This document shows, in pieces, positions 1 to 64,000 of a stretch of 64,000 nucleotides of DNA. Location of the stretch: the NCBI GenBank assembly GCA_963728565.1, contig CAVSLC010000025.1:32001-96000 (forward strand), written 5' to 3'. Each line of letters begins with the position of its first letter. The first letter of the stretch is position 1. A program made the translations under genes and the position numbers. The notes below the pieces were generated by a model, which saw nothing but the letters and a program-made list of their open reading frames with translations, was not told the DNA's origin and made no database searches. This DNA is from an uncultured delta proteobacterium (GTDB lineage: Bacteria > Desulfobacterota > Binatia > UBA9968).

Positions 1-1
1 A

Positions 2-1732
2 TTTGTAGTCTTGGAGGCCTTACCTCTAACCCTTAACGGCAAAATCGATCGATCGAAGTTGCCACCGCCCGATCGCGCGAGACAGGAGATCGATCAAAGG
101 TTTGTTGAGCCTCTATCAGAGAATGAAGAGTTGGTCGCACAAATCTGGCGCGAAGTGCTCAAGCTCGACAAGATAGGCATCCACGACAACTTCTTCGAAT
201 TGGGCGGACACTCGCTTCTAGCAACTCAGGTAGCTGCGCGGCTCAGCGATGCCTTCAATCGAGAAATTCCGTTGAAGACTCTCTTCGACGCGCCAAGCGT
301 CGCGATGCTGACGGAAAGCCTTGAAAGCATCATCAGGGATGGCAACACGCCCAAACTTCCGCCGATTGTTCCGATGGCCCGCGACCGGCCGCTGCCGTTA
401 TCTGTGAACCAGGAGCATTTGTGGCGTTTGGATCAGATGATTCCGGGCACGCATTTCTTCAATATGCCTTTTGTCTATCAGCTAAGCGGTTGTCTGAATA
501 TAAAAGCTCTCGAGAAAGCCATTGCGGAAATCATCAGGCGCCAGGAAGCGCTACGTACTGTCTTTATCGATACGGACGGCCGGCCAGCTCAAGTCATTGA
601 ACCGGCTTCTGACTTCCAACTGCCTGTCACCGATCTTCGAAGCCGCGCGGCGGCTAGCCTGGCAGAACATGCGGCTAGTTTGATACTGGAAGAACGGGAA
701 CAGCCGTTTGCTCTATCGAGAGGTCCACTCTTTAGGACAAAACTCCTGCGGTTGACCGATGATGATCATCTGTTTCTGATCACAATGCACCATATTATTG
801 GCGATCATTGGTCAATGTTGGTATTTCGTCGAGAGTTAGTCGTCCTCTACAAAGCCTTTTCCCATGGCCGCAGCGCTCCCTTACCCGAACTCTCCATTCA
901 GTTCGCCGACTTTGCGTGTTGGGAACGGCGGGCAATCGAACGAGGATCCATGAAACACCAGCTCGTGTACTGGAAGAAGCAGCTTGCTGCGCCTGCGCCC
1001 GAGCTTAGGTTTCAGAGAGATGGGAGACGGCGAAAGCGGCTACCCTTTCAGATCTGCCGGCAATCCATGGAGTTTGATGAAAATCTGTTTGTCTCGGTTA
1101 AAGCGCTGGCGCGTAAGGAGAACTGCACACCTTTTTTGATCGTGCTCACAGCTTTAAACGCGATGCTTTACCTTTACACCCGAGAGACGGATATTCCGAT
1201 AGGCACGCTGGTGGCCAACCGGCGCCGACCGGGAACGGAAGGATTGATCGGCCACTTTGTTAACACTGTCGTGCTACGCACCCGATTTTCGCCCGAGATG
1301 ACCTTTAGTCAATTATTAGCACAGGTACGAGAGGTTACCCTCTCAGCCCATGCGCACCAGGAGCTTCCGTTTGAACACTTAGCCCATAGATTAGACCGAA
1401 AGAAAAACACGAGAAGTGGCTCGCTCTTTCAGGTCCTATTCATCTATCAGAATTGGAGCTTTCCGTCTCAAGATACAGCTGGCCTTAGTCTTGCCTCTGT
1501 AGATATGCGTCAAGCAGCAGCCGAACAGGAATTAATGCCTACAACGTTTGACTTGATTTTTAATCTAAGGGAAGCGTCAACGATGTTAACAGGAACTATC
1601 AACTATAAAGTCGAAAGTGTTGACGAGGACATCGTTCGCAGGATGCGTGGATCGTTTGGCGAGGTGTTGCAAAGGATGATAGCTCACATAGGGCAACGGT
1701 TTGCAAATCTTTCTGTGGATGTGGAGATTTAG
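2..1732 (+). CDS. NRPS C-terminal part (end of A domain, PCP, terminal condensation domain); 5'-truncated by window
   Basis: Frame open from base 2; A10 motif LPLTLNGKIDR; PCP motif DNFFELGGHSL; C-domain motif HHIIGDHWS; no TE domain. Confidence 0.93.
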   Translation, partial: FVVLEALPLTLNGKIDRSKLPPPDRARQEIDQRFVEPLSENEELVAQIWREVLKLDKIGIHDNFFELGGHSLLATQVAARLSDAFNREIPLKTLFDAPSVAMLTESLESIIRDGNTPKLPPIVPMARDRPLPLSVNQEHLWRLDQMIPGTHFFNMPFVYQLSGCLNIKALEKAIAEIIRRQEALRTVFIDTDGRPAQVIEPASDFQLPVTDLRSRAAASLAEHAASLILEEREQPFALSRGPLFRTKLLRLTDDDHLFLITMHHIIGDHWSMLVFRRELVVLYKAFSHGRSAPLPELSIQFADFACWERRAIERGSMKHQLVYWKKQLAAPAPELRFQRDGRRRKRLPFQICRQSMEFDENLFVSVKALARKENCTPFLIVLTALNAMLYLYTRETDIPIGTLVANRRRPGTEGLIGHFVNTVVLRTRFSPEMTFSQLLAQVREVTLSAHAHQELPFEHLAHRLDRKKNTRSGSLFQVLFIYQNWSFPSQDTAGLSLASVDMRQAAAEQELMPTTFDLIFNLREASTMLTGTINYKVESVDEDIVRRMRGSFGEVLQRMIAHIGQRFANLSVDVEI

Positions 1733-1836
1733 TTCGCCGCGATAGCATTGTGTCGACGCCAACGCCGCAGATGTCTTTGTGTAGAGGCAAGAGAGTCAAC
1801 TTAACAATCCGCAATCTATTTGAATGGGGGTGACGT

Positions 1837-3942
1837 ATGTCATCGTTAACAAGCTGGGAACCGTCGGAACGCGCAGGACTTGGAGAATCATTGGAATACA
1901 TCCAGAGGTTGATCAGAGTGCCCTTGGATCATGATAACGAAAAAGAAGGTGAGTTCGATTTATACTACTTCATTCACAAACCCGTTGGATCAGTGAAAGA
2001 TGGTCTGAAAACTGTGCTCTTCTGCGCCGGCGGGCCAGGCCAAATAGTCCGGCCTCGCGATGAAAATTTATTGAAGTTTCTTAGAGATGAAAATACCGCT
2101 TATCGGATAGTCCATTTCCATCTTCGCGGCTCAGGCTTTAGCCAAATCCCACCAGATAGTGAGTCTGATAGATTTGTAAGAACATCCCAGGCGGTTCGAG
2201 ATATAGAAAGAATTCGTTTAGCCGTTCTTAAAGATCAACCATGGGACGGAATAGTTGGTTACAGTTATGGAACGGTGCTGGCACAGCAATATGCCAGTAA
2301 ATACAAACTAATGGTTCGAAAATTGATCCTGATCGGACCGCTATCGATGCACAAATTCAAGTCGCTCAAACCGGCAGAGGTAAAGGCTGCGTTCGATGTA
2401 TACGCAAAGGAGGTTCAGAAAGTTCGACAAACGGTGATAGGCAAGATTTACGAAAAGAATGAAGAATTTAAAGATAAGGTTTCCGAAGCCGACATAACCG
2501 AAATTGAAGCCAAGCTAGCGGACGTTTTTGACAGGATTGAAGGAAGCTTTGGCAGCGAAAAGTTTGTCGCCGACAAGCACAGCAAATTTTTTGATGATGG
2601 TAAGTTGGAGAAAGCGCAGTTGGAAAAGTACAGTAAACTCTTTTTCGAGAAGCTGTGCGAATTACGATTTATCGGCTGGCAACCCACTGAGATTGAGAAT
2701 CTCAGGGCTCGACAAGTGGAAGCGGCAAGGGTGATAGCGTTGGAATTAAAATCCGATGATCTTAGTTTAGGGGGTAAACTGGGCACCTTAGAGCCTAAAA
2801 ATGATTCCGCCGACGACCCTGTCGATGAATCATACAGAACGTTGTATGTAATGTGGGCCTACGACGGTTTTCGCCCGAGGTTTTTAAAAGAGTTGGCGGA
2901 AAGCAATCAAGATATCGGCGCCGCGCTCAAAAAGGGCGCCGAGAGAGTGGGCGGCAACGAGTTCATTGAAAAGATCGGGATCAGTAATGTCAAGCCAACG
3001 GTATGGGATCCCGCAGAGCATAAACACGACGTGCCGACTCTTATTTTAGAAGGAGATGCCGATCCTGTTACAGCAGATGGACAAGCGGAACATTACTTCG
3101 AGCAGGCTCTTACGGGGCCAAGAACTTTCATTAAGTTCGCAGGAGTTGGGCATGGATTCGATTTACCCCTGATCAACATCGAGAAGCCGTATCTAATCGG
3201 CTCGGTTCTTATCGATCCGAAGACCGTCAAAAAAGGGGAGAGCAACCTGGAGCTGTCGGGCTCGATTCCTAGTGTCGCTCGAATCATTGATAGTGGCGGA
3301 GGTGGAAACGATAGAGTCGCTGCAGTGAGCGGTTCCAATCTCGAATTTCAAGACGCCATAATACTCCGCGACAACAAAGTGTCTGTTAGGGTCATTAATC
3401 GCTCGGCTCAGGAAGAGGATACGGCGAATATCCATCTTACGATTAAGCACAATCTATTTACCGCCGGAGTCACCCTGAAAGACTCAAAGGTCCCTCGAAA
3501 AGGCAAGTCCTGGGTTTCCGGGACGTTTAAAATAAACGAGGAGAATTACGTTCTGAAACCACCGGCCAATCTGGAAGATGGGCTGGAGCTAATTGAAGAA
3601 TCTGTGCAATTGGAACTTCCCGATAAGGTGTCCCTTAAGATCAAAAACACCGCTGATCATGACGTGGAGGCTAAACCCAAAAATTGGATCTACATGCCGA
3701 CTCGTGGAGCAAAGTTTAAGGGCCCCTGTCAGGGGAAGGGTCTTCCTTCGCGAAATTGTCTAATCTATGCTTTTTTAGAGATGGAACATGAAGATTTCCG
3801 AAACCAGAAGTCTGAATTTCTGGAATTGGGCGGAGAAATACGTCAGTACATACGAACCATAGATCATCGTCCCGGCAAGACCGGTGAACAGATTCAATCG
3901 TCCAGTGAAATCTTTGAAAAGGTACCTGAGAATGTTTCATAG
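1837..3942 (+). CDS. Alpha/beta hydrolase (S33/TAP-like peptidase) with ~200-aa extra beta-rich region
   Basis: GGPG oxyanion motif, GYSYG nucleophile elbow, GDADPVT acid, GVGHG His. Confidence 0.8.
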   Translation: MSSLTSWEPSERAGLGESLEYIQRLIRVPLDHDNEKEGEFDLYYFIHKPVGSVKDGLKTVLFCAGGPGQIVRPRDENLLKFLRDENTAYRIVHFHLRGSGFSQIPPDSESDRFVRTSQAVRDIERIRLAVLKDQPWDGIVGYSYGTVLAQQYASKYKLMVRKLILIGPLSMHKFKSLKPAEVKAAFDVYAKEVQKVRQTVIGKIYEKNEEFKDKVSEADITEIEAKLADVFDRIEGSFGSEKFVADKHSKFFDDGKLEKAQLEKYSKLFFEKLCELRFIGWQPTEIENLRARQVEAARVIALELKSDDLSLGGKLGTLEPKNDSADDPVDESYRTLYVMWAYDGFRPRFLKELAESNQDIGAALKKGAERVGGNEFIEKIGISNVKPTVWDPAEHKHDVPTLILEGDADPVTADGQAEHYFEQALTGPRTFIKFAGVGHGFDLPLINIEKPYLIGSVLIDPKTVKKGESNLELSGSIPSVARIIDSGGGGNDRVAAVSGSNLEFQDAIILRDNKVSVRVINRSAQEEDTANIHLTIKHNLFTAGVTLKDSKVPRKGKSWVSGTFKINEENYVLKPPANLEDGLELIEESVQLELPDKVSLKIKNTADHDVEAKPKNWIYMPTRGAKFKGPCQGKGLPSRNCLIYAFLEMEHEDFRNQKSEFLELGGEIRQYIRTIDHRPGKTGEQIQSSSEIFEKVPENVS

Positions 3943-4014
3943 CCGGAAAACTGCTTGACAAGCGGAGCATCATGTTGTTAGGAATAACCGCAAAAGCGTA
4001 ACAAGGAGGTTGCC

Positions 4015-4251
4015 ATGACCCTTACCAGCCAAGCGCTCGAAGATGAAGACGCTGCGGATTACGAAAAAATCAAGAAAAGACATTTGCAACTAAGCTCAGA
4101 CAAGCAAAAGGAATTAGGCGACGAACAAGCGAAAATTGTTCAAGAGGCTATCGGCTCGGTCGATCCGGAGACTCGCGCTACAATAATTAAAAAGATGGCT
4201 CCGTTAATAAAGAGCCAGATCCTCACGAACCCTAAATTCAAGAACGCTTAA
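4015..4251 (+). CDS. Small hypothetical protein (78 aa)
   Basis: Strong RBS AAGGAGGT before ATG; TTGACA at 3955-3960. Confidence 0.65.
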   Translation: MTLTSQALEDEDAADYEKIKKRHLQLSSDKQKELGDEQAKIVQEAIGSVDPETRATIIKKMAPLIKSQILTNPKFKNA

Positions 4252-4516
4252 AAACGTTCTGTCAGACCGTATCAGAACCTGTTAAGGTTCTTCGTAATTC
4301 CCGGCTGCTCAGGGTTAGCGTGGGCTAGGTTTACCGCTTTTCGCTCCTGGGGTTTATTGAATTTGAAACTTGCGGCGAATCTGGCTGCCAGCCCAATTTG
4401 CTTATGTTTTCCATATTGTTATCGGGAATCCGCCACTGGAAATCCATAAACTAATCGTCAGGATGCTGGGGACACCCGCTATCGCTACATGAACGTTCTC
4501 CGCGGCGGCTTTTCCG

Positions 4517-6088
4517 TCAAATTCCCAACCTCTTTAATTTCTTGATCAACCCCTGGCGGCTGAGACCCAGGGCTTGGGCCGCTTTCTGTTTATTGCCGCC
4601 GGAGTCGCGCAGCGCTTCGGCGATCATGCGACGCTCGAGGGCTTCGACGGCATCGGGCAACGACTTGAACCAACGCGCCGGCGCCTCTGCGGCTTTTTCC
4701 ATTGCCGGCTTTGTCAGTGCGGCTGTCGAGCCTTCAGGGGGTTTCTCCGGAGTGCGAATGGACGGATCGATATGTTCCTCCCCAATAGTTTTTCCTCTAA
4801 CTGAAGCTACAAGGCGTTTGATCTCATTCTCTAGCTCCCGCTCGTTACCTGGCCAGTGATAACTTGTCAGGTACTCCAAGGCGGCCGGAGTAAACTGCTT
4901 TGGCTCGATCTTCATCGACTTGCAGTATTTCGCCAGAAAATGGTTTGCCAGCAGCGGAATATCTTCCGGTACTTCCCGCAAAGCCGGAGTTTCGATGTGG
5001 ATCACTTTTAAGCGGTAGTATAGGTCGACGCGGAAGTGTCCGTTCTTGATCTCGGCTTCCAGATCTTTGTTGGTGGCGGCGATGATGCGCAGGTCCAGGG
5101 GCAGCGCCGTTCGGCCGCCGACCCGGGTGAGAGACCTTTCCTGGAGTATGCGCAGAATCTTGGCTTGCGAGGGCAAACTGAGATCGCCGATTTCGTCGAG
5201 GAATAACGTGCCGCCTTGAGCCTCTTCGAACTTGCCGCTACGCCGGTCCACGCCGGTGGCGATGCCTCTTTCAATGCCGAACAATTCCGCTTCGACGATG
5301 CTCTCAGGCAGAGCCGCACAATTGACCGCGACAAACGGATGTTTTGCTCGCGGGCTGTTGTAGTGCAAGGCCTTGGCCACCAACTCTTTGCCGGTTCCAC
5401 TCTCGCCCTGAATCAGCACGTCGACCGAACTATCGCGAATTTGATCGATGAGGCGCACGACCGACTGAATGCGATGGCTCATGCCGATGATGTTTCGGGT
5501 CGAGAATTCCCCGCCGATTTCCTTCCCGACCTCCGCGCCTTGTGGATTCGGTATTGCCCTATCAATCTGTGTAGTCTCAATGGCATCGCAGATATGGGAG
5601 GCCAGTGACTGAAGGATCTCGGCATCCTCGTTGGTGAACATGCCGCTCTTTTTGTTGATGGCTTCGCCGACACCGATGATTTCGCCGAGGGAATTTCTGA
5701 TTGGCACGGCAAGCAGTGTTTTGGTGCGATAGCCGATCCTTTGATCGACTTCCTTGAAGAATAGCGGATGCTCGTAAGCATCGGCGACGTTGATCGTCTG
5801 GCCGTTCATCGCCGCTGCACCGGCTATGCCCAAGCGGGCATCGAACAGCAGAATTCTTTTCTCATTCTCATGGGTAATGACCGACCAGAGCTCGCATTTC
5901 TCGCGATCGAGAAGAAAAATGCTTGCCCGGTCGGCGTGAAGCAGCGCGGCAGCCTCGTTGGTGATCAGCTCCAGAAGAGAAATGATGTCCCCTACGGAGG
6001 TCATTCGTTTGCAGGCGTTGAGGACCGTTCGCAATTGTTCCAAGCGGGGCGTCTGGATTTCAGGAGAGGCTGGCACGGCTTCGTCCAT
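4517..6088 (-). CDS. GAF-domain sigma54-dependent activator (GAF, AAA+, Fis HTH)
   Basis: Walker A GESGTGKE, Walker B FLDEIG, DLYYRL, C-terminal HTH; GAFTGA loop reads GIATGV. Confidence 0.93.
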   Translation of the reverse strand: MDEAVPASPEIQTPRLEQLRTVLNACKRMTSVGDIISLLELITNEAAALLHADRASIFLLDREKCELWSVITHENEKRILLFDARLGIAGAAAMNGQTINVADAYEHPLFFKEVDQRIGYRTKTLLAVPIRNSLGEIIGVGEAINKKSGMFTNEDAEILQSLASHICDAIETTQIDRAIPNPQGAEVGKEIGGEFSTRNIIGMSHRIQSVVRLIDQIRDSSVDVLIQGESGTGKELVAKALHYNSPRAKHPFVAVNCAALPESIVEAELFGIERGIATGVDRRSGKFEEAQGGTLFLDEIGDLSLPSQAKILRILQERSLTRVGGRTALPLDLRIIAATNKDLEAEIKNGHFRVDLYYRLKVIHIETPALREVPEDIPLLANHFLAKYCKSMKIEPKQFTPAALEYLTSYHWPGNERELENEIKRLVASVRGKTIGEEHIDPSIRTPEKPPEGSTAALTKPAMEKAAEAPARWFKSLPDAVEALERRMIAEALRDSGGNKQKAAQALGLSRQGLIKKLKRLGI

Positions 6089-6119
6089 CCGGTTCTGAGT
6101 AACACATCAGCAAAAACGC

Positions 6120-6256
6120 TGTCAACGAAGGTGACGCACTGTCAACGCCGTCGCTGTCCTGTGGCTTGCGTGTCAAGGCAGGTCTTCTCGCGATCATGGG
6201 CGGTCGATACGGCCATGGCGGCCCCGGCCGGGGACGGGAGAGGCATTCCCATTGCG
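6120..6256 (+). promoter_or_regulatory. Putative sigma54 -24/-12 promoter with upstream activator sites
   Basis: AGGCATTCCCATTGCG at 6241-6256 (GG-N10-GC); TGTCAA at 6120, 6140, 6171; divergent from the activator gene. Confidence 0.55.
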
Positions 6257-6372
6257 GATTATGATTTCTCCTGGGATTGATGACCGGGGAGATAAACCAA
6301 TGATGATCGGCTGATAGTTACTTTGGGATATTGCTCATTATTAAGCCTCTGTCCCGTAGTGAGGACGATCCA

Positions 6373-7374
6373 CTACTCCCGGCCTGCTTGAAGCTCCGAG
6401 TAATTTTCGATCCCAAGTTGCCTTTTTCCCGTTTCAAGCTCATGAATCATCGCTAAGACTCTTCGGCACAGGCCAACAGAGAGATTCATCCTTTCGCCTT
6501 CGCGAACGACGTAGCCCAATGTGAAGTCTACTTCCGTCGGTACTCCTTTCTGAATCTGCCGCAGCGGCCCTTTGCGGTCATCGTCTTTCCACGACTTTGC
6601 CATTTCATTGATGACACCGAGCCTTCGGTCGATGGGAATACTTGGGTGAAGATCAGGCGGGTTGTATTCTGCGAGCCGAATAAAGCGTGCCCCGGCGGCA
6701 GTCCCTATTGCGACCACTTCGGTTAAGAAATCCGCGAGCAACCGCCGGTTAGCATCGCCGGCGCAACTGGTCGCCAGCGCGACATCGGCAAGGGACCCAA
6801 AGAAGCCAAGGCATGTATAAGTGAGCTTGCTCCAGAGCACGCCCAGGATGTTGTCGGAAATCTCGGTGTCTATCACTGGGTCCAGCAACTTGTGCAATCG
6901 ACTCAGCTGCGGCGTCGTCCTGCCGTGCAAATGGCCGATATACAGATGCCCGCGGGTGGAAGTTTGGACATGACCTGGAGCAACCCTGCGGCAACCCATG
7001 CGGATGGCGATACCCACGGTGCGCTCGGCGCCGACCTTTTCTTGGAGCAGGGGAGGATTGATGCCGTTTTGCATCGAGACCAGCAGCCCGTCATCGTTAA
7101 GGGCAGGGAGGACCGTTGCAAGCGCATCAGGAGTATAGTTCGAACGCACGGCAATAAAGCCGATATCGAACTTGCCCTTTATCTCCTGCGGAAAAACAAT
7201 GTTAACTTTGACGTTGAAGGCGCCGTCAGGAACGTCCACCTGCAGTCCATTAGCGCGAATGGCCTCGATGTGTTCTTTATCAACATCGACGAACATGATG
7301 TCATGGCCGGCGCGCGCTAAACGGCCGCCGATAATTCCGCCGATGGGCCCAGTTCCGATTACGATTATGCGCAT
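6373..7374 (-). CDS. 2-dehydropantoate 2-reductase family protein
   Basis: MRIIVIGTGPIGG Rossmann motif, MQNG, LWSKL, TEVD. Confidence 0.85.
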   Translation of the reverse strand: MRIIVIGTGPIGGIIGGRLARAGHDIMFVDVDKEHIEAIRANGLQVDVPDGAFNVKVNIVFPQEIKGKFDIGFIAVRSNYTPDALATVLPALNDDGLLVSMQNGINPPLLQEKVGAERTVGIAIRMGCRRVAPGHVQTSTRGHLYIGHLHGRTTPQLSRLHKLLDPVIDTEISDNILGVLWSKLTYTCLGFFGSLADVALATSCAGDANRRLLADFLTEVVAIGTAAGARFIRLAEYNPPDLHPSIPIDRRLGVINEMAKSWKDDDRKGPLRQIQKGVPTEVDFTLGYVVREGERMNLSVGLCRRVLAMIHELETGKRQLGIENYSELQAGRE

Positions 7375-7534
7375 AAAGAAGATCCTTTTTATGTTTGAAA
7401 TGACCGATTCCATTCTTATGCGAAATCAAGCAATGGGGTCAAATCGTTCCCGAGCCCATCCACGGGAGCCGCAGTCCCGGAGAATCTAGGGTCCTTGTCT
7501 TGACCCTGCTTTCACAAGGTCTCTATACTCAGTC

Positions 7535-8719
7535 ATGATACGCGCCGGAGTAGGATGGTCCACCGAAGCCTCCGCTGAGAAAGCCGTTGAGCAGGCTTTT
7601 GCCGCGGCTCTTGCCCGTGCAGAGATCAGGCAGGCTGATATGGCACTGATTGTTTTTACGGCGGAACACATGCGTGATCAGGAAAGACTTCGAAATGCTG
7701 TGTCTCACGCGTCCAACCACGCCGTCGTGGTCGGCTCCAGTGCCGCCGGTATTCTCACGGGCGAGGGCGAAGTCGAGGGCAGTCATGGGATCGCAGTACT
7801 TGCGCTTGCTTCCGATCAACTGCAAACGAACGCTTTTTTGTTTGAACCGCTGCGCGGGCATGATGCCGAAGCGGGAGCGAGAATAGCGAAACTCACCGGA
7901 CCCGGCCCGGGTGGCAATCTGCTCACAGTGCTTATGCCTGACAGCTACAATGGCCAGGCGCAGGAAATGCTGCAAGCGATGGCGCGCGAGATCGGCTACT
8001 CGCCGGTAATCGGAGCAGGCTCTTCGGAGAGTGGCGTTGCCGGCGCGACTTTTCAATTGTGCAACGATAAGGTTGCCACCAATGCCGTCACCGGCCTCCA
8101 TTTGTCGGGTTCGTTTGAGTCATTTATCGACATTACGCAAGGCTGCCAGCCGATTACCGAGCCGCTGGTGATCACCAGGGCCGATGGAAATATCATCTAT
8201 GAGATCGATAACCGTCCAGCGTTTGAGGTCTTTACCTCTGTGCTCAAGGGGCCGTTGCTCGAAGATCTCAGGCGGGCATTGATGTACGTATTCGTCGGCG
8301 TGCCAGCTGATCGCCGCAGGAATACCGTGGGCGGAGGCGAGTATCTAGTACGCAACATCATCGGCTTGGATTCCGAGAAAAAAATCATCGGTGTCGCGGA
8401 CGAAGTAACTGAAGGACAAGCGATGATTTTCACGTTGCGCGACGGGCATAGGGCGCGCGACGATCTGGGACAAATGCTAAAGCGTCAGGCGCAACGCCTG
8501 GACGGCAAAAAGCCGGTTTTCGGTGTTTACTTCAACTGTTGCGCGCGCGGCGCCTCGCTGTACGGCATCCCCGGCATCGACAGCGCTTACATTCGGCAGG
8601 TTCTGGGGGATTTCCCTTTGATCGGAATGTTTGGTGGATACGAGCTTGCGCCTCTGGGTGGCGCGAACCATCTTTTTGCCTATACAGGCGTCTTGGCGCT
8701 GATCGCAGAAGGGAATTGA
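7535..8719 (+). CDS. FIST domain signal transduction protein
   Basis: TQGCQPI, YLVRNIIG, FNCCARG, GMFGGYELAP motifs. Confidence 0.88.
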   Translation: MIRAGVGWSTEASAEKAVEQAFAAALARAEIRQADMALIVFTAEHMRDQERLRNAVSHASNHAVVVGSSAAGILTGEGEVEGSHGIAVLALASDQLQTNAFLFEPLRGHDAEAGARIAKLTGPGPGGNLLTVLMPDSYNGQAQEMLQAMAREIGYSPVIGAGSSESGVAGATFQLCNDKVATNAVTGLHLSGSFESFIDITQGCQPITEPLVITRADGNIIYEIDNRPAFEVFTSVLKGPLLEDLRRALMYVFVGVPADRRRNTVGGGEYLVRNIIGLDSEKKIIGVADEVTEGQAMIFTLRDGHRARDDLGQMLKRQAQRLDGKKPVFGVYFNCCARGASLYGIPGIDSAYIRQVLGDFPLIGMFGGYELAPLGGANHLFAYTGVLALIAEGN

Positions 8720-8812
8720 TCGGCGACTTAGAAAGGAGATCCGCAGCGGACTTCAAGCGACATTTCAGACGTGGTTAATACTGGTGCGAACAGAGGGAAT
8801 CATCGCCTCTAA

Positions 8813-10639
8813 TTAGCGGCTGCCGATCCGCTTGCGTTTATTCGCCAGATAATCGACCACGATGTAGTTGCCCATCTGATCGGGCGAGGTATAAAAAACT
8901 CGGCCGGCGTTGAGCCGGGAGAGCTGGTCAACGAAACCCTGCCGATAAAAATCTGCGCCCAGCATGAAGGTATTGATCTTGATCCCGTTTTGGGTGCAAC
9001 GCCTGACCTCCTTGAGAGTTTCACGAACAATGCGGCCGTGCAGCATTGCTGAGCCCCAGCCGCTGTGCAATCTGCCGCCCTGATCAAGAGTCGCGGCGGT
9101 GGGTTCGCCGTCGGTGATGAGAATGATTTGGCGATTTGCCGATCGGTTTGAACCGAGAAGCTGACGCGCGAAACGAAGCGCTTCTTTGATATCGGTGCCA
9201 TGCTCCATGAAATACGTCAGTGAGACAATCGACGGCAAATCTTCGGCTCTGATTATTTTCGCGTTTGACCGGAATGCCACCAGATGGAGCTTGTCTTGGG
9301 GAAATTTCGTTTCAATCAAGCGATGCAGCGCGAGGGCAACCTTTTTGCCAGCGTGTAACGCGTCATTCATTAGCATCGAGTAGCTGACGTCGATGCACAG
9401 GACAGTTTCACTATCCGTCGAGAACTCGTTGCGATGAACCGAAAAATCTTCCGGCCTTAAACGAACTGGAACGCTGCGGTTGCCGCTCTCCAGCGCGTTC
9501 ATCAGTGTCTCGCTGATATTTACATTGAGCGGATCACCAAACTCATAGGGCTTGGTTTGTTCCAGCTGCTCACCTTGAGAGCCGCGCGCAGAGGTGGAGT
9601 GATCACCCCAGCGGTTCTTGTTGAGCATGTGGAATATTTCCCGCAGCGCCTTATCGCCGATTTTTCTCATCCCCTTCGGCGTGAGTCTCATGCCGTGACC
9701 GGTCCGTATGATGTACCCTTCTTCTTCGAGCATCTGTTCAACGCCCTTGAGATATTTAAGCTGCTCGTAGGCGTCTTCGCCTAACATATTGCGAATCTCA
9801 TCCAGATCGAGCTCGGACGGATCGCCCATGCCGCGCTGACCCCAACGAAGAAATTTTTCCAAACCGCGTAATTGTCCGAGGATCTGGCCTGCTTCACCCA
9901 TGCCCATCCGTTGCGAACCCTGAAACGGATACTGGTTCATCAGCTGCTCAAGTTGTTGCATCTGATTCATCATGTCACTGAGCTGCTGCAACTGCTCTTG
10001 GGTGAGTGAGTCGAGATTATCCAGCATATTGTCCAGATCATCGACCGCGGCATCGAGCATATTGGGCAGATTCTTCAGGAAGTTTTCATCCTCCAGCAGC
10101 TTATTCATCCGGTCCAACATGTTCATCATGCCCTGATAATCCTGCCCGCCGGGATTGGTAGACTGTTGACTGCTGCGGTCTGCGATCTGATTTTTCAAAC
10201 GTTTCTGCAATTCTTGATAACGCTGATAAGCCTCCTTCATCTTACGGTTCATCTCGTCCATGCTGTCGGCATAACGACCCGAGAGACGTTCCATAAAGTT
10301 GCGCATTTTATCGTGATACGCTTCGAGCTTTTCAGCGAGGCTGTTGAGCTTGTCGCTAAGTTGCTGGGTTTCTTCCGGGCTCAATTTGAATGAGTCGGGA
10401 GAATACTTGTTGAGCAATTCTCGCCGCTTCTCGTCGGCTTGCCGAAGAAAGTCACGCATGCCTTTGACCGAACGCTGGCCATCTTCCGATGTCAGGCCGC
10501 GCCGCATCAGATCGCGTAGGGCACGCCGCACTCCTTCTTCCTCGAGAAGGTTGTCGGATAAATGTTTGAGTAGATCTTCGGTGGTGGGAAAGAGAACCTG
10601 TTGTGTGCCATCCCAGTGAGTATAGCGATGGATTCTCAT
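8813..10639 (-). CDS. VWA domain protein
   Basis: MIDAS-like DVSYSM, ITDGEPT, TKPYEFGD; RYTHWDGTQ N-terminus. Confidence 0.85.
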   Translation of the reverse strand: MRIHRYTHWDGTQQVLFPTTEDLLKHLSDNLLEEEGVRRALRDLMRRGLTSEDGQRSVKGMRDFLRQADEKRRELLNKYSPDSFKLSPEETQQLSDKLNSLAEKLEAYHDKMRNFMERLSGRYADSMDEMNRKMKEAYQRYQELQKRLKNQIADRSSQQSTNPGGQDYQGMMNMLDRMNKLLEDENFLKNLPNMLDAAVDDLDNMLDNLDSLTQEQLQQLSDMMNQMQQLEQLMNQYPFQGSQRMGMGEAGQILGQLRGLEKFLRWGQRGMGDPSELDLDEIRNMLGEDAYEQLKYLKGVEQMLEEEGYIIRTGHGMRLTPKGMRKIGDKALREIFHMLNKNRWGDHSTSARGSQGEQLEQTKPYEFGDPLNVNISETLMNALESGNRSVPVRLRPEDFSVHRNEFSTDSETVLCIDVSYSMLMNDALHAGKKVALALHRLIETKFPQDKLHLVAFRSNAKIIRAEDLPSIVSLTYFMEHGTDIKEALRFARQLLGSNRSANRQIILITDGEPTAATLDQGGRLHSGWGSAMLHGRIVRETLKEVRRCTQNGIKINTFMLGADFYRQGFVDQLSRLNAGRVFYTSPDQMGNYIVVDYLANKRKRIGSR

Positions 10640-10788
10640 ATGGCTTGACTATAGCCCAGTTCATAAGTGAAAAAAACCCTATTTTGCAAACGAATGGAAA
10701 GGTAAATGGGAGCCGTAAAGGATCTGTTCGCTATGGCCGAATCCGCTAGAATCCGCTATGAATATTCTTCGAAGGATCGATCTGAAGT

Positions 10789-11901
10789 ATGATTTCGGCT
10801 GAATGTGTAATCATCGGCGCTGGTTTTGCCGGCGCCGCCACCGCTTATCATCTCGCCCGCCGCGGTGTAGCCGATATCATCCTGTTGGAACAAGAAGCTA
10901 TCCCGGGCTTTCATTCGTCGGGTCGCAATGCGGCGATGATCCGTCAATGCGTCTCTGAGCCTGCTCTCTTTGATCTGACCCGAGACGGCGCCGCTTTCCT
11001 GCGTAATTTGCCCGGCGACTGGCCCGTCCCCGTGCAGTTCAAACAGAATGGCTCACTCCTGCTCGGTAGCGCTGACGGCTGGAAAAAGCTGCAAAAGGAA
11101 GCCGAGATCGGTCGCAGTTTAGGAGTCGACGTGGAGCTGTGGACGACTGCGCAGGCGCGGCGGCAGGTCGCGGCTTTACAGGATGCGCAGTTCGACGGCG
11201 CTGTATGGTGCGCTACTGATGGCGTTGTCGATATTCATGGACTGCTCTCAGGCTATTTGAAGTACGCCACTGCTCATGGGACGAAAGTTCATTATGGGGC
11301 TGATGTTTGCGTCATCCGGCGCACGGCAGATGATGCCTTCGAGCTGCGCACCAAGAATCAAATGATTACTACGCGCATCTTGATAAACGCCGGCGGCGCA
11401 TGGGCCAATGTCGTGGCGCAAATGGCCGGAGCTAGTGCGTTACCGCTTCGTCCCTACCGCCGCCATCTATTTACCTCGCCGCCATTAACTTGGGTCGATT
11501 CGCGTTGGCCTTTCGTCTGGGATGTGACACATGATATTTACTTTCGACCCGAGGGCGAGGGGCTGCTACTTTGCGCCTGTGATCAGCAGGAATTAGCCCC
11601 CGGAGATCCGCCGCTGGATCCGACGATTGGTGAACTGCTTGCGGAAAAGATTCAGCGCTACATGCCCGCGCTGGAAGGTGTGTCGATTCACAAATACTGG
11701 GCCGGCTTTAGAACGATTTCAAGCGATGGTCGTTTTGTCATTGGCTGGGATCCCCGCCTCGTGGGGTTTTTCTGGGTGGCGGGTCTCGGCGGGCATGGAG
11801 TAACGACCAGCTCGGCGGTCGGTGCGCTCGCCGCAGACTTGATAATCGCTGGAGCTGGCAAAAAGGCCGCGGCTTTTTCGCCCGCTAGGTTCATCAAATA
11901 A
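10789..11901 (+). CDS. FAD-dependent oxidoreductase (DAO/glycine oxidase family)
   Basis: IIGAGFAG, SGRNAA, WAGFR, GLGGHG. Confidence 0.9.
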   Translation: MISAECVIIGAGFAGAATAYHLARRGVADIILLEQEAIPGFHSSGRNAAMIRQCVSEPALFDLTRDGAAFLRNLPGDWPVPVQFKQNGSLLLGSADGWKKLQKEAEIGRSLGVDVELWTTAQARRQVAALQDAQFDGAVWCATDGVVDIHGLLSGYLKYATAHGTKVHYGADVCVIRRTADDAFELRTKNQMITTRILINAGGAWANVVAQMAGASALPLRPYRRHLFTSPPLTWVDSRWPFVWDVTHDIYFRPEGEGLLLCACDQQELAPGDPPLDPTIGELLAEKIQRYMPALEGVSIHKYWAGFRTISSDGRFVIGWDPRLVGFFWVAGLGGHGVTTSSAVGALAADLIIAGAGKKAAAFSPARFIK

Positions 11902-12220
11902 AGATCCGTGTTTTCTTCGGGTGAGCTGATTGCTCGAGGCTGATCTTCGAAGACAAAATAGTGAAGTGCAGCTTAGATGGAAGGTATTGGGCGGCGCAGT
12001 TGTTCAAGATGCGAACTCATTCTCGGTCCGGAGACCATTCCGTCACTCCTTTTTCTAACAACTCAGCGGACGACTGAAGCAGAGCGAATTTCAGCGGCCG
12101 CTCGAAAGTCAGCAATTACACCGTCGTCTGCCAGGCGCAAGGATTCAATGCGGTAAGAGTTGCAAGCCGGCCATCTACTCGAGAGACAGACAAGCTTCAC
12201 AGCGCTAGTTTCCCAACTGC

Positions 12221-12406
12221 TCAATCGTGTTGCTCACTGCTTCGTCCGCTTTTACGCAGCGGCTCCAGCTGCTCGCTGTTCCATTTACGGATGCCGAATC
12301 GCCTTGTGGGCTTTGGTAATTTGCCGTCCCTTATCCACCCTTCAATGGTCCGCTTAGAAACGCCGAAGAGCTGAGCGACCTGGTCTACGTTTAATAATTT
12401 GCGCAT
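12221..12406 (-). CDS. Small HTH protein (excisionase/AlpA-like)
   Basis: LLNVDQVAQLFGVSKRTIEGWIRDGKLPKP. Confidence 0.75.
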   Translation of the reverse strand: MRKLLNVDQVAQLFGVSKRTIEGWIRDGKLPKPTRRFGIRKWNSEQLEPLRKSGRSSEQHD

Positions 12407-12621
12407 TGGTTGAGATGGACCTATGGGAGACTATAGTAGCAGCAAACGGGATCCGAATTCACGTGCAGACACTGTTTTTTCGAAGGAGTCGCAAGTAGTC
12501 TGAACGCCTCCTCCAGACTTGTCACTAGCTCATCGTAGGATGAACCGGCTTCCTCATAACAAAGCGCGTCCTGATCGTGTCCTAGTTTGCTTCAGATGCG
12601 GATTATGTTAAAAAATTCGCT

Positions 12622-12831
12622 GTGACGCGATCGGATTTGCTGGCGGCGTGGGGGATGGGGCTGATTATTGTAGGGGTAGCTTTTTTCCTGGTGCGCGATC
12701 TTCGGCGTCGATTTGAGCGAATCGATCTTTTTTTTGATCAATTGGAAGGCCGCTTTCGGTATGTGCCTTTTATAGCTCCGGCTTCCGCTTTACTGGGGGC
12801 TGTTTTGATGCTGTTGGCGCTCGTGGTTTAA
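12622..12831 (+). CDS. Small membrane protein (two TM segments)
   Basis: Two hydrophobic stretches in a 69-aa ORF filling the intergenic gap. Confidence 0.5.
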   Translation: MTRSDLLAAWGMGLIIVGVAFFLVRDLRRRFERIDLFFDQLEGRFRYVPFIAPASALLGAVLMLLALVV

Positions 12832-12916
12832 TGCGTGCGTCAGTCAAATGATCTTCGAACGCGCAGATAGCGGAGCGGGAAGCGACCGGATCGATGGATT
12901 CCTCGCTTCCGGAGTT

Positions 12917-13540
12917 TTAGGATTCGCGGCGCTCTAGCAGAACTTTCGTTCCACTGTCATCCAAGAAAAAACGTTCCCCCTCTTTACTCTCGAATATCGG
13001 GCGACCGTCAGCTCTAATCCGAGTCACCCATACCTTCAGTTCCGGTTCGGTTCGCTTTCGATGTAATTGAAATTGCGGCGCTGCCGTTTTTTTCGTAATA
13101 GTCTCTATTTTGTGATGACTTTGAGAGTTTTGAGGATTGGTCGGCTTGGCCATTTCCTTACGCGAGATGCGCTGGCTCCGGTTGTTGGGTTGCGCGCGAT
13201 TTACTGAACGAGCGTCCTTGATCACATCGAATGGAGCCGCTTCCGGCTCAAGGGTGGTTTCTACGATCGCGCCCGACTGCTCGGGGGTAGTTGTCGAATC
13301 TGCATACGGCCACGTGCGCCCCAAAGCGATGTACTGATTTTTCAATCTTTGAACCATCTGAGTTTTGGAATCGAAGCTCAGCCGCCTATAGGGGCCGTCA
13401 TGGCAATGATAGTACTTTTGATCCTGATCGTGATGACACCCGAATTGATCCAACCGTCCGTCGTGAGCCTGAGCTGGTGACAGCGAAGACGAAGTGGTGC
13501 TCGCGAGCGCAAAGCACAAAATGATTATTCTCTTATACAT
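12917..13540 (-). CDS. Secreted YHYH-motif protein
   Basis: Signal peptide followed by AHDGRLDQFGCHHDQDQKYYHCH; GGAG RBS. Confidence 0.75.
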   Translation of the reverse strand: MYKRIIILCFALASTTSSSLSPAQAHDGRLDQFGCHHDQDQKYYHCHDGPYRRLSFDSKTQMVQRLKNQYIALGRTWPYADSTTTPEQSGAIVETTLEPEAAPFDVIKDARSVNRAQPNNRSQRISRKEMAKPTNPQNSQSHHKIETITKKTAAPQFQLHRKRTEPELKVWVTRIRADGRPIFESKEGERFFLDDSGTKVLLERRES

Positions 13541-13599
13541 CGGAAACTCCAGATGTCGGAAAATGTTGACTAGCGATTTCTTCCAGTGTCGCAGGCAGA

Positions 13600-13616
13600 T
13601 GCATACTTCGTTCCAG
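13600..13616 (-). promoter_or_regulatory. Possible sigma54 promoter for the YHYH gene
   Basis: Minus strand CTGGAACGAAGTATGCA (GG-N10-GC), about 60 nt upstream of the start. Confidence 0.35.
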
Positions 13617-13950
13617 GGCAGAAGCTAGTAATTACTCGTAATCAAAAGACCTTTAGGGCAGGGCGTTTGACAGTGCTGCCCGAGGCGATGGCGTCACTGA
13701 CACAGGCGATGTCGACGCTGCGATGCTTAGGGACTGAGAACGATGAACGTCGAAGTTAGCTAAGCCGCCGAGTTGCCGTTGAAGCGTCCGGAGGCCGGTA
13801 ATGAATGCAAAGCGCTTCCGTGCAAGTCCGAGCATGTTGGTTACCATCTGTGAGCGCCCGCTTGACATTCATTCAAGAAGCAGATCAATGAGCGTCCAGA
13901 TTGATGACTTTGCCCATCTTCGTTGACAGCCTGCGCTCGTTTCCGCTAGG

Positions 13951-15018
13951 GTGCCGTGGCATATGAGCAAGGACGTAACGACTCACACAAATCAACGAAT
14001 CAAACACTCAGTTCCGGATGCTACGCTTCGTTCCGGGCCGGACACCGTCCTATGGGGCTATATCGCGGCGAATCTACCCCCGGCGCTGAGTATCAAATCA
14101 GGCGCCGTCGTCGAGATCGAAGCGCTCTCGCACCAGGGCCTAACGACGGAGAAGGATCCTGAAAAATTTTTCGCCAGCTACGGTATATCAGGCGCGGAGG
14201 TTTTGTCTGACGCAAAGGCGGTCTTCTCCAGTGTGAAGCGTCCGAAAGGAGCAAGTGTTCATATTCTCACCGGACCGATTTACATTGAAGGGGCCGAGCC
14301 GGGCGATACTTTGGAGGTGCGCGTGCTCGATATCAGGTTCCGCGTGCCTTATGGGGTGAATAATACCGGTCCTGGTAAAGGTGTGTTGCCCAAGCTGCTA
14401 AAAGAACCGTCGGCCAAGCTGATCCGGCTCGATCTGGAGCGGCGAGTCGCACTCTTCTCCAGCGAAATCGAAATTCCACTCAATCCGTTCATGGGGATCA
14501 TGGCGGTGTCGCCGCCGACTAGCCTTGGTATGGTATCTTCGACGCCGCCGGGCGCCTGGGGCGGCAATATGGATTTGAAATTTCTGGGTGTGGGTTCATC
14601 GCTGTATCTTCCGGTGTTCAACAACGGAGCGCAGTTTTTTACCGGCGACGGTCATGCCGTGCAAGGCGATGGTGAGGTTGATGGCGGCGCCATCGAGATC
14701 TCATTGGCGCCGAACCTGCAATTCCTTCTTCATAAAGGCAAGACTATCAAGCTGCCGCGGGTCGAAACGGCTACGGATTATTTGTTGACGGGGCTTAGCG
14801 TTGATCTAAACGAGGCGGCTCGTATCGCGCTGCAAGAAACCGTTGACTTTCTGCAGGCTGAGAAAGGTTTGACCGCCGCCGACGCGTATGCGTTGTCGAG
14901 CTTGGCCGTGGATCTGGGAATCGGTGAAGCGGTGGACATCGTTAATCTTGTCTACGCCAAAATTCCTAAGAATATCTTCAGAAGCAATCCACCTTTTTGG
15001 GCTTCCACCGAGCGATGA
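13951..15018 (+). CDS. Acetamidase/formamidase family protein
   Basis: HILTGPIYIEGAEPGD, GGNMD, GDGHAVQGDGEV. Confidence 0.92.
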   Translation: MPWHMSKDVTTHTNQRIKHSVPDATLRSGPDTVLWGYIAANLPPALSIKSGAVVEIEALSHQGLTTEKDPEKFFASYGISGAEVLSDAKAVFSSVKRPKGASVHILTGPIYIEGAEPGDTLEVRVLDIRFRVPYGVNNTGPGKGVLPKLLKEPSAKLIRLDLERRVALFSSEIEIPLNPFMGIMAVSPPTSLGMVSSTPPGAWGGNMDLKFLGVGSSLYLPVFNNGAQFFTGDGHAVQGDGEVDGGAIEISLAPNLQFLLHKGKTIKLPRVETATDYLLTGLSVDLNEAARIALQETVDFLQAEKGLTAADAYALSSLAVDLGIGEAVDIVNLVYAKIPKNIFRSNPPFWASTER

Positions 15019-15090
15019 CTAGTCGCGAGTGGTCATGCGCTGCACCGAAAACACCAGTCCGGCTGAGAGGTGAGAAAAGCTCAAGTCTTC

Positions 15091-16125
15091 TCACTGCGTC
15101 AAGAAAATCTTGCGAAAGTCTTCCTTGAGTTTGACGAACTGTTCGTCTGATGGATTCTCCATGAAGACTGCATGAGCCACCACTCGCTCGGCGTCTTTAA
15201 GATTGGGATAGATCCCGGGAGCGATCGGGAAGTCGCCGCTGTCGGCGATGATCTTTTGCGCATCCGCGGTGCAGAGATAATCGATGTAGAGCTTGGCCGC
15301 GTTGGGAGCCGCAGCTTTGGCGCTGAGAGCGAGATCGGTCGAATCGGTCAAGACTTTGTCGAAAACGACATGGCTGAGCGGCCCCTTTACCTGAGTAATA
15401 TACTGCGCGTAAGTAATCCCAAGGTGCGCTTCACCCTTTACCAAGGCAGTCGGCACAGGCGCGAAAGACTCCAGCAAAAACGGCTTCTGTTTGGCGAGCG
15501 CTCTGGCGTAATCCATCCACTTTTCACCTTTAATTTTCTGCATGTTCCAGAGAAACTGCGCGGTACTGGTATGCCTGGAAGGATCGGGCATGGCGATTTT
15601 GCCTTGCCATTTTGGATTCAAGAGATCATCGAAATTTTTTGGCAGATCGGCGGGCTTTACCAGTTCTGTGTTGTAGAGAATGCTCACGGGAGTATGGCGA
15701 AACGCCGTCAGCACGCCATCCTTGTCTTTCAAGTGGGCGGGAAACTTGGCCGCTGCTGGCGCGGTAAATTTGGCCAGTGCATTTTCGCGTTTAAGCAGAG
15801 CTATCGTTCCGTTGATTGCAAATAGAACGTCGAAGCCCGGTTTGCCGGCGCGCCACTCGGTGATCGCTCGGTCAACAACGGCGGTGGCCGATGCGCGCCA
15901 ATAATCGACTTTAACTCCGTATTTTTTTTCAAACCCGGTATGAATAGGCGCCATGACATTCGGAATTGTCGTGCCGTAGACGACAATTCTACTTTCCTTT
16001 TTCGCCGCCTCCTGATCGAGTGTCTGAGCCAAAATTTCATTGCTGAAACAGAAAAGCGTCAAGCTGATCGAGAGAACCAGCTTTAATTTCGTTGCGATCG
16101 ATGGAATCATTTTATTATTTTCCAC
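15091..16125 (-). CDS. ABC transporter substrate-binding protein (Fe3+/spermidine cluster type)
   Basis: Signal peptide; YNTELV, DLLNPKWQGKI, PNAAKLYIDY. Confidence 0.88.
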   Translation of the reverse strand: MENNKMIPSIATKLKLVLSISLTLFCFSNEILAQTLDQEAAKKESRIVVYGTTIPNVMAPIHTGFEKKYGVKVDYWRASATAVVDRAITEWRAGKPGFDVLFAINGTIALLKRENALAKFTAPAAAKFPAHLKDKDGVLTAFRHTPVSILYNTELVKPADLPKNFDDLLNPKWQGKIAMPDPSRHTSTAQFLWNMQKIKGEKWMDYARALAKQKPFLLESFAPVPTALVKGEAHLGITYAQYITQVKGPLSHVVFDKVLTDSTDLALSAKAAAPNAAKLYIDYLCTADAQKIIADSGDFPIAPGIYPNLKDAERVVAHAVFMENPSDEQFVKLKEDFRKIFLTQ

Positions 16126-16321
16126 TGTGACGTTACCCGCCCATTGATTAAACTACAATCCGCCGCGGCGTAATTTCCCATACTCTAAGGCCAGGGCGTC
16201 CGGTCAATAGCGGACACAACATACATTGGTCGGCATGGCGTGATCAAGGGCAGCCGGGCAGTGCTCCGACAGATATTCTTTGCGGCTGGCCGGCTCTGGA
16301 TTGCGTGCAATCAACGCTCGA

Positions 16322-17248
16322 CTATATCGCTTTATCTTCATGGTGTTGCTTGAGCACAGACGCCAGAATGGAAATCAGCAAGATCCCGCCGACCACGCCT
16401 AACGAAATGCCGATGGGGATTTTGTAGAACTCGGCAATCAGCATCTTCGCGCCGACGAAACAGAGCACGAACGCGAGGCCAACCCTGAGATAGCGGAACA
16501 TCTCCATGACGCCGGCGAGAAGGAAGAAAAGAGCCCGAAGCCCAAGGATGGCAAAGACATTGGAGGTATATACGATGAATGGGTCTAAAGTGATAGCGAA
16601 GATCGCCGGGATTGAATCGACCGCGAAAATAACATCAGTGGTCTCGACAACGACAAGCACCAAAAAGAGAGGGGTAGCCCACAGCTTTCCATCTTTGCGG
16701 ATGAAGAATTGTTGTCCCTGGTAGTCCGGGGTCACGTTGATGAATCGACGCACCAAGCGGACAGCCGGATTTTTTTCCGGCTCAATTTTTTCGTCGCCGA
16801 CGAATAGCAACTTAATGCCGGTGAAAATGAGAAAGCCGCCAAAAACATAGATCATCCAGTGGAAGTTGGACAGCAAGGCTGTTCCGGTCGCGATGAAGCC
16901 GGCTCGCAAGACCAGAGCCCCTAGAATACCCCAGAAGAGGACGCGGTGCTGGTAGCTCGACGGAACTGCGAAGTAGGAGAAAATGACCAGGAAGACAAAC
17001 AGATTATCCACGCTCAAAGACCACTCGATCACATAGCCGGTCAAAAACTCCAGCCCCTTTTCCCCGCCGCGAAAAAAATAAATACCCACGCCGAAAAGAA
17101 GGGCCAGGGAAACCCAGACGCAGCTCCAAGCCAAGGCTTCTCGCAGCGAAACAGCGTGGGCTTTGCGATGCAGCACTAGCAGGTCGAGCGCCAGTATGCC
17201 TAAAACAAAGACGTTAAAAACGACCCATAAAAACAGTTGCGAATCCAT
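16322..17248 (-). CDS. TerC/Alx family membrane protein (copy 1)
   Basis: EWSLSVDNLFVF, QHRVLFWGILGA, ETTDVIFAVDSIPA, SNVFAILGLRAL. Confidence 0.95.
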   Translation of the reverse strand: MDSQLFLWVVFNVFVLGILALDLLVLHRKAHAVSLREALAWSCVWVSLALLFGVGIYFFRGGEKGLEFLTGYVIEWSLSVDNLFVFLVIFSYFAVPSSYQHRVLFWGILGALVLRAGFIATGTALLSNFHWMIYVFGGFLIFTGIKLLFVGDEKIEPEKNPAVRLVRRFINVTPDYQGQQFFIRKDGKLWATPLFLVLVVVETTDVIFAVDSIPAIFAITLDPFIVYTSNVFAILGLRALFFLLAGVMEMFRYLRVGLAFVLCFVGAKMLIAEFYKIPIGISLGVVGGILLISILASVLKQHHEDKAI

Positions 17249-17282
17249 GCGTTGTGTATCCCTTGAAGTCTTGGCCGTTTTT

Positions 17283-17612
17283 TTAAATTTGCAAAAGGAC
17301 GTTAAAGGCGCGCAGATTTTGATGGCAACTGTGCGCGCGCAGGTGAATCGTGTCGTAAGACAAGACCTGTTGAAATGAAACTTCGCTGGCGGTCACCGCC
17401 CGCGCGTGCACCGTTACCAACTTACGGCCGCCGGTGCGAAATCTGCGGATGATGGGGGATCTCGTCGAATCGTCCAGTCGGTCCGACGTGACAAAGTCTC
17501 CGGTGGAAATCTCAGCATAGCTTTCAAGTCGATGAGAATCGGTCGCTAATCCGCCGATGAGAAAAAAAATTGTTAAGACCCAAGAAGAAATCGCCGGCTT
17601 CATCAGACGCAC
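17283..17612 (-). CDS. Putative leader protein 1 upstream of terC copy 1
   Basis: 105-109 aa; hydrophobic N-terminus, basic middle, ends NLRAFNVLLQI*; stop 34 nt before terC. Confidence 0.6.
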   Translation of the reverse strand: MRLMKPAISSWVLTIFFLIGGLATDSHRLESYAEISTGDFVTSDRLDDSTRSPIIRRFRTGGRKLVTVHARAVTASEVSFQQVLSYDTIHLRAHSCHQNLRAFNVLLQI

Positions 17613-17796
17613 GTGGTATCAATTCATATGCATTTAGTCAATCAAGCCTGGGTGAATCAGTCAGCGTCGGTTCGTGGGATATGCCAACCAGCGGGAAATC
17701 GAGACGAACATTGTGGTGACCGCGATAGCCACGCAAAAACTTCTCACCCGCCCATCCGTGAATACTGATGCTCGCGGATAGTGATGAACTTCAATG

Positions 17797-17837
17797 GCGC
17801 AGCTTTGCGTTTCCGTGACTTTTGTGAGGCGCTGAAG
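17797..17837. repeat. Diverged repeat, copy A
   Basis: 35/41 nt identical to 21545-21585 by manual alignment. Confidence 0.7.
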
Positions 17838-18086
17838 GACGGGTGAAAAGTCGCGCATACAACGACCGACGATGTGCTTCCCAGCGTGAAGGAAGGCGGT
17901 TGGGATTCCCTGCGAAAAGAAGATCCCGAAATTTCCCGGCACATTGAGCGGCATTGAAGAGTGTGGCAATTTTAACCGCAGAAATTCCGGGGGTTGAGTG
18001 ATTTACGACCCATGCGTTGGTGCTCTTAGCCGAGATTGATCGGTGGTAATTGACTATTCGCATAGCCGTGGTATACGTTTTGCCTG

Positions 18087-18406
18087 GTGAAACAGATCAC
18101 TATCGGCATAACTCTCTTCCTTTTTTTTTCATCTTCTTCCCTGAAGAGCTTAGAGCAACTCTCGGCTCGTTTTGACGCCGATTCGCAAGAGTCTCTTTGG
18201 ACTTTAAATGACGATTTGTCTTCGGACAATGCCCGTGGCCGTCGCCCCTGAAACGGTCGCAAAGAGTCAAATCCTCAGTTAACAGCTTGCGCGGCGTGGA
18301 AAAACCAGCGCCGGCGATTTCTCTTATCGTCCGGATAATGGAATCGTTCATTTCTCATTATTCCAGGTCGCGCGTTTATCAGCAGACAAACGTCTACAGA
18401 ATTTAA
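18087..18406 (+). CDS. Putative leader protein 2 upstream of the P-type ATPase (frameshift at CCCC 18245-18248)
   Basis: GTG start MKQITIGITLFLFFSSSSL...; adding one C gives 106 aa ending RVYQQTNVYRI*. Confidence 0.55.
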
Positions 18407-18594
18407 CCCGTCCGTCTTCGCTGCACACGAAGCACTTCAAGATCAGGGACATGAATCGCGAAGTTCCCTGTACAGAAGTCACTTGGACAAAAGACGAACG
18501 AACCCGCCAACTCACCGAAATCATAATACTGTTTTCAAACTGGAATGAAAGCCAAAAATTGTGAGCGCTTTAGAATCCACACTACGAGGGATCT

Positions 18595-21296
18595 ATGGCA
18601 AACATACAATGGCATTCGACGCAGGTTGATTCCGTCCTCGGTCAACTGGGTACCGATCCACAGCAAGGCTTGACCGTTGAGGAGGCTGGACGGCGACTGG
18701 AGGTACACGGTTACAACGAACTGAAAAAGGAAGAGAAGAGTTCTCCCTTCATCCTTCTCATCAATCAGTTCAAGAACACTCTCATTATCATACTGGCGGT
18801 TGCCACGGTGCTATCCGCGATCATCGGCGACCTGCTTGACGCCGGCATTATCCTGGCGATCATCGTCTTCTGCGCTCTGTTGGGATTTGTTCAGGAGTAT
18901 CGCGCTGAGCGCGCCCTGGACGCTTTGAAGAAAATGCTCACTCCAACGATTACGGCGCTGAGAGGAGGGCGGGAAGAGGAAATTCCATCAAAGGAACTGG
19001 TCCCTGGTGATATCATCCTGCTCGAGGCCGGAGATAAGATACCCGCCGACGGGCGCTTAGTCGAAATTCACTCACTGCAGTGCGACGAGGCTCCATTGAC
19101 GGGAGAGTCCTTTCCCGTGGAGAAAGATCTCAAAGTTTTACCCGAAGCGGTACCGGTAGGCGATAGAAAAAATATGGTATTTACCGGTACCGCGGTTAGC
19201 TATGGCGAGGCAAGGCAGTGGTGACGGATACTGGATTCAAAACCGAGTTCGGGAAGATCGCCAGTGAATTGGCGACCGTTTCGCAGGAGAAAACGCCTCT
19301 GGAAAAACGCACGGAAGAGATCGGAAAATGGCTTGGAATCATTGCCGTGAGCGCCTGTGTTTTGGTTGTGGTGACCAGCATCGTTCGGGAAGCGATCGGC
19401 GGAAGCTTGGATCTGCAATTCATTCTAATGATGCTGATGTTCGCAATTGCCCTGGCAGTAGCTGCCGTTCCCGAAGCGCTTCCCGCCATCGTGACGGGAG
19501 CCTTGGCCATAGGCATGCGTGAAATGGCAAAGCGTAATGCGCTCGTAAGGAAAATGCCGGCAGTGGAAACTCTGGGTTGCACGACGGTGATCTGTTCCGA
19601 CAAGACCGGAACTTTGACGAAAGGAGAGATGACGGTCCGGCGGGTCTTTGGGGGCGGAAAGCCCGTCGAAGTGAGCGGCGTAGGTTATGCGCCCGAAGGC
19701 GGCTTAAGTCCGGCTTCTAATAACCCGTCATTGAACATGCTGTTTAAAGGCGGAATCCTGTGCAACGACTCCACGCTTTTGGAAACGGGAGGCAAGTGGT
19801 CCATCAAAGGCGATCCGACCGAAGCCGCCCTCATGGTCCTTGCAGCCAAGGCAGGGCTGGGGCGAGAGCAAATCAGAAATCAATGTCCTAGGATCGGGGA
19901 ATTTCCTTTCAGCTCGGATAGAAAACGGATGACTACGATCCACACGATGGAGGACGGCAAGCGCAGGGGGTTTATGAAGGGAGCCCCGGAAGTGATCCTC
20001 GATCGATGTTCGTCCATCTTGAGTGGAGATGAGATAAGCGCGTTGGACGACAGCGAACGTAAAAGAATCCTTTCGGCAAACGAGGAAATGGCTACCGATG
20101 CGTTGAGGGTTCTTGCGATAGCCTACAGCGACCTTCCGGAGGCGGATCAATATAACGAAGATTTCGTTGAAAAAGACCTCGTGTTTCTAGGCCTGATCGG
20201 CATGATGGATCCGCCCAGAGAGGAGGCCCTCGAGGCAGTGCGAGTGTGCCGGCAGGTGTCAATTAAGCCCATCATGATCACCGGCGATCACAAACTCACT
20301 GCCCTCGCTGTAGCGAAGGAACTTGGAATTCACCGCGAAGGAGATCTCGTATTTACGGGGGAAGAGCTTAGTAAAATTGACGATGACGAATTTGAACGCA
20401 TTGTTGATAAGATTACCGTCTACGCCAGGGTCTCGCCACTCGATAAACTCAAAATTGTCAAGGCGTGGAAGAACCGGGGCGAAGTTGTTGCCATGACCGG
20501 TGACGGGGTCAACGATGCCCCAGCCTTGAAACACGCCGACATCGGGATAGCGATGGGCATCACCGGCACCGAAGTGGCGAAAGAGGCAGCGGATATCGTC
20601 CTGAGCGATGATAATTTTGCCACAATTGTCCGTGCCATCGAGCGGGGCAGATGGATCTATGACAATATTAAAAAATATTTAACCTATCTACTCAGAGCGA
20701 ATATTACCGAAGTCGTGGTGTTAGGCGGCGTTGTCATGGTCATGGGGCCCGAGTACTTGCCGCTTCTTCCGGCGGCGATCCTGTATATCAACCTGGCAAC
20801 CGATGGGCTTCCAGCGCTCGCGCTGGGGGTGGCGCCTGCGGATCCGGATATCATGCAGAGAGCTCCGCGCGACCCTAGGGAGAGCGTGTTTTCAAAGGAT
20901 GTAAGAATGCTGATCCTGATGGCCGTACTCATCGAGTGCCCGCTATTCCTGTGGATGTTCTTTCGATCCCAACCGGATATGGAACTTGCGCGGACTCTAA
21001 TCTTTTTCATGTTCGTTTTTATCGAGCTCCTCATTGCCGTTAACTTCCGCTCTCTAAGGTACAGCCTGATACAAGCGCCGCCGCACAAGTGGCTCCTGAT
21101 CGCCATCGGCTGGGAACTGGCTCTGATTGTCGTGTTGATTCAATTTCCAGCGGTCCGAGATGCCTTCGGAATCACCATGCCGTCGGCCTCCGACATCGGG
21201 ATGATCGTTGCCCTTGGCGTCGGCATCGTCATTGTAATCGAGATAGCGAAGGCCGGTTTCAGGACGACGACGCGCGGGCGCACTATGACGGCTTAG
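18595..21296 (+). CDS. P2-type cation-transporting ATPase (Ca2+/Mn2+-like), frameshift near 19206
   Basis: LTGES, VPEAL, DKTGTLT, MITGD, GDGVNDAP; two ORFs join at YG(R)GKAVVT. Confidence 0.93.
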
Positions 21297-21544
21297 GCGG
21301 AACGGCGGTAGGCCAACCCACGTTTTCCCGAGCGGACTGCCCGACCTGGCGGCCCTTCTCGTTGTCAGCGAGCGTCGAGGGCATTCCAATTTTTTCCGCG
21401 ATCCTATCTCGTCAATCGCGCCGAGCCGGCGCGCCGCTGATGGAGGCGATGGGCGAGAAAATGTCTGCTTGATGAACGATCATGGCGCGCCGTCACCGAC
21501 AAGACGACTGAAGATACGACCGTTCGTTGGTGACGTATCCAACA

Positions 21545-21585
21545 GCGCAGCTTTGCGGTCCCGTGATTTTTCTGGCGCGCTGAAG
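21545..21585. repeat. Diverged repeat, copy B
   Basis: 35/41 nt identical to 17797-17837. Confidence 0.7.
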
Positions 21586-21825
21586 CGGCCAGGAGGTATC
21601 TGGCGGTGAGCTACGGCAGCGGCACTGATCCGCTCGGACTCAAGCTTCCACGAAGACGGACGTGGTTTCGCGGGCTGCAAGAATACCGATCATTTCCTAT
21701 GAGAATGAAGATCTCGGCGCCAGCGCGCAGCGCTGAAGAATGCGAGTTTGTTCTTGGGGATCCGCGAGTAGCTCCTGTCTCTCGTAGGAGTATCGCTTGC
21801 TGAATGGGTTCAGCCTGGCATCGTG

Positions 21826-22812
21826 CTAAGCTTCGTCTCCGGTTAGATCCGCTTTGACGGGCTTTTGCAAATGCGGTTCTTTAGGATTTTTGGGCTTGAT
21901 CAGCCACGATGCAATGATCGAGAGCAGCAACACGCCGCCGATGACCGCCAAGGAAACACCGATCGGAATCTTGTAGATGTCGACGAGCATCATTTTGGCG
22001 CCGACGAAGCAAAGAACAACAGATAGACCGATTTTTAGATACACGAACATTTCCATGACACCGGCAAGCATAAAGTAGAGGGCACGCAGTCCGAGAATCG
22101 CAAACACGTTCGATGTATAGATGATGAAGGGATCGTCGGTTATGGCGAAAATCGCCGGAATGGAGTCGATGGCGAAAATCACGTCGGTGGTTTCGACCAC
22201 GATGAGCACCAGCATCAAAAGCGTAGCGTAACTCTTGCCTTCACGGCGAATAAAAAAGTTCTGACCATCGTACTTTCTGATGATCGGTACCAATCTTTCG
22301 AACAGCCTCACCACGGGATTTTTCTCCGGCTCGATCTTTTCGTCTCCTTGAAGGTACATTTTGATTCCGGTGACGACCAAGAAGCCGCCGAAAATATAGA
22401 TCATCCAATGGAAATTGCTCAGCAGCGCGGATCCGGTGGCAATGAAAATGGCGCGTAAGATCAAAGCGCCGAGAATACCCCAAAAAAGCACGCGGTGCTG
22501 GTATTCGCTGGGCGTGCTGAAATATTGAAAGATCATCAGAAACACGAACAAGTTGTCGACGCTCAGGGATTTTTCGATGACATATCCGGTGAGGAACTCG
22601 AGCGCTTTTTCAGATCCCCACGCGTAATAGATCCCAACATTGAAGATCATCGCCAAGCAGACCCAGACAACGCTCCAGATCGATGCTTCCTTAATCGAAA
22701 TCGTGTGGGCTTTGCGGTGGAATACACCCAAATCCAAGGCAAGCATCCCTAAGACAAAAATGTTAAAGCCGATCCAAAGAAATAGTCGTTCCGATTCCAT
22801 TATGACTTCCAT
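21826..22812 (-). CDS. TerC/Alx family membrane protein (copy 2)
   Basis: EKSLSVDNLFVF, ETTDVIFAIDSIPA; clear paralogue of copy 1. Confidence 0.95.
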   Translation of the reverse strand: MEVIMESERLFLWIGFNIFVLGMLALDLGVFHRKAHTISIKEASIWSVVWVCLAMIFNVGIYYAWGSEKALEFLTGYVIEKSLSVDNLFVFLMIFQYFSTPSEYQHRVLFWGILGALILRAIFIATGSALLSNFHWMIYIFGGFLVVTGIKMYLQGDEKIEPEKNPVVRLFERLVPIIRKYDGQNFFIRREGKSYATLLMLVLIVVETTDVIFAIDSIPAIFAITDDPFIIYTSNVFAILGLRALYFMLAGVMEMFVYLKIGLSVVLCFVGAKMMLVDIYKIPIGVSLAVIGGVLLLSIIASWLIKPKNPKEPHLQKPVKADLTGDEA

Positions 22813-22880
22813 TCTCCTGATGTTCGGCGATTGCGCCGAGCTACCCTGTTAAGACAACGACGGGATTGGAGAAAGAAGTC
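22804..22880 (-). promoter_or_regulatory. Predicted RBS/start-codon-sequestering hairpin between leader 3 and terC copy 2
   Basis: mRNA GACUUCUUUCUCC (22880-22868) pairs with GGAGAAUGGAAGUC (22817-22804). Confidence 0.6.
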
Positions 22881-23200
22881 TAAATGCGGAAGACTCGTAG
22901 TAGCCGATGCAAATTTCCAGGGCTACTGCGGGGTGGTGAGAGTGACGTGAGCGAGGATTGCGCTTTTCTAGCTGCGTGTCGGCTGCCGATCTGGGAATTG
23001 AGAGATCGGGCCAATCTTTTCCGGTGCGGTCGAGCTTTGCGTGCTTCCGAATGTCTCAGAATTTGTTCTTGCAGCTTCTCGGAGGAAATAGGCTCGTCGG
23101 CGGACTCCGCGAGCGCCGATTGAAGCACGAAAATATCCATCCCGGAGAGGCCGAAAGTCAGGAAGAAAAGCAAAATCATGTAGCGCAGTGGCGGTACCAT
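22880..23200 (-). CDS. Putative leader protein 3 upstream of terC copy 2
   Basis: 106 aa; hydrophobic N-terminus, acidic then Arg-rich middle, ends NLHRLLRVFRI*. Confidence 0.65.
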   Translation of the reverse strand: MVPPLRYMILLFFLTFGLSGMDIFVLQSALAESADEPISSEKLQEQILRHSEARKARPHRKRLARSLNSQIGSRHAARKAQSSLTSLSPPRSSPGNLHRLLRVFRI

Positions 23201-23242
23201 AAGCTTACATCGCTAACAATTAGGCAAGGTCAAGTCAATCAG

Positions 23243-24889
23243 TCACTGGCCGAATCGAGAATAGTCGTGCTCACGGCTGGTGATGAACTCCAAGAGCGCC
23301 GCCTTACCCTCCTGGGTGGCCTTCTTGGCGCGCTCGAAGGCCGGCGCGATTTTATCCGGATCCTCGACTCTTTCGCTCCAACCGCCGAGCGCCCGACCAA
23401 TATCTGCATAATTGCCGCCGACGTTTTGCGTGCCAAAAAGTTTATGCGAGGTCGCCATGTGGCGCGTTTCAGCGGCCATGAAATTATTGTTCAACACGAC
23501 TGTTAGGATCGGAATATTGCATCGGACTGCCGTTTCGAAGTCCAGCCCGGTCATGCCGAAGGCAGCATCGCCCATGAAGTTGACGCAGAATTTTTCTGGT
23601 GCTGCCAATTTGGCGCCCATGATGAGCCCAAGTCCGGTGCCCAGCGCATGAGATTTTCCCCATCCGATGTAACTGCGCGGGATCGGCGCTTGATAAAACG
23701 GAACCAGTTGATTGCGCGGGCTGCCGGCATCATGAGTGATAATCGCGTCTCTGGGATCGATGGCGCGCATGAACTCCCAAAAAACCCGATAGGGGTTAAT
23801 CGGAACTTCTTTGGAAGTGAGCTTAGGCATCCACTGCTCTAGCCAGGGATCCCTTATTTCCTTGATCTTCGCGGTTACCGCATCCACTTTTTTTGGTCGG
23901 TTCACGCCTTGAGCATCTTTTACCGCTTCAATAAATTGACTGAGCACCGGCTTGGCATCACCTAGGATCGGAACGTCGGCGATATAGTGTTTATTGAGGT
24001 CGCGCTCGTCGTTGGTCGCATGGATAATGGTTTTGCCAGGAGGAATAGGCGCAGCGACGATGCTATGCCGGGTAAGACTCGCGCCGATAGCGAATACGAC
24101 ATCGGCCGTCCGCAAAAACTCGTGCACTGTCGGGGGCATAACCCCAGCGCCGGTGCCGAGCGACAATGGATGAGTTTCCGGGAATGCGCTCTTGCCTTCG
24201 AGCGGCGTGGTCACCGGCGCTTGCAGCAATTCGGCAAGCTCGAGCAACTCATCCGATGCCTCGGCGTAGAGTACGCCTTGTCCGGCAATGATAACCGGGC
24301 GATGAGCTTGCACCAGAATCCGCGCAGCTTCAGCGATATCCTGGGGATTCGCGCCACTAACCGTGCGTCTGACCGGGGCATAAATGAGTTCGTTATCGTT
24401 CATCTCCTCAGTCGCTACATCGGCCGGAATCTCAACAAGCACGGGTCCGGGCCGGCCCATTTTCAGAAGGCTGAATGCGCGTCGCATGACGTCGCTGGTA
24501 TGAGAAGCCAGGGCAATTTCTTCGGTCCACTTGGTTACCGTCGCGTAGGATTGCGTTGATCTAAAGAAGTGATGGACCTGAGAAGTGGATCGAGCGTGGC
24601 CGACCGGTAAAAGCAGAACTGGAACCGAGTCGGAATAGGCAGTAGTAATGCCTGAATAGGCGTTTTCCGCGTCCGGGCCCGCCTGCATCGTAAACACGCC
24701 AATGCGCCGGCCATTTAAAATCCGGGTATAACCGTCGGCGATGCCGACACCGACTCTTTCTTGACGACAGATCAACGGCTTAATCCCCGCCGCCGCGGCA
24801 GCCTCGATCAGGGTATTGGTTGGATAGCAAGCAAGAAAATCCACACCTTCACGTTTTAGGATTTGGCTGATGGCATCGACAACTCGCAT
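23243..24889 (-). CDS. Thiamine pyrophosphate-requiring enzyme (acetolactate synthase-like)
   Basis: RQERVG, GRPGPVLVEIP, GDAAFGM...LNN TPP motif. Confidence 0.92.
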   Translation of the reverse strand: MRVVDAISQILKREGVDFLACYPTNTLIEAAAAAGIKPLICRQERVGVGIADGYTRILNGRRIGVFTMQAGPDAENAYSGITTAYSDSVPVLLLPVGHARSTSQVHHFFRSTQSYATVTKWTEEIALASHTSDVMRRAFSLLKMGRPGPVLVEIPADVATEEMNDNELIYAPVRRTVSGANPQDIAEAARILVQAHRPVIIAGQGVLYAEASDELLELAELLQAPVTTPLEGKSAFPETHPLSLGTGAGVMPPTVHEFLRTADVVFAIGASLTRHSIVAAPIPPGKTIIHATNDERDLNKHYIADVPILGDAKPVLSQFIEAVKDAQGVNRPKKVDAVTAKIKEIRDPWLEQWMPKLTSKEVPINPYRVFWEFMRAIDPRDAIITHDAGSPRNQLVPFYQAPIPRSYIGWGKSHALGTGLGLIMGAKLAAPEKFCVNFMGDAAFGMTGLDFETAVRCNIPILTVVLNNNFMAAETRHMATSHKLFGTQNVGGNYADIGRALGGWSERVEDPDKIAPAFERAKKATQEGKAALLEFITSREHDYSRFGQ

Positions 24890-25175
24890 GGTTCACCTCG
24901 TTTCGAATCAATCGGATTAAACGTTTGAGGCCGGTTTCAAACAGTCAGTACTTCGAGAGAAATGTATCGGTCTCGGTTGCTTAACGGATCAGACTCAGAA
25001 CTGCGCGCCTCCGTTCCACGCGTGCAGCGATGGCATCGAGGCGCATCCGGGATAGCCCGCCAGCCGTGGACGCTATCACTCCTGGATGGTTTTTCAACCG
25101 GCAGTTTACTGATAACGATCGGAACCAAGCAGTCAATGGTTCGGCTGCGTCCGTTCGATGATCGCAGCGGTGCTG

Positions 25176-25943
25176 CTACGAATCAAATTGAATCCGCCAG
25201 TAATAGTTCGCAAGGCCGATGTACTCGTGCACCGTTGCGTATATGCCGCGAGCGGCGCCTTCGCCCGGGAAAAAATCCAGTGGCGTGAGTCGCAGCTTGC
25301 CGAGCGTGTAATCGCCCGGCGCCGGAACCGGTTCCGGGGCTTTTGCTTTGAATGCCAGCATGCTGCGCGGCATGTGCAGTGCTGATGTAACCAGCAAGTA
25401 GCGCTTCCAACCCCGCCGTTTGAGAAGCTTTTGCACTTCAGCTGCGCTCTCGAAGGTATCTCGGGATCTGCCCTCGCCAATGACATGGTGTTTCGGCACG
25501 CCCCAGCGAATCAGATACTCGCGACCGATCCGGTTCTCGTCTTTATCGGGGGTGAACGGATTGACGTGCCCGCCGGATAGAATAATCGGCTTGGGTTGGA
25601 TTCGATAAAGACGCCAGGCTTCATCGAGACGGCGAAACATATGCTCGTCTATGGTCGAGAAAGGAATCAGCCCTTCGGGCGGGATCATACTGCCGGTGAG
25701 GACCACGATGGCGTCGTAAGAGAGAGCGCCCGGATCGAGCAGCGGCGCATAGCGTGACTCAAGGGGATAGCGCAACGCATAACCAACCAAGCTGCTGTGC
25801 AACGCGGTGATCAGCACCAAGGTCAACAGAAGTAACTTGCGGGCCCAGCGCCGGCGCCAAAATATCAGCACCGCCAGCAGCATCAGCAGCCATGGGGTTG
25901 GCGGTAGAACGAGCGCTTTCAGAAACTGCTTAAGTACGAACAT
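25176..25943 (-). CDS. YdcF/ElyC (DUF218) family protein
   Basis: ILSGG, SRDTFESA, LVTSALHMPRS, HEYIG. Confidence 0.9.
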   Translation of the reverse strand: MFVLKQFLKALVLPPTPWLLMLLAVLIFWRRRWARKLLLLTLVLITALHSSLVGYALRYPLESRYAPLLDPGALSYDAIVVLTGSMIPPEGLIPFSTIDEHMFRRLDEAWRLYRIQPKPIILSGGHVNPFTPDKDENRIGREYLIRWGVPKHHVIGEGRSRDTFESAAEVQKLLKRRGWKRYLLVTSALHMPRSMLAFKAKAPEPVPAPGDYTLGKLRLTPLDFFPGEGAARGIYATVHEYIGLANYYWRIQFDS

Positions 25944-26049
25944 CGATGGTCATCAGAAGCCTGACGAGAAAAGGCATGGATCAACAATTGGAGTATGCTC
26001 GTCCACCTCGAACATAAACGAACTGCCGGCTGATCATCGCGACTGCTAA

Positions 26050-26695
26050 CTATTCCGCGTCGGGTTGGTGTTCCGGCGCGGCATTGGCAAACGCTGGAAG
26101 GGACATACAGGCAGATTCGACTGCGAGCAGTTTTGGGTACGCTGACAGATCGACACCGAAGCGGCGCGCATTGCCGAGTTGCGGCACAAGGCAGATATCG
26201 GCCATGGTCGGCGTTTTGCCGAAGCAAAAATCTTCCCTGTCCGGTAACCGAATTTATCATCTGTTCCAGCGCCGAAAACCCAAGATTGATCCAATGGCGC
26301 GCCCAACGGATCGTGTCGTCATCGGATTGTTTGTGATCGCTCTTGAGGTGATTCAGCACCCGGAGATTTTGAATCGGATGCACCTCGCAGGCAATCAGCA
26401 GCGCCATGCTGCGCACGACCGCGCGCTCGGCTGCATCGCTGGGGAGCAAAGGCGGTTTTGGATAGCGCTCATCCAGATACTCGATAATCGCTAAAGACTG
26501 TGAAAAAATTTGTCCCTCATCTTCCAGCGCCGGCACTAGAGCCTGTGGATTGATCGCCTTGTACGCCGGCTTCAACTGCTCGCCGCCGCCGCGCCGCAAG
26601 TGTATCGGCGCCTGCTCGTAATCCAGACCTTTTATGTTAAGCGCGATGCGTACGCGGTAGGATGCCGAACTGCGAAAAAATGTATAAAGCTTCAT
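26050..26695 (-). CDS. maiA: Maleylacetoacetate isomerase (zeta GST), frameshift near 26230
   Basis: FRSSASYRVRIAL, NPQALVP, HPIQNLRV; shifted frame gives MADICLVPQ...PEHQPDAE*. Confidence 0.9.
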
Positions 26696-26802
26696 CTTGG
26701 ACCTTTGTCAGGGAGCCTCAGAACTATCCACTTCGATAATAGCCGTTGGCGGGCCTGCACGAATTACTGCAGCCTGCCCGAAACTGTGCCACGCGGCAGT
26801 TT

Positions 26803-27774
26803 TTACGCTGCTAACTCCACCGATGTGACGAACGGCAGACCGGTGACAATCTCGCGCGCGCCGGCGTCATCGATAACCAGCAGAGTCCCGTCGGAGGTGC
26901 CGGCGATCATGCCTTTGCCGTCCGGCAGCGGGCACATGTGCATGACGCCACCTTTGAGATTATCGATGATTTTCTCCCAAGTGGATCCTTTATCTTGGCT
27001 GCGGAAAATAGCGGCCATGGCGCCCTCTTTACGAATCCATCCATTAGGCCGTCCCTTTGCGCTGCCGAGATATACGACGCCATCGTTGTCCTCGGCCACG
27101 GATGTGCCGTAGTCGTGGCTCTTGGGAGTGATCGCTTCCCAATGGGCTGCACGATCGAAACTGCGAAACGCAGCCTCGCCGCACGCCGCGAACACCAATC
27201 CTGCAGTACTTCTCGACGCCAGAACTTCATGGATATCCATGTCGGTCAGCCCTTCATTGGCCGGCTGCCAGTTCTGACCGTCGTCATCGCTAACGAGCAC
27301 GCCGCCGACTTCGATTCCGGCATAGATGCGGTTGGGAGAAGCGGGATCGAATGTCAAATAACGCGTCCGTGATTGCAGTTCGGGACTTGGCGGAAAATTC
27401 GCCCCCGCGCTGTTGATCCGTACCCCTTCCAACTCTTCCCAGCCGCCGTTCTTGCTGCGGTAAACCGCCGAGGGAATCGTGCCCACCATGACTCGCCCAT
27501 TTAACGCGAGTATGGCAAACAACATCATCTTGGGGACATTTGGCTGCGCACGATTCCAACTCGCTCCGGCATTATCGGTGTAAAACAGACCGGAATGCTC
27601 GGTGCCCGCGTAAATCTTCTGCGAGTTCTCCGGGTCAACCGACATACACGTCAGGCTCCAGTATGACAGATCGCGTTTGGTTTGTTGCCACTCCCTGCCG
27701 TCCCGTTCGAAGCGATACCAACCGGACAGTGTCGCGACATGCAATGCCTTTTTCTTACCATTGAACTCCGTCAT
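26803..27774 (-). CDS. BNR/Asp-box beta-propeller protein
   Basis: Repeats TDNAGASW, SDDDGQNW, SQDKGSTW; AAGGAG RBS. Confidence 0.8.
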   Translation of the reverse strand: MTEFNGKKKALHVATLSGWYRFERDGREWQQTKRDLSYWSLTCMSVDPENSQKIYAGTEHSGLFYTDNAGASWNRAQPNVPKMMLFAILALNGRVMVGTIPSAVYRSKNGGWEELEGVRINSAGANFPPSPELQSRTRYLTFDPASPNRIYAGIEVGGVLVSDDDGQNWQPANEGLTDMDIHEVLASRSTAGLVFAACGEAAFRSFDRAAHWEAITPKSHDYGTSVAEDNDGVVYLGSAKGRPNGWIRKEGAMAAIFRSQDKGSTWEKIIDNLKGGVMHMCPLPDGKGMIAGTSDGTLLVIDDAGAREIVTGLPFVTSVELAA

Positions 27775-28262
27775 GGTTATCTCCTTTTGGCGTGCCGCAG
27801 CGAATTGAGACATTTCTAACTCGTTCAGGGGACAGATCGCAACCGCGTGTTTGCCTAGATCTAAAAAAACATGACGCTGGCGAGCGGATGTCAGTTGGGT
27901 ATGGTTTGGCGGATGTATTCGATTGCCTGGCTGACGAAGGACTGAAAACGTTTGGTTGCGGATTGGTCGGTCAACTCGCGGGTTCTCGCCGCTATGAGAA
28001 CCGCCAGTGCCTCGGGCGAGGCAAATGTCACTAAGCCTTCGAGTGCTGCTTGCTAATTTCTTCGTCCCTGTGGTCCAGCGCTTCAGTCAGGAGCTGAATT
28101 GCCATCGGATCGCGCCGCTCCCAGGCAACCTTGACGAGGAAAGCGGGCGGTTAACACCGGAAGCACGTCCCCCGGCATTTCAAGTAGTTCAAAAATGCAT
28201 GTTCTTTGGCGCCGCCACAAAATCGTTCCAGAATTTTCTAATGTCGATTGCCACCGCCGAGC

Positions 28263-28895
28263 CTATTTCCGCCAGAGATCAATCAATCTGGAAGAATCCA
28301 CCAGATCGCCGAATCTTTCGATGCGTTTAAGCGCGGCATTGTGACCTTCTTCGGTATAAGTGCCGACGCAGTCGCGCACGACAACCATGAAGTAACCGCG
28401 ATTATGACCATCGCGAACCGTCGCTTCGACGCCGCCGTCCGTCGTACAGCCGATCATCACCACAGTCGACGCGCCGCGATTGTTGAGAATCGTTGCGAAC
28501 TCGTTGCCGATAAACATCGTCGGTCGCCGCTTGTCGATGATCATATCGTTTTCACCGGGTTTAAATGGTTCCATGAATTGCCAGCCAAAGCTGCCGTGGA
28601 GCCGGCGCGGTTTCAGTTGGTTTGGATCATCGACCTTTTGATCTTTCATGCCGCGGCGGATCCAGCTTGGCGCCTCGTCCTTCCACAAGAAAGGCGTTTG
28701 TCGCGTGTAGATCGTCTTTATGCGGCTATGAGCGGCTGCGGCGATTACCGGCGGGCTGTTGCGTATCAAATCCTGTTTGTTGAATGCACCGCCGGCCTGA
28801 TCGTTTTGCATGTCCCAAACCAGCAGTACCGAGCGGCTCGGGTCAACGATTTCACTTAACTCGACAGGTATTTTTCTTCCTTCGAACTCGATCAT
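28263..28895 (-). CDS. Isochorismatase-family cysteine hydrolase
   Basis: WDMQND, IDKRR, GCTTDGGVEATVRD. Confidence 0.88.
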   Translation of the reverse strand: MIEFEGRKIPVELSEIVDPSRSVLLVWDMQNDQAGGAFNKQDLIRNSPPVIAAAAHSRIKTIYTRQTPFLWKDEAPSWIRRGMKDQKVDDPNQLKPRRLHGSFGWQFMEPFKPGENDMIIDKRRPTMFIGNEFATILNNRGASTVVMIGCTTDGGVEATVRDGHNRGYFMVVVRDCVGTYTEEGHNAALKRIERFGDLVDSSRLIDLWRK

Positions 28896-29060
28896 ACGCG
28901 CACCGCTTCTTTCCGGGTTGTCGCTGAATCCCTTCTGTAAAGGAACGACTGCGAAAGCACTTTCACTTTCCGAGATCTGCCTTCGTCAGTATTGGCCGTA
29001 TTGTTGGTCTCGGCGCGGAGCCATCAAGTAATCGCGTCGTCATCAGCCGGAGCTCATTAG

Positions 29061-30248
29061 CTAGCCGCGGTTGGTGTCGTTGGCGTTTGGAACCTTGCGC
29101 ACCGACAGCCTGAGGGTCGAAGGGCTGACGTCCTGCAACGTGAGCTCTTTCGGATATTGAATGTTTTTCTCTGAAATCGTGAAGGTGCGCCGCCCAAGCT
29201 CCGCCATGGAAACGTCGATTGCGACTTTGATCTTGCTCGAATTAAACAGATAAAAAGCCCGGCGCGGCCCGCGAAAGGTGGCGTTTACCACCGGCGGCTC
29301 GATGTCTTCCACTTGAAGATCGGGGGGAAGATTCTCAACGCTCACCGGAACCGTATAGCTGACGTCGACCGTCTTAGAACCGGGCACGAAGATGTACCAA
29401 AACCCAATTGCCAGCGCGATGGCGATGGCTTTGGCGATCCAGTTCTCGCGAAAAAGCGGTAAGGCGAAATGGTTTTCCGTCGATGATGGAAACCTCGATT
29501 GCAAAAAACTTTCGAGAACGGCGCCAAGCTCTTGTATGTTCTGTACTTCGCGAAGCTTGCCCTCCGTTGCCACTGAAATTGTGCCGCGCTCCTCGGACAC
29601 CACGACGCACAACGCATCGGTCAGTTCCGCCAATCCCAGAGCCGCCGAGTGCCGGGTGCCGACATTGGCGAGTTGTCTGAGATCCTTGGATAGCGGTAGG
29701 TGAGCCGCGAATCTCGAGATGTTATCTTGGTCCACCAGAACCGCGCCGTCATGCCCCGGTGAATGGGGATCGAAAATGCTCTTGAGCAGCGGCGCGCTTA
29801 CTTTGCCGTCCAGAGGGATTCCGCCGGTAATGTGTCGCTCGAGCGGATCGTTGCCGCGGATGACGATCAACGCGCCGACGTGTTCCTTGGCGAGATCGGC
29901 TACGGTGCGAACCAGGACGTCTGAAGTGCTCGAACCCAAAGTCGGGGTTCTCTTCCGCGCCAGGCTCCAGACCGCGATGCGCTCGAATAACTGGCGCAAT
30001 TCCTCCTGAAAGATCACCACGATCATGATCAAGAAAATCGCGAAGAAACCCTGAAAGATCCATGCGGTCATCTGCAGATCGAGGTACTTGGCGATGATGT
30101 AAATGGAACCGAGGATTAAAATTCCTCGGACCACAAAAGCAGCGCGGGTCTGTTGCGCCCAAACAATGGCTGTGTAGAGGAGAATAGCGACAAAGACGAC
30201 GTCGAGCATCTCCGGCAAGGTGACGGTCCAGAATGGGTTATCGATCAT
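29061..30248 (-). CDS. Membrane diadenylate cyclase (CdaA-like) fused to a YbbR-like domain
   Basis: 3 TM, IFQEELR, HDGA, GTRHSAA, VSEERG; then TM plus YbbR-like tail. Confidence 0.88.
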   Translation of the reverse strand: MIDNPFWTVTLPEMLDVVFVAILLYTAIVWAQQTRAAFVVRGILILGSIYIIAKYLDLQMTAWIFQGFFAIFLIMIVVIFQEELRQLFERIAVWSLARKRTPTLGSSTSDVLVRTVADLAKEHVGALIVIRGNDPLERHITGGIPLDGKVSAPLLKSIFDPHSPGHDGAVLVDQDNISRFAAHLPLSKDLRQLANVGTRHSAALGLAELTDALCVVVSEERGTISVATEGKLREVQNIQELGAVLESFLQSRFPSSTENHFALPLFRENWIAKAIAIALAIGFWYIFVPGSKTVDVSYTVPVSVENLPPDLQVEDIEPPVVNATFRGPRRAFYLFNSSKIKVAIDVSMAELGRRTFTISEKNIQYPKELTLQDVSPSTLRLSVRKVPNANDTNRG

Positions 30249-30561
30249 TTTTATGAAGAGTCCCGATAGTTCGCTGCCGGCATTACCGGTAGTAAAGCAT
30301 TCGGATCGATGATGCTTGCGGGCCGCATTCTCTGCGGCTCTTTCTCGAAAAATAGCATGCTAAAAGTCGAAGTTATACTGCCTTTGAAAAAACAAAGACC
30401 TTGGAGGACGCAAATTTAAGCTCTCAGCAGCGAGCGCCGTATCTGCGCCCAATGACACCACGCAGGTGGAATTCGTAACCGAACCTAATCACGCTCGACG
30501 GCTGCCTTGTGTCGCCTCAGCCAATCGTCAAATCAGACGGTCGGCCTTGCAAGCGGGTTGA

Positions 30562-31089
30562 TTAGACGAAGCCAACTATGCCCGCCAGCGCGCCGGCGGC
30601 GAACAGCCAAAGAGGATTCCATGGCTTGCGCAGGACCACGACGACGGCAACGATCGTGATCAAGTAGCCGCGCCAATCGTGGTTCACTGCGCGCATCAAA
30701 ATCGTCGCGCTCGCGAAGACAAGCCCAATGGTAATCGGCATCAAACCTCGTCGAATGGCGCGAGCACCCCGGGCATTGGGATAGCGCTGGTTGAGATGGC
30801 CGACTAGCAACGTGAGAGTGGTAGCCGGAACGAGCAGCGGGATCGTCGTCGCGGCTACGCCCTTCCATCCCGCCAGGTGCCAGCCGATCAGAGTAACGTA
30901 CATCGCGTTAGGACCGGGTGCGACCTGCGCCAACGTGTAGAGTTCGACAAACTCCGCGTTGCTCAACAGGTGGTGCACTTCCACCAAGTAGCGATGAATA
31001 TCCGGAAGTATTGTCGACGGACCGCCGATGGCCAGGAACCAGAGAATTAAAAAATGAAGAAACAGGCCGCCGAGGTCGAGACGATCCAT
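30562..31089 (-). CDS. Short-chain chromate transporter, second subunit
   Basis: AIGG, AQVAPGPN; TAATG overlap with the upstream gene. Confidence 0.88.
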   Translation of the reverse strand: MDRLDLGGLFLHFLILWFLAIGGPSTILPDIHRYLVEVHHLLSNAEFVELYTLAQVAPGPNAMYVTLIGWHLAGWKGVAATTIPLLVPATTLTLLVGHLNQRYPNARGARAIRRGLMPITIGLVFASATILMRAVNHDWRGYLITIVAVVVVLRKPWNPLWLFAAGALAGIVGFV

Positions 31090-31643
31090 TATCCCGGCTC
31101 TTTCCACGCAGCAAAGACAGCCCATGGTGCGAGAGCGGCCATGACCCACAGCAGCGGCCAGCGCATGACGCCGACACCCGCGAAGGCCAGCGCGCCGAAC
31201 AGCCACGGTCGCCAGTGTCGCGGCAACACCATCGCCAACTTGATCACGGTGGCGAGCAGCAGCCCTGCCGCCACGCTCGACATGCCGGTGAGCGCCTGCT
31301 GCACCTGCGGCAGAGCGCCGTAACGCTGGTACAGCATCCCCATGCCGACGACCATGAGGCAAGGCCAACCCAAGAAGCCGGCGATTCCCGCCGCGGCGCC
31401 GGTCCAGCCGGCAAAACGATGACCAACGATCACCGTGAGATTGAGCACATTAGGGCCGGGCAGGAGTTGTCCGAGCGTGAAGACGTCGACAAACTCTCGC
31501 TCCGTAAGCCAGCGCTGCCGCTCGACCAGTTCGCGCCTTGCCCAGAAAATTGCGCCGCCGAAGCTCGACAAGCTAATCCGTGAAAAAGCCAGGAACAGGT
31601 CGAGCTGGCTGACGCGCGCCTTGCGTGACTCAATTTGATTCAT
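31089..31643 (-). CDS. Short-chain chromate transporter, first subunit
   Basis: SFGG, LVERQRWL, QLLPGPN. Confidence 0.9.
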   Translation of the reverse strand: MNQIESRKARVSQLDLFLAFSRISLSSFGGAIFWARRELVERQRWLTEREFVDVFTLGQLLPGPNVLNLTVIVGHRFAGWTGAAAGIAGFLGWPCLMVVGMGMLYQRYGALPQVQQALTGMSSVAAGLLLATVIKLAMVLPRHWRPWLFGALAFAGVGVMRWPLLWVMAALAPWAVFAAWKEPG

Positions 31644-32088
31644 GTTGTTTCGCTTGCACCTGAAACCAACTGGGATCTGCTCAGCACGAGAACGTCGGGA
31701 TTAGAAGTGGCGGAGTTTATTGAGCCAACAGCTAATCGGAAATCGAATTGGCCGAGCAGGTTCTGCCTTGGGTTTAAATACGAGCGATAGCTAGAAAAGC
31801 GGAGCTAACTCGATCTAGACTCGAAGCTGCGTCTTCTCGCATATCGTGCCAATTTCTCAGGTGAGAAGTTACCATTCAATCTTACTCATTTGCCAGCATC
31901 GTGAGGGAAAAATTCCTAATTGGCACGAATGTTAAGGAGACTTTCGAAAGACGACCAGTCTAGCGTATATAAAAGCGGGTCTTTTAACTCACTAGCTGAG
32001 GCGTTTTCTAGCTGTGATCGGCGGCGACAGAGCTAAACGACTATCGGGTAGGATGTGAAACTCTTTACTGAGCTACGTTCGATCTACC

Positions 32089-33120
32089 TCACGGTTTTAA
32101 ACGCCCTTCGTTGCGCAGCTCCTGTTGCGCTTGTTTGAGGATGCGGTCGTTGATGACGCGGTCGAGAGTGAATTTCTTATCGACCAATCCGGCGCGGATG
32201 TCTTCATCCAGCATGATCTGGATGCCGTCTTGGGCGACCGCGAGGTCGGCGGCGTAGCCCGGACTGAAGAGATCGTAGGAACGGCTGGCGACATCCGGAT
32301 CTCCTGTGAGTCCGGCGGCAAAGCCGGTCTGGAGCGCTTCTTTTTTGTGCTGTTTGGCAAATTGCATTCCCAGGATTACGGCTTTCAGAAAGCGCTTGGT
32401 GGTCTCCGGATTTTTTTGCAGCATCTCACCCCGGGTGACGAAGATGCTCTGCGGGATTCGGAGCGCCTCGTTCATATTCACGATCATCGGGAAACCCTTA
32501 TCGAGCAACCTGACGGTATCCTCGGCGGTAAACGGCGCGGCGGCGATGATGCCTCTTTCGAGCGCGATGGCCCGCAATGCGGTTCCGCCGATCGCCCGCA
32601 GGGTGACGTCCTTGTCGGGATCGAGGTTGTTTCTCTTGAGAAAAATCCTGATGGCAAAGTCGGAGAACGCGCCGGCTCCGGTGACACCGATGACCTTGCC
32701 GCGCAATTCCTCGACATTTTTGGCTTCCTTGCTGCCGAGAAGCGCGTAGTTCGTGTAATTGGATAGCGAGGCGATGATTTGTAGATCGAGACCGCGGGCA
32801 TTGCTCCGGATCGGCGCTTGGGCGCCGCCGATGCTGGCAAAGTCTACGTTCCCCGAAACCAGGGCCGCGATCGCCGTAGGGCCGCCGCGCACGAAGATCT
32901 GCTGCACGATGAGGCCTTGATCTTTGCAAAAGCCTTTGGCGATGGCGATGCGAAAGGGCAGTTGGTTGTTCCATGAGAGGCTGACGAAGACGATGCGCAG
33001 GGATTTTTTCTCTTGCGCCGGCGATGCCGGCGGCAATAATGCAGTGATCAATAAGGGCAAGACCCAGAGAAGTGGTCTAAGCAGCATGCATCGTTTCATG
33101 CCCGCCTCCCGAGGATCCAA
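32089..33120 (-). CDS. ABC transporter substrate-binding protein (SsuA/NMT1-like)
   Basis: Signal peptide; AALVSGNVDF, LRGKVIGVT. Confidence 0.87.
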   Translation of the reverse strand: MDPREAGMKRCMLLRPLLWVLPLLITALLPPASPAQEKKSLRIVFVSLSWNNQLPFRIAIAKGFCKDQGLIVQQIFVRGGPTAIAALVSGNVDFASIGGAQAPIRSNARGLDLQIIASLSNYTNYALLGSKEAKNVEELRGKVIGVTGAGAFSDFAIRIFLKRNNLDPDKDVTLRAIGGTALRAIALERGIIAAAPFTAEDTVRLLDKGFPMIVNMNEALRIPQSIFVTRGEMLQKNPETTKRFLKAVILGMQFAKQHKKEALQTGFAAGLTGDPDVASRSYDLFSPGYAADLAVAQDGIQIMLDEDIRAGLVDKKFTLDRVINDRILKQAQQELRNEGRLKP

Positions 33121-33383
33121 TAGCGATCTCCGCGTATTCCGAAAAAATCATTTGGGCCATATAACTAATCGAGGCTCGTGGCGAGCGAGCCAAATTACAG
33201 GCAAAGCAGTCAACATGGCTACCCCTACCATGTAGAGGAAACAGGATGCAATAAATGAATCTTGGCAAGTGTTGGTGAAGAATTGAAACCGATGTCCTGA
33301 CTGATGGCGCGGTGCGGAAGTAGTGGTGGTCATCGCTGGATGGAGCCGGAGCGATGGGATCATGAGGCGCCACGAGCGATGCG

Positions 33384-34208
33384 GTGATTAGCCGGAAGGG
33401 AAAAATCACGCGCGATCTCATGGAAGAGAGCCGCGGCCGGCTAAAGATCATCGCGCGCACCGGCGTCGGTGTCGATCCGTCACGGGTCGATTTGGCTGCG
33501 GCAAAGCAATACAAGATTTGGGTCACGAACATGCCGGGCAGCAACGCCGTGTCGGTGGCGGAGTTGGTCTTCGGCCAAATGATTGCCCTGGTGCGCCACA
33601 CGCACGAGGCCAATCGCGCGGTGAAAGAAAATCGCTGGGGCGATTACCTCAAATACATCGGCACCGAACTGGCGGGAAAAACGTTGGGCATCATCGGCAT
33701 GGGAAACATCGGCACGCGGGTGGCGCTTCGCGCCCGGGCCTTCGAAATGTCCTTCATCGTCTATGATCCCTATATTCCCGAATCTCATGTCACGGCGCTC
33801 GGCGGCCGGTGGCTAAGCTTGGATGAATTGCTTGCGGAATCGGATTTCGTGACTATCCATTGTCCGCTGAACGATGAAACGAAGAGGATGATTGCGGCTA
33901 GGGAGCTGGCATTGATAAAACCTTCCGCCTATCTCATCAATGCCGCCCGCGGCGGTATCATCGATGAGCAAGCTTTGCTCGAAGCTTTACGAGAGAAAGA
34001 AATTGCCGGCGCGGCGTTGGATGTGATCGAAAGCGAGCCGCCGCCTAAAAATCATCCGCTGTTGAACCTCGGCAATGTCCTGAGGACGCTGCACCTGGGC
34101 GCCGTGACATTGGAAGCGTCGGCGCGCGGCGAATGGGGCGCTGCGCAAGAGGTGATTCGAGTTTTGGAGGGGAAACGACCGAAGAATCCGGTGAATGAAC
34201 TGTCCTAA
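33384..34208 (+). CDS. D-2-hydroxyacid/phosphoglycerate dehydrogenase family; 5' end garbled
   Basis: RTGVGVD, GIIGMGNIG, INAARGG, ALDV; N-terminus is short and the upstream frame is broken. Confidence 0.82.
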   Translation: MISRKGKITRDLMEESRGRLKIIARTGVGVDPSRVDLAAAKQYKIWVTNMPGSNAVSVAELVFGQMIALVRHTHEANRAVKENRWGDYLKYIGTELAGKTLGIIGMGNIGTRVALRARAFEMSFIVYDPYIPESHVTALGGRWLSLDELLAESDFVTIHCPLNDETKRMIAARELALIKPSAYLINAARGGIIDEQALLEALREKEIAGAALDVIESEPPPKNHPLLNLGNVLRTLHLGAVTLEASARGEWGAAQEVIRVLEGKRPKNPVNELS

Positions 34209-34221
34209 GCATGGGTGCTTC

Positions 34222-34950
34222 CTAGCGCAAAATTCCGTTAAGCGGCGCCTGGCTTACTTCGACCGCACCCCTGCCTGTGAGCCGGATGACATTTACCGTG
34301 CCGGCGTACTCAGGCGAACCGGAATAGTAGGCGGTAATTTCGCCGGTGCCGACGGGAGTTGCCTGGTTCCAGTGGCCCAGCGCCACGTAATCGGCGCCGG
34401 TGGCGAGCAATTCTTCACGGTGAATCAGCCATGAGCCGATCAACCGATTCGGATCTCTCTGTTCGTCGACATAATGCCCATGCGCAGCGGCAAGTTGCCA
34501 GCGGGTCGAGCGCGGCCGGGGGTCGGCAAGCGGCGACATATCGGTGTAGTCGAGGTGCGCTCGGCCCCAGATTTCAAGTTCATATTCGGGGAACATCACG
34601 GATTGATCAACGTTGAGACCGAGTATGTGAACGTTGGGAATCTGCGCAAGCCCGCCACGACGGTAGACGGAATCGGGTGTCAGCGGGTCATGATTGCCGG
34701 GCAAAATAACGATGGGATCGCCGTAATCGCGCAAAATTTGCGCCGCGCGTTCAAGAAGGTCGCCAGGCTGGCGGTGATTGTCAAAAGTATCTCCAGCGAG
34801 GACGACGATGTCGGCGCGAGCTTCGATAGCCGCGCTGAGAACTTTGGGAAGAACCGCTAAAGAGTCGCGCTCGCTGAAGCTGTCGTCGGTGCCGAGATGC
34901 AAGTCAGAGCTGTGGACGATAACCGCTTCCGGGTGTTGGTCTCGGGCCAT
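34222..34950 (-). CDS. Metallophosphoesterase (SbcD/Mre11-like)
   Basis: SDLHLG, GDTFD, GNHD, LGHW, YSGSPE. Confidence 0.87.
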   Translation of the reverse strand: MARDQHPEAVIVHSSDLHLGTDDSFSERDSLAVLPKVLSAAIEARADIVVLAGDTFDNHRQPGDLLERAAQILRDYGDPIVILPGNHDPLTPDSVYRRGGLAQIPNVHILGLNVDQSVMFPEYELEIWGRAHLDYTDMSPLADPRPRSTRWQLAAAHGHYVDEQRDPNRLIGSWLIHREELLATGADYVALGHWNQATPVGTGEITAYYSGSPEYAGTVNVIRLTGRGAVEVSQAPLNGILR

Positions 34951-35211
34951 AGAGAAGATCCTGCTTTCACTGACGCAAATAAACCAATCACTTATTCTTA
35001 TTGGCACAGCGGGAAAATTGCAAGCAACAGCCGGCGTACTTAGCGCAGCTGAAGCAAAAACTGCGCGATCTTCGGAGTCGGTCTGATGTTGGCTGAGCCG
35101 CGTGCCATGTCTCCTGAGGCCGCAGCTTATCGCTTGCGAGAATTTAAGGGTGAGGAATTGGGCGGCATAGCCAGGTGCGGAGGGACACCTGGCTATAAAC
35201 TGAATCGAAGC

Positions 35212-35487
35212 TTACTTGGCGGCTTTGGATTTGCTGGCGGGCTTGGTCTCACCTGTAGCTTTGTCATCGGTCGATTTAGTGTCGGTTTCGCTCGTGGATT
35301 CGGCCTTGGATTTGCCTTTAGCTTTTCCTTCTGTCTTTACGGATTCAGACTTTTCTTTACCATCCGTCTTTACCGACTCCGATTGCATACTACCGGAACT
35401 CTTCTTTTCTGCACTCTTTCCGGTCTGGGCATAAGCTACCGAAGCTATAAACATTGAAGCAACTAACGCGCTAAGGAAACGTTTCAT
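35212..35487 (-). CDS. Small secreted Lys/Ser-rich low-complexity protein
   Basis: GGAGG RBS, AYA signal peptide, repeated SESVKT. Confidence 0.75.
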   Translation of the reverse strand: MKRFLSALVASMFIASVAYAQTGKSAEKKSSGSMQSESVKTDGKEKSESVKTEGKAKGKSKAESTSETDTKSTDDKATGETKPASKSKAAK

Positions 35488-35721
35488 GTGTGATCCTCCA
35501 GTATGACATCTGTTGTTGTTTAAGAACGCCCGAGGTCGACCGGCGCCGCCCTCCGCTCGGCTGGAGCTCGTCTCGTTCGTTCTTGATGCCTTAGACGTGT
35601 GCGACTGCGCTTTAATTCACGTTGGCGCTGGTTTATACATCAGATACATCAAATGATTTGTTTCACTAAACAAATCACGGGGTAGCACCGTACGATGGTT
35701 TTTACCGAAGGAGGTGCCCAC

Positions 35722-37175
35722 ATGGCCGAAGGGCTGCCCATTGCTAAAGGAACCGGCGAGCACTTGTTACTGCCGCAGATGGCCAATCGCCACGGTTTGA
35801 TCGCCGGCGCCACCGGCACGGGAAAGACGGTAACACTTCGGGTCATCGCCGAAAATTTTAGCCGTATAGGCGTACCGGTATTCATGGCGGACGTAAAGAG
35901 CGATTTGTCCGGAATGGCCCGGGCCGGTCAAGAGAATCCGAAAATCCGCGAGCGACTCGACAAACTCGGCTTGAAAGAATTTGACTTCACCACTTATCCG
36001 ACGGTCTTTTGGGATCTCTACGGCGAACAAGGCCATCCGGTGCGCACAACAATTTCGGATATGGGGCCGTTGCTGCTGAGCCGGCTCCTTAGCTTGAACG
36101 AAACCCAAAGCGGCGTACTCAACCTGGTTTTTAAAGTCGCCGATGACAACGGCATGCTGCTGCTCGACCTCAAAGACCTGCGCTCCATGCTGCAATTCGT
36201 CGGCGACAATGCTGCAAAATTTAAAACCAAGTACGGCAACGTTTCAGCGGCAAGTATCGGCGCCATACAGCGCGGCCTGCTGGCTTTGGAAGAGCAGGGC
36301 GGCGATAAGTTTTTCGGCGAGCCAGCCCTGGATCTCGATGACCTGATGCAAACCGACAGTCAAGGACGGGGCACTATCAATATCCTGGTTGCCGATAAAC
36401 TCATTAACGCTCCCAAGCTATATGCGACATTTTTACTTTGGCTGTTGTCGGAGTTATTCGAGCAGCTTCCCGAGGTGGGAGATCCGGAAAAACCCAAGCT
36501 GGCTTTTTTTTTCGATGAAGCACATTTGTTGTTCAACGATGCGCCGGCCGTGTTGCTGGAAAAAATCGAGCAGGTAATCCGGCTGATTCGCTCCAAAGGC
36601 GTTGGGGTCTATTTCGTCACTCAGAATCCCTGGACGTTCCCGATGTCGTGCTCGGTCAATTGGGCCATCGCGTGCAGCATGCGTTGCGCGCGTTTACGCC
36701 GCGCGATCAGAAGGCTGTCAAAGCCGCCGCCCAGACATTCCGCCAGAACTCCGCCATCGATGTTGAAACGGCGATCACCGAATTGGGCGTTGGTGAAGCA
36801 CTGGTTTCATTCCTCGACGAAAAGGGGCGGCCGACGATCGTCGATCGCGCCTTGATTTACCCGCCGCAAAGCCAGTTGCCCCCGCTCGCAGCGGGCGAAC
36901 GCGAAAGTATCGTGAAACAATCGACGATTTACGGCCACTATGAAAAGTTAGTTGATCGTGAGTCGGCGCATGAAATGCTCAAATCTCGAGCGCCGCAGCT
37001 CGAACAGCCCCCTGCGAAGACGGCAGGCAGCTCATGGCAAGCGGAAGCGGGAGGTTTGTTCGATGCCATGGGTAAGAGCGCGGCCCGTGCCATCGGCAGT
37101 CAGGTTGGCCGTGAGATCATCCGCGGCGTGCTCGGCTCGCTTTTCGGTGGAGGAACGACCCGCAAAAGACGTTAA
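35722..37175 (+). CDS. DUF853/YjgR HerA-like ATPase, frameshift near 36630
   Basis: [28 protein letters not shown]; second frame QHALRAFTP. Confidence 0.9.
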
Positions 37176-37340
37176 GTGGCCGAGACAGGCGCCTTACAAC
37201 AGCTATTTCAACCAGCGGCTTTCCACGCATCTGTCATCGACTGTTAGATGCTCTGACTCATCGAACGACGCAGCGCCTTTAAGAAGATGTTCAAGTAGTC
37301 AAACGTCAGATCCGGCGCAGGCGGGGCTGTTCACTGCAGA

Positions 37341-37394
37341 AAGGGAGCCGCGGGGATCTTCGGCATTAATCCGAGTACCCTGCGCTCGCGCATG
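37341..37394 (+). pseudogene. Remnant of a Fis-type HTH from a sigma54 activator
   Basis: Translates KGAAGIFGINPSTLRSRM with no parent gene. Confidence 0.45.
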
Positions 37395-37443
37395 GCTGGC
37401 ACAACAACCAGAAGGCGCGCGGCGCAGTGCCACAGACGAATGC

Positions 37444-38094
37444 TCAACGCGGACTCGTCGACCGAGAGCTGCCAGTTTGCGGCGTGACCGCTTTAGCTTT
37501 ACCGGCAAAGCGTTTTGACGCCGCCGGCACTAACGCATAGGCAGCTCGGATACCGAGGAGCAATGCTAATACCGCGCCGTATTGCGCAGGGCGGCGGATG
37601 TCCGATTTAACCAGCCAGTAAAAGTGAAGAACTCCGGCGGCGGCGGCAATATAGGCCAGGCGGTGTAACTGTTGCCAACGCTTGCCAAGACGCCGGATCA
37701 TTGCCGCCGTTGAAGTGAGCGCCAGCGGAATCATCAAGACAAATGAAGTGAATCCAGCGGTGACATAGGGGCGCTTGTAAATGTCCTTGGCAATCGCCTG
37801 AAAGTCGAAGAAATGGTCCAGGACCATATAGGTTAGGAAATGCAGGACCGCATAGAAAAACGCGAAAAGACCCAACATGCGCCGATATCTGATCAGCGCG
37901 TTCCAGCCGAACATCTTGCGCAAAGGCGTGACCGCCAGACTGGCAATTAAAATGATGAGCGCCCACGAGCCCGTGAACCGGGTGATATACTCGATCGGAT
38001 TGGCGGTCAAATCGTCGGTATAAAATCCGTACGCGAGCTGCGTTAGCGGGATCAGGCCGGCGATGAAGAGCGCAGGTTTTATCCAGGAGCGCAT
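37444..38094 (-). CDS. msrQ: Methionine sulfoxide reductase heme-binding subunit
   Basis: RRMLGLFAFFY, PLALTS, WQQLHRLAY; downstream of msrP. Confidence 0.93.
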   Translation of the reverse strand: MRSWIKPALFIAGLIPLTQLAYGFYTDDLTANPIEYITRFTGSWALIILIASLAVTPLRKMFGWNALIRYRRMLGLFAFFYAVLHFLTYMVLDHFFDFQAIAKDIYKRPYVTAGFTSFVLMIPLALTSTAAMIRRLGKRWQQLHRLAYIAAAAGVLHFYWLVKSDIRRPAQYGAVLALLLGIRAAYALVPAASKRFAGKAKAVTPQTGSSRSTSPR

Positions 38095-38265
38095 CGGGTC
38101 AACTACATAGAAGTCAAGCAGCGCTTCGAAAATGAACACACTGGGGTTGCGTTAAAACAGAATCCAACCCTCATATGACAGGTGAAGTTGTCATCCCTGG
38201 GCGCGAATAGTTATGATCTCCGTCTTGCTTCGGTCGCTTGCTGTTTTGCGAATCTCTGCTTACTT

Positions 38266-39231
38266 CTAGTAGAATTTTTTCAGGTCCATGCCGCTGTATA
38301 GCTGCGCAACCTGATCACCGTAACCGTTGAACATGAGCGTCTTGCGCCGGAGAAACTCCCCGATGCGCCGCTCCGTCGCCTGGGTCCAACGCGGATGGTC
38401 GACCTCCGGATTAACGTTGGAGTAAAACCCGTACTCCTGGGGCTGCATCATGTTCCACGACGCCGGTGGTTGTTTTTCGACGAAACGGATTTTGACTATG
38501 GACTTGATGCTTTTGAAACCGTATTTCCACGGCACCACCACGCGAATCGGAGCGCCGTTCTGCGCCGGCAATACCTGGCCATACAAGCCCACCGATAAGA
38601 TCGTCAACGGGTGCATGGCTTCATCCATGCGCAAGCCTTCGACATAGGGCCATTCCATAATCGGCAGTTTCTGGCCGGGCATGCGCTTGGGGTCATGCAA
38701 GGTCACGAACTGAATAAACTTTGCGTTGCCGGTAGGTTCGGCGAGTTTGATTAGCGCGTTTAAAGGAAAGCCAATCCACGGGATTACCATCGACCAAGCT
38801 TCGACGCACCGTAATCGATAAACTCTTTCCTCCAGCGGACTCAGCTTGGTCAAAGCATCAATGTCGTAAGTCTTGGGCTTTTTGACCTCACCTTCCACCG
38901 CCACCGTCCAGGGCCGAGTCGGAGTCAGGTACTTGGCGTTTGCCGCCGGATCTTCTTTGTCGGGCCCAAGCTCGTAGAAATTATTATAGTTGGTGATGTC
39001 TTTAAACGAGTTTTGCTTCTCGCTGGTGCTGTAGGAACTCTTCTTTAAGTTGGTAATCTGTTCGGCGGCAAGAGCTTGGCCCGCACCCCGAAAGAGGTCG
39101 AATCCAGCGAGAGCCGCGCCCGCGGTAACAGCGCTAGCCGAAGCGCCAAGCATGAACTGCCGACGATTGAGATAAAGCTCCCTGGGAGTGATCTCGGACG
39201 ATCTGATCTCCGGTATTTTTTTTATCAACAT
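38266..39231 (-). CDS. msrP: Methionine sulfoxide reductase catalytic subunit
   Basis: Tat [28 protein letters not shown]. Confidence 0.96.
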
Positions 39232-39592
39232 ACGCCCTCTGGATAGGTCCTCTTGCCTGTTCTTAGATTTTGGTCTTCAGCCGCGATCCTATGGTTATAG
39301 CGGATCGCACCCTTTAAAACGGCTTTGATCCCAATAGCACTGCCGGAAACAAATCTCAAAACAGATTGAACCCCCAAACTATCCGTTACTCTGCTCGTTG
39401 CCCTACTTCGCCGTAGTCTAGGGCCGCACTTCTGCACCTGCTCATGATTTAGATGACTGCTGTCCGGATTTGGTTGCGCTTCGATATTCTGAATGAGTAA
39501 CGGCAGATAACTTGAAAAGTTCCCGTGGCGGGTAAAGAAAAATTCGGGCCAAGTGGAGGCGTTTTCCGCCCCCACTGGCCGATGGGCCAGGA

Positions 39593-39799
39593 TTAGTGAA
39601 GATAGGTTTTGCCCGACGGCGCATCGCCAAGATCGTCTAGGTTGCCGGCATGGGAAGCTTTCCTGAGAATTTCGATCAGTGCCGCCTGAGCCAGCTTGTA
39701 CGCGTCTCGGTCATTATCGGAGTATTCAAAAGCAACTTCGCTGGCCGCCGCAATGAGCTCGCCCAGGGTGGTGTCCAGCTTTTTTGTGCTCTTTTCCAT
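39593..39799 (-). CDS. Small hypothetical protein
   Basis: AAGGGA RBS; TTLGELIAAASEVAFEY helical ORF. Confidence 0.6.
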   Translation of the reverse strand: MEKSTKKLDTTLGELIAAASEVAFEYSDNDRDAYKLAQAALIEILRKASHAGNLDDLGDAPSGKTYLH

Positions 39800-39962
39800 T
39801 GATTTCCCTTTCTTTGTCCGGCGAAAACTGTTGATTGGGCTCGGCCATCGGGTGGAGGCTATCATTCGCCGGCGATTATGCCTCAAAACTTAGACGATTT
39901 GGGAAGAAAAAGGATGTACTGCGAATCAGGGGTAATTTGACGGCGGGGTAGCCGGCCCGAAT

Positions 39963-40721
39963 TTATTCTTGCAGCAGCTGGGGAGCGTCGTTCTTTGCCT
40001 TGTAGAAAAGCGGAACTTCCTTAGCGCGATGGTATTCCTCCTCGCTGATGTGGCCCACCTTGGCGAGTCTTGCCAACACGAGGTTTCGCCTCTGAAGAGT
40101 GTTTTTTTCTTGAGTTGTTCGCGGGCTCGGCAGTAGCGCCACCAAAGTGGCGGCTTCCAAAGGATCCAAACTGGCGGCGGACTTGCCAAAATAGTGACGG
40201 GATCCTGCTTCGACGCCGTAGATATTGCGCCCCCATTCGACGATATTCAGATAAATCTCGAATATCCGAGTTTTAGAAAGAGTCTGCTCAAGCTGCCAAG
40301 CGATAATGATCTCCTTCATTTTCCGCAGCGGATTTTTTGCCGGATTCAAATACAAGTTCCTTGCTAGCTGCATCGTGATGGTGCTGCCGCCGCGTCTGAA
40401 ACTGAGCGTTTTTAGATCTGTTTTGAATGCTTCCTTGAGCTCGGCGAAGTCAACTCCGTTGTGACTGAAGAAAGAAGCGTCTTCACTGAGCAGAACAGCC
40501 TTCTTAAGATGATCTGAAATCTGTCCGTAGGGCACCCAGATTCGTTGACGTGACAGCCGTAACTTCTTTTCTCTGTTTTCCTGGTCGCGTAGTTCCATAA
40601 GCGCAGAGGTCTGAGGATTTCTGTTCTTCAACAGCGAAACGTTGGGCAAGGCAAGGTAAAAATAAACCAGGGACGCGACTATCGCCGAGATCAGGAGGCT
40701 TTTAACAAGGACTCTCTTCAT
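39963..40721 (-). CDS. mtgA: Monofunctional peptidoglycan transglycosylase
   Basis: EDASFFSHNGVD, GGSTITMQLARNLY, RKMKE, YLNIVEWG. Confidence 0.92.
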   Translation of the reverse strand: MKRVLVKSLLISAIVASLVYFYLALPNVSLLKNRNPQTSALMELRDQENREKKLRLSRQRIWVPYGQISDHLKKAVLLSEDASFFSHNGVDFAELKEAFKTDLKTLSFRRGGSTITMQLARNLYLNPAKNPLRKMKEIIIAWQLEQTLSKTRIFEIYLNIVEWGRNIYGVEAGSRHYFGKSAASLDPLEAATLVALLPSPRTTQEKNTLQRRNLVLARLAKVGHISEEEYHRAKEVPLFYKAKNDAPQLLQE

Positions 40722-41766
40722 AGCTTGCTAAAACTCGGGCCGCTTTGAGAGTCATGGATGATGCTGGATAACGGTTCAGCGCGGCCGGAGCTACCCAGCG
40801 CCAGTTGGAGGCGGGCAAGTCGATGGTGTAATTGCCAGCGAGATCGAATAGAAAAATCGGTGCGCGAATGCGGCGGTAAGTAATGCTATGACGGATTTCG
40901 CCAATGCCCAGAGGGACAACTGAAAGAGATCCGATTTCCCGCAGATGGCGCCGTAAAGTTATCAGGATCCCGTCGTTTCCTGGCTTCTCACCGCCTGGAA
41001 GCTCCCACATTCCGGCGAGCAAGCCTCTATTGGCGCGGCGCCGCAATAGGATTTTCCCACCACGGCGAACAATAGCTAGAGGCCAGGTGACGTTGGTCAA
41101 CTTCAGTTTTTCCCGGGACGCCGGCTTCTTGAAGGCTCCGCTTCCGCTGCGCACCCGGCAATGCGCGGCGAGCGGGCAAAGGAAACAGAGCGGTTCTGCG
41201 GGTAGACAGATGGTTGCGCCGAGTTCCATGATCGCCTGGTTCAAATCGCCCGGCTTCGACTTCGAAATGAGCTCTTCTGCCGCGGCGCGCAACTGTTTCG
41301 CCCCGGCCATATTGAACAAACGGGCCAATACGCGCCGCGCATTGCCGTCAATTGCCGGGTAGGATTTCTGGAAGGCGATGCTGAGAATGGCGCCCGCGGT
41401 GTAATCGCCGATTCCCGGCAGCGCGCGCAAACTCTCATAGTCTCTAGGCATAGTTCCGCCGTGCCGGCGCATCAGCTCCGATGCGGATTTTTTTAAATTC
41501 TCCGCGCGGCGATAGTATCCTAGCCCGGACCAGGCACGCAGGATTTGTCGAAGCGGGGCGCGATCCAATGCTGTGATGGTCGGAAACGCTTTGAGAAACG
41601 TTTCGTAATAAGGAAGAACGGTTTTGACCTGCGTCTGCTGCAGCATGGTTTCGGAAATCCAGATCGCGTACGGATCCGAGGTCCTGCGCCAGGGCAGATC
41701 TCTCCTGTTCTTTTCGTACCAACCGAGTAGTCTGCGGCGGATCAGGGGGAGATTGGTTGAAGGCAT
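40702..41766 (-). CDS. mutY: A/G-specific adenine glycosylase
   Basis: MLQQTQV, WSGLGYY, LPGIGDYTA, 4Fe-4S Cys cluster. Confidence 0.95.
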   Translation of the reverse strand: MPSTNLPLIRRRLLGWYEKNRRDLPWRRTSDPYAIWISETMLQQTQVKTVLPYYETFLKAFPTITALDRAPLRQILRAWSGLGYYRRAENLKKSASELMRRHGGTMPRDYESLRALPGIGDYTAGAILSIAFQKSYPAIDGNARRVLARLFNMAGAKQLRAAAEELISKSKPGDLNQAIMELGATICLPAEPLCFLCPLAAHCRVRSGSGAFKKPASREKLKLTNVTWPLAIVRRGGKILLRRRANRGLLAGMWELPGGEKPGNDGILITLRRHLREIGSLSVVPLGIGEIRHSITYRRIRAPIFLFDLAGNYTIDLPASNWRWVAPAALNRYPASSMTLKAARVLASYEESPC

Positions 41767-41834
41767 GAATGCGATTGTGAAAAAATTGGGATATAACGGG
41801 CACTCTAGACGAAATCGCCTTCGAAGGAAACTTA

Positions 41835-42710
41835 TTGATCTCCGTGTTGCCGATCTTCTTCGGGATTCTGACTTCGGTTTTCTTTGCCATCGCCAGCCTC
41901 TTGGCGCAGCGCGGCTATCACCTGGCTGCGGCGCCTTGGGGCGCCTGGATCACTATTGCCGGTAATACGATCTTTTTACTATCGGCGCATTTCTTACTTC
42001 GCCCCTTCGCGCCAATTTTCATTTTTGACAATTTAATTTTTGTCGCCGTGGGTTTGTTGGTGCCGGGCGTAACCCGTGTGCTGAGTTTCCGCGGCATTCG
42101 AACCATGGGCAGCTCGGTTACATCGACCATCATCAATACGACGCCGATGTTTTCCACGGTTCTGGCGATACTGCTTCTTGGCGAGAGGCCAGGTCCATGG
42201 GTGATCGCCGGCGTGTTCGTGACCGTTTGTGGCCTGGTCACCGTCTCGTGGACCGGAGCGACGAGCTCCTATCCTAAAATCGAGTTGATCTTTCCCTTTC
42301 TCTGCGCCCTGATCTTCGCATGGAAGGACGTCACGGTGCGTTGGGGCCTCGGCGACGGCGGCGGCGAGCCGATTCTGGCGGCGGGGATCGCCGCGCTCAC
42401 CTCGACTGTCGAAATTTTTCTAATCACGCGTTATCTTCATGGCGAAAAATTTTGTTGGCCGACGGCCAATGCCGCGCGTTGGTTTGTTTGGTCGGGGATT
42501 TTTACCGGCGGGTCTTTCCTATGTATGTATGTTGCCTTGAGCATGGAGCGGGTCACGATTATTGCTCCGCTGATTAATAGCTACGCGGTATTCGTGCTCA
42601 TTTTGACGCCTTTGATGGCGCGGCAGATAGAGACTGTGACCCGGCGCAAAGTTGCCGGCGCCGCCATGGTGGTGGCGGGAATCTTTATGGTGTCCTTGGG
42701 GAAAGACTAG
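41835..42710 (+). CDS. DMT/EamA family transporter
   Basis: About 10 TM in two repeats; LLLGER. Confidence 0.85.
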   Translation: MISVLPIFFGILTSVFFAIASLLAQRGYHLAAAPWGAWITIAGNTIFLLSAHFLLRPFAPIFIFDNLIFVAVGLLVPGVTRVLSFRGIRTMGSSVTSTIINTTPMFSTVLAILLLGERPGPWVIAGVFVTVCGLVTVSWTGATSSYPKIELIFPFLCALIFAWKDVTVRWGLGDGGGEPILAAGIAALTSTVEIFLITRYLHGEKFCWPTANAARWFVWSGIFTGGSFLCMYVALSMERVTIIAPLINSYAVFVLILTPLMARQIETVTRRKVAGAAMVVAGIFMVSLGKD

Positions 42711-42818
42711 CAGGCCGCCGAGAAAACCTCTGCAAAGATGAAGGATGAAAGCGGAAAGCTGAAATGACGCTTCCGGAACGGGTTTGTTTCAGATTTCATC
42801 CTTCATAATTCATCCTTT
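42708..42818. repeat. Heptamer-repeat hairpin element beginning TAGCAGGCCG
   Basis: GATGAAG/GATGAAA/GCTGAAA arm opposite TTTCAGA/TTTCATC/CTTCAT arm. Confidence 0.55.
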
Positions 42819-42910
42819 AGGGGGCGCCGTGGTTGGAGTTTCGCGCTCGCCTTTGTTATGACCTAAGGATTATTCTCGCTGGTTGACATTTTTTAGACGA
42901 AAGGTCCTCA

Positions 42911-44434
42911 ATGCGCTACGGATTTGTCATCGATCAGAACCGTTGCATCGGTTGTCATGCCTGCACGGTGGCATGCAAGGAAGAACACAATATTGCCGTC
43001 GGAGTGAACCGGACTTGGGTGAAGTACGTCGAAAAAGGGGTTTATCCAGAAACACGGCGCCACTTTGCCGTGCTTCGGTGCAACCACTGCGACGACGCGC
43101 CCTGCATCGAGATCTGCCCAACCGTGGCACTTTTTCGCCGACCCGACGGCATTGTCGACTTCGACCACGAGCGCTGCATTGGCTGTAAATCCTGCATGCA
43201 AGCCTGCCCCTACGACGCGCTTTATATCGATCCGGATCGTAACACGGCGGCTAAGTGTAACTTCGACGCATCCCGAGTCGAGATGGGCTATAAGCCTGCT
43301 TGCGAAGTGGTGTGTCCGACGCAAGCGATCCTGTCGGGAGATCTCGACGATCCCCAGAGCGATATCAGCCGGCGCATCGCCATGGACAAAGTCACGGTTC
43401 GCAAGCCGGAGAAAGGGACGAAACCAAAACTCTTCTACGCCGGCGTTGAGGGCGATTTGCTTACCCCGTCGATGATGGAACCTCAGTCGAGCCATTTCTG
43501 GGCCGAGAAGCAGCCTGGCGAAGACCTTTATGCATTGGGCAGTGGCAGAGCCGACAGGCCGATCCCGGGCGGCGCCCGCGAGGTCTACGATGTGCCGCAT
43601 ATGATTCCCTGGGGGAAAAAAATCGCGACCTACCTTTGGACCAAATCCATCGCCGCGGGTGTGCTGCTGCTCTCGACGTTGTTTTTGAACATGGGCTTCC
43701 AACATGACGAGTTGGTTCTGAACTTCTTCAGCCCGATCATTTCGTTGATTTTTCTTACAGCGACGATGTTACTGCTGGTCTTCGATCTCAAGAAACCGTC
43801 GCGATTTTTTTTCTTGCTGACTAAACCCAATTTGAACTCCTGGTTAACATTAGGCGGCTATGTCCTGATGATTTTCGGGGCTTTGGCAGCGTTATGGCTG
43901 GGGCAAAGAGTTCTTACCGGCACTGTCTCCAACGTCGTCACCTGGGCGGCGGCGCTATTTGCGATCGCCTCAGCGGGGTATTCGGCATTTCTCTTCGCTC
44001 AGGCTCGGGGAAGAGATTTCTGGCAAAGTCCGCTGCTGTTTTGGCATCTGCTGGCGCAGGCGATCATAGCCGGCGCGGCGATGCTTACTCTGGTGGGCGT
44101 TTTTACCGGAGTCACCGTGCCAATGTTTTACTGGCTGGCTAATTTGCTCGTGATCTCGCTGCTCGTCAGCGTCGGAATGATATTCGCCGAGCTGTTTTTG
44201 AAGCATGGCGCCGACGACGCAGTGCGAGCGGGCGAATTGTTGACCAAAGGAGCGCTGCGAAAATCATTTTGGATATTCGTTATCGGGCTCGGCACCATCC
44301 TGCCGGTGCTGTTGATCTTATTGCCCATAGGTTCGGTGTTCCCGAATGTGATCGCCGCAATTTTGGCGCTGTTTGGCTTGTGGATGTACGAGCATCTGTG
44401 GATCAAGGCGGGCCAGGCGCTACCCTTAAGCTAA
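42911..44434 (+). CDS. 4Fe-4S (NrfC/DmsB-like) fused to an NrfD-type membrane anchor
   Basis: Four Cys clusters, then about 8 TM with DLKKPSRF. Confidence 0.9.
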   Translation: MRYGFVIDQNRCIGCHACTVACKEEHNIAVGVNRTWVKYVEKGVYPETRRHFAVLRCNHCDDAPCIEICPTVALFRRPDGIVDFDHERCIGCKSCMQACPYDALYIDPDRNTAAKCNFDASRVEMGYKPACEVVCPTQAILSGDLDDPQSDISRRIAMDKVTVRKPEKGTKPKLFYAGVEGDLLTPSMMEPQSSHFWAEKQPGEDLYALGSGRADRPIPGGAREVYDVPHMIPWGKKIATYLWTKSIAAGVLLLSTLFLNMGFQHDELVLNFFSPIISLIFLTATMLLLVFDLKKPSRFFFLLTKPNLNSWLTLGGYVLMIFGALAALWLGQRVLTGTVSNVVTWAAALFAIASAGYSAFLFAQARGRDFWQSPLLFWHLLAQAIIAGAAMLTLVGVFTGVTVPMFYWLANLLVISLLVSVGMIFAELFLKHGADDAVRAGELLTKGALRKSFWIFVIGLGTILPVLLILLPIGSVFPNVIAAILALFGLWMYEHLWIKAGQALPLS

Positions 44435-44446
44435 GAAGGATTTCAA

Positions 44447-47281
44447 ATGAATGACACTCGTACCCCACTTCATCCGGCTGCAGCCAACCTCGAACGCGTG
44501 AGCGGGGAGCTGGCGAATTTTCCCGCTGTCGAGAAATGGGACGATTGGGTGGAATACGACACCGCCCAATGGCCAAGAAAAGTAGAGAAACACTGCCGGA
44601 TCATTCCGACCATCTGTTTCAATTGCGAGGCGGCTTGCGGTCTGGTCGCGATCGTCGACAAAGACAGCCATCGTATTCGACGCTTCGAAGGCAATCCTGA
44701 ACATCCCGGCAGCAGAGGACGCAACTGCGCCAAGGGTCCGGCAACTCTTAATCAAGTGACCGATCCGGAACGCATCAAGTATCCACTCAGGCGGGTTGGC
44801 AAACGAGGCGAAGGCAAATGGGAACGGGTCTCATGGGACGAAGTTCTCGATGATATTGCGACGCGCGTGCGCAAAGCGCTTCAAGAAGAGCGCCGCAACG
44901 AAATTATGTACCACGTCGGCAGACCGGGTCACGAATTGCTCTACCATCAGAGGATCTTACATTCGTGGGGCATCGACGGCCATAACAGCCACACCAACGT
45001 CTGCTCAGCCGGCGCTCGCGCCGGCTATGCCTTGTGGTCGGGCATCGACCGGCCGTCGCCGGATCACGCCAATGCTCGCTTCATGCTGTTGCTCAGCTCT
45101 CATCTGGAAACCGGACATTATTTCAATCCGCACGCTCAGCGCATTATTGAAGGCAAGGAGCGTGGCGCCAAGATCTGTGTGGTCGATACACGCCTATCCA
45201 ATACGGCGTCAAAAGCGGACTACTGGCTGTCATCGTGGCCGGGCAGCGAGGCGGCGATTCTTCTCGCGCTGTGCAATGTGCTCCTGCAGGAAGATCTCTT
45301 CGATCGTGACTTTGTCAGGAGGTGGGTCAACTGGGAGGAGTATTTGCGTCATGAACATCCCGACAAGCCCCAGACGTTCCTCTCCTTTGTCTCGGTCTTG
45401 AAGCAGCACTACGCCGCTTACACGCCGGAGTTTGCCGCCAAAGAAGCCGGTGTCGATCCCCAAGTTCTCGTCGAAGTGGCCCATGAAATCGCTCGGGCGG
45501 GCTCGGCGTTTTCGTCGCACGTGTGGCGCAATGCCGCCGCCGGGAACCTTGGCGGTTGGCAGGTGGCGCGCGCGCTCCAGTTTCTGGTGGTGCTCGTCGG
45601 GGCTGTGGGAACTCCGGGCGGCACGGCGCCAAATGCTAGCAATAAGTACATACCGGCGCCGCCGTTGATGCCGCCGCCGGCAAAAGTCTGGAACGAGCTG
45701 CTACTGCCGCCGGAGTATCCGCTGGCATTTTTCGAGATGAGTTTTCTTCTGCCCCACTTCATCAAAGAAGGTCGCGGCAAGCTGGCGATGTACTTCACCC
45801 GCGTCTACAATCCCGTGTGGACCAATCCCGACGGCATGAGCTGGATCGAAATGCTTACTGATGAAAGTAAAGTCGAACGTCATGCGTGTTTGACGCCAAC
45901 GTGGAGCGAGACCGCCTGGTTTGCCGATTACGTTCTGCCCATGGGCCATGCGTCCGAACGCCATGATTTGATGTCCCAGGAAACCCAGGCCGCGCGCTGG
46001 ATTGGCTTTCGCCAACCGGTGCTGAGAGTCGCTTTGGAGAAAGAAGGTAAAAAATTCGATTTTACCTATCAGGCGCACGCCGAAGCTGGTCTCGGTGAGG
46101 TTTGGGAAGAAGACGAATTTTGGATCGAACTCTCATGGCGGGTTGATCCCGACGGATCTCTCGGCATTCGAAAATATTTCGAGTCACCGTACGAGCCTGG
46201 CAAAAAGATGACGGTGGACGATTACTATCGTTGGATTTTCGAGAACAGCGTTCCCGGCCTTCCGGCGGCCGCCGAACAACAGGGATTGACGCCGCTGGAG
46301 TACATGCGTAGGTTCGGCGCCTTCTTGATCGAGGACGACGTTTACAATGTTCATGAGACCGGGCTCAAGCCGCAAGACATGGAGGGAGCCACCGTCGATC
46401 CGGCCACAAGCATCGTCGCCAAGAACGGCGTTGCTCTGGGCGTAGAAATCGATGGCAGAGCATGCGCCGGTTTCCCGACGCCATCGCGCAAATTGGAATT
46501 CTATTCAAAAACATTGAAAGATTGGAGCTGGCCGGAATACGCGATTCCGGGTTACATCAAAAGCCACGTTCACCCCGACAATATCGATTTCAATGCCGGT
46601 GAGATGTTGTTGTTGCCGACATTCCGTTTGCCGACCTTGATCCATACCCGTTCCGGTAACGCCAAATGGTTGTACGAAATTTCTCATCGCAACCCGATCT
46701 GGCTCAATTCCAAAGACGCGGAAGTTCTTGACGTGAAAACCGGTGATCTTCTTAAGATCAACACCGAAATTGGCTACTTTGTCGACAAAGTTTGGGTGAC
46801 GGAAGGGATCAAGCCCGGCGTGATCGCGTGTTCTCATCATCTCGGGCGCTGGCGATTGCAGGAAAATTCCGGCGGCGAACGCTGGTCCACCGCGTTGGTC
46901 GACTTACAACAAACAGAACCGGGCAAATGGTTGATGCGCCACGTTCACGGCGTGCAACCTTTCACAAGCGAGGATCCCGATTCGGAAAGAATTTTTTGGC
47001 AAGACGGCGGCGTGCATCAGAATCTGACGTTCCCGGTACAGCCGGACTTCATCAGCGGCCAGCACTGCTGGCATCAAAAGGTCCGCGTCACAAAACCTGG
47101 CGCCGGTGACAAGTACGGCGACGTTTTCGTTGACACCAACAAATCCCACGAAGTCTACAAAAAGTGGCTGCTGAAAACCCGCCCCGCACCGGGGCCGGAC
47201 AATCTGCGCCGCCCTTTGTGGTTGCCGCGGTCCTATAAACCAGCGCCGGAAGCCTATTATTTAAAAAAGGATGAAGGATGA
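44447..47281 (+). CDS. Molybdopterin oxidoreductase catalytic subunit (DMSO reductase superfamily)
   Basis: CFNCEAACG...CAKG, RIKYPLRR, SWDE, ADYVLP. Confidence 0.92.
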   Translation: MNDTRTPLHPAAANLERVSGELANFPAVEKWDDWVEYDTAQWPRKVEKHCRIIPTICFNCEAACGLVAIVDKDSHRIRRFEGNPEHPGSRGRNCAKGPATLNQVTDPERIKYPLRRVGKRGEGKWERVSWDEVLDDIATRVRKALQEERRNEIMYHVGRPGHELLYHQRILHSWGIDGHNSHTNVCSAGARAGYALWSGIDRPSPDHANARFMLLLSSHLETGHYFNPHAQRIIEGKERGAKICVVDTRLSNTASKADYWLSSWPGSEAAILLALCNVLLQEDLFDRDFVRRWVNWEEYLRHEHPDKPQTFLSFVSVLKQHYAAYTPEFAAKEAGVDPQVLVEVAHEIARAGSAFSSHVWRNAAAGNLGGWQVARALQFLVVLVGAVGTPGGTAPNASNKYIPAPPLMPPPAKVWNELLLPPEYPLAFFEMSFLLPHFIKEGRGKLAMYFTRVYNPVWTNPDGMSWIEMLTDESKVERHACLTPTWSETAWFADYVLPMGHASERHDLMSQETQAARWIGFRQPVLRVALEKEGKKFDFTYQAHAEAGLGEVWEEDEFWIELSWRVDPDGSLGIRKYFESPYEPGKKMTVDDYYRWIFENSVPGLPAAAEQQGLTPLEYMRRFGAFLIEDDVYNVHETGLKPQDMEGATVDPATSIVAKNGVALGVEIDGRACAGFPTPSRKLEFYSKTLKDWSWPEYAIPGYIKSHVHPDNIDFNAGEMLLLPTFRLPTLIHTRSGNAKWLYEISHRNPIWLNSKDAEVLDVKTGDLLKINTEIGYFVDKVWVTEGIKPGVIACSHHLGRWRLQENSGGERWSTALVDLQQTEPGKWLMRHVHGVQPFTSEDPDSERIFWQDGGVHQNLTFPVQPDFISGQHCWHQKVRVTKPGAGDKYGDVFVDTNKSHEVYKKWLLKTRPAPGPDNLRRPLWLPRSYKPAPEAYYLKKDEG

Positions 47282-47498
47282 ACACCGAAAAATTTCGCGA
47301 CAAAGCGGGCAAAGATCACAAAGTCCGGCTGTGTCGATGGACACAGTTTCGCGTTCGGCTTACACGATTTCACGCTCTTGGGTTAATTTTTTTCGGTGGG
47401 TAATCTTCGGTGGGTAATCTATTGAAGGTTGTACCATATTCATATATTTGTGAGCGCGCCTAAATCTCCGTTAAACGTGTCGAGAGGAAATAAGCAAA

Positions 47499-48587
47499 AT
47501 GAATGCGAACGTGGGTGCCATTGTGAGATTAAGCCTTCAGCGAATTCGTTGTGCTGGGGCATTAGCCGTGCTTCTTGTTGCTAGTATCGCGCCGCTGAAT
47601 GCGGAAGGTCAGGAAAAGGATTGGAATGCAGTGATCGCTGCAGCCAAAAAGGAAGGCAAAGTGGTTGTTTACGGAACGAGCTCGTTCCGGGAAATTCTCG
47701 ATAAAGCAAAACCTATTTTTGAAGAGCGCTATGGAATCAAAGTCGAAGCTCTCACGGGTCGCGCCAGAGAAGTAGGAGAGCGGGTACAAACAGAAGTCCG
47801 GACCAAAAGGCAGAACGCCGACCTGCTTCAGGCGGGGGCTGACATCACACTACCCAATGTGTTCCGTGCCGATGCTCTGGATCGATGGGTGCCGCCGTCC
47901 CTAAAGGTCGAGCATCCGGATATCTTGAAGATGATCGGCGCGCCCAGTTAGTTTACGCCACATTACGTGAACTTAAGATCGATACTGATAAATCGGAACC
48001 GTGTCTCCGCCAAAGACGAGCCAAAGTCTTGGAAGGATCTTGCTAATCCTAAATGGAAGGGCGCAATCCTGATGGACGATCCGCGCTCCGCCGGCGCAGG
48101 TCACGCGCTATTTGTCGGCACACTGCTTCAGCCGGAACTCGGGGAAGATTTCCACCGCAAGCTCGCTCAAAACAAGCCGGTGTTTCTCGGCGCCGGAACC
48201 TATCAACAGATCGCTTCGCGCGTCGCCCAAGGCGAATTTGCCATCGGCTTTCCGGTGGATGCCGAAGCTGTAGTGGAGTATGCGGGTTCTCCAGTGAAAT
48301 GGCTACCGCTGCCTGAAGGAGCCACGCACAGCATTATGGCCACTTCTTTGGTAAAGAATGCTCCCAGGCCAAACGCCGCAAAGTTGCTTCTGGAGTTCAC
48401 GCTCTCGGAAGAGTTTCAGCGCATTGCCGCCGCGCAGAATGTTACTCCCGCCAGGACAGGCGTGAAAGCGGCCCGCGAGGAATGGTCAATTGAAAAGGTC
48501 CGATTGCTCCCTTTCGCGGGCACCGACTCTCGAGAAGAACGAGACAAATTGTATCGCTTGTCCGAAGCCATTTACGGCGTCCGCTAA
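47499..48587 (+). CDS. ABC substrate-binding protein with in-frame TAG at 47949-47951
   Basis: Two same-frame ORFs; PKSWKDLANPKWKG, APRPNAAKL. Confidence 0.82.
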
Positions 48588-48653
48588 ATCGGCATTCTCA
48601 GGACCGTGTGATCAACAGAGTAGTTTTTTGAATTCTGTTGATGCCGGTACTTT

Positions 48654-50384
48654 TTGAAAAACTTCGTGATTCGCCTGAGAACCGTACTGGCTACCGGTCT
48701 ATTGATCTTGGTTGCCTGTCTAGTCTTGCCGCCTTTTCTGATGTTGTTCGTCGGTAGCATCTGGGGGGCGCCTCCAGGGATGCCCGGCCGGCTTTCGCTC
48801 TCGGCCTATATCGATGCGTTCAGTTCGCCGTACACCTATAAAGTCATTGCCAATAGTTTCTTCCTGTCGTTTGTGAAGACCACCCTGGCCACCATTTGGG
48901 GAGTTGTTCTCGCATGGCTGGTTACTCGGACCGATGTTCCATTGCGCCGCACTATGGAGGTGCTCATACCGGTTCAGTTCTTTATCCCGGCGATCTTCAA
49001 CGCTCTGGCTTATCTCATGCTGCTCAATCCCCATAGCGGCATCGTCAATCAACTGTTCATGGGCGCGTTCGGTTTGGAATCGGCGCCTTTCAACCTCTAT
49101 TCGTATACCGGGATGATTTTTGTTATGGCGCTAGGGTCCACGGCGTTCATCTTCCTCCTAACTTACGGAGCGTTTCGAGCGTTAGACCCGGCCCTCGAGG
49201 AAAGCGCGCGTACGTGCGGCGCAGGCACTTTGGAAACGCTCTTACGAGTGACGCTTCCGCTTGTCGCTCCGGCTATTGGCGGCGCTTTCATCTTGTCGTT
49301 CATTCAAGGCATCGAGGCGTTTGAGGTGCCTGTCTTAATCGGCACACCCGCAGGAATCTATGTGTTCACGAATGAAATCTACCGCGCCATAACCTTTTTT
49401 GAGCCGGCGCGGTACGGCGTCGCAACGGCTCTCGGAATAACTATTGTGTTACTGACGTTCGCCATGGTCTATGTGCAATGGCGCATTCAAGGCGATCGCC
49501 AGTACTTCACCATAACCGGAAAAGGCTACAATCCCAGGCTCGTGCGTCTAAAACACTGGAGATGGCCCGCTTTTATATTCGGAGCGCTGTATATCGTACT
49601 TGCGGTTGTTTTGCCTATCGGCCAACTTCTGCTTTCATCGCTCCAGTCGAACGTCGGCGTGCTCACGTTCGAGAGCTTCACGCTCAAACATTACTATCAA
49701 GCATTTCGAGATGACATGGTTTTGCGAGCGCTCTATAACACTCTCATACTCGCGGTCCTTGCGGCTGTAGGCGGCGTCACCTTGTCCGTGCTTATCGCCT
49801 ACGTGACGACTCGCCTGAATTTTTGGGGCAAACGATGGCTCGAACTGCTGAGCTGGCTACCGTGGACGCTTCCGGGGATCGTGCTGGCTACCGGTATGCT
49901 ATGGGCATATCTCACGATTCCCGGACTGTGGATCTTCTATGGGTCGCTTTGGATTCTATTCATCGCATATATCATCAAAGGGCTACCGCTCGGCGTCCGT
50001 GCCCTCAGTGGCACGATGGTGCAAGTTCACCAAGAACTTGAGGATTGCGCTCGGGTGCATGGCGCAAGTTGGCTGCGAACGCTTTGGTCTGTCGTACTGC
50101 GCTTGATCAGACCCGGAATGCTCTCCGGCGCAATCTTCTTTGTCTTCATCGCTATCCGTGATCTTAGTACGCCGATTCTGCTGTACGGATATGGCACCGA
50201 GGTGCTCAGCATCGTCTTGCTGCAATTTTGGGCGGAAAAACCGCCGCAGGTTGTCAGTGTGTTGGCGATTATCATGTTGGCTGTGTTAACGGGCTTTTCT
50301 GCTATTCAACGAGTTTTGTTGATCGAGAAAGAGCGCCCGGAGGCGATCGAGGGTAGAGTCCCTCCGGAAATCGGCCGGCTCTAA
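48654..50384 (+). CDS. ABC transporter permease (FbpB-like)
   Basis: Two EAA loops (LEESARTCGA, LEDCARVHGA). Confidence 0.92.
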   Translation: MKNFVIRLRTVLATGLLILVACLVLPPFLMLFVGSIWGAPPGMPGRLSLSAYIDAFSSPYTYKVIANSFFLSFVKTTLATIWGVVLAWLVTRTDVPLRRTMEVLIPVQFFIPAIFNALAYLMLLNPHSGIVNQLFMGAFGLESAPFNLYSYTGMIFVMALGSTAFIFLLTYGAFRALDPALEESARTCGAGTLETLLRVTLPLVAPAIGGAFILSFIQGIEAFEVPVLIGTPAGIYVFTNEIYRAITFFEPARYGVATALGITIVLLTFAMVYVQWRIQGDRQYFTITGKGYNPRLVRLKHWRWPAFIFGALYIVLAVVLPIGQLLLSSLQSNVGVLTFESFTLKHYYQAFRDDMVLRALYNTLILAVLAAVGGVTLSVLIAYVTTRLNFWGKRWLELLSWLPWTLPGIVLATGMLWAYLTIPGLWIFYGSLWILFIAYIIKGLPLGVRALSGTMVQVHQELEDCARVHGASWLRTLWSVVLRLIRPGMLSGAIFFVFIAIRDLSTPILLYGYGTEVLSIVLLQFWAEKPPQVVSVLAIIMLAVLTGFSAIQRVLLIEKERPEAIEGRVPPEIGRL

Positions 50385-50400
50385 AAAACTTTGTAAAGCT

Positions 50401-51510
50401 ATGGCGACGGTCAAAGTAAATAATCTACGAAAATCCTTCGGTAACGTTTGTGCCGTGGCGGGCATAAGCTTCGAAGTTGAGCAGGGCGAGTTCGTTACAC
50501 TTCTGGGAGGAAGTGGATGCGGCAAGACGACCACGTTGCGGTTAATCGCGGGGCTGGAGGAGAACGATGAAGGAGAGATTGTTTTAGCTGACCAAATCGT
50601 AAGTAACCCCGCCGCGGGCAAATTTGTGCCACCGGAAAAACGCAAACTCGGGATGGTTTTCCAGTCCTACGCTATCTGGCCTCACATGTCGGTTTTTGAA
50701 AACATTGCATTTCCCTTAAAGGTTCGTCGGCTTCCCTCGGATCAAATCCGCAAACAAGTTGAAGAAGTTCTCACGATGGTCGGCTTACCGGAGCTTGGGC
50801 TTAGAATGGCCAGCCGGCTAAGCGGCGGCCAGCCGGAGCGAGTGGCATTGCGCATGTCGTTGGCGTGCAATCCTTCGATTCTTCTCATGGATGAGCCCCT
50901 TAGTAATCTTGACGCCAAGCTCCGGGAACGAATGCGATTTGAACTTCGGGAAATGCAAACTCGCTTCGGTATCGCGACGCTTTACGTGACTCACGATCAA
51001 GCCGAGGCTATGGTGCTTTCGGATCGAATCATCGTCATGAACGAAGGACGCATCGAACAGGTCGGTACACCGTGGGACATATACGAACATCCGCAGTCGG
51101 AATTTGTCAGCGATTTTATCGGCGTGGCCAATTTACTGGAGGCGGTCGTGGAAGAGTCGCAGGCTGAGGGTTGTCGACTGAAAGCGCTGGGGAACGGTCG
51201 GACAATCACCATCGACCGACGGGTCGCCAATGCGACACAGGCATTGCTGCTGATTCGGCCTGAAAATGTTCAGCTGGGAACACTTCAAGAATTGCCTGCG
51301 GAAAATACCTGGCCGGCGAAGGTGGATTTGGCTGCCTATTTCGGTGACCACCGAGAATATGTTCTCCGCGATGGTGATTTGACAATCCGGGTCAAGACGG
51401 GGCCGAAGTTCGTTTTTCAGAGAGGAGATTCGATCTGCGCCCATTTCTCGCCGGAGAATATTGTGCTCGTGCCAAAACAAGGAAATCCACGGGCGAACGC
51501 GCAAATGTAA
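50401..51510 (+). CDS. ABC transporter ATP-binding protein
   Basis: GSGCGKTT, LSGGQ, MDEPLSNLD, VTHDQ. Confidence 0.93.
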   Translation: MATVKVNNLRKSFGNVCAVAGISFEVEQGEFVTLLGGSGCGKTTTLRLIAGLEENDEGEIVLADQIVSNPAAGKFVPPEKRKLGMVFQSYAIWPHMSVFENIAFPLKVRRLPSDQIRKQVEEVLTMVGLPELGLRMASRLSGGQPERVALRMSLACNPSILLMDEPLSNLDAKLRERMRFELREMQTRFGIATLYVTHDQAEAMVLSDRIIVMNEGRIEQVGTPWDIYEHPQSEFVSDFIGVANLLEAVVEESQAEGCRLKALGNGRTITIDRRVANATQALLLIRPENVQLGTLQELPAENTWPAKVDLAAYFGDHREYVLRDGDLTIRVKTGPKFVFQRGDSICAHFSPENIVLVPKQGNPRANAQM

Positions 51511-51575
51511 AATTTGGATTAGCTTAGCTAACGAAATCAAAGGAAATTCTCAACTAACTTGATACAGGAGGAAGG

Positions 51576-52037
51576 ATGGAAATTGAAAAAAAGCTAAAAG
51601 AACTTGGTTTTGAGGTGCCGACACCACCCACGCCGGTGGCAAACTATATCGCGAGTGTACAGGTCGGCAATATCCTGTTTGTGGGCGGCAATACGGGCAC
51701 CGTCAACGGAAAAAGGAAGTACACGGGTAAAGTCGGCGATGCCGTTACAGTCGAGCAGGCCTACGAGATGGCGCAATTCTGCGCCCTCAATCACCTGGCG
51801 TTTATCAAGGTCGCACTGGGCGATCTTGATCGCGTCGAGCGTATTGTTAAGGTCACCGGCTACGTAAACGTTGCTCCCGGATTCAAGGACATGCCTAAAG
51901 TCATCAACGGCGAGTCCGATCTATACGTTAAGCTGTGGGGTGAGCGCGGCCGGCATGCTCGAGCAGCCATCGGCGTGGCGTCTCTTGGCGGCGATGCTCC
52001 GGTGGAAACTGAGATGATCGTCCAAGTAAAAGATTAG
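51576..52037 (+). CDS. RidA family protein
   Basis: PVANY, GRHARAAIG, APVETE. Confidence 0.9.
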   Translation: MEIEKKLKELGFEVPTPPTPVANYIASVQVGNILFVGGNTGTVNGKRKYTGKVGDAVTVEQAYEMAQFCALNHLAFIKVALGDLDRVERIVKVTGYVNVAPGFKDMPKVINGESDLYVKLWGERGRHARAAIGVASLGGDAPVETEMIVQVKD

Positions 52038-52113
52038 GCACGGCAAGACGCAAAAATGCCTTGATGAGGCGACGCTTTTCCCGCGGCATGTTCACGCGTT
52101 GGTTTCCGGAAAC

Positions 52114-53970
52114 TCAACTGACATCCAGCGGCAAGCGGTTTTCTCGGCAATAGCTCGCTATGTGATCCAGGAACCGTTGTCCGAGATCGGCCAGCTTGCG
52201 TTCGCCGACTCCTCGAATACTCAGCAACGCAGCGGCTGAGCGAGGTTTTGCGCGCGCCATGTCGCGCAGCGTCGCGTCGCTAAAGAGCAGATATGCCGGA
52301 ACGCCGCGCTCGGCGGCGAGTTCACGGCGCAAGCTCCGCAAGCTTTCGAACAGATCGCCGTCGACATTACTCCATGATTCTTCTTCAAAGCGGCTCCTAC
52401 GAACCTTGGTTTTTGGCTGCAGCAGTTGAACCGTACGCTGGCTGCGTAGCACCAGCCACGACGCGTCATTGAGTTTGAGAACCGGCCGATCATCGCCAGT
52501 TCGTTCGAGCAGGCCCTCATCGAGAAGCTGATAAATCATGTTGGTGACTGACTTGCGGTCAGTCCCCTTCATCAAAGAGTAGGTGGTGAGTTTGTCATGA
52601 CCCCAGCGTCGCACCCGTTCGGTCTGCGCGCCCAGGAGCACGTCGACAATGTGTTCGGCGCCGAATTGTTGTCCTGCTCGAGCTACGCAGGACAAAATCT
52701 TCTGTGCCGTAAGCGTCGCATCGGTTAAACCTTGGACCTCGCCGAAGCAGACGTCACAGGCGCCGCATTGGGATTTGGAATAATCTTGGCCGAAGTATTC
52801 GGATAATTCTCGGTGCCGGCAATGAACACCCGTGCATAACCGGCGCATCTGTGCCAGGAGTTCGCGCGCTGCGGCGATGCTCTCTGGCGCCGGGTTGGAT
52901 TCGGTAGCGCTCTTTTGGATCAGCGATTCCCAGCGGAGCGCGTCGGCCGCCGAGTATAGGAGAACGCATTCCGCTTCCAAGCCGTCGCGCCCGGCGCGGC
53001 CGGTCTCCTGCTGATAGTGCTCGATGGATTTCGGCATGGCGGCGTGAATGACGCAGCGGACATCGCTACGATCGATCCCCATCCCGAAGGCGACCGTCGC
53101 CGCGACCACGTCCAACGTTTCTGAGGAAAACGCCTCCTGGGTATGGCGCCGAGCATCTGCGTCCATACCGGCATGGTAACAAGCCGCGCGCAAGCCGGCG
53201 GCCTTGAGCGCCTCGGCCATGATTTCGGTATCGTTCCTGCTCAGGCAGTAGACGATGGCCGCCTGCCCGGGATGACGCCGCAGCACTTCCAGCACCTGAG
53301 CCCGTGCATCGATGCGTGGAATGATCCGGTAGAGGAGGTTGGGACGATCGAAAGTGCCGACCAGCACCACTGGCTTGCTGAGACGAAGCTGCTCGATAAT
53401 GTCGGCGCGCACGCGCTGCGTGGCGGTCGCGGTGTATGCGTGAATGCTTGCCTGCGGAAAACGTGTCTTGATCTCAGCCAGCTGGCGATATTCCGGCCGG
53501 AAGTCGTGACCCCATTGGCTGATGCAGTGCGCTTCATCGATGGCGAAGGCGCGAACTTTGAGCGGCGCGATGAGTTGGAGAAATCGCGCCGTCAGTAGCC
53601 GTTCAGGCGCGACAAACACCAGCCGGTAGCGCCCGGCGGCGACCTGCTCTTCGGTTTCCTGGACTGCGTGCAGAGGCATGCCGCTGTAGAGTGCCGCCGC
53701 CGCATAGCCGCACTCCCTCAGGCCATCGACCTGATCCTTCATCAAGGAGATAAGCGGCGAGACCACAATATCGGTGCGTTGGGCAAGCTCAGCCGGAACT
53801 TGATAGCACAACGACTTGCCGCCCCCTGTCGGCATGACGACCAGCGAATCGCGGCCATCAAGACCGGCCCGCATCGCTTCCTCCTGCAACGGTCGTAGCT
53901 CGGAGTATCCCCAATAGCGGCGAATCGTGGCGAGGACGTCAACTGTTGACCAGTTTCTGGACCGATTCAT
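52114..53970 (-). CDS. recQ: DNA helicase RecQ
   Basis: TGGGKS, DEAH, QWGHDFRPEY, RQC and HRDC domains. Confidence 0.96.
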   Translation of the reverse strand: MNRSRNWSTVDVLATIRRYWGYSELRPLQEEAMRAGLDGRDSLVVMPTGGGKSLCYQVPAELAQRTDIVVSPLISLMKDQVDGLRECGYAAAALYSGMPLHAVQETEEQVAAGRYRLVFVAPERLLTARFLQLIAPLKVRAFAIDEAHCISQWGHDFRPEYRQLAEIKTRFPQASIHAYTATATQRVRADIIEQLRLSKPVVLVGTFDRPNLLYRIIPRIDARAQVLEVLRRHPGQAAIVYCLSRNDTEIMAEALKAAGLRAACYHAGMDADARRHTQEAFSSETLDVVAATVAFGMGIDRSDVRCVIHAAMPKSIEHYQQETGRAGRDGLEAECVLLYSAADALRWESLIQKSATESNPAPESIAAARELLAQMRRLCTGVHCRHRELSEYFGQDYSKSQCGACDVCFGEVQGLTDATLTAQKILSCVARAGQQFGAEHIVDVLLGAQTERVRRWGHDKLTTYSLMKGTDRKSVTNMIYQLLDEGLLERTGDDRPVLKLNDASWLVLRSQRTVQLLQPKTKVRRSRFEEESWSNVDGDLFESLRSLRRELAAERGVPAYLLFSDATLRDMARAKPRSAAALLSIRGVGERKLADLGQRFLDHIASYCRENRLPLDVS

Positions 53971-54370
53971 GTTCTTTCGCGACGCTAGAGACCAATCAAC
54001 GAGATGCTAAAAAATTATCAGAAATCACTAAAGCAATCCGGCAGCATGGGGATGGCTTGTTAGAGCGAAATGAAAGATCGCCGCTGATGATTTCTCAGAT
54101 GCTGTTACGACTTGTCATAAGACTAGCCGGATTATTCACGGTGACGGCGATCCAAGGGCGAGCCCTCCGGAATGAAGACAAATGGGCTCTGTGCCTTGGG
54201 GCGGCCTGCATGGCCAAGTTGTGGAGCGGACGCCTGGAAAAAGTGCGAGCAGAGGATCAAGCACCAAAGACTTCATTGAAGCTGTTCGTCTAGATGTCTT
54301 CACTCCTCCAGGCTCACCTTCGATCGGACACAGTGCCGTAGTTTTTCCTCTGAGCATGAATAGTCCGGGC

Positions 54371-54495
54371 TAGCAGGCCGCTCAAAAAGATCCTCACAGG
54401 CGAGGCGGATGCTCGTGTCCGTGAAACGTGATCGAGAATTCCGGACGAACACGAACACGTATCACGCGATCACGGATTCGAGTGAGCGCCTGCTA
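54371..54495. mobile_element. MITE-like element with terminal inverted repeats
   Basis: TAGCAGGCCGCTCA ... TGAGCGCCTGCTA; internal CGTG/CACG repeats. Confidence 0.5.
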
Positions 54496-55206
54496 AATCC
54501 CTTCGCCCATGCCTCTCTGCGTGCCTTGAATCGGCGTGCGGTTCCATTCGAGAGCGCCTTCGATTTTTCGCGGCAACGGTGGTTTGCGCGAGGTCATGAA
54601 CTGCACGAACTCTTCCTTGCTGGGAAATAGCATGCGCGTGTTTTTTTGCTTTTCATCGCCCAGCGTTGAAACCGCTTCGCGATAATCATGGCCGGGATAA
54701 ACCCGAATCTCATCGCCAAGAGCGCGAAGTTTGCGCAAGCTCTCATATTGTTGTTCGGCGCTGCCGCCGGGTAAGTCGGTTCTGCCGCAGCCGCCGATGA
54801 GGAGCGTATCACCGGTAAAAATACGGTCGCGGCATAAAAGGCACATGGCGTCTTGAGTGTGTCCGGGAGTGTATATCACTTTGATCGACTGGCTGCCGAA
54901 AGAAATGACGTCTCCATCTTTGACCGCCACGTCGATGTAGGGCGCATCGGTGGCTTCATGCATGATCACCTTGATGCCATGCTTCTCGCGCAGCACCTTG
55001 CACGCAGAGTTATGATCGGCATGGGTATGGGTATCGATCGCGTAAAGCAGTTCCGAGGAAAAAAATTTAGCCAACTCGATGTACTCGTCGGTCTTGTCGA
55101 GCTCCGGATCGATGACGACGCATTTTCTTTTCTCAGGACAGCACAGGAGATAGGATAGGCACCCGCTCGACCGGATCTGCTCGAAAATGATATTACCTGC
55201 GCTCAT
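54493..55206 (-). CDS. MBL-fold persulfide dioxygenase (ETHE1-like)
   Basis: THTHADH, TPGHT, FTGDTLLIGGCGRTD, YPGHDY. Confidence 0.82.
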   Translation of the reverse strand: MSAGNIIFEQIRSSGCLSYLLCCPEKRKCVVIDPELDKTDEYIELAKFFSSELLYAIDTHTHADHNSACKVLREKHGIKVIMHEATDAPYIDVAVKDGDVISFGSQSIKVIYTPGHTQDAMCLLCRDRIFTGDTLLIGGCGRTDLPGGSAEQQYESLRKLRALGDEIRVYPGHDYREAVSTLGDEKQKNTRMLFPSKEEFVQFMTSRKPPLPRKIEGALEWNRTPIQGTQRGMGEGI

Positions 55207-55216
55207 GGTCGGCCGG

Positions 55217-55780
55217 TCAGTTAGCAGGAACAGGAATGATGGTTTCTTTTTCCATGTTGTATCGGCTGCGGTGGATCTTATCGAGATCATAGCTTAGAAA
55301 ACGAAAGACCACGCCAGGTCCTTCGACCGCATGGGTCGAATGAATTTCGCCGGGCAGATAGGGTTTGACTGTGCCGGGGGATAGCCGATGGAGTTCATCT
55401 TTTTCAAGAATTGCTCTGCCTGGTTGTGAACCGTCGTCGGTGCGTTTGTATTTAGTGATTTCAGTGAGACCGCTGAAGGCCCCGTAAACAACCCAGCATG
55501 GGCCATGGTCGTGCGGCGTATTACCATGTCCGGGTTGGTGCACGTGGCCCATTTGGATGAATCCGTGCTCGGTGTCTCGATAGAGCTCGCGCGAGGGCTT
55601 GCCCTCTCGAATGATCTGCGCCATCCAGGGATCCTCGGCGCTGGTGCTGGCAAACAACTTTTCCATCAACGCCGCTATCTTGTGGGGCAGCTGGGGGTCT
55701 TTGCCGTCGCCCCAAACGGCGCGAACTTCGGCGATGTATCTGTCAAACGAGCTCTCCGCTTTTTGTTCTTGTACCGCCAT
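55217..55780 (-). CDS. Cupin, cysteine dioxygenase-like
   Basis: PHDHG...GEIH three-His pattern; AGGAGG RBS. Confidence 0.72.
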   Translation of the reverse strand: MAVQEQKAESSFDRYIAEVRAVWGDGKDPQLPHKIAALMEKLFASTSAEDPWMAQIIREGKPSRELYRDTEHGFIQMGHVHQPGHGNTPHDHGPCWVVYGAFSGLTEITKYKRTDDGSQPGRAILEKDELHRLSPGTVKPYLPGEIHSTHAVEGPGVVFRFLSYDLDKIHRSRYNMEKETIIPVPAN

Positions 55781-56005
55781 TGGGCACCTCCTTTGAATTT
55801 CATCTTTACCATGTTCCGTAAGGAATCGTCTAGCACCTCAGGGACACGGTTGAAGCTCAACGCGCGGGGTCTGAAGATTGGTATTGCATCGAAAGCCGAA
55901 GGTCATGCCTGAATGGTGAAGCAGTGGGGCGATAAGATTGCATTCGTCAGTTTAACCTCTGCGCCGATTCAGTTGACAACATGATGGACGGATAGGAGGT
56001 ACCTT

Positions 56006-56261
56006 ATGGCAGAACTCACCACGGTGCAGGTTCGCGCCCAGCTTTCAGAAGTTATCAGTCGTGCTGCTTTTGCCAAAGAAAGGCTTTTTCTCACGCGCCG
56101 GGGTAAGCGGATTGCTGCCATCGTCCCGATCGATGACATCGATTTACTTGAAGCGGCTCGAGGACAAGGTCGATATTGCAGAGGCGCGGGCTTCTCTGGC
56201 GGAAGCAAAGAAGAAAGGAAGGGTATTGTGGGAGAAACTCAAAAAGGAGTTACGATTGTAG
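56006..56261 (+). pseudogene. Phd/YefM antitoxin (frameshift near 56155)
   Basis: RAQLSEVI...LTRRGKRIAAIVP; second frame LEDKVDI...WEKLKKEL. Confidence 0.75.
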
Positions 56262-56368
56262 GATTCAGATCTGAATAACCTGCGTGGAGGGTCCACGTCG
56301 TCGCAGCTGGAGGGGATGTGGAGTTTAAAAAGAGTGGCAAAGGACTTGGGGAGAAAGGGACATGTTCG

Positions 56369-56637
56369 ATGGCATCCGAAAAAAAAGTATCGCAGAATTC
56401 GCGCCCGCGGCGACTCGCCAGTTGAAAAATCTTCCGAGAGACGTACAAGTTCGCCTCACTAGGAAAAATCGATAAACTAGCTGAAAGGCCACGGCCTGAG
56501 GGTGTGAAAAAGCTCGAAGCTGAAGCTAGTCTGTATCGGATTCGGTCGGCGACTACCGCATCGTCTACTCGATTCGAGACAAATTGCTTTTGGTCTCGGT
56601 CCTAACTTTAGGCAAGGGGACTGACGTTTACCGATGA
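56369..56637 (+). pseudogene. RelE/ParE toxin with several frameshifts
   Basis: Fragments ATRQLKNLP, PRPEGVKKL, YRIR.GDYRIVY, DVYR*. Confidence 0.75.
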
Positions 56638-56851
56638 GCGGGAAAATCCGGTTCATGTGTCAACCGGACTTCAGTTTCTGCCTCAAACTTCAACAACTAT
56701 CCGCGAACATCATTGCGGCTCACGGTCTCGCCCGCTGCGGGCTCATGGCCGAGGCTTGATTGGCGCGCTTTTTACCAAATAAGATCGGGTTGAATCGACG
56801 GGCCTGATTGACAGCCCAAGGTTGGCTCTGGTACCAGTTTAAAAGCTGCTA

Positions 56852-57331
56852 ATGTCGATCGAACCACAAGAGCTGCGGCGAGTCATGGGCCATTTTGCCA
56901 CTGGCGTTACCGTGATTACGACCCAGGACAAAGACGGAAATCCAAACGGACTCACAGCCAACGCTTTCATGTCCCTATCATTGAATCCGCCGCTGGTCTT
57001 GATCAGCGTTGACAAAGGCGCGCAGTGCTATGCGTGCTTCAATTTGCAAAACGGTTTCACGGTCAACTTTCTCAGTGAACATCAGGAAGATGTGTCGCGT
57101 CGTTTTGCGACCAAGGGCATTGATAAGTTTGCCGGCCTGCAGTGGCATCCAGGCCAGAACGGGGCAGCGATTCTCGATGCGGCGCTCGGCTATGTCGAGT
57201 GCAAAATTACTCAGTGCTACGACGGCGGCGATCATACCATCGTCGTCGGCGAAATCGTCAACGCCAATGCCACGGACGGACGGCCACTGCTTTTTTTCAA
57301 AGGAAAGTACCAGCGCCTGCCTGATTCTTAG
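56852..57331 (+). CDS. Flavin reductase family protein
   Basis: FATGVTVIT, SLSLNPPL, GGDHTI. Confidence 0.93.
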   Translation: MSIEPQELRRVMGHFATGVTVITTQDKDGNPNGLTANAFMSLSLNPPLVLISVDKGAQCYACFNLQNGFTVNFLSEHQEDVSRRFATKGIDKFAGLQWHPGQNGAAILDAALGYVECKITQCYDGGDHTIVVGEIVNANATDGRPLLFFKGKYQRLPDS

Positions 57332-57614
57332 CTTCAGCTCCGGCGATTCCTCGGCGTTGGAAGGCTCTCTACCCGAGCAATCATGCTCGGCGCGATACTG
57401 CAGAAGATTGATGATTAGTCTGAGCGCTCGATCGGCCTTGATCAGCTGCATCCAAAACTTCGTCAGCATCGATTGCAAAGGAGTTATCTCCACCGATCGG
57501 AGTGCTCATCGAAATAACCGCTCTGCTATCGCTGGACAACCGAACACATTCAAGCCTAGAAATGACTCGTATCAAGCAGCCGTTGTTCTCAAGAACAGTT
57601 CTTGGAGGTAAGAG

Positions 57615-59837
57615 ATGACCCAGGTAGTGGGGCGACCAACGCCGCGCATCGAGGGTGAGTTAAAGGTTACCGGGAGGGCGCTTTACAGCGCCGACGTCAA
57701 GCTGCCGGAGATTCTTTGGGGCAAGGTTTTGCGAAGCCCGATTTCGTCCGGTCGCATTACCAAGATCCACACCGAAAAGGCGCGCCAGGTGCCGGGCGTC
57801 AAAGCGGTGATTACCGGAGAGGATGTAACTGGATTAAGAATCGGCAGGTGCATCTATGATAACCCGGTGCTCGCGGACGGATTGGTGCGCTTCATCGGCG
57901 AAAAAGTTGCGGCGGTCGCCGCTGAAACCAGACTCGCGGCGGAGCAGGCGCTCGAATTGATCGAAGTTGAATACGATGAAATGGAACCGTTGCTCGATCC
58001 GCTCGCGGCAATAGAAGATGATGCGCCGATTCTTCATCCCGACCTGCTTTCCTATAAAGGCCTTCCTGTACCGGTGGAAAAGGTCAGCAACGTGTTTGCT
58101 TACCTAAAATGGGGCAAGGGCGATATCGAAGCCGGTTTCAGACAGGCGGACGTCATCGTCGAAAACACCTTCACAACCCAAGTCACGCACCAATCCTATC
58201 TCGAGCCCCATGCCTGCGTGGTCAGTGCCGATCCAAGTGGCGGCGCGAAGATTTGGTCGTGCAGCAAGACACCGTTTGCGGTTCGCAACCAGCTGTCCAA
58301 TTGTACCGGTATCGATAAGGAAAAGCTGGTGTTCTATCCGATGCATATCGGCGGGGACTTTGGCGGCAAGGGCGGGTTCATGGATGTACCGGTTGCCTAT
58401 TTTCTTTCGCTCAAGAGCGGTCAACCGGTGAAGATGGTGATGGACTACGGCGAAGAACTCACAGCCGGTAATCCGCGTCATGCCGCGATCATCAGGGCCA
58501 AAACCGGCGTTAAAAAAGATGGCGCCATCGTCGCTCATCATCTTGATTTCATATTCGACAGCGGCGCTTACGGATCGATGAAGCCGGCAGGGTATTTAAT
58601 CGGCGCATCGACCTGCGCCGGTCCCTACAAGATCGCCAACTGTTTGATCGAAGAACGGATGGTTTACACCAATAAAATCCCCTGTGGGCACATGCGCGCC
58701 CCCGGCGACCCTCAGGGATTTTTCGCCAACGAAAGCCAGATGGATGAGGTCGCGCGCAAGCTCGGCATGGATCCGGCCGAGTTCAAGCGCAAAAATTTGA
58801 TGCACGATGGCGATGAAACTCCGATCGGCGGCCACGTGTCACATATCAGAGGTGTGGAAGCATTGGAGAGGGCCATCGAAATGTCCGGTTACAACAGGCC
58901 GCGGCCAAAGCATGTCGGCCGCGGCCTGGCTTTTTCGGAGTGGAGCCCGAGCGGCGGCGAAGGCAGCGTCTTCGTCAAAATCGAAGAGGACGGCAAGGTG
59001 AAAGTCTCGTCGCCGGTGGTGGATCAGGGCGCCGGAGTTCTGACGGTTATCGTCGAATGCGTCGGCCAGGAACTCGGTGTGCCGGCCGGCGAAATCGAGC
59101 TCGCACAGCTCGACAGCACGACCGTGCCGAGCGATGGCGGTGTCGGCGGCAGCCGCGCCACCAGGGTCTACGGCAACGCATCCTACGAAGCAGGGGTGAA
59201 GGCGCGAGGAGAGGTAACCGCCGCCGCGGCGGCAAACCTGATGGTTCCGGCTGAAGAGCTCGAGCTTGCCGATGCCCAGGTGATTCACCGTAAATCGAAA
59301 CGACGGATGAGTTTTGCCGAGGTGATTAAAGCTAAGGGCTCGCCGATCACGGTCAAAGGCTATTACAAGAGTTCAGAAAAATCGCATGACGCGTCGGTCT
59401 CGGCGCAAATCGCGGAAGTGCAAGTCGATCCGGAAACAGGGCAGGTGATCCTCAAGCAGATGGTATCGGCGCATACCACCGGCAAGGTGATCAACCCGTT
59501 GATGCATCAGGGGCAGATCGATGGCGGGGTTGTGTTCGGTTTGGGTTATGCGTTGCAGGAAGAGATTCTTTTCGACAACGGCAAAGTCGTGACCACCAAT
59601 TTCGGCGAATTCAAGATTCCCAATATCATGGACATCCCGCCGTTAAAAACTTCGGTTATCGAAAATGTGCCGAATGGGCCGGGCCCGTACAACAGCCTGG
59701 CGATTGGCGAGGTGGCAAATACGCCGACGGCCGCCGCAGTGGCCAACGCGGTTGCCGATGCATGCGGGGTGAGAATTACCGATCTGCCTATAACTGCGGA
59801 GAAAGTGTACGACGCGCTCAAGATAACGAAAGAATAG
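57615..59837 (+). CDS. Xanthine dehydrogenase-family molybdopterin-binding subunit
   Basis: KVTGRALY, GGDFGGK, MRAPG, GQIDGG. Confidence 0.92.
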   Translation: MTQVVGRPTPRIEGELKVTGRALYSADVKLPEILWGKVLRSPISSGRITKIHTEKARQVPGVKAVITGEDVTGLRIGRCIYDNPVLADGLVRFIGEKVAAVAAETRLAAEQALELIEVEYDEMEPLLDPLAAIEDDAPILHPDLLSYKGLPVPVEKVSNVFAYLKWGKGDIEAGFRQADVIVENTFTTQVTHQSYLEPHACVVSADPSGGAKIWSCSKTPFAVRNQLSNCTGIDKEKLVFYPMHIGGDFGGKGGFMDVPVAYFLSLKSGQPVKMVMDYGEELTAGNPRHAAIIRAKTGVKKDGAIVAHHLDFIFDSGAYGSMKPAGYLIGASTCAGPYKIANCLIEERMVYTNKIPCGHMRAPGDPQGFFANESQMDEVARKLGMDPAEFKRKNLMHDGDETPIGGHVSHIRGVEALERAIEMSGYNRPRPKHVGRGLAFSEWSPSGGEGSVFVKIEEDGKVKVSSPVVDQGAGVLTVIVECVGQELGVPAGEIELAQLDSTTVPSDGGVGGSRATRVYGNASYEAGVKARGEVTAAAAANLMVPAEELELADAQVIHRKSKRRMSFAEVIKAKGSPITVKGYYKSSEKSHDASVSAQIAEVQVDPETGQVILKQMVSAHTTGKVINPLMHQGQIDGGVVFGLGYALQEEILFDNGKVVTTNFGEFKIPNIMDIPPLKTSVIENVPNGPGPYNSLAIGEVANTPTAAAVANAVADACGVRITDLPITAEKVYDALKITKE

Positions 59838-60010
59838 GGGACAAGCAGCGATAAGGCGACTGTGCCGCTCTTCGTTTCGCGCGAGGTGCCGAGTCTGAGA
59901 AGCGGTTCTCGGCGATAGGCCGGCGATTTTAACCGCCTGGGTTGCGCCATCTGAGAGCTGCCGTTTCTCATATTGTGATCGTCGGTGCGGTGAGGTAATG
60001 CTAATTTTCT

Positions 60011-60423
60011 ATGCAGGAGGCGGCGATGATAAAGACGACGGGTGTCTACCATATCGGAATTCCGTGTAACGACGTAGATCGGGCGGTTAAGTTTTATACC
60101 GAGATCCTCGGCATGAGCATAGCAAAACTTAATCGCGACGACATGGGCAAAGGGCTCTCGCGCGCAGATCTTCGCTCCGGCGATAGCATGGTGGTGTTAT
60201 TTCAGCGGCCGAAACCACTGGATGGTGAGTTCATCGAAAGGGAAGGGGCGACCCACCAGGCGTTTACCGTAAGCCGCGATGATTTCGAATTGGCCAAGCA
60301 GAACATGAAGATTGGGGCGTCCGGATTCACACCACCCCGGCCGTCGACCGTCCGAGCGGCAGCGGGTTTTATTTCTTTGACAGCGAAGGGAATCTGCTGC
60401 AGCTCTACGCGCCGCCGAAATAG
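60011..60423 (+). CDS. VOC/glyoxalase family protein, frameshift near 60308
   Basis: HIGIPCND...FYTEILG; second frame YFFDSEGNLLQLY. Confidence 0.82.
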
Positions 60424-60496
60424 CTAATTCAAGCAAAAACCTGGCGACAGCTGCCGGAATGCGGTGAGCTCTGTGAGATCGAAGCACCTGGCCTGT

Positions 60497-61811
60497 TCAC
60501 AACAGGCTGCCGGTCAAAATCAGGGTCGCGACCGTGAAATAAATGATCAATCCGGTGACATCTACAAGGGTGGCGACGAACGGCGCCGAGGCGCTGGCCG
60601 GGTCGAAACCGAGTAGACGCAGAACAATCGGCAGAACGGAGCCCGCCAGCGTTCCCCACAGGACGACTCCGATTAGACTGAAGGCGACGGTCAGTGCGAT
60701 CAGCATGTAGTGATCGCCGTAGGAATGAAAAAGACCTTGCCATGCCAAGATACGGATCAGACCGATTATCGCGAGGATACAGCCGAGAGCGATGCCGGCG
60801 CTGAATTCACGCCGGACGACCCGCCACCAATCCGAAATGCGGATTTCTTTCAGAGCCATAGCGCGGATCACTAAAGTGGATGCTTGCGAGCCGGAGTTCC
60901 CGCCGCTACTGATAATCAACGGAACGAACAGAGCAAGGACAACGGCTCGCGAAATCTGATCTTCGTAATAACCCATCGCCGTGGCCGTGAGCATTTCCCC
61001 GATAAACAGAGCTGCAAGCCATCCGGCGCGTTTTTTGATCATCTGCGTCAACGGGATCTGCAGATACGGCGCGTCGAGAGCTTCGGTGCCGCCGATTTTT
61101 TGAATATCTTCGGTAGCTTCCTCGCGCAGAACGTCGATGATGTCGTCGTGAGTCACGATTCCTTTAATACGCCTCTCAGCGTCGACGATCGGAATCATCA
61201 TCAAGTTGTGCCGGGCGAAAAGATCGCTCAACGCTTCCTGGTCCATATTGTCGCGCGCGGTGACGATATCCGTACGCATGACACTCTCAATCGACTGATC
61301 GCCGCGGGCCGAGAACAGATCTCGAAAGGAAACGACTCCAAGAAGCCTTTCTTGTGGATCGACGACGAATGCGTAATAGAACTTTTTCTCGCGATCGCGG
61401 GCATCGCGCCTAAGATAACTGAACGCTTCATCGACGGTCATATTGGGGCGCAAGCGGGCATAGCGCGGGCTCATCAAACCGCCAGCCTGATCTTCGGCGT
61501 AGGCCAGCAGGCCTTTGATTTCGCTCCTCAACGGCTCGTCGATCAACGAGACTATTTCTTCGCGCTCATCCGGAGCAGTTTCTTGAATAAGATCCGCTGC
61601 GTCTTCCGGTGCCAAGAGACGGATCCAAAAGCGTCGCTCTCCCGGGGGAAAAGCTTCGAGCAAGTTGGCCTCGATCCCGGGCGCTCAATTGCTTGAAAAA
61701 ACGCTCGCGCTCCTCTGGCGGCAAGAGCTTAAATCCCTCGAGTTTGTCCTCGACGGACAGGATCGGCCAGGCGTCATAAAGTTCGGTCGAAGAAAATGCC
61801 TGCTCAGCCAC
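60497..61811 (-). CDS. mgtE: Magnesium transporter MgtE, frameshift near 61665
   Basis: AGGLM, CBS pair, SSGGNSGSQ, DPASASAPFVATLVDVTG. Confidence 0.93.
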
Positions 61812-62497
61812 TAAGCCTCCCGAAGATGCCGTCGCCGTTACGTATCATTGATATGAGGAAATCACTTCCATGTTAATATTACCAACAAGATGTCACGGCC
61901 TTTTTTGACTGCAGTTAAATCGGCTCGCGGCTTATCTGCGCTGGGACGGTGATCATCAAGATTTGCTTAGACGATTGCGGCGAACCAGCAAAAGCCGCAG
62001 CCAGCCCTAAACCGACAAGCTCTAGGAAGTCTGATTACTGTCTTCGCGAGATTAAAAAAGTGCGTACTCCTAGGACGTTTACTAAAGAGTGAAAGCAGTC
62101 TGCTGAAGCTATATACGCCGCCGCGATAGATCGGACTGTACCAACTCTCAATTGTAACAACTGGTACATTTGAGCAAGTGATAACTTCTGTTCGTGATCT
62201 ATGATCCGACATCATTACGTTGCCATAACTCCTGACATAATCGTGTTGCTACAACAGTTCCGAAATTCTAATTGACAGGTGACTTGGCGCAGTGCTAAGA
62301 CGCTCTTGCAACTTAGCCCTGCGTCTTTTGTAGATTTTCTTCCTGCTTCACTCCACGCAATCACCTCCATGATTCAGCAGGCTAGATCAAGCTTCTGAGA
62401 CCGTGCTAAATGTGCGCGATCAAAAACGAGGAGCAGCTTGAAAATGAGCCTCTCCGGATTTTAAAGATTAACTGCTGGCTGGTTTTTCAATCAGGCG

Positions 62498-63272
62498 ATG
62501 TATAAGAACCGACGCGTCGCTTTTTTTTCTTTTCCAACTGTTCGTGTTTACCGGTTTTCCTGAAGCCGCAAAGGCTGCCGCAGGCGATACTTTGACGAGT
62601 GTGCGTGTTTTAACAGATAAATCCACTAACTTCAGTGACGAGCTAATTGTCAACACCATGCACCGTGCTTTCACGAGCTTCGTCTACGCTCCATCTAGCC
62701 CGCAATATTGTTCCGCGATCAGGGTCCGGCTTCCAAAGTATATTCGGAAGGATGCTTGTATAACACAGCTAGGATCTGATCCTCTTTCTGTGATCGCAAT
62801 GATTTTCGAGAGCCGAACCGGGAGCAGACCACGCGAAGCACCTCAAACCGCCGTAACGTTTCTGGCCCGCGCATTGACCCCTTTACAAGCTCAAACTTTA
62901 TCTAGGATATCTTCAGCATTTTCACAGGAAAGCTCGAGGATGGCGCTTGGCCTTGAAGCTAAAGCTGAGTGTAGCCAGACGGAATTAAGGAAAGGGATCG
63001 CGAAGCTGAGCTGGAAAGTTGCGGCAACTCCCGGGATCGCTCAGCGTGTCGATGTGAGCATCTACCGAGACGGCTTTGAAACGGGCAACTTTGAAACTGC
63101 CGGCTCGCTTTCTCCGAGTCAATCCTCTTTAGAGTGGCAACGGCTGGAACCCGGGATCATTCACTATTATCGAGTCTTGACGCTGCACACTCATGGCTGG
63201 GTCGCCAGCGAGATAGCGAGCTTCGAAGGCCCGACCTGTGTAGCGGACTTTCAATTAAAGCCGCATCCATAA
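62498..63272 (+). CDS. Secreted hypothetical protein with FN3-like C-terminus (probable frameshift at poly-T 62521-62528)
   Basis: MYKNRRVAFF joins LFQLFVFTGFPEAAKA as a signal peptide; LSW...LEPG..YYRV. Confidence 0.55.
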
Positions 63273-63288
63273 TGATTGAGGAGGAATA

Positions 63289-64000
63289 ATGGAGGAGAGC
63301 TCGCGTAGAGGCTTTGTATATCCAGATAAACACCGATGGAGGTTGGCGGCCGTGGATTCCAGTTTCATTTCTGCAAAACAATGGGGAACCAGCTGTCCGT
63401 ATCATCGTATCATCATCGCGGCAGCATTTGGATTGCTGCTTAACCTGGCGTCAAGCTCGTTTGCTGTTACTTTTCTAGACACGGAAATCAAAGACATCAA
63501 CCCCAATAATTCAACTCTGGATAGGACCGATCCCGACGGCGCAAGTGGAGGGCGCGTTGGCGGGCTCGCGCCTGTCGCTGGCAACAATCAAATCTTCTAC
63601 GGAGCGAGCGAATGGGGCGGCCTGTTCAAGACCGTTGACGGCGGCCGGACTTGGTTCCGGCTCGATGGCCATCTTCCAGTTGCCACATGGGATGTTGAAG
63701 TCGATCCGGTTAACACGCAGACAATCTACGCAACCTCTTTCTATGACGGGCGGGTGAATAGCTTAGCGGGGATTAACGTCAGCCACGATGCCGGTATCAC
63801 TTGGACTCGCCCCGTGTCGGCGACGCCGCCTCCGGGACTCTGTTCCGACACTAGGCGGACCGAGCTCTCGGCATTAGGGATTGGCGTCAGACCTGACGCG
63901 CCCGAGAATGTTTTCATCGGCACAAACTGTGGAGTGGCGATTAGCTGTGATTTTGGCGACAGCTGGACGTTGGAGGATCCAACGCCGCTTACGCCCGCAA
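63289..64000 (+). CDS. Secreted BNR/Asp-box beta-propeller protein, 3'-truncated by window
   Basis: GAGGAGG RBS; GGRV, GGLFKTVDGGRTW, SHDAGITW, SCDFGDSW; frame open to the end. Confidence 0.82.
   Translation, partial: MEESSRRGFVYPDKHRWRLAAVDSSFISAKQWGTSCPYHRIIIAAAFGLLLNLASSSFAVTFLDTEIKDINPNNSTLDRTDPDGASGGRVGGLAPVAGNNQIFYGASEWGGLFKTVDGGRTWFRLDGHLPVATWDVEVDPVNTQTIYATSFYDGRVNSLAGINVSHDAGITWTRPVSATPPPGLCSDTRRTELSALGIGVRPDAPENVFIGTNCGVAISCDFGDSWTLEDPTPLTPA

What the first reader, a model, noticed from the sequence alone, without database searches (positions are those of the whole stretch)
16322..23200. Candidate new leader-protein system: a ~105-aa membrane-targeted uORF before each of three cation exporters
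Seen: terC-1, the P2 ATPase and terC-2 are each preceded by a co-oriented ORF of 105-109, 106 (after a one-base repair) and 106 aa. All have a hydrophobic N-terminus, an acidic stretch and an Arg/Lys-rich stretch. The last 11 residues align without gaps (NLRAFNVLLQI*, RVYQQTNVYRI*, NLHRLLRVFRI*) while the middles diverge. Known: terC/alx and yoaB-type ATPases are classic targets of the yybP-ykoY Mn riboswitch, which I do not see here; the terC gaps are only 34 and 67 nt. SecM, MifM, VemP and DUF2946 CutF/CruR leaders share a signal-spacer-conserved tail layout, and Bacillus TerC proteins are linked to metal loading of secreted proteins. Inferred: secretion- or metal-sensing arrest peptides with a non-RAPP tail. 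Novelty is unverified.
Basis: partly seen in the sequence, partly recalled or inferred. Interest (0 to 1): 0.92.

Follow-up and report, generated by a model that had tools for sequence, protein, structure and literature searches.

The report
Exported leader peptides before terC/ATPase genes
Three conserved 106-residue open reading frames, each with an export signal and a conserved C-terminal tail, sit directly before two TerC/Alx metal-exporter genes and a calcium/manganese-type pump in an uncultured soil bacterium, and probably control translation of those genes where other bacteria use a manganese riboswitch.

Summary
All three ORFs are kept open, at the same length and place, in related genomes. 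uORF-2 is broken by a 1-nt gap in this assembly but intact in relatives.

They belong to three families of unannotated ~106-aa proteins. I found them only in one GTDB family of Candidatus Binatia and in soil metagenomes (21, 46 and 70 protein clusters). Each has an N-terminal hydrophobic signal, an acidic then basic middle, and a C-terminal tail that is the best-conserved part ([VL]-[YFL]-[RQ]-[IV]-stop). None of 73 stop codons is TGA.

The 'VYRI' family also heads htpX-terC operons.

In the terC-2 type, a predicted helix starts at the leader's stop codon and buries the terC ribosome-binding site (5 of 5 orthologues, 6 of 7 further genomes). In the terC-1 type, the last leader codons pair with the terC start (6 of 6, weaker).

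No yybP-ykoY riboswitch was found in the window or in 41 related genomes.

Best reading (about 0.5): exported regulatory leader peptides that pause at their stop codon and unmask the downstream start, like CutF or SecM but a new family with new targets. Stalling and the sensed signal are untested. Rivals are trans-acting small periplasmic proteins and plain translational coupling.

The parts
17283..17612 (-). uORF-1, leader of terC-1 (109 aa from GTG 17612; 106 aa from ATG 17603); family 'fam1'
   Evidence: Open orthologues lie upstream of terC-1 in G001, G002, G005, G006 and G007. There are 21 protein clusters and no Pfam hit.
17283..17318 (-). Conserved tail of uORF-1 (last 11 codons plus TAA)
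   Evidence: Tail codons vary synonymously between genomes. All 21 database homologues end in V-[VL]-L-[QR]-[IVL].
17233..17297 (-). Predicted pairing of the last leader codons (about 17286-17297) with the terC-1 start codon and codons 2-4 (about 17233-17250); the 34-nt spacer with the SD forms the loop
   Evidence: The duplex is found in 6 of 6 genomes at -6.4 to -15.1 kcal/mol. Only 0-10% of control windows inside terC bind as well. The support is weak.
16322..17248 (-). terC-1 (308 aa), TerC/Alx family
   Evidence: Pfam TerC 8.8e-52. NCBIfam TIGR03718 scores 436 bits against a cut-off of 246.
18087..18406 (+). uORF-2, leader of the ATPase; 'VYRI' family (fam2); frame broken by a 1-nt gap at about 18245 in this assembly
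   Evidence: matches in two pieces. The orthologue is intact in G001 and G020. Relatives' contigs insert a base at 18247.
18407..18594 (+). 188-nt spacer between uORF-2 and the ATPase; the pyrimidine-rich box starts right after the stop
   Evidence: No Rfam match. Pairing of the box with the ATPase SD is not predicted here.
18595..21296 (+). P-type ATPase, type IIA-like (PMR1/SERCA-like); split into 18595..19224 and 19218..21296 by a 1-nt gap at about 19206
   Evidence: best models TIGR01116 and TIGR01522, both below their equivalog cut-offs. Gap. Relatives insert A at 19206.
22880..23200 (-). uORF-3, leader of terC-2 (106 aa); family 'fam3'
   Evidence: Orthologues in G001, G004, G005 and G006. 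46 protein clusters. Matches in 16 of 90 genomes of the GTDB family. Contigs from RNA libraries cover it.
22880..22915 (-). Conserved tail of uORF-3 (last 11 codons plus TAG)
   Evidence: Synonymous variation in the tail codons. 40 of 46 homologues end in [QE]-V-x-R-[IVF].
22804..22880 (-). Predicted helix that hides the ribosome-binding site: 5' arm 22868-22880 (starts in the stop codon), 3' arm 22804-22817 (SD and the ATG at 22812)
   Evidence: MFE -28.9 kcal/mol, z -2.89. The same closing helix appears in 5 of 5 orthologues and in 6 of 7 further genomes with different arm sequences.
21826..22812 (-). terC-2 (328 aa from ATG 22812; a second ATG at 22800), TerC/Alx family
   Evidence: Pfam TerC 6.7e-53. 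TIGR03718 scores 437 bits against a cut-off of 246.

Best explanation
The three ORFs are translated, exported regulatory leader peptides. They belong to three families of about 106 residues found only in one family of Candidatus Binatia.

Each starts with a Sec-type signal or signal anchor. Each ends in a conserved tail, [VL]-[YFL]-[RQ]-[IV], followed directly by UAA or UAG.

The initiation region of the next cistron is base-paired with the leader's termination site. In the terC-2 type the pairing starts in the stop codon and the 12 nt after it. In the terC-1 type it uses the last three or four codons. The downstream gene can therefore be translated only while a ribosome occupies the end of the leader.

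I infer that the tail slows peptide release, so the ribosome pauses at the stop codon. I also infer that export of the N-terminal part through the Sec machinery shortens the pause. Output of TerC, of the type-IIA ATPase and, in relatives, of HtpX would then follow the state of protein export or of the periplasm.

Shown: conserved ORFs, synteny, tail conservation, avoidance of TGA, predicted helices, absence of the Mn riboswitch.
Inferred: stalling, release by export, the signal that is sensed.
For: (1) Coding and conserved.
- Open full-length orthologues sit at the same place.
- Chance of staying open is 2e-4 (uORF-1) and 1e-3 (uORF-3).
- 21, 46 and 70 clusters of unannotated ~106-aa proteins.
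- 51 representatives at 50% identity in an exhaustive HMM search with the fam2 profile.

(2) Leader-like evolution.
- dN/dS is 0.53-0.91 in fam1 (15 pairs) and mostly 0.26-0.66 in fam3, yet the frame and length are kept.
- The tail is the most conserved block: 3.93 bits per column against 2.25-3.17 elsewhere. 68 of 69 fam2 proteins end VYRI and 1 ends VYRL.
- 33 of 36 further, diverged representatives keep [VI]-[YFL]-R-[ILV].
- Tail codons vary synonymously in fam1 and fam3.

(3) Architecture.
- One K/R, then an uncharged stretch of 19-28 residues.
- Then 76-85 residues to the C-terminus.

(4) No fold.
- AlphaFold2 gives mean pLDDT 61, pTM 0.22, with only the N-terminal helix confident.
- The Atlas model has pLDDT 0.47.

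(5) RNA.
- terC-2 helix between stop codon and RBS: -28.9 kcal/mol, z -2.9, in 5 of 5 orthologues.
- In 6 of 7 further genomes the RBS window pairs with the first 23 nt after the stop (mean P 0.31-0.58), with different arm sequences.
- terC-1 duplex in 6 of 6 genomes.

(6) Stop codons.
- 0 TGA among 53 fam2 loci (33 distinct), 6 fam1 loci, 12 fam3 loci and 2 extra leaders.
- The control is 13 TGA among 36 long window ORFs.
- An anti-SD-like pyrimidine box lies within 10 nt after the stop in 31 of 33 distinct fam2 loci, against 3 of 36 controls.

(7) One leader family, several membrane targets.
- Of 47 fam2 loci with an identifiable downstream gene, 37 lead to the ATPase (27 of them via a conserved 121-aa ORF).
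- 10 lead to htpX (4 of them htpX-terC).

(8) Published precedent for the logic.
- CutF (PMC9973294, abstract).
- '-stop' arrest peptides (PMC10987492).
- TerC proteins co-purify with SecY, SecDF, HtpX and FtsH (PMC10550928, passages).

(9) The usual regulator is missing.
- RF00080 was not found in the window or in 0 of 41 genomes of the order. The control rang in 3 of 14 genomes.

(10) Hint of expression.
- Contigs from two metatranscriptome libraries bridge uORF-1/terC-1 and uORF-3/terC-2.
Against: - No tool here can show stalling. The tail has no proline, unlike most known arrest motifs.
- In fam2, which includes uORF-2, the post-stop box does not generally pair with the next SD. The SD window ranks in the best 10% of spacer windows in 7 of 24 loci and beats 95% of shuffled boxes in 4 of 24. 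For the window's own ATPase junction no such pairing is predicted.
- fam2 tail codons -10 to -4 are nearly invariant at third positions too, and could form a small hairpin. Peptide-level and RNA-level selection therefore cannot be separated there.
- In fam1 the last codons are part of the proposed duplex, so they also carry an RNA constraint, and that duplex is weak (-6.4 kcal/mol in the window).
- Middle regions are not free. A basic module is conserved and tandemly duplicated in fam2, which would also fit a protein with a function of its own.
- Helices were predicted thermodynamically. Covariation support is thin: 5 of 24 pairs in 5 sequences.
- The signal peptide was judged by hydropathy only, not by SignalP.
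- RNA-library contigs do not prove transcription or a single transcript (caveats).
- Leaders are patchy: 7 of 9 terC loci from other genomes examined have none.
Confidence: 0.5

Rival explanations
1. The ORFs encode small exported proteins that act in trans. They could be a periplasmic or membrane-anchored partner, chaperone or regulator of TerC, the ATPase or HtpX. The conserved C-terminus (hydrophobic-x-hydrophobic-COOH) would then be a ligand or degron for a periplasmic PDZ-type or tail-specific protease. The helices would merely couple their synthesis to the membrane protein.
For: - Export signal.
- Conserved acidic and basic modules in the middle, with tandem duplication of the basic module in at least 10 fam2 proteins.
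- The tail pattern, hydrophobic at -1 and -3, fits class-II PDZ ligands (recalled knowledge, not tested).
- Weak language-model lead to CzcI, a small protein encoded with metal exporters: score 0.91, 81-89 shared features, flagged by the tool as often chance.
Against: - No predicted fold.
- dN/dS up to 0.9 outside the tail in fam1.
- A trans function does not explain TGA avoidance, the post-stop box, or helices that begin exactly at the stop codon.
- The same leader family precedes unrelated membrane proteins.
Confidence: 0.2
2. Plain translational coupling without programmed arrest. The leader is a constitutive 'starter' cistron. Terminating ribosomes open the RBS helix, and the signal peptide brings the mRNA to the membrane so that the polytopic proteins downstream are made at the translocon. 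The tail is conserved for RNA pairing or codon reasons.
For: - Stop-adjacent helices.
- All downstream products are polytopic membrane proteins.
- Nucleotide-level conservation of fam2 tail codons and the fam1 codon-start duplex.
Against: - In fam3 the tail lies outside the helix, yet it is the most conserved peptide segment and shows synonymous variation.
- Diverged fam2 proteins keep the terminal motif while residues -8 to -5, which would form one arm of the hairpin, change.
- A 106-residue length held within a few residues is not needed for coupling alone.
Confidence: 0.17
3. The regions are structured RNA leaders (a riboswitch or protein-binding element) and the ORFs are incidental.
For: - The spacers of the 121-aa-ORF type are well conserved and fold into several hairpins, with the SD paired to an internal element.
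- Third-position conservation in fam2 tails.
Against: - No Rfam match at E<=10 in the leaders.
- Frames stay open far beyond chance, with in-frame indels only.
- More than 130 protein clusters of constant length with conserved signal and tail.
Confidence: 0.03

Closest known systems
CutF (DUF2946) of Rhodobacter capsulatus and CutF-like/CruR upstream ORFs
   Same: A small, co-translationally exported protein is encoded just upstream of a metal-homeostasis gene. It has a C-terminal stalling-like motif, and an mRNA stem-loop shields the downstream RBS and is opened when export is delayed (PMC9973294, abstract read; PMC9426467 and bioRxiv 10.1101/2025.02.05.636593 seen in the search listing only).
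   Different: No DUF2946 or any other Pfam match. No Cys-based metal motif and no proline-rich tail. The tail abuts the stop codon. The targets are TerC/Alx, a type-IIA ATPase and HtpX rather than copper genes.
[quoted passage not shown] 2024
   Same: An unannotated small uORF with an N-terminal signal or TM segment, a spacer of more than 30 residues and a conserved C-terminal motif. In the '-stop' classes the ribosome stalls with the stop codon in the A site. In the tested secDF2 case an SD-sequestering stem is opened by the stalled ribosome (PMC10987492, sections 6 and 12 and passages).
   Different: The downstream genes are not secA, secDF or yidC. The tail has no Pro and no RAPP-like motif. 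Arrest is not demonstrated. The length is much more tightly fixed than reported there for Sec-type monitors.
TnaC and PepNL (arrest at a stop codon)
   Same: Conserved residues directly before the stop that could hinder release. PepNL shows this is possible without a C-terminal proline and with an Ile next to the last residue (PMC11890864, passages).
   Different: PepNL and TnaC are short cytosolic peptides. PepNL uses UGA and RF2, whereas these leaders avoid UGA. A TnaC-like Rho site is not supported: C-richness is confined to the first 25 nt after the stop.
yybP-ykoY (Mn) riboswitch, RF00080
   Same: It is the usual cis-regulator of TerC/Alx genes. Both TerC proteins here belong to NCBIfam TIGR03718 'R_switched_Alx'.
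   Different: Not present: 0 matches in the window and in 0 of 41 genomes of the order. A translated leader occupies its place.
CzcI-type small proteins encoded with metal exporters
   Same: A small signal-bearing protein encoded next to cation exporters. The nearest named cluster in the language-model search scored 0.91.
   Different: The score is in the range the tool calls 'often chance'. There was no Pfam hit at E<=0.1 with the copy used. The lead was not pursued further.

Membership tests
Monitoring-substrate-like arrest peptides (in-silico criteria of Fujiwara et al. 2024, PMC10987492 section 6) | (i) An unannotated small uORF upstream of secA, secDF or yidC | tested here: not met
   The ORFs are unannotated and small, but the downstream genes are terC, a P-type ATPase or htpX.
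Monitoring-substrate-like arrest peptides | (ii) An N-terminal secretion signal or TM segment | tested here: met
   One K/R, then an uncharged stretch of median 19-28 residues with mean Kyte-Doolittle 1.4-2.0, in 74, 18 and 37 full-length members. AlphaFold2 gives an N-terminal helix over residues 2-36. This is a heuristic; no SignalP was run.
Monitoring-substrate-like arrest peptides | [quoted passage not shown] | tested here: met
Monitoring-substrate-like arrest peptides | (iv) A spacer of more than 30 residues between the signal and the conserved end | tested here: met
   Medians are 85, 80 and 76 residues; the overall range is 68-90.
Monitoring-substrate-like arrest peptides | Translation arrest, and its release by export | not testable with these tools
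   Needs toeprinting, peptidyl-tRNA assays and reporter assays.
Monitoring-substrate-like arrest peptides | A downstream RBS hidden in a structure that a ribosome at the arrest site would open | tested here: inconclusive
   Met for the terC-2 type. Weak for the terC-1 type. Not general for the ATPase/htpX type.
CutF / DUF2946 | Match to the DUF2946 profile | tested here: not met
   No Pfam family at E<=0.1 for uORF-3 or for the intact uORF-2 orthologue. The only hit for uORF-1 is a 0.099 chance hit.
yybP-ykoY riboswitch (RF00080) | Covariance-model match upstream of terC | tested here: not met
   no hit at E<=10; 0 of 41 genomes.
TerC/Alx (TIGR03718) for the two downstream genes | Score above the curated cut-off | tested here: met
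   436 and 437 bits against a cut-off of 246.
Type-IIA (SERCA/PMR1) Ca/Mn P-type ATPase | Score above an equivalog cut-off | tested here: not met
   The best models are TIGR01116 and TIGR01522, but both score below their cut-offs, also for the intact G001 orthologue (609 against 798). Type IIA-like; ion specificity is open.

The most novel reading that the evidence does not exclude
The leaders are periplasm-facing metal or secretion-stress sensors that replaced the Mn riboswitch in this lineage. The conserved acidic cluster just after the signal would bind Mn2+ or Ca2+ (or engage the translocon) once exported. This would set how fast the nascent chain is pulled out of a ribosome paused at the V-[YFL]-[RQ]-I-stop tail. 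Through one peptide code, this would set the translation of a whole 'secretosome metalation and quality-control' regulon (TerC/Alx, a Ca/Mn-type pump, HtpX). That would be a CutF-like mechanism for hard cations, with a new proline-free termination-arrest motif.
Probability: 0.17. Interest if true: 0.9.

Novelty: new variant of a known kind. Interest (0 to 1): 0.72.

Why it matters
Arrest or monitoring leader peptides have so far been looked for mainly upstream of secA, secDF and yidC (PMC10987492), or, for CutF, upstream of copper genes.

Here one recognisable peptide design recurs before TerC/Alx, a Ca/Mn-type P-ATPase and the HtpX quality-control protease. The lineage lacks the Mn riboswitch that normally controls TerC.

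If the tail stalls termination, three things follow:
- It adds a proline-free arrest motif.
- It gives genetic support, in a distant phylum, to the TerC-Sec-HtpX link. That link has so far been described biochemically, in Bacillus subtilis (PMC10550928).
- It shows a protein-based replacement for a riboswitch.

The claim is directly testable with short synthetic constructs in PURE systems and E. coli reporters.

Tried and rejected
- Rfam, at gathering and E<=10 thresholds, found nothing relevant in the leaders.

- A TnaC-like Rho site after the stop is not supported. The C-over-G excess is confined to the first 25 nt.

- Direct pairing of the fam2 post-stop box with the next SD is not general. 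It ranks in the best 10% in 7 of 24 loci and beats shuffles in 4 of 24. In the 121-aa-ORF type the consensus fold pairs the SD with an internal element instead. For that fold I used 11 of the 14 references listed and left out the three with about 290-nt spacers.

- The fam2 tail hairpin is conserved but shows no covariation and has z -1.3. My first impression of a compensatory change was a mis-indexing, and I withdraw it.

- hhalign does not establish that fam2 is homologous to fam1 or fam3.

- The promoter and terminator scan was uninformative: 3 promoter-like sites against 5.1 expected.

- AlphaFold2 and Atlas searches gave no fold and no named family. The CzcI lead was judged chance-level.

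- Read laying: run X1 has no cover at the two frameshift sites. No run spans the whole stretch. Parts without cover say nothing.

- In one search I screened 11 new fam3 loci. Seven gave an ORF that passed my position and tail filter. L101, L103, L110 and L111 did not and were not looked at further. L102 (unpublished G251) was not analysed.

- In one search, 7 of 9 terC loci of other genomes had no leader-like ORF of 70 aa or more upstream.

- In one search I dropped P0064, whose tail is out of frame, before computing the logo.

- Counts that include unpublished genomes: the 16 of 90 includes a match in G251. The 18 of 41 TerC count includes G012 and G018. No sequence from these genomes was analysed.

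- Literature searches for prior description:
  - 'arrest peptide'+HtpX+upstream: 0 papers.
  - Binatia+TerC: 0 papers.
  - TerC/'leader peptide'/'translational coupling': 81 papers hold two of the terms. None of the 12 listed holds TerC.
  - 'monitoring substrate'+HtpX: 1 paper, unrelated by title.
  - HtpX, TerC and Binat occur 0 times in PMC10987492.

The uORF cluster tables of PMC10987492 and the CutF-like network of PMC9973294 could list related ORFs that I could not see.

Full report
What is in the window.

terC-1 (16322..17248, minus strand) is preceded, after 34 nt, by a co-oriented ORF at 17283..17612. That ORF is 109 aa from GTG, or 106 aa from the ATG at 17603, which is where most database homologues start. 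terC-2 (21826..22812, minus) is preceded, after 67 nt, by a 106-aa ORF at 22880..23200.

Upstream of the P-type ATPase (18595..21296, plus) the frame that starts at 18087 stops at 18251. Another frame then runs on to the stop at 18404-18406 and ends in the quoted tail.

Both TerC proteins are TerC/Alx family members: Pfam TerC and NCBIfam TIGR03718 'R_switched_Alx', 436 and 437 bits against a cut-off of 246. The ATPase is closest to the SERCA and PMR1 type-IIA calcium pumps but scores below their equivalog cut-offs. None of the three small proteins matches a Pfam family.

Are the ORFs real?

uORF-1 has open, full-length orthologues in five other genomes of the same genus (85, 53, 50, 48 and 47% identity). 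uORF-3 has them in four (90, 86, 54 and 33%). In every case the orthologue lies directly upstream of the orthologous terC.

G001 carries an intact 106-aa orthologue of uORF-2 upstream of its ATPase. The alignment with G000 places a 1-nt gap at about 18245 in the leader and another at about 19206 in the ATPase. Contigs of related strains in public runs carry an extra base at both places: 18247 in X2 and X15, and 19206 in X2, X15 and X16. In this assembly both the leader and the pump are frame-broken, either by assembly error or by decay.

Pairwise dN/dS is high: 0.53-0.91 in the uORF-1 family and mostly 0.26-0.66 in the uORF-3 family. In the latter, one near-identical pair gave 3.0 and three pairs were saturated. 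Even so, the frames stay open with in-frame indels only. In a simulation that scattered the observed number of substitutions at random, the frame stayed open in 5-7% of trials per lineage. The products are 2e-4 for uORF-1 and 1e-3 for uORF-3.

Three families.

Profile searches of 5.8 billion proteins found 21 clusters for the uORF-1 family (fam1), 46 for the uORF-3 family (fam3) and 70 for the uORF-2 family (fam2). All are 'hypothetical' and none has a Pfam domain. An exhaustive HMM search of 1.84 billion representatives with the fam2 profile found 51.

Named records are Candidatus Binatia MAGs, and the Atlas gives Candidatus Binatota. Among 200 other genomes sampled across the class, fam2 was found only in the window's GTDB family: 2 of 13 genomes there, and 0 of 187 in 19 other families. 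Within that family, fam3 is in 16 of 90 genomes and fam1 in 7 of 90 (the 16 includes the unpublished G251).

Lengths cluster tightly at 104-110 residues. Longer entries are upstream-start calls or carry an internal tandem duplication.

All families share the same build:
- one K/R;
- an uncharged hydrophobic stretch of median 19-28 residues;
- an acidic stretch;
- a basic stretch;
- 76-85 residues from the end of the hydrophobic stretch to the C-terminus.

The C-terminal tail is the best-conserved block. In fam2 it carries 3.93 bits per column against 2.25-3.17 elsewhere. 68 of 69 proteins end VYRI and one ends VYRL (P0064, whose tail is out of frame, was dropped). 33 of 36 further, much more diverged representatives still end [VI]-[YFL]-R-[ILV]. 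All 21 fam1 proteins end V-[VL]-L-[QR]-[IVL]. In fam3, 40 of 46 end [QE]-V-x-R-[IVF] and six end in a shorter form.

Homology of fam1 with fam3 is likely (hhalign 81.7%, E 1.1e-5). Homology of fam2 with either is not established (19.7% and 11.9%). Common design is shown; common descent of all three is not.

AlphaFold2 on a 49-sequence alignment predicts only the N-terminal helix (mean pLDDT 61, pTM 0.22).

Context beyond the window.

I examined 55 fam2 loci, and 54 carry the tail.
- 37 have the ATPase downstream. In 27 of them a conserved 121-aa ORF of no known family lies between the leader and the ATPase. In 10 the ATPase follows after about 177 nt, as in the window.
- 10 have an M48 protease of the HtpX type downstream. 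In 4 of them terC follows htpX.
- 7 contigs end too early to tell.

No locus with enough sequence shows any other downstream gene. So the same leader design heads the three kinds of membrane protein that He et al. 2023 link at the Sec translocon of Bacillus subtilis. [quoted passage not shown]

TerC/Alx itself was found only in this family within the order: 17 of 24 genomes, against 0 of 16 in the two sister families (the count includes the unpublished G012 and G018).

The Mn riboswitch RF00080 was found in none of 41 genomes of the order. It rang in E. coli, B. subtilis and Caulobacter among the 14 control genomes. It is also absent from the window.

Leaders are patchy. Of 9 terC loci from other genomes, two have further leader-like ORFs that the HMMs missed. 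One ends AVYRI-TAG and is followed by a pyrimidine box. The other ends AQVYR-TAA. Seven have none.

Events at the stop codon.

None of 53 fam2 loci (33 distinct) uses TGA; the counts are TAA 39 and TAG 14. Neither do the 6 fam1 loci, the 12 fam3 loci or the 2 extra leaders. By comparison, 13 of 36 long ORFs in the window end in TGA. The loci are related, so this is a hint, not a statistic.

Within 10 nt after the stop, 31 of 33 distinct fam2 loci carry an anti-Shine-Dalgarno-like pyrimidine tetramer, against 3 of 36 control ORFs.

For the terC-2 type the meaning is clear. The 13 nt that begin in the stop codon (22868-22880) pair with the SD and start codon of terC-2 (22804-22817). The fold is -28.9 kcal/mol with z -2.89. 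The same closing helix is predicted in all 5 orthologues. In 6 of 7 further genomes of two other genera the arms differ in sequence but stay complementary. There the mean probability that the RBS window pairs with the first 23 nt after the stop is 0.31-0.58, against 0.08 in the seventh.

For the terC-1 type the last leader codons are complementary to the terC-1 start codon and codons 2-4 in 6 of 6 genomes. The energies are -6.4 to -15.1 kcal/mol, and 0-10% of control windows bind as well. This is weaker, and it also means these codons carry an RNA constraint.

For fam2, with spacers of 140-330 nt, the box does not generally pair with the next SD. The spacers are conserved and structured in another way, and the C-rich stretch is too short for a typical Rho site.

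fam2 tail codons -10 to -4 are almost invariant even at third positions, including the rare ATA, while codons -3 to -1 vary synonymously. They could form a small hairpin, but there is no covariation and z is -1.3. I leave this unexplained.

Mechanism.

What is shown: conserved translated leaders with an export signal, a conserved tail that abuts a non-UGA stop codon, and, for the two terC genes of the window, an initiation region paired with the leader's termination site. A ribosome at the end of the leader must therefore open that structure.

What is inferred: that the tail slows release, so the ribosome pauses at the stop as in the '-stop' arrest peptides of Fujiwara et al. 2024 (PMC10987492) or in PepNL (PMC11890864). 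It is also inferred that export of the N-terminal part shortens the pause, as in SecM or VemP, or in CutF, where a periplasmic ligand modulates export and thereby opens an RBS-shielding stem-loop (PMC9973294, abstract).

The sensed input could be Sec or translocon load, which would fit htpX. It could also be periplasmic Mn or Ca acting on the acidic cluster, which would fit TerC, the pump and the loss of the riboswitch. I put the arrest-leader reading at about 0.5. The alternatives are a trans-acting small periplasmic protein at 0.2, plain coupling or membrane targeting of the mRNA at 0.17, and an RNA-only element at 0.03.

Expression.

Contigs assembled from two soil metatranscriptome libraries (90-97% identical relatives) cover uORF-3 (22872-23193 in X15). 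Others bridge uORF-3/terC-2 (22705-23104 in X16) and uORF-1/terC-1 (17123-17382 in X16). The tool warns that DNA can contaminate such libraries and that a contig across two genes does not prove one transcript.

Comparison and novelty.

The family meets criteria ii-iv of Fujiwara et al. 2024 (signal, conserved C-terminus, spacer) but not criterion i, which requires sec or yidC downstream. It is not DUF2946 and has no RAPP-like or proline motif.

I found no description in the held literature (searches; term counts).

I rate it a new variant of a known kind: an exported regulatory leader peptide with a new tail motif and a new target set.

Papers and what I saw of them.
- PMC10987492: outline with abstract, sections 6 and 12 in full, and passages.
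- PMC10550928: passages.
- PMC11890864: passages.
- PMC9973294: outline with abstract.
- PMC7897499, PMC9426467, PMC13183943, PMC11470409 and bioRxiv 10.1101/2025.02.05.636593: search listings with the start of the abstract only.
- The PDZ class-II ligand pattern is recalled and comes from no call.

Noticed in passing
window 18245 and 19206: Both uORF-2 and the P-type ATPase carry a 1-nt gap relative to G001. Contigs of relatives in three public runs are intact at both sites. This is either decay of the operon in this MAG or assembly error. Neither site is a long homopolymer.
   Followed up: partly
L043:3508-3873, L044:2231-2596, L046:3505-3870 (not in the window): A conserved 121-aa ORF with a hydrophobic N-terminus and no Pfam family lies between the 'VYRI' leader and the ATPase in 27 of 37 ATPase-type loci. 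It is missing in the window and in G001, where the ATPase follows after about 180 nt.
   Followed up: partly
window 18374-18394 and alignment A7: Codons -10 to -4 of the 'VYRI' tail are almost invariant at third positions in 40 distinct DNA tails (the rare Ile codon ATA in 36 of 39). They can form a 7-9 bp A-U-rich hairpin. There is no covariation, and the window copy has a mismatch (ACA).
   Followed up: yes
proteins P0024, P0028, P0034, P0040, P0048, P0058, P0059, P0062, P0068, P0070: The acidic-plus-basic middle module of the 'VYRI' family is tandemly duplicated in these members. This lengthens the spacer by about 25 residues while the signal and tail are kept.
   Followed up: no
L125:1064-1426 (G014) and L124:866-1285 (G019): Further leader-like ORFs lie upstream of terC in other genera and were missed by all three HMMs. 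One ends AVYRI-TAG followed by a pyrimidine box. One ends AQVYR-TAA. The design may be wider than the three families.
   Followed up: partly
L042 versus window 20759-20875: The G001 ATPase lacks 117 nt (39 codons, in frame) that are present in the window copy.
   Followed up: no
window 17613-18086: A 474-nt divergent intergenic region lies between uORF-1 and uORF-2. It should hold both promoters, but the sigma-70 consensus scan found none there. uORF-3 starts only 42 nt after the end of the upstream TPP-enzyme gene (23243..24889), so it may be co-transcribed with that gene.
   Followed up: partly

Follow-up and report, generated by a model that had tools for sequence, protein, structure and literature searches.

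TerC-family proteins are widespread, and the locus described here raises the question of how one of them comes to be translated when its start region is predicted to be folded onto the end of the gene before it. In the stretch of Binatia DNA analyzed here (64 kb; the window), terC-2 lies on the minus strand downstream of a small ORF, uORF-2, which an earlier note on this DNA had called leader 3 and from whose stop codon it had drawn a stem to the terC-2 ribosome-binding site (RBS). The features on which the argument turns are the following, listed in the direction of the minus strand.

23233..23238, minus strand: promoter-like −35 hexamer TTGACT, its TTGA invariant in 24 of 24 aligned loci
23210..23218, minus strand: extended −10-like element (TGT + TAGCGA), 17 nt after the −35 hexamer and 9 nt before the uORF ATG
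22880..23200, minus strand: uORF-2, 106 aa plus TAG, from the ORF, homologues upstream of terC and the family alignment
22883..22915, minus strand: final 11 uORF codons, which encode the conserved C-terminal motif, from the C-termini of 97 cluster representatives
22883..22895, minus strand: 5′ strand of helix A, the final uORF codons, from minimum free energy (MFE) pairs and fixed-register pairing in 28 loci
22880..22882, minus strand: uORF stop codon UAG, its G the first base of helix B
22868..22880, minus strand: 5′ arm of helix B, GACUUCUUUCUCC, from the MFE fold and co-variation
22818..22867, minus strand: 50-nt loop of helix B, unconserved in sequence, with local hairpins at 22864-22844 and 22839-22824
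22804..22817, minus strand: 3′ arm of helix B, GGAGAAUGGAAGUC, containing GGAG and an AUG at 22812 that is probably not the start
22784..22801, minus strand: 3′ strand of helix A, the terC-2 start codon (22800-22798) and codons 2 to 6, from the MFE fold and fixed-register pairing
21826..22800, minus strand: terC-2 coding sequence, 324 aa from ATG 22800, TerC family (Pfam PF03741, E 6.7e-53), start placed by alignment

The MFE fold of 22777-22912 returns exactly the pairs that the earlier note had claimed between 22880-22868 and 22817-22804. Helix B comprises 13 bp, including one G-U, and one bulged U, with pairs running from G22880-C22804 to C22875-G22809, through U22874-G22810, past the bulged U22811, and from U22873-A22812 to C22868-G22817. 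Its 5′ arm opens with a G that is also the third base of the TAG at 22882-22880, and the terC-2 Shine–Dalgarno sequence, GGAG at 22817-22814, is paired to this stop-adjacent arm, both as proposed. That the stem also covers the start codon holds less well, since the AUG within it, 1 nt after GGAG, is probably not used: paralogue and orthologue alignments place the start at ATG 22800, 13 nt from GGAG, which is long for Shine–Dalgarno spacing. This ATG is paired to U22884-A22885-C22886 in helix A, which joins the last four uORF codons to the probable true start of terC-2 and its first codons. The note's alternative, that terC-2 starts at 22800 independently of the stem, is thus right about the position and wrong about the independence, because this start is paired in the adjoining helix and shares the sequestered GGAG. 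Helix A (the outer half) and helix B (the inner half) together form a 26-bp two-part helix with a duplex energy of −28.2 kcal/mol for the window sequence, 79 nt of spacer being looped out between the paired parts. The region locked in this way extends from GGAG through AUG 22800 to codon 6, and its partner consists of the last four uORF codons, the UAG and the next 12 nt.

Taken as a single sequence, the stem is unusual but not overwhelming; it becomes solid through comparative evidence. The 24 nt after the stop form a duplex of −19.7 kcal/mol with the 26 nt before ATG 22800; of 5000 shuffles that preserve dinucleotides, 36 do as well, as do 5 of the 9140 windows of 24 nt on the same strand of the 64-kb stretch, and the 111-nt fold has a z-score of −2.3, with 4 of 200 shuffles folding equally well. 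Rfam gives no family at gathering score across the 64 kb and, at E ≤ 10 in 22600-23400, just two weak unrelated matches, with no match to the yybP-ykoY Mn riboswitch upstream of terC-2. A terminator scan found nothing at 22804-22880, and no T-run follows the stem.

The comparative evidence comes from genome loci and from metagenome relatives collected with the TerC-2 protein as query. The 5′ arm begins at the last base of the stop codon in 12 of 22 loci, as the earlier note had it for this one, and within 4 nt of it in 18 of 22. Among 55 thinned loci, the MFE fold pairs the Shine–Dalgarno region with the stop-proximal 26 nt in 43 and terC positions +1 to +12 with the uORF end in 37, leaving 12 folds without helix B and 18 without helix A. 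The covariation in orthologues that the note had named as a check is found when each locus's own arms are compared with arms taken from other loci: helix B averages −15.26 versus −11.96 kcal/mol (sd 0.60) over 22 loci and −15.76 versus −12.48 kcal/mol (sd 0.40) over the 55 thinned loci, and both helices together −22.19 versus −18.11 kcal/mol (sd 0.67), with 0 of 20,000 permutations reaching the own-arm value in each case. In fixed-register pairing over 28 loci, the U and A of the stop codon stand in register with the G and U of the terC AUG, and at helix A position −7/+9 the terC-2 clade has C-G (8) or U-G (6), the terC-1 clade G-C (6). Column by column the signal is weak on two alignments: two-sided changes number 8 and 11 versus 7.4 and 8.1 in shuffles, of which 237 of 500 and 38 of 500 equal or exceed the real count, and 72.8% and 73.5% of cells are paired versus 70.5% and 71.1%. 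RNAalifold finds 0 consensus pairs on the MAFFT alignment; the arms slide in register between loci, and a covariance model (R1) realigned the same loci almost unchanged, which is why register-free duplex tests were used; the co-variation is strong in these tests only. An R1 search of the window revealed no further copy, and among terC-1-type loci only L028 matched (24.3 bits), while L003, the third TerC locus of the genome, did not. We read these data as a structure with compensating mutations that is kept across one lineage of soil bacteria.

In the folding model, the terC-2 start region is shown to be occluded with unusual strength. Opening positions −18 to +12 is predicted to cost 21.4 kcal/mol, versus a mean of 11.1 (sd 2.8, maximum 16.6) kcal/mol for the 21 other gene starts in the window. 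When a ribosome with the uORF stop in its A site is modeled by forcing the nucleotides beneath it to be unpaired, the predicted cost falls to 9.8 kcal/mol, and the mean over 22 loci falls from 17.6 to 11.5 kcal/mol. The earlier note's proposal that a ribosome at the stop would free the terC start is borne out by this model in the window, but the modeled footprint relieves <2 kcal/mol in seven of the 22 loci.

Judged from comparative data, the uORF is a real, translated gene, and the alignments show it to be conserved as a protein; what the note took for a leader is instead a conserved 106-aa ORF for a small protein bearing a signal peptide. The protein has a signal-peptide-like N-terminus, an acidic cluster, a basic stretch and the C-terminal sequence NLHRLLRVFRI, and belongs to a family of 97 clusters (E ≤ 0.001) whose members are co-linear and 95 to 116 aa long and whose C-terminal consensus is LHxLLQV[FL]RI followed by UAG. 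The last four to ten residues are the most conserved part and the middle is poorly conserved in the family alignment. The terminal pair is RI in 76 of the 97 cluster representatives and [RQ][IVLFT] in 91; at position −4, 83 of 91 members have V or I, and at −3, 73 of 91 have F or L; proline enters the list of the six most frequent residues at just one of the last five positions, −5 (8/91). The Arg at −2 is written with synonymous codons (CGC 11, CGA 6, AGA 4, CGT 2 and CGG 1), and the stop that follows is UAG or UAA, never UGA, in the loci compared. A 13-aa window with mean Kyte–Doolittle hydropathy ≥1.8 occurs within the first 40 residues of 79 of 80 full-length members, preceded by Lys or Arg in 66 of the 80; the spacer from this N-terminal export signal to the conserved C-terminal end is 79 to 95 aa (median 89; 80 members), and 78 of 80 members carry an acidic cluster (at least four D/E in 12 aa), its center 66 to 70 aa (interquartile range) from the C-terminus. 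AlphaFold2 predicts a helix at residues 3 to 18 (pLDDT near 80) and no fold beyond it (mean pLDDT 59.9, pTM 0.23).

Within one family of Candidatus Binatia, this protein family is linked to terC, with a uORF preceding the gene in 20 of 22 genome loci whose TerC is at least 71% identical and in 66 of 68 metagenome loci having enough upstream DNA, and it accompanies both terC paralogues. In the same genome, terC-1 has the same kind of uORF with an open start region (4.9 kcal/mol) and a 34-nt spacer; a uORF can therefore exist without a strong clamp. The uORF protein matches no Pfam or NCBIfam family, a word-based protein search gave just seven close relatives, all "hypothetical protein," and the protein Atlas places it in unnamed Binatota clusters. 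Among named leads CzcI came closest, at 0.91 on just 81 shared features, a match treated as chance. A structure prediction of TerC-2 (residues 1-310) together with the uORF protein gave no answer (score 0.00) and bears neither way on binding.

The DNA ahead of the uORF carries a promoter-like consensus, TTGACT-N14-TGnTAGCC, in which TTG hardly varies and the A of TA does not vary at all, and from this conservation we infer a promoter there; a consensus promoter scan under a stricter sigma-70 rule gave 0 sites in 22700-23400. In the loci shown, the −10-like element ends 7 to 9 nt ahead of the uORF ATG, which would make the uORF leaderless or near-leaderless. No Shine–Dalgarno motif was found for the uORF in 28 of 30 loci, and this, with the promoter-like motif directly before the ATG, would make the uORF the first cistron. 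Four RNA-library runs, all from one study, yielded contigs that bridge 22703-23299 and so take in the terC 5′ end, the spacer and the uORF; the support from these contigs is weak because they show neither the strand nor the RNA origin of the material. The runs contain at most 0.26 of the sampled words, and the contigs derive from an ~95%-identical relative and carry no information on strand, level or 5′ ends. They continue upstream of the proposed promoter, so that read-through from the upstream gene is possible.

We consider it likely that terC translation is gated by ribosomes finishing the uORF through a clamp helix on one mRNA. In this mechanism, uORF-2 and terC-2 would share a transcript on which the terC-2 start region is locked in the 26-bp two-part helix; a ribosome translating the end of the uORF would unwind the 5′ strand, most of which its mRNA channel would cover once it stands at UAG, and the freed start region would be initiated by a second ribosome or by the same one. 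If the helix is opened by uORF ribosomes in this way, as the model leads us to infer, such opening would be the on-switch for terC, terC-2 output would depend on uORF translation, and TerC would probably be made only while a ribosome finishes the small gene. A ribosome may also dwell at the uORF stop, and terC-2 output would then scale with the time spent there.

A further and tentative proposal is that the invariant C-terminus and UAG program a regulated pause whose tuning would come from nascent-chain export or from a periplasmic metal. It is similarly possible, though doubtful, that the uORF is a Binatia-specific nascent-chain sensor that acts across the membrane by termination-stage stalling, with a motif unlike that of known arrest peptides. 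On this reading, the leaderless mRNA would be translated and the chain led into the Sec channel by its signal peptide; with the ribosome at ...LQV[FL]RI-UAG, the acidic cluster 66 to 70 residues upstream would just have emerged on the periplasmic side, where Mn2+ or Ca2+ binding there, or else the secretion state itself, would set the termination time at UAG and with it how long the terC start clamp stays open. TerC production would in that case be tied to conditions outside the cytoplasm; TerC has been reported to metalate exoenzymes at the Sec translocon, according to the available text of PMC10550928.

Other explanations account for parts of these observations. The helix might couple the two genes passively and stoichiometrically, the uORF product being a stable, small partner for TerC in the periplasm or membrane, with no sensing at the stop. 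Conservation of the uORF architecture over its whole length, its presence with both terC paralogues, a C-terminus devoid of proline-rich or other known arrest motifs, and the retention of the uORF at terC-1, where the strong clamp is absent, speak for such a partner; yet the lack of a predicted fold beyond the N-terminal helix and the poorly conserved middle speak against it, a conservation that peaks in the last residues before a UAG or UAA is unusual for a structural partner, and we regard this explanation as rather unlikely.

We think it improbable that the helix is a static repressor opened in trans by a protein, a small RNA or a metal, as in a riboswitch or a protein-bound operator. Other TerC genes do lie under RBS-occluding leader RNAs, for example E. 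coli alx (described in the available part of PMC9472077), and many loci have a G+C-rich hairpin within the loop, but the Rfam searches recorded above gave only the two unrelated weak matches, the loop varies in sequence and length across loci, with uORF-terC spacers of 55 to 105 nt, and what anchors the 5′ strand is the uORF stop codon and not a ligand pocket. Still less credible, and in our judgment very improbable, is a stem that is a chance complement of a pyrimidine-rich stretch and a purine-rich RBS, or a transcription terminator: the composition-matched shuffles that pair equally well allow for chance in the single sequence, whereas co-variation and positional conservation over the 55 thinned loci argue against it, and the missing T-run and the empty terminator scan argue against termination.

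Gating by uORF ribosomes resembles several known arrangements. In classical structure-mediated coupling, known from operons and RNA phages, the end of an upstream cistron pairs with the downstream start, which is opened by upstream translation. The terC-2 start region is likewise base-paired to the 3′ end of the upstream cistron, but here a 79-nt spacer is looped out, the stop codon is placed opposite the start codon, and the upstream cistron encodes an exported peptide that is specific to the lineage and nearly invariant at its C-terminus.

CutF-cutO of Rhodobacter capsulatus and CruR-bfrG of Bordetella involve DUF2946 uORFs in metal homeostasis (bioRxiv 10.1101/2025.02.05.636593; PMC9973294; PMC9426467), the exported portion of the nascent chain carrying a metal-binding motif (bioRxiv 10.1101/2025.02.05.636593). 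As far as the available parts of these sources go, they share with the present locus a short ORF that carries a Sec signal and precedes a metal-homeostasis gene and an intervening stem-loop in the mRNA that masks the downstream RBS, and they differ in their targets, a copper oxidase or a TonB-dependent transporter instead of TerC. In addition, 0 of 26 uORF members match DUF2946 at E ≤ 1, the family has an acidic cluster in place of a Cys/His motif (49 of 84 members lack Cys), there is no proline repeat and the C-terminal LQV[FL]RI stands directly at the stop, the 5′ arm takes in the stop codon and the 3′ strand the start codon, and the uORF looks leaderless.

The available text of PMC10987492 describes Sec/YidC monitoring substrates (SecM-secA, MifM-yidC2, VemP-secDF2 and newer families) and the criteria for membership. 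Measured against that text, the uORF has an N-terminal export signal (here by hydropathy), a spacer >30 aa and a conserved C-terminus, it encodes a small protein of no annotated function, and a ribosome at the uORF end would overlap, and in our model open, the stem in which the downstream Shine–Dalgarno sequence lies. Unlike these substrates, it precedes terC (PF03741) and not a sec or yidC gene, its C-terminal motif contains no RAPP-like sequence, and any putative pause would occur at termination and not during elongation; TerC goes unmentioned in the same portion of that paper.

Leader RNAs of the TerC family are represented by the yybP-ykoY Mn riboswitch and the pH-responsive element of E. 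coli alx (available portions of PMC9472077 and PMC13598126), and they too place an RBS-occluding 5′ RNA structure, and post-transcriptional control, on a TerC-family gene. In contrast to these as described there, the terC-2 leader has no Rfam match, and the occluding strand is the coding sequence and stop codon of a translated ORF and not an aptamer. Control by a Mn riboswitch or pH leader is replaced in this lineage by a protein-coding uORF.

Our literature searches found no work joining TerC with an arrest peptide, the TerC family with a uORF, or Binatia with TerC, and those on manganese, ribosome stalling and signal peptides returned the copper uORFs and alx and no manganese or TerC analogue; the uORF-terC arrangement does not seem to have been described previously. 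TerC-family proteins have recently been tied to manganese export and to the metalation of secreted enzymes (for metalation, the available text of PMC10550928). If ribosomes finishing the uORF open the helix, the locus would be a clean natural case of coupling enforced by structure over a long range; should the C-terminus pause termination as well, it would define a new family of arrest peptides beyond the Sec/YidC and copper systems, with TerC as a new regulated target and a link from secretion or periplasmic metal status to TerC supply. Finally, published screens for arrest peptides, as presented in the available text of PMC10987492, covered only regions upstream of sec and yidC genes, and because the uORF described here precedes terC, it suggests that screens so limited miss other targets.

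The stem described in the earlier note, in which GACUUCUUUCUCC pairs with GGAGAAUGGAAGUC just upstream of terC-2, is confirmed and extended by our folding analysis. It forms exactly as written (6 bp, a G–U pair with one bulged U, and 6 bp) within the minimum-free-energy (MFE) fold, where a second helix stacks on it. We refer to the two as helix B and helix A, respectively, and together as the clamp. The features of the locus are as follows, where uORF denotes the upstream ORF.

23210-23238, minus strand: promoter-like motif TTGACT-N14-TGnTAGCC, from an alignment of 24 loci
23200-22880, minus strand: uORF, 106 aa, with its UAG stop at 22882-22880
22895-22883 with 22801-22784, minus strand: helix A, MFE fold, stacked on helix B
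22880-22868 with 22817-22804, minus strand: helix B, GACUUCUUUCUCC paired to GGAGAAUGGAAGUC, MFE fold
22812 (ATG of the listed ORF) to 21826, minus strand: terC-2, TerC family (Pfam PF03741, E 6.7e-53)

The 5′ strand of helix A takes in the four codons at the uORF end plus one additional base, and its 3′ strand includes ATG 22800 and the codons that follow. The last uORF codons come close to being the reverse complement of those that open terC. Helices A and B total 26 bp (duplex energy −28.2 kcal/mol) and enclose a loop of 50 nt that contains two local hairpins. The single-sequence fold (111 nt) has a z-score of −2.3, with 4 of 200 shuffles equally stable, and the arm-duplex energy of −19.7 kcal/mol is reached by composition-matched shuffles in 36 of 5000 cases, and by 5 of 9140 same-strand windows. 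A G+C-rich hairpin, often with CGGCGC, recurs at 22824-22839 (minus strand) and in the otherwise variable inter-arm loops of relatives, and may aid loop closure.

The alignment of terC-1, the paralogue in the same genome (16322-17248, minus strand; 71% identical), begins at residue 5 of the long terC-2 ORF, which is ATG 22800, and the orthologues listed with TerC identity of at least 67% start there with M-[D/E]-S or M-T-P (a few with GTG). ATG 22812 lies only 1 nt from GGAG and is therefore too near for initiation led by it. From these alignments, the real terC-2 start is probably ATG 22800, held by helix A, so that helix B would hold the Shine–Dalgarno sequence and a non-start AUG. The earlier statement that the stem covers both GGAG and AUG thus stands for the Shine–Dalgarno sequence and probably fails for the AUG as a start codon. 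Many TerC-2 orthologues (L008, L012, L013, L034, L035, L038, L041-L043, L047, and L057) are 384 to 439 aa long and carry a C-terminal extension absent from the 324-aa TerC-2 of the window.

The nearest genome contigs are Candidatus Binatia MAGs, some carrying a Deltaproteobacteria label, and the relatives compared here are kin of one another. TerC is matched in 21 of 41 genomes of relatives searched and in 20 of 24 within the same GTDB family; the unpublished genomes G012 and G018 enter only these whole-genome tallies. Upstream of terC in relatives' genomes, 15 of 23 regions harbor a 100- to 116-aa ORF ending 32 to 93 nt before the gene. Further sets comprised 79 loci on public genome contigs and 80 on metagenome contigs. 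In the former, the uORF is found in 20 of 22 loci with TerC at least 71% identical (one of the 20, L037, is disrupted), and, as judged from the two longest ORFs upstream, none of 56 more distant loci has it. In the metagenome set, 66 of 68 loci pass the uORF filter (upstream DNA was too short in 12 others). The two that fail are L166, whose uORF ends in ILRM, outside the search pattern used, and L160, which has no match by this filter. L037 has a uORF frame without a usable start, with the C-terminal motif and clamp intact; its defect and that of L160 may reflect decay or assembly errors. A profile of 26 uORF proteins searched against 1.84 billion representatives retrieved 97 clusters at E ≤ 0.001, 48 of these at E ≤ 1e-10, nearly all 95 to 116 aa and matched end to end. 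What the earlier note called a leader is therefore a conserved small gene. The window's own genome carries the uORF twice, both times in front of a terC, and among 301 sampled genomes of the class the uORF was found only in the window's own family, in 6 of 25 genomes besides the window's (G000); two weak matches fall outside it, one with three in-frame stops. Pfam and NCBIfam searches of family members returned nothing except scattered single matches with E ≥ 0.014.

A hydrophobic N-terminal window is found in 79 of 80 full-length members, preceded by K or R in 66, and is followed by 79 to 95 residues to the protein end. An acidic cluster (at least four D/E in 12 aa) is present in 78 of 80, its center 66 to 70 residues (interquartile range) from the C-terminus. 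The C-terminus reads L-H-x-L-L-Q-[VI]-[FL]-R-I, with RI terminal in 76 of 97 and [RQ][IVLFT] in 91 of 97. AlphaFold2 on the uORF alignment gives no sign of a folded domain (mean pLDDT 59.9, pTM 0.23); only an N-terminal helix (residues 3-18) is confident, with a block pLDDT of ≈80.

With the register fixed, all 28 loci pair the stop-codon A and U of the uORF with U and G of the terC AUG, and the next nine positions are paired in 16 to 27 of these loci. The conserved R at position −2 is encoded by CGC (11), CGA (6), AGA (4), CGT (2), and CGG (1), and 13 of these 24 codons have a third base that does not match its partner when codon counts and fixed register are combined; leucine codons at −10, −7, and −6 vary likewise, and the conserved C-terminal motif is longer than the paired segment. 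This synonymous variation and the reach of the motif argue that the peptide itself is under selection, and the uORF end is conserved at both the peptide and RNA levels. UAG is the stop in 20 of the 28 loci and in 65 of 66 metagenome loci, UAA is the stop in the remaining 8 and 1, and UGA is absent from both sets; the genome's long ORFs (n = 2168) end in TGA (42%), TAA (31.5%), and TAG (26.6%). Pairing with the terC AUG accounts for the U and A of this bias and not for the G.

Since the arm register slides between loci, column-based measures of co-variation are weak. In two alignments, 72.8% and 73.5% of cells are paired, with co-variation scores of 0.144 and 0.160, which 5 and 2 of 500 shuffles reach (shuffled values 0.120 and 0.128), and 8 and 11 double-change pairs versus 7.4 and 8.1 in shuffles; RNAalifold on aligned loci returned no consensus structure. 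We therefore compared, free of register, the pairing of each stop-side window with its own start-side window and with those of other loci, which controls for composition and the conserved GGAG; kinship widens the true variance here and should give own arms no edge. Own arms pair clearly better than those of other loci: −22.19 versus −18.11 kcal/mol (sd 0.67) for both helices in 23 loci, −15.26 versus −11.96 (sd 0.60) for helix B in 22 loci (near-duplicates L033, L036, and L037 removed), and −15.76 versus −12.48 (sd 0.40) for helix B in 55 loci thinned from an extended set with metagenome loci (91 loci, 70 distinct arm pairs), with 0 of 20,000 permutations as extreme in each case. Individual MFE folds contain helix B in 43 and helix A in 37 of the 55 loci. 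Among 22 loci, the 5′ arm opens on the final stop base in 12 and no more than 4 nt from it in 18. One helix A pair is C–G or U–G in one paralogue clade and G–C in the other. RNA-library contigs of a close relative carry two substitutions in the 5′ arm compared with the window (on the minus strand, G for A22879 and U for C22875), both of which still pair, as G–U wobbles, when read against the window's MFE pairs.

Opening positions −18 to +12 of terC-2 costs 21.4 kcal/mol, exceptional against 21 other gene starts in the window (mean 11.1, sd 2.8, maximum 16.6 kcal/mol). When nucleotides under a ribosome with the uORF stop in the A site are forced unpaired, this cost falls to 9.8 kcal/mol, inside the ordinary-gene range. 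Over 22 loci, the mean falls from 17.6 to 11.5 kcal/mol, with relief of less than 2 kcal/mol in seven. The terC-1 start region is open (4.9 kcal/mol), with its own uORF copy at 17283-17603 (minus strand) and a spacer of only 34 nt; terC-1-type loci elsewhere have spacers of 82 to 88 nt and an 11-bp pairing of uORF end with terC-1 start.

The earlier note proposed that a ribosome dwelling at the leader stop covers the stem arm and switches terC translation on, an interpretation that holds in its core and errs on two details. A ribosome finishing the uORF would unwind and cover the 5′ strand, which would free the terC start region, and we consider it fairly likely that ribosomes finishing the uORF open that region. 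This opening could come about by passive coupling of uORF and terC translation or, about as tentatively, by regulated pausing at UAG and the near-invariant C-terminus; we give each a minor share of the probability. A length of 66 to 70 residues should suffice to pass the ribosomal tunnel and a translocon; at termination the acidic cluster would lie that far from the peptidyl-transferase center, beyond both, and the geometry is thus compatible with sensing across the membrane.

The nearest known systems are CutF-cutO and CruR (bioRxiv 10.1101/2025.02.05.636593) and the Sec/YidC monitoring substrates (PMC10987492). The uORF agrees with criteria (ii) to (iv) of the latter study and with the "no annotated function" part of (i), and its target is terC, whereas theirs is a sec or yidC gene; the search stated there is confined to sec and yidC neighbors. 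The uORF lacks all of the proline-containing motifs and is not DUF2946. TerC proteins are reported to be active at the Sec translocon, metalating exoenzymes (PMC10550928, PMC12096827), which would make a connection of TerC with export plausible without itself being evidence of it; no paper in the literature searched ties TerC to an arrest peptide or uORF.

Upstream of the uORF, the promoter-like motif is common to the 24 aligned loci, with TTGA and the A of TA invariant and TTG nearly invariant, and ends 7 to 9 nt before the uORF ATG; a Shine–Dalgarno-like motif precedes only 2 of 30 uORFs. The motif may be an extended −10 promoter giving a leaderless or nearly leaderless uORF mRNA. A consensus promoter scan under a stricter rule found no site upstream of the uORF, and RNA-library contigs extend upstream past the proposed promoter.

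Between the two terC genes, a P-type cation ATPase occupies two overlapping ORFs in different frames, 18595-19224 and 19218-21296 (plus strand), the first with the N-terminal and E1-E2 domains and the second with the remainder; the split may stem from a frameshift or faulty assembly, or may mark a pseudogene. Finally, a 258-aa ORF at 25919-26695 (minus strand) matches only N-terminal glutathione S-transferase domains and, as its C-terminal half is without a match, may be frameshifted.
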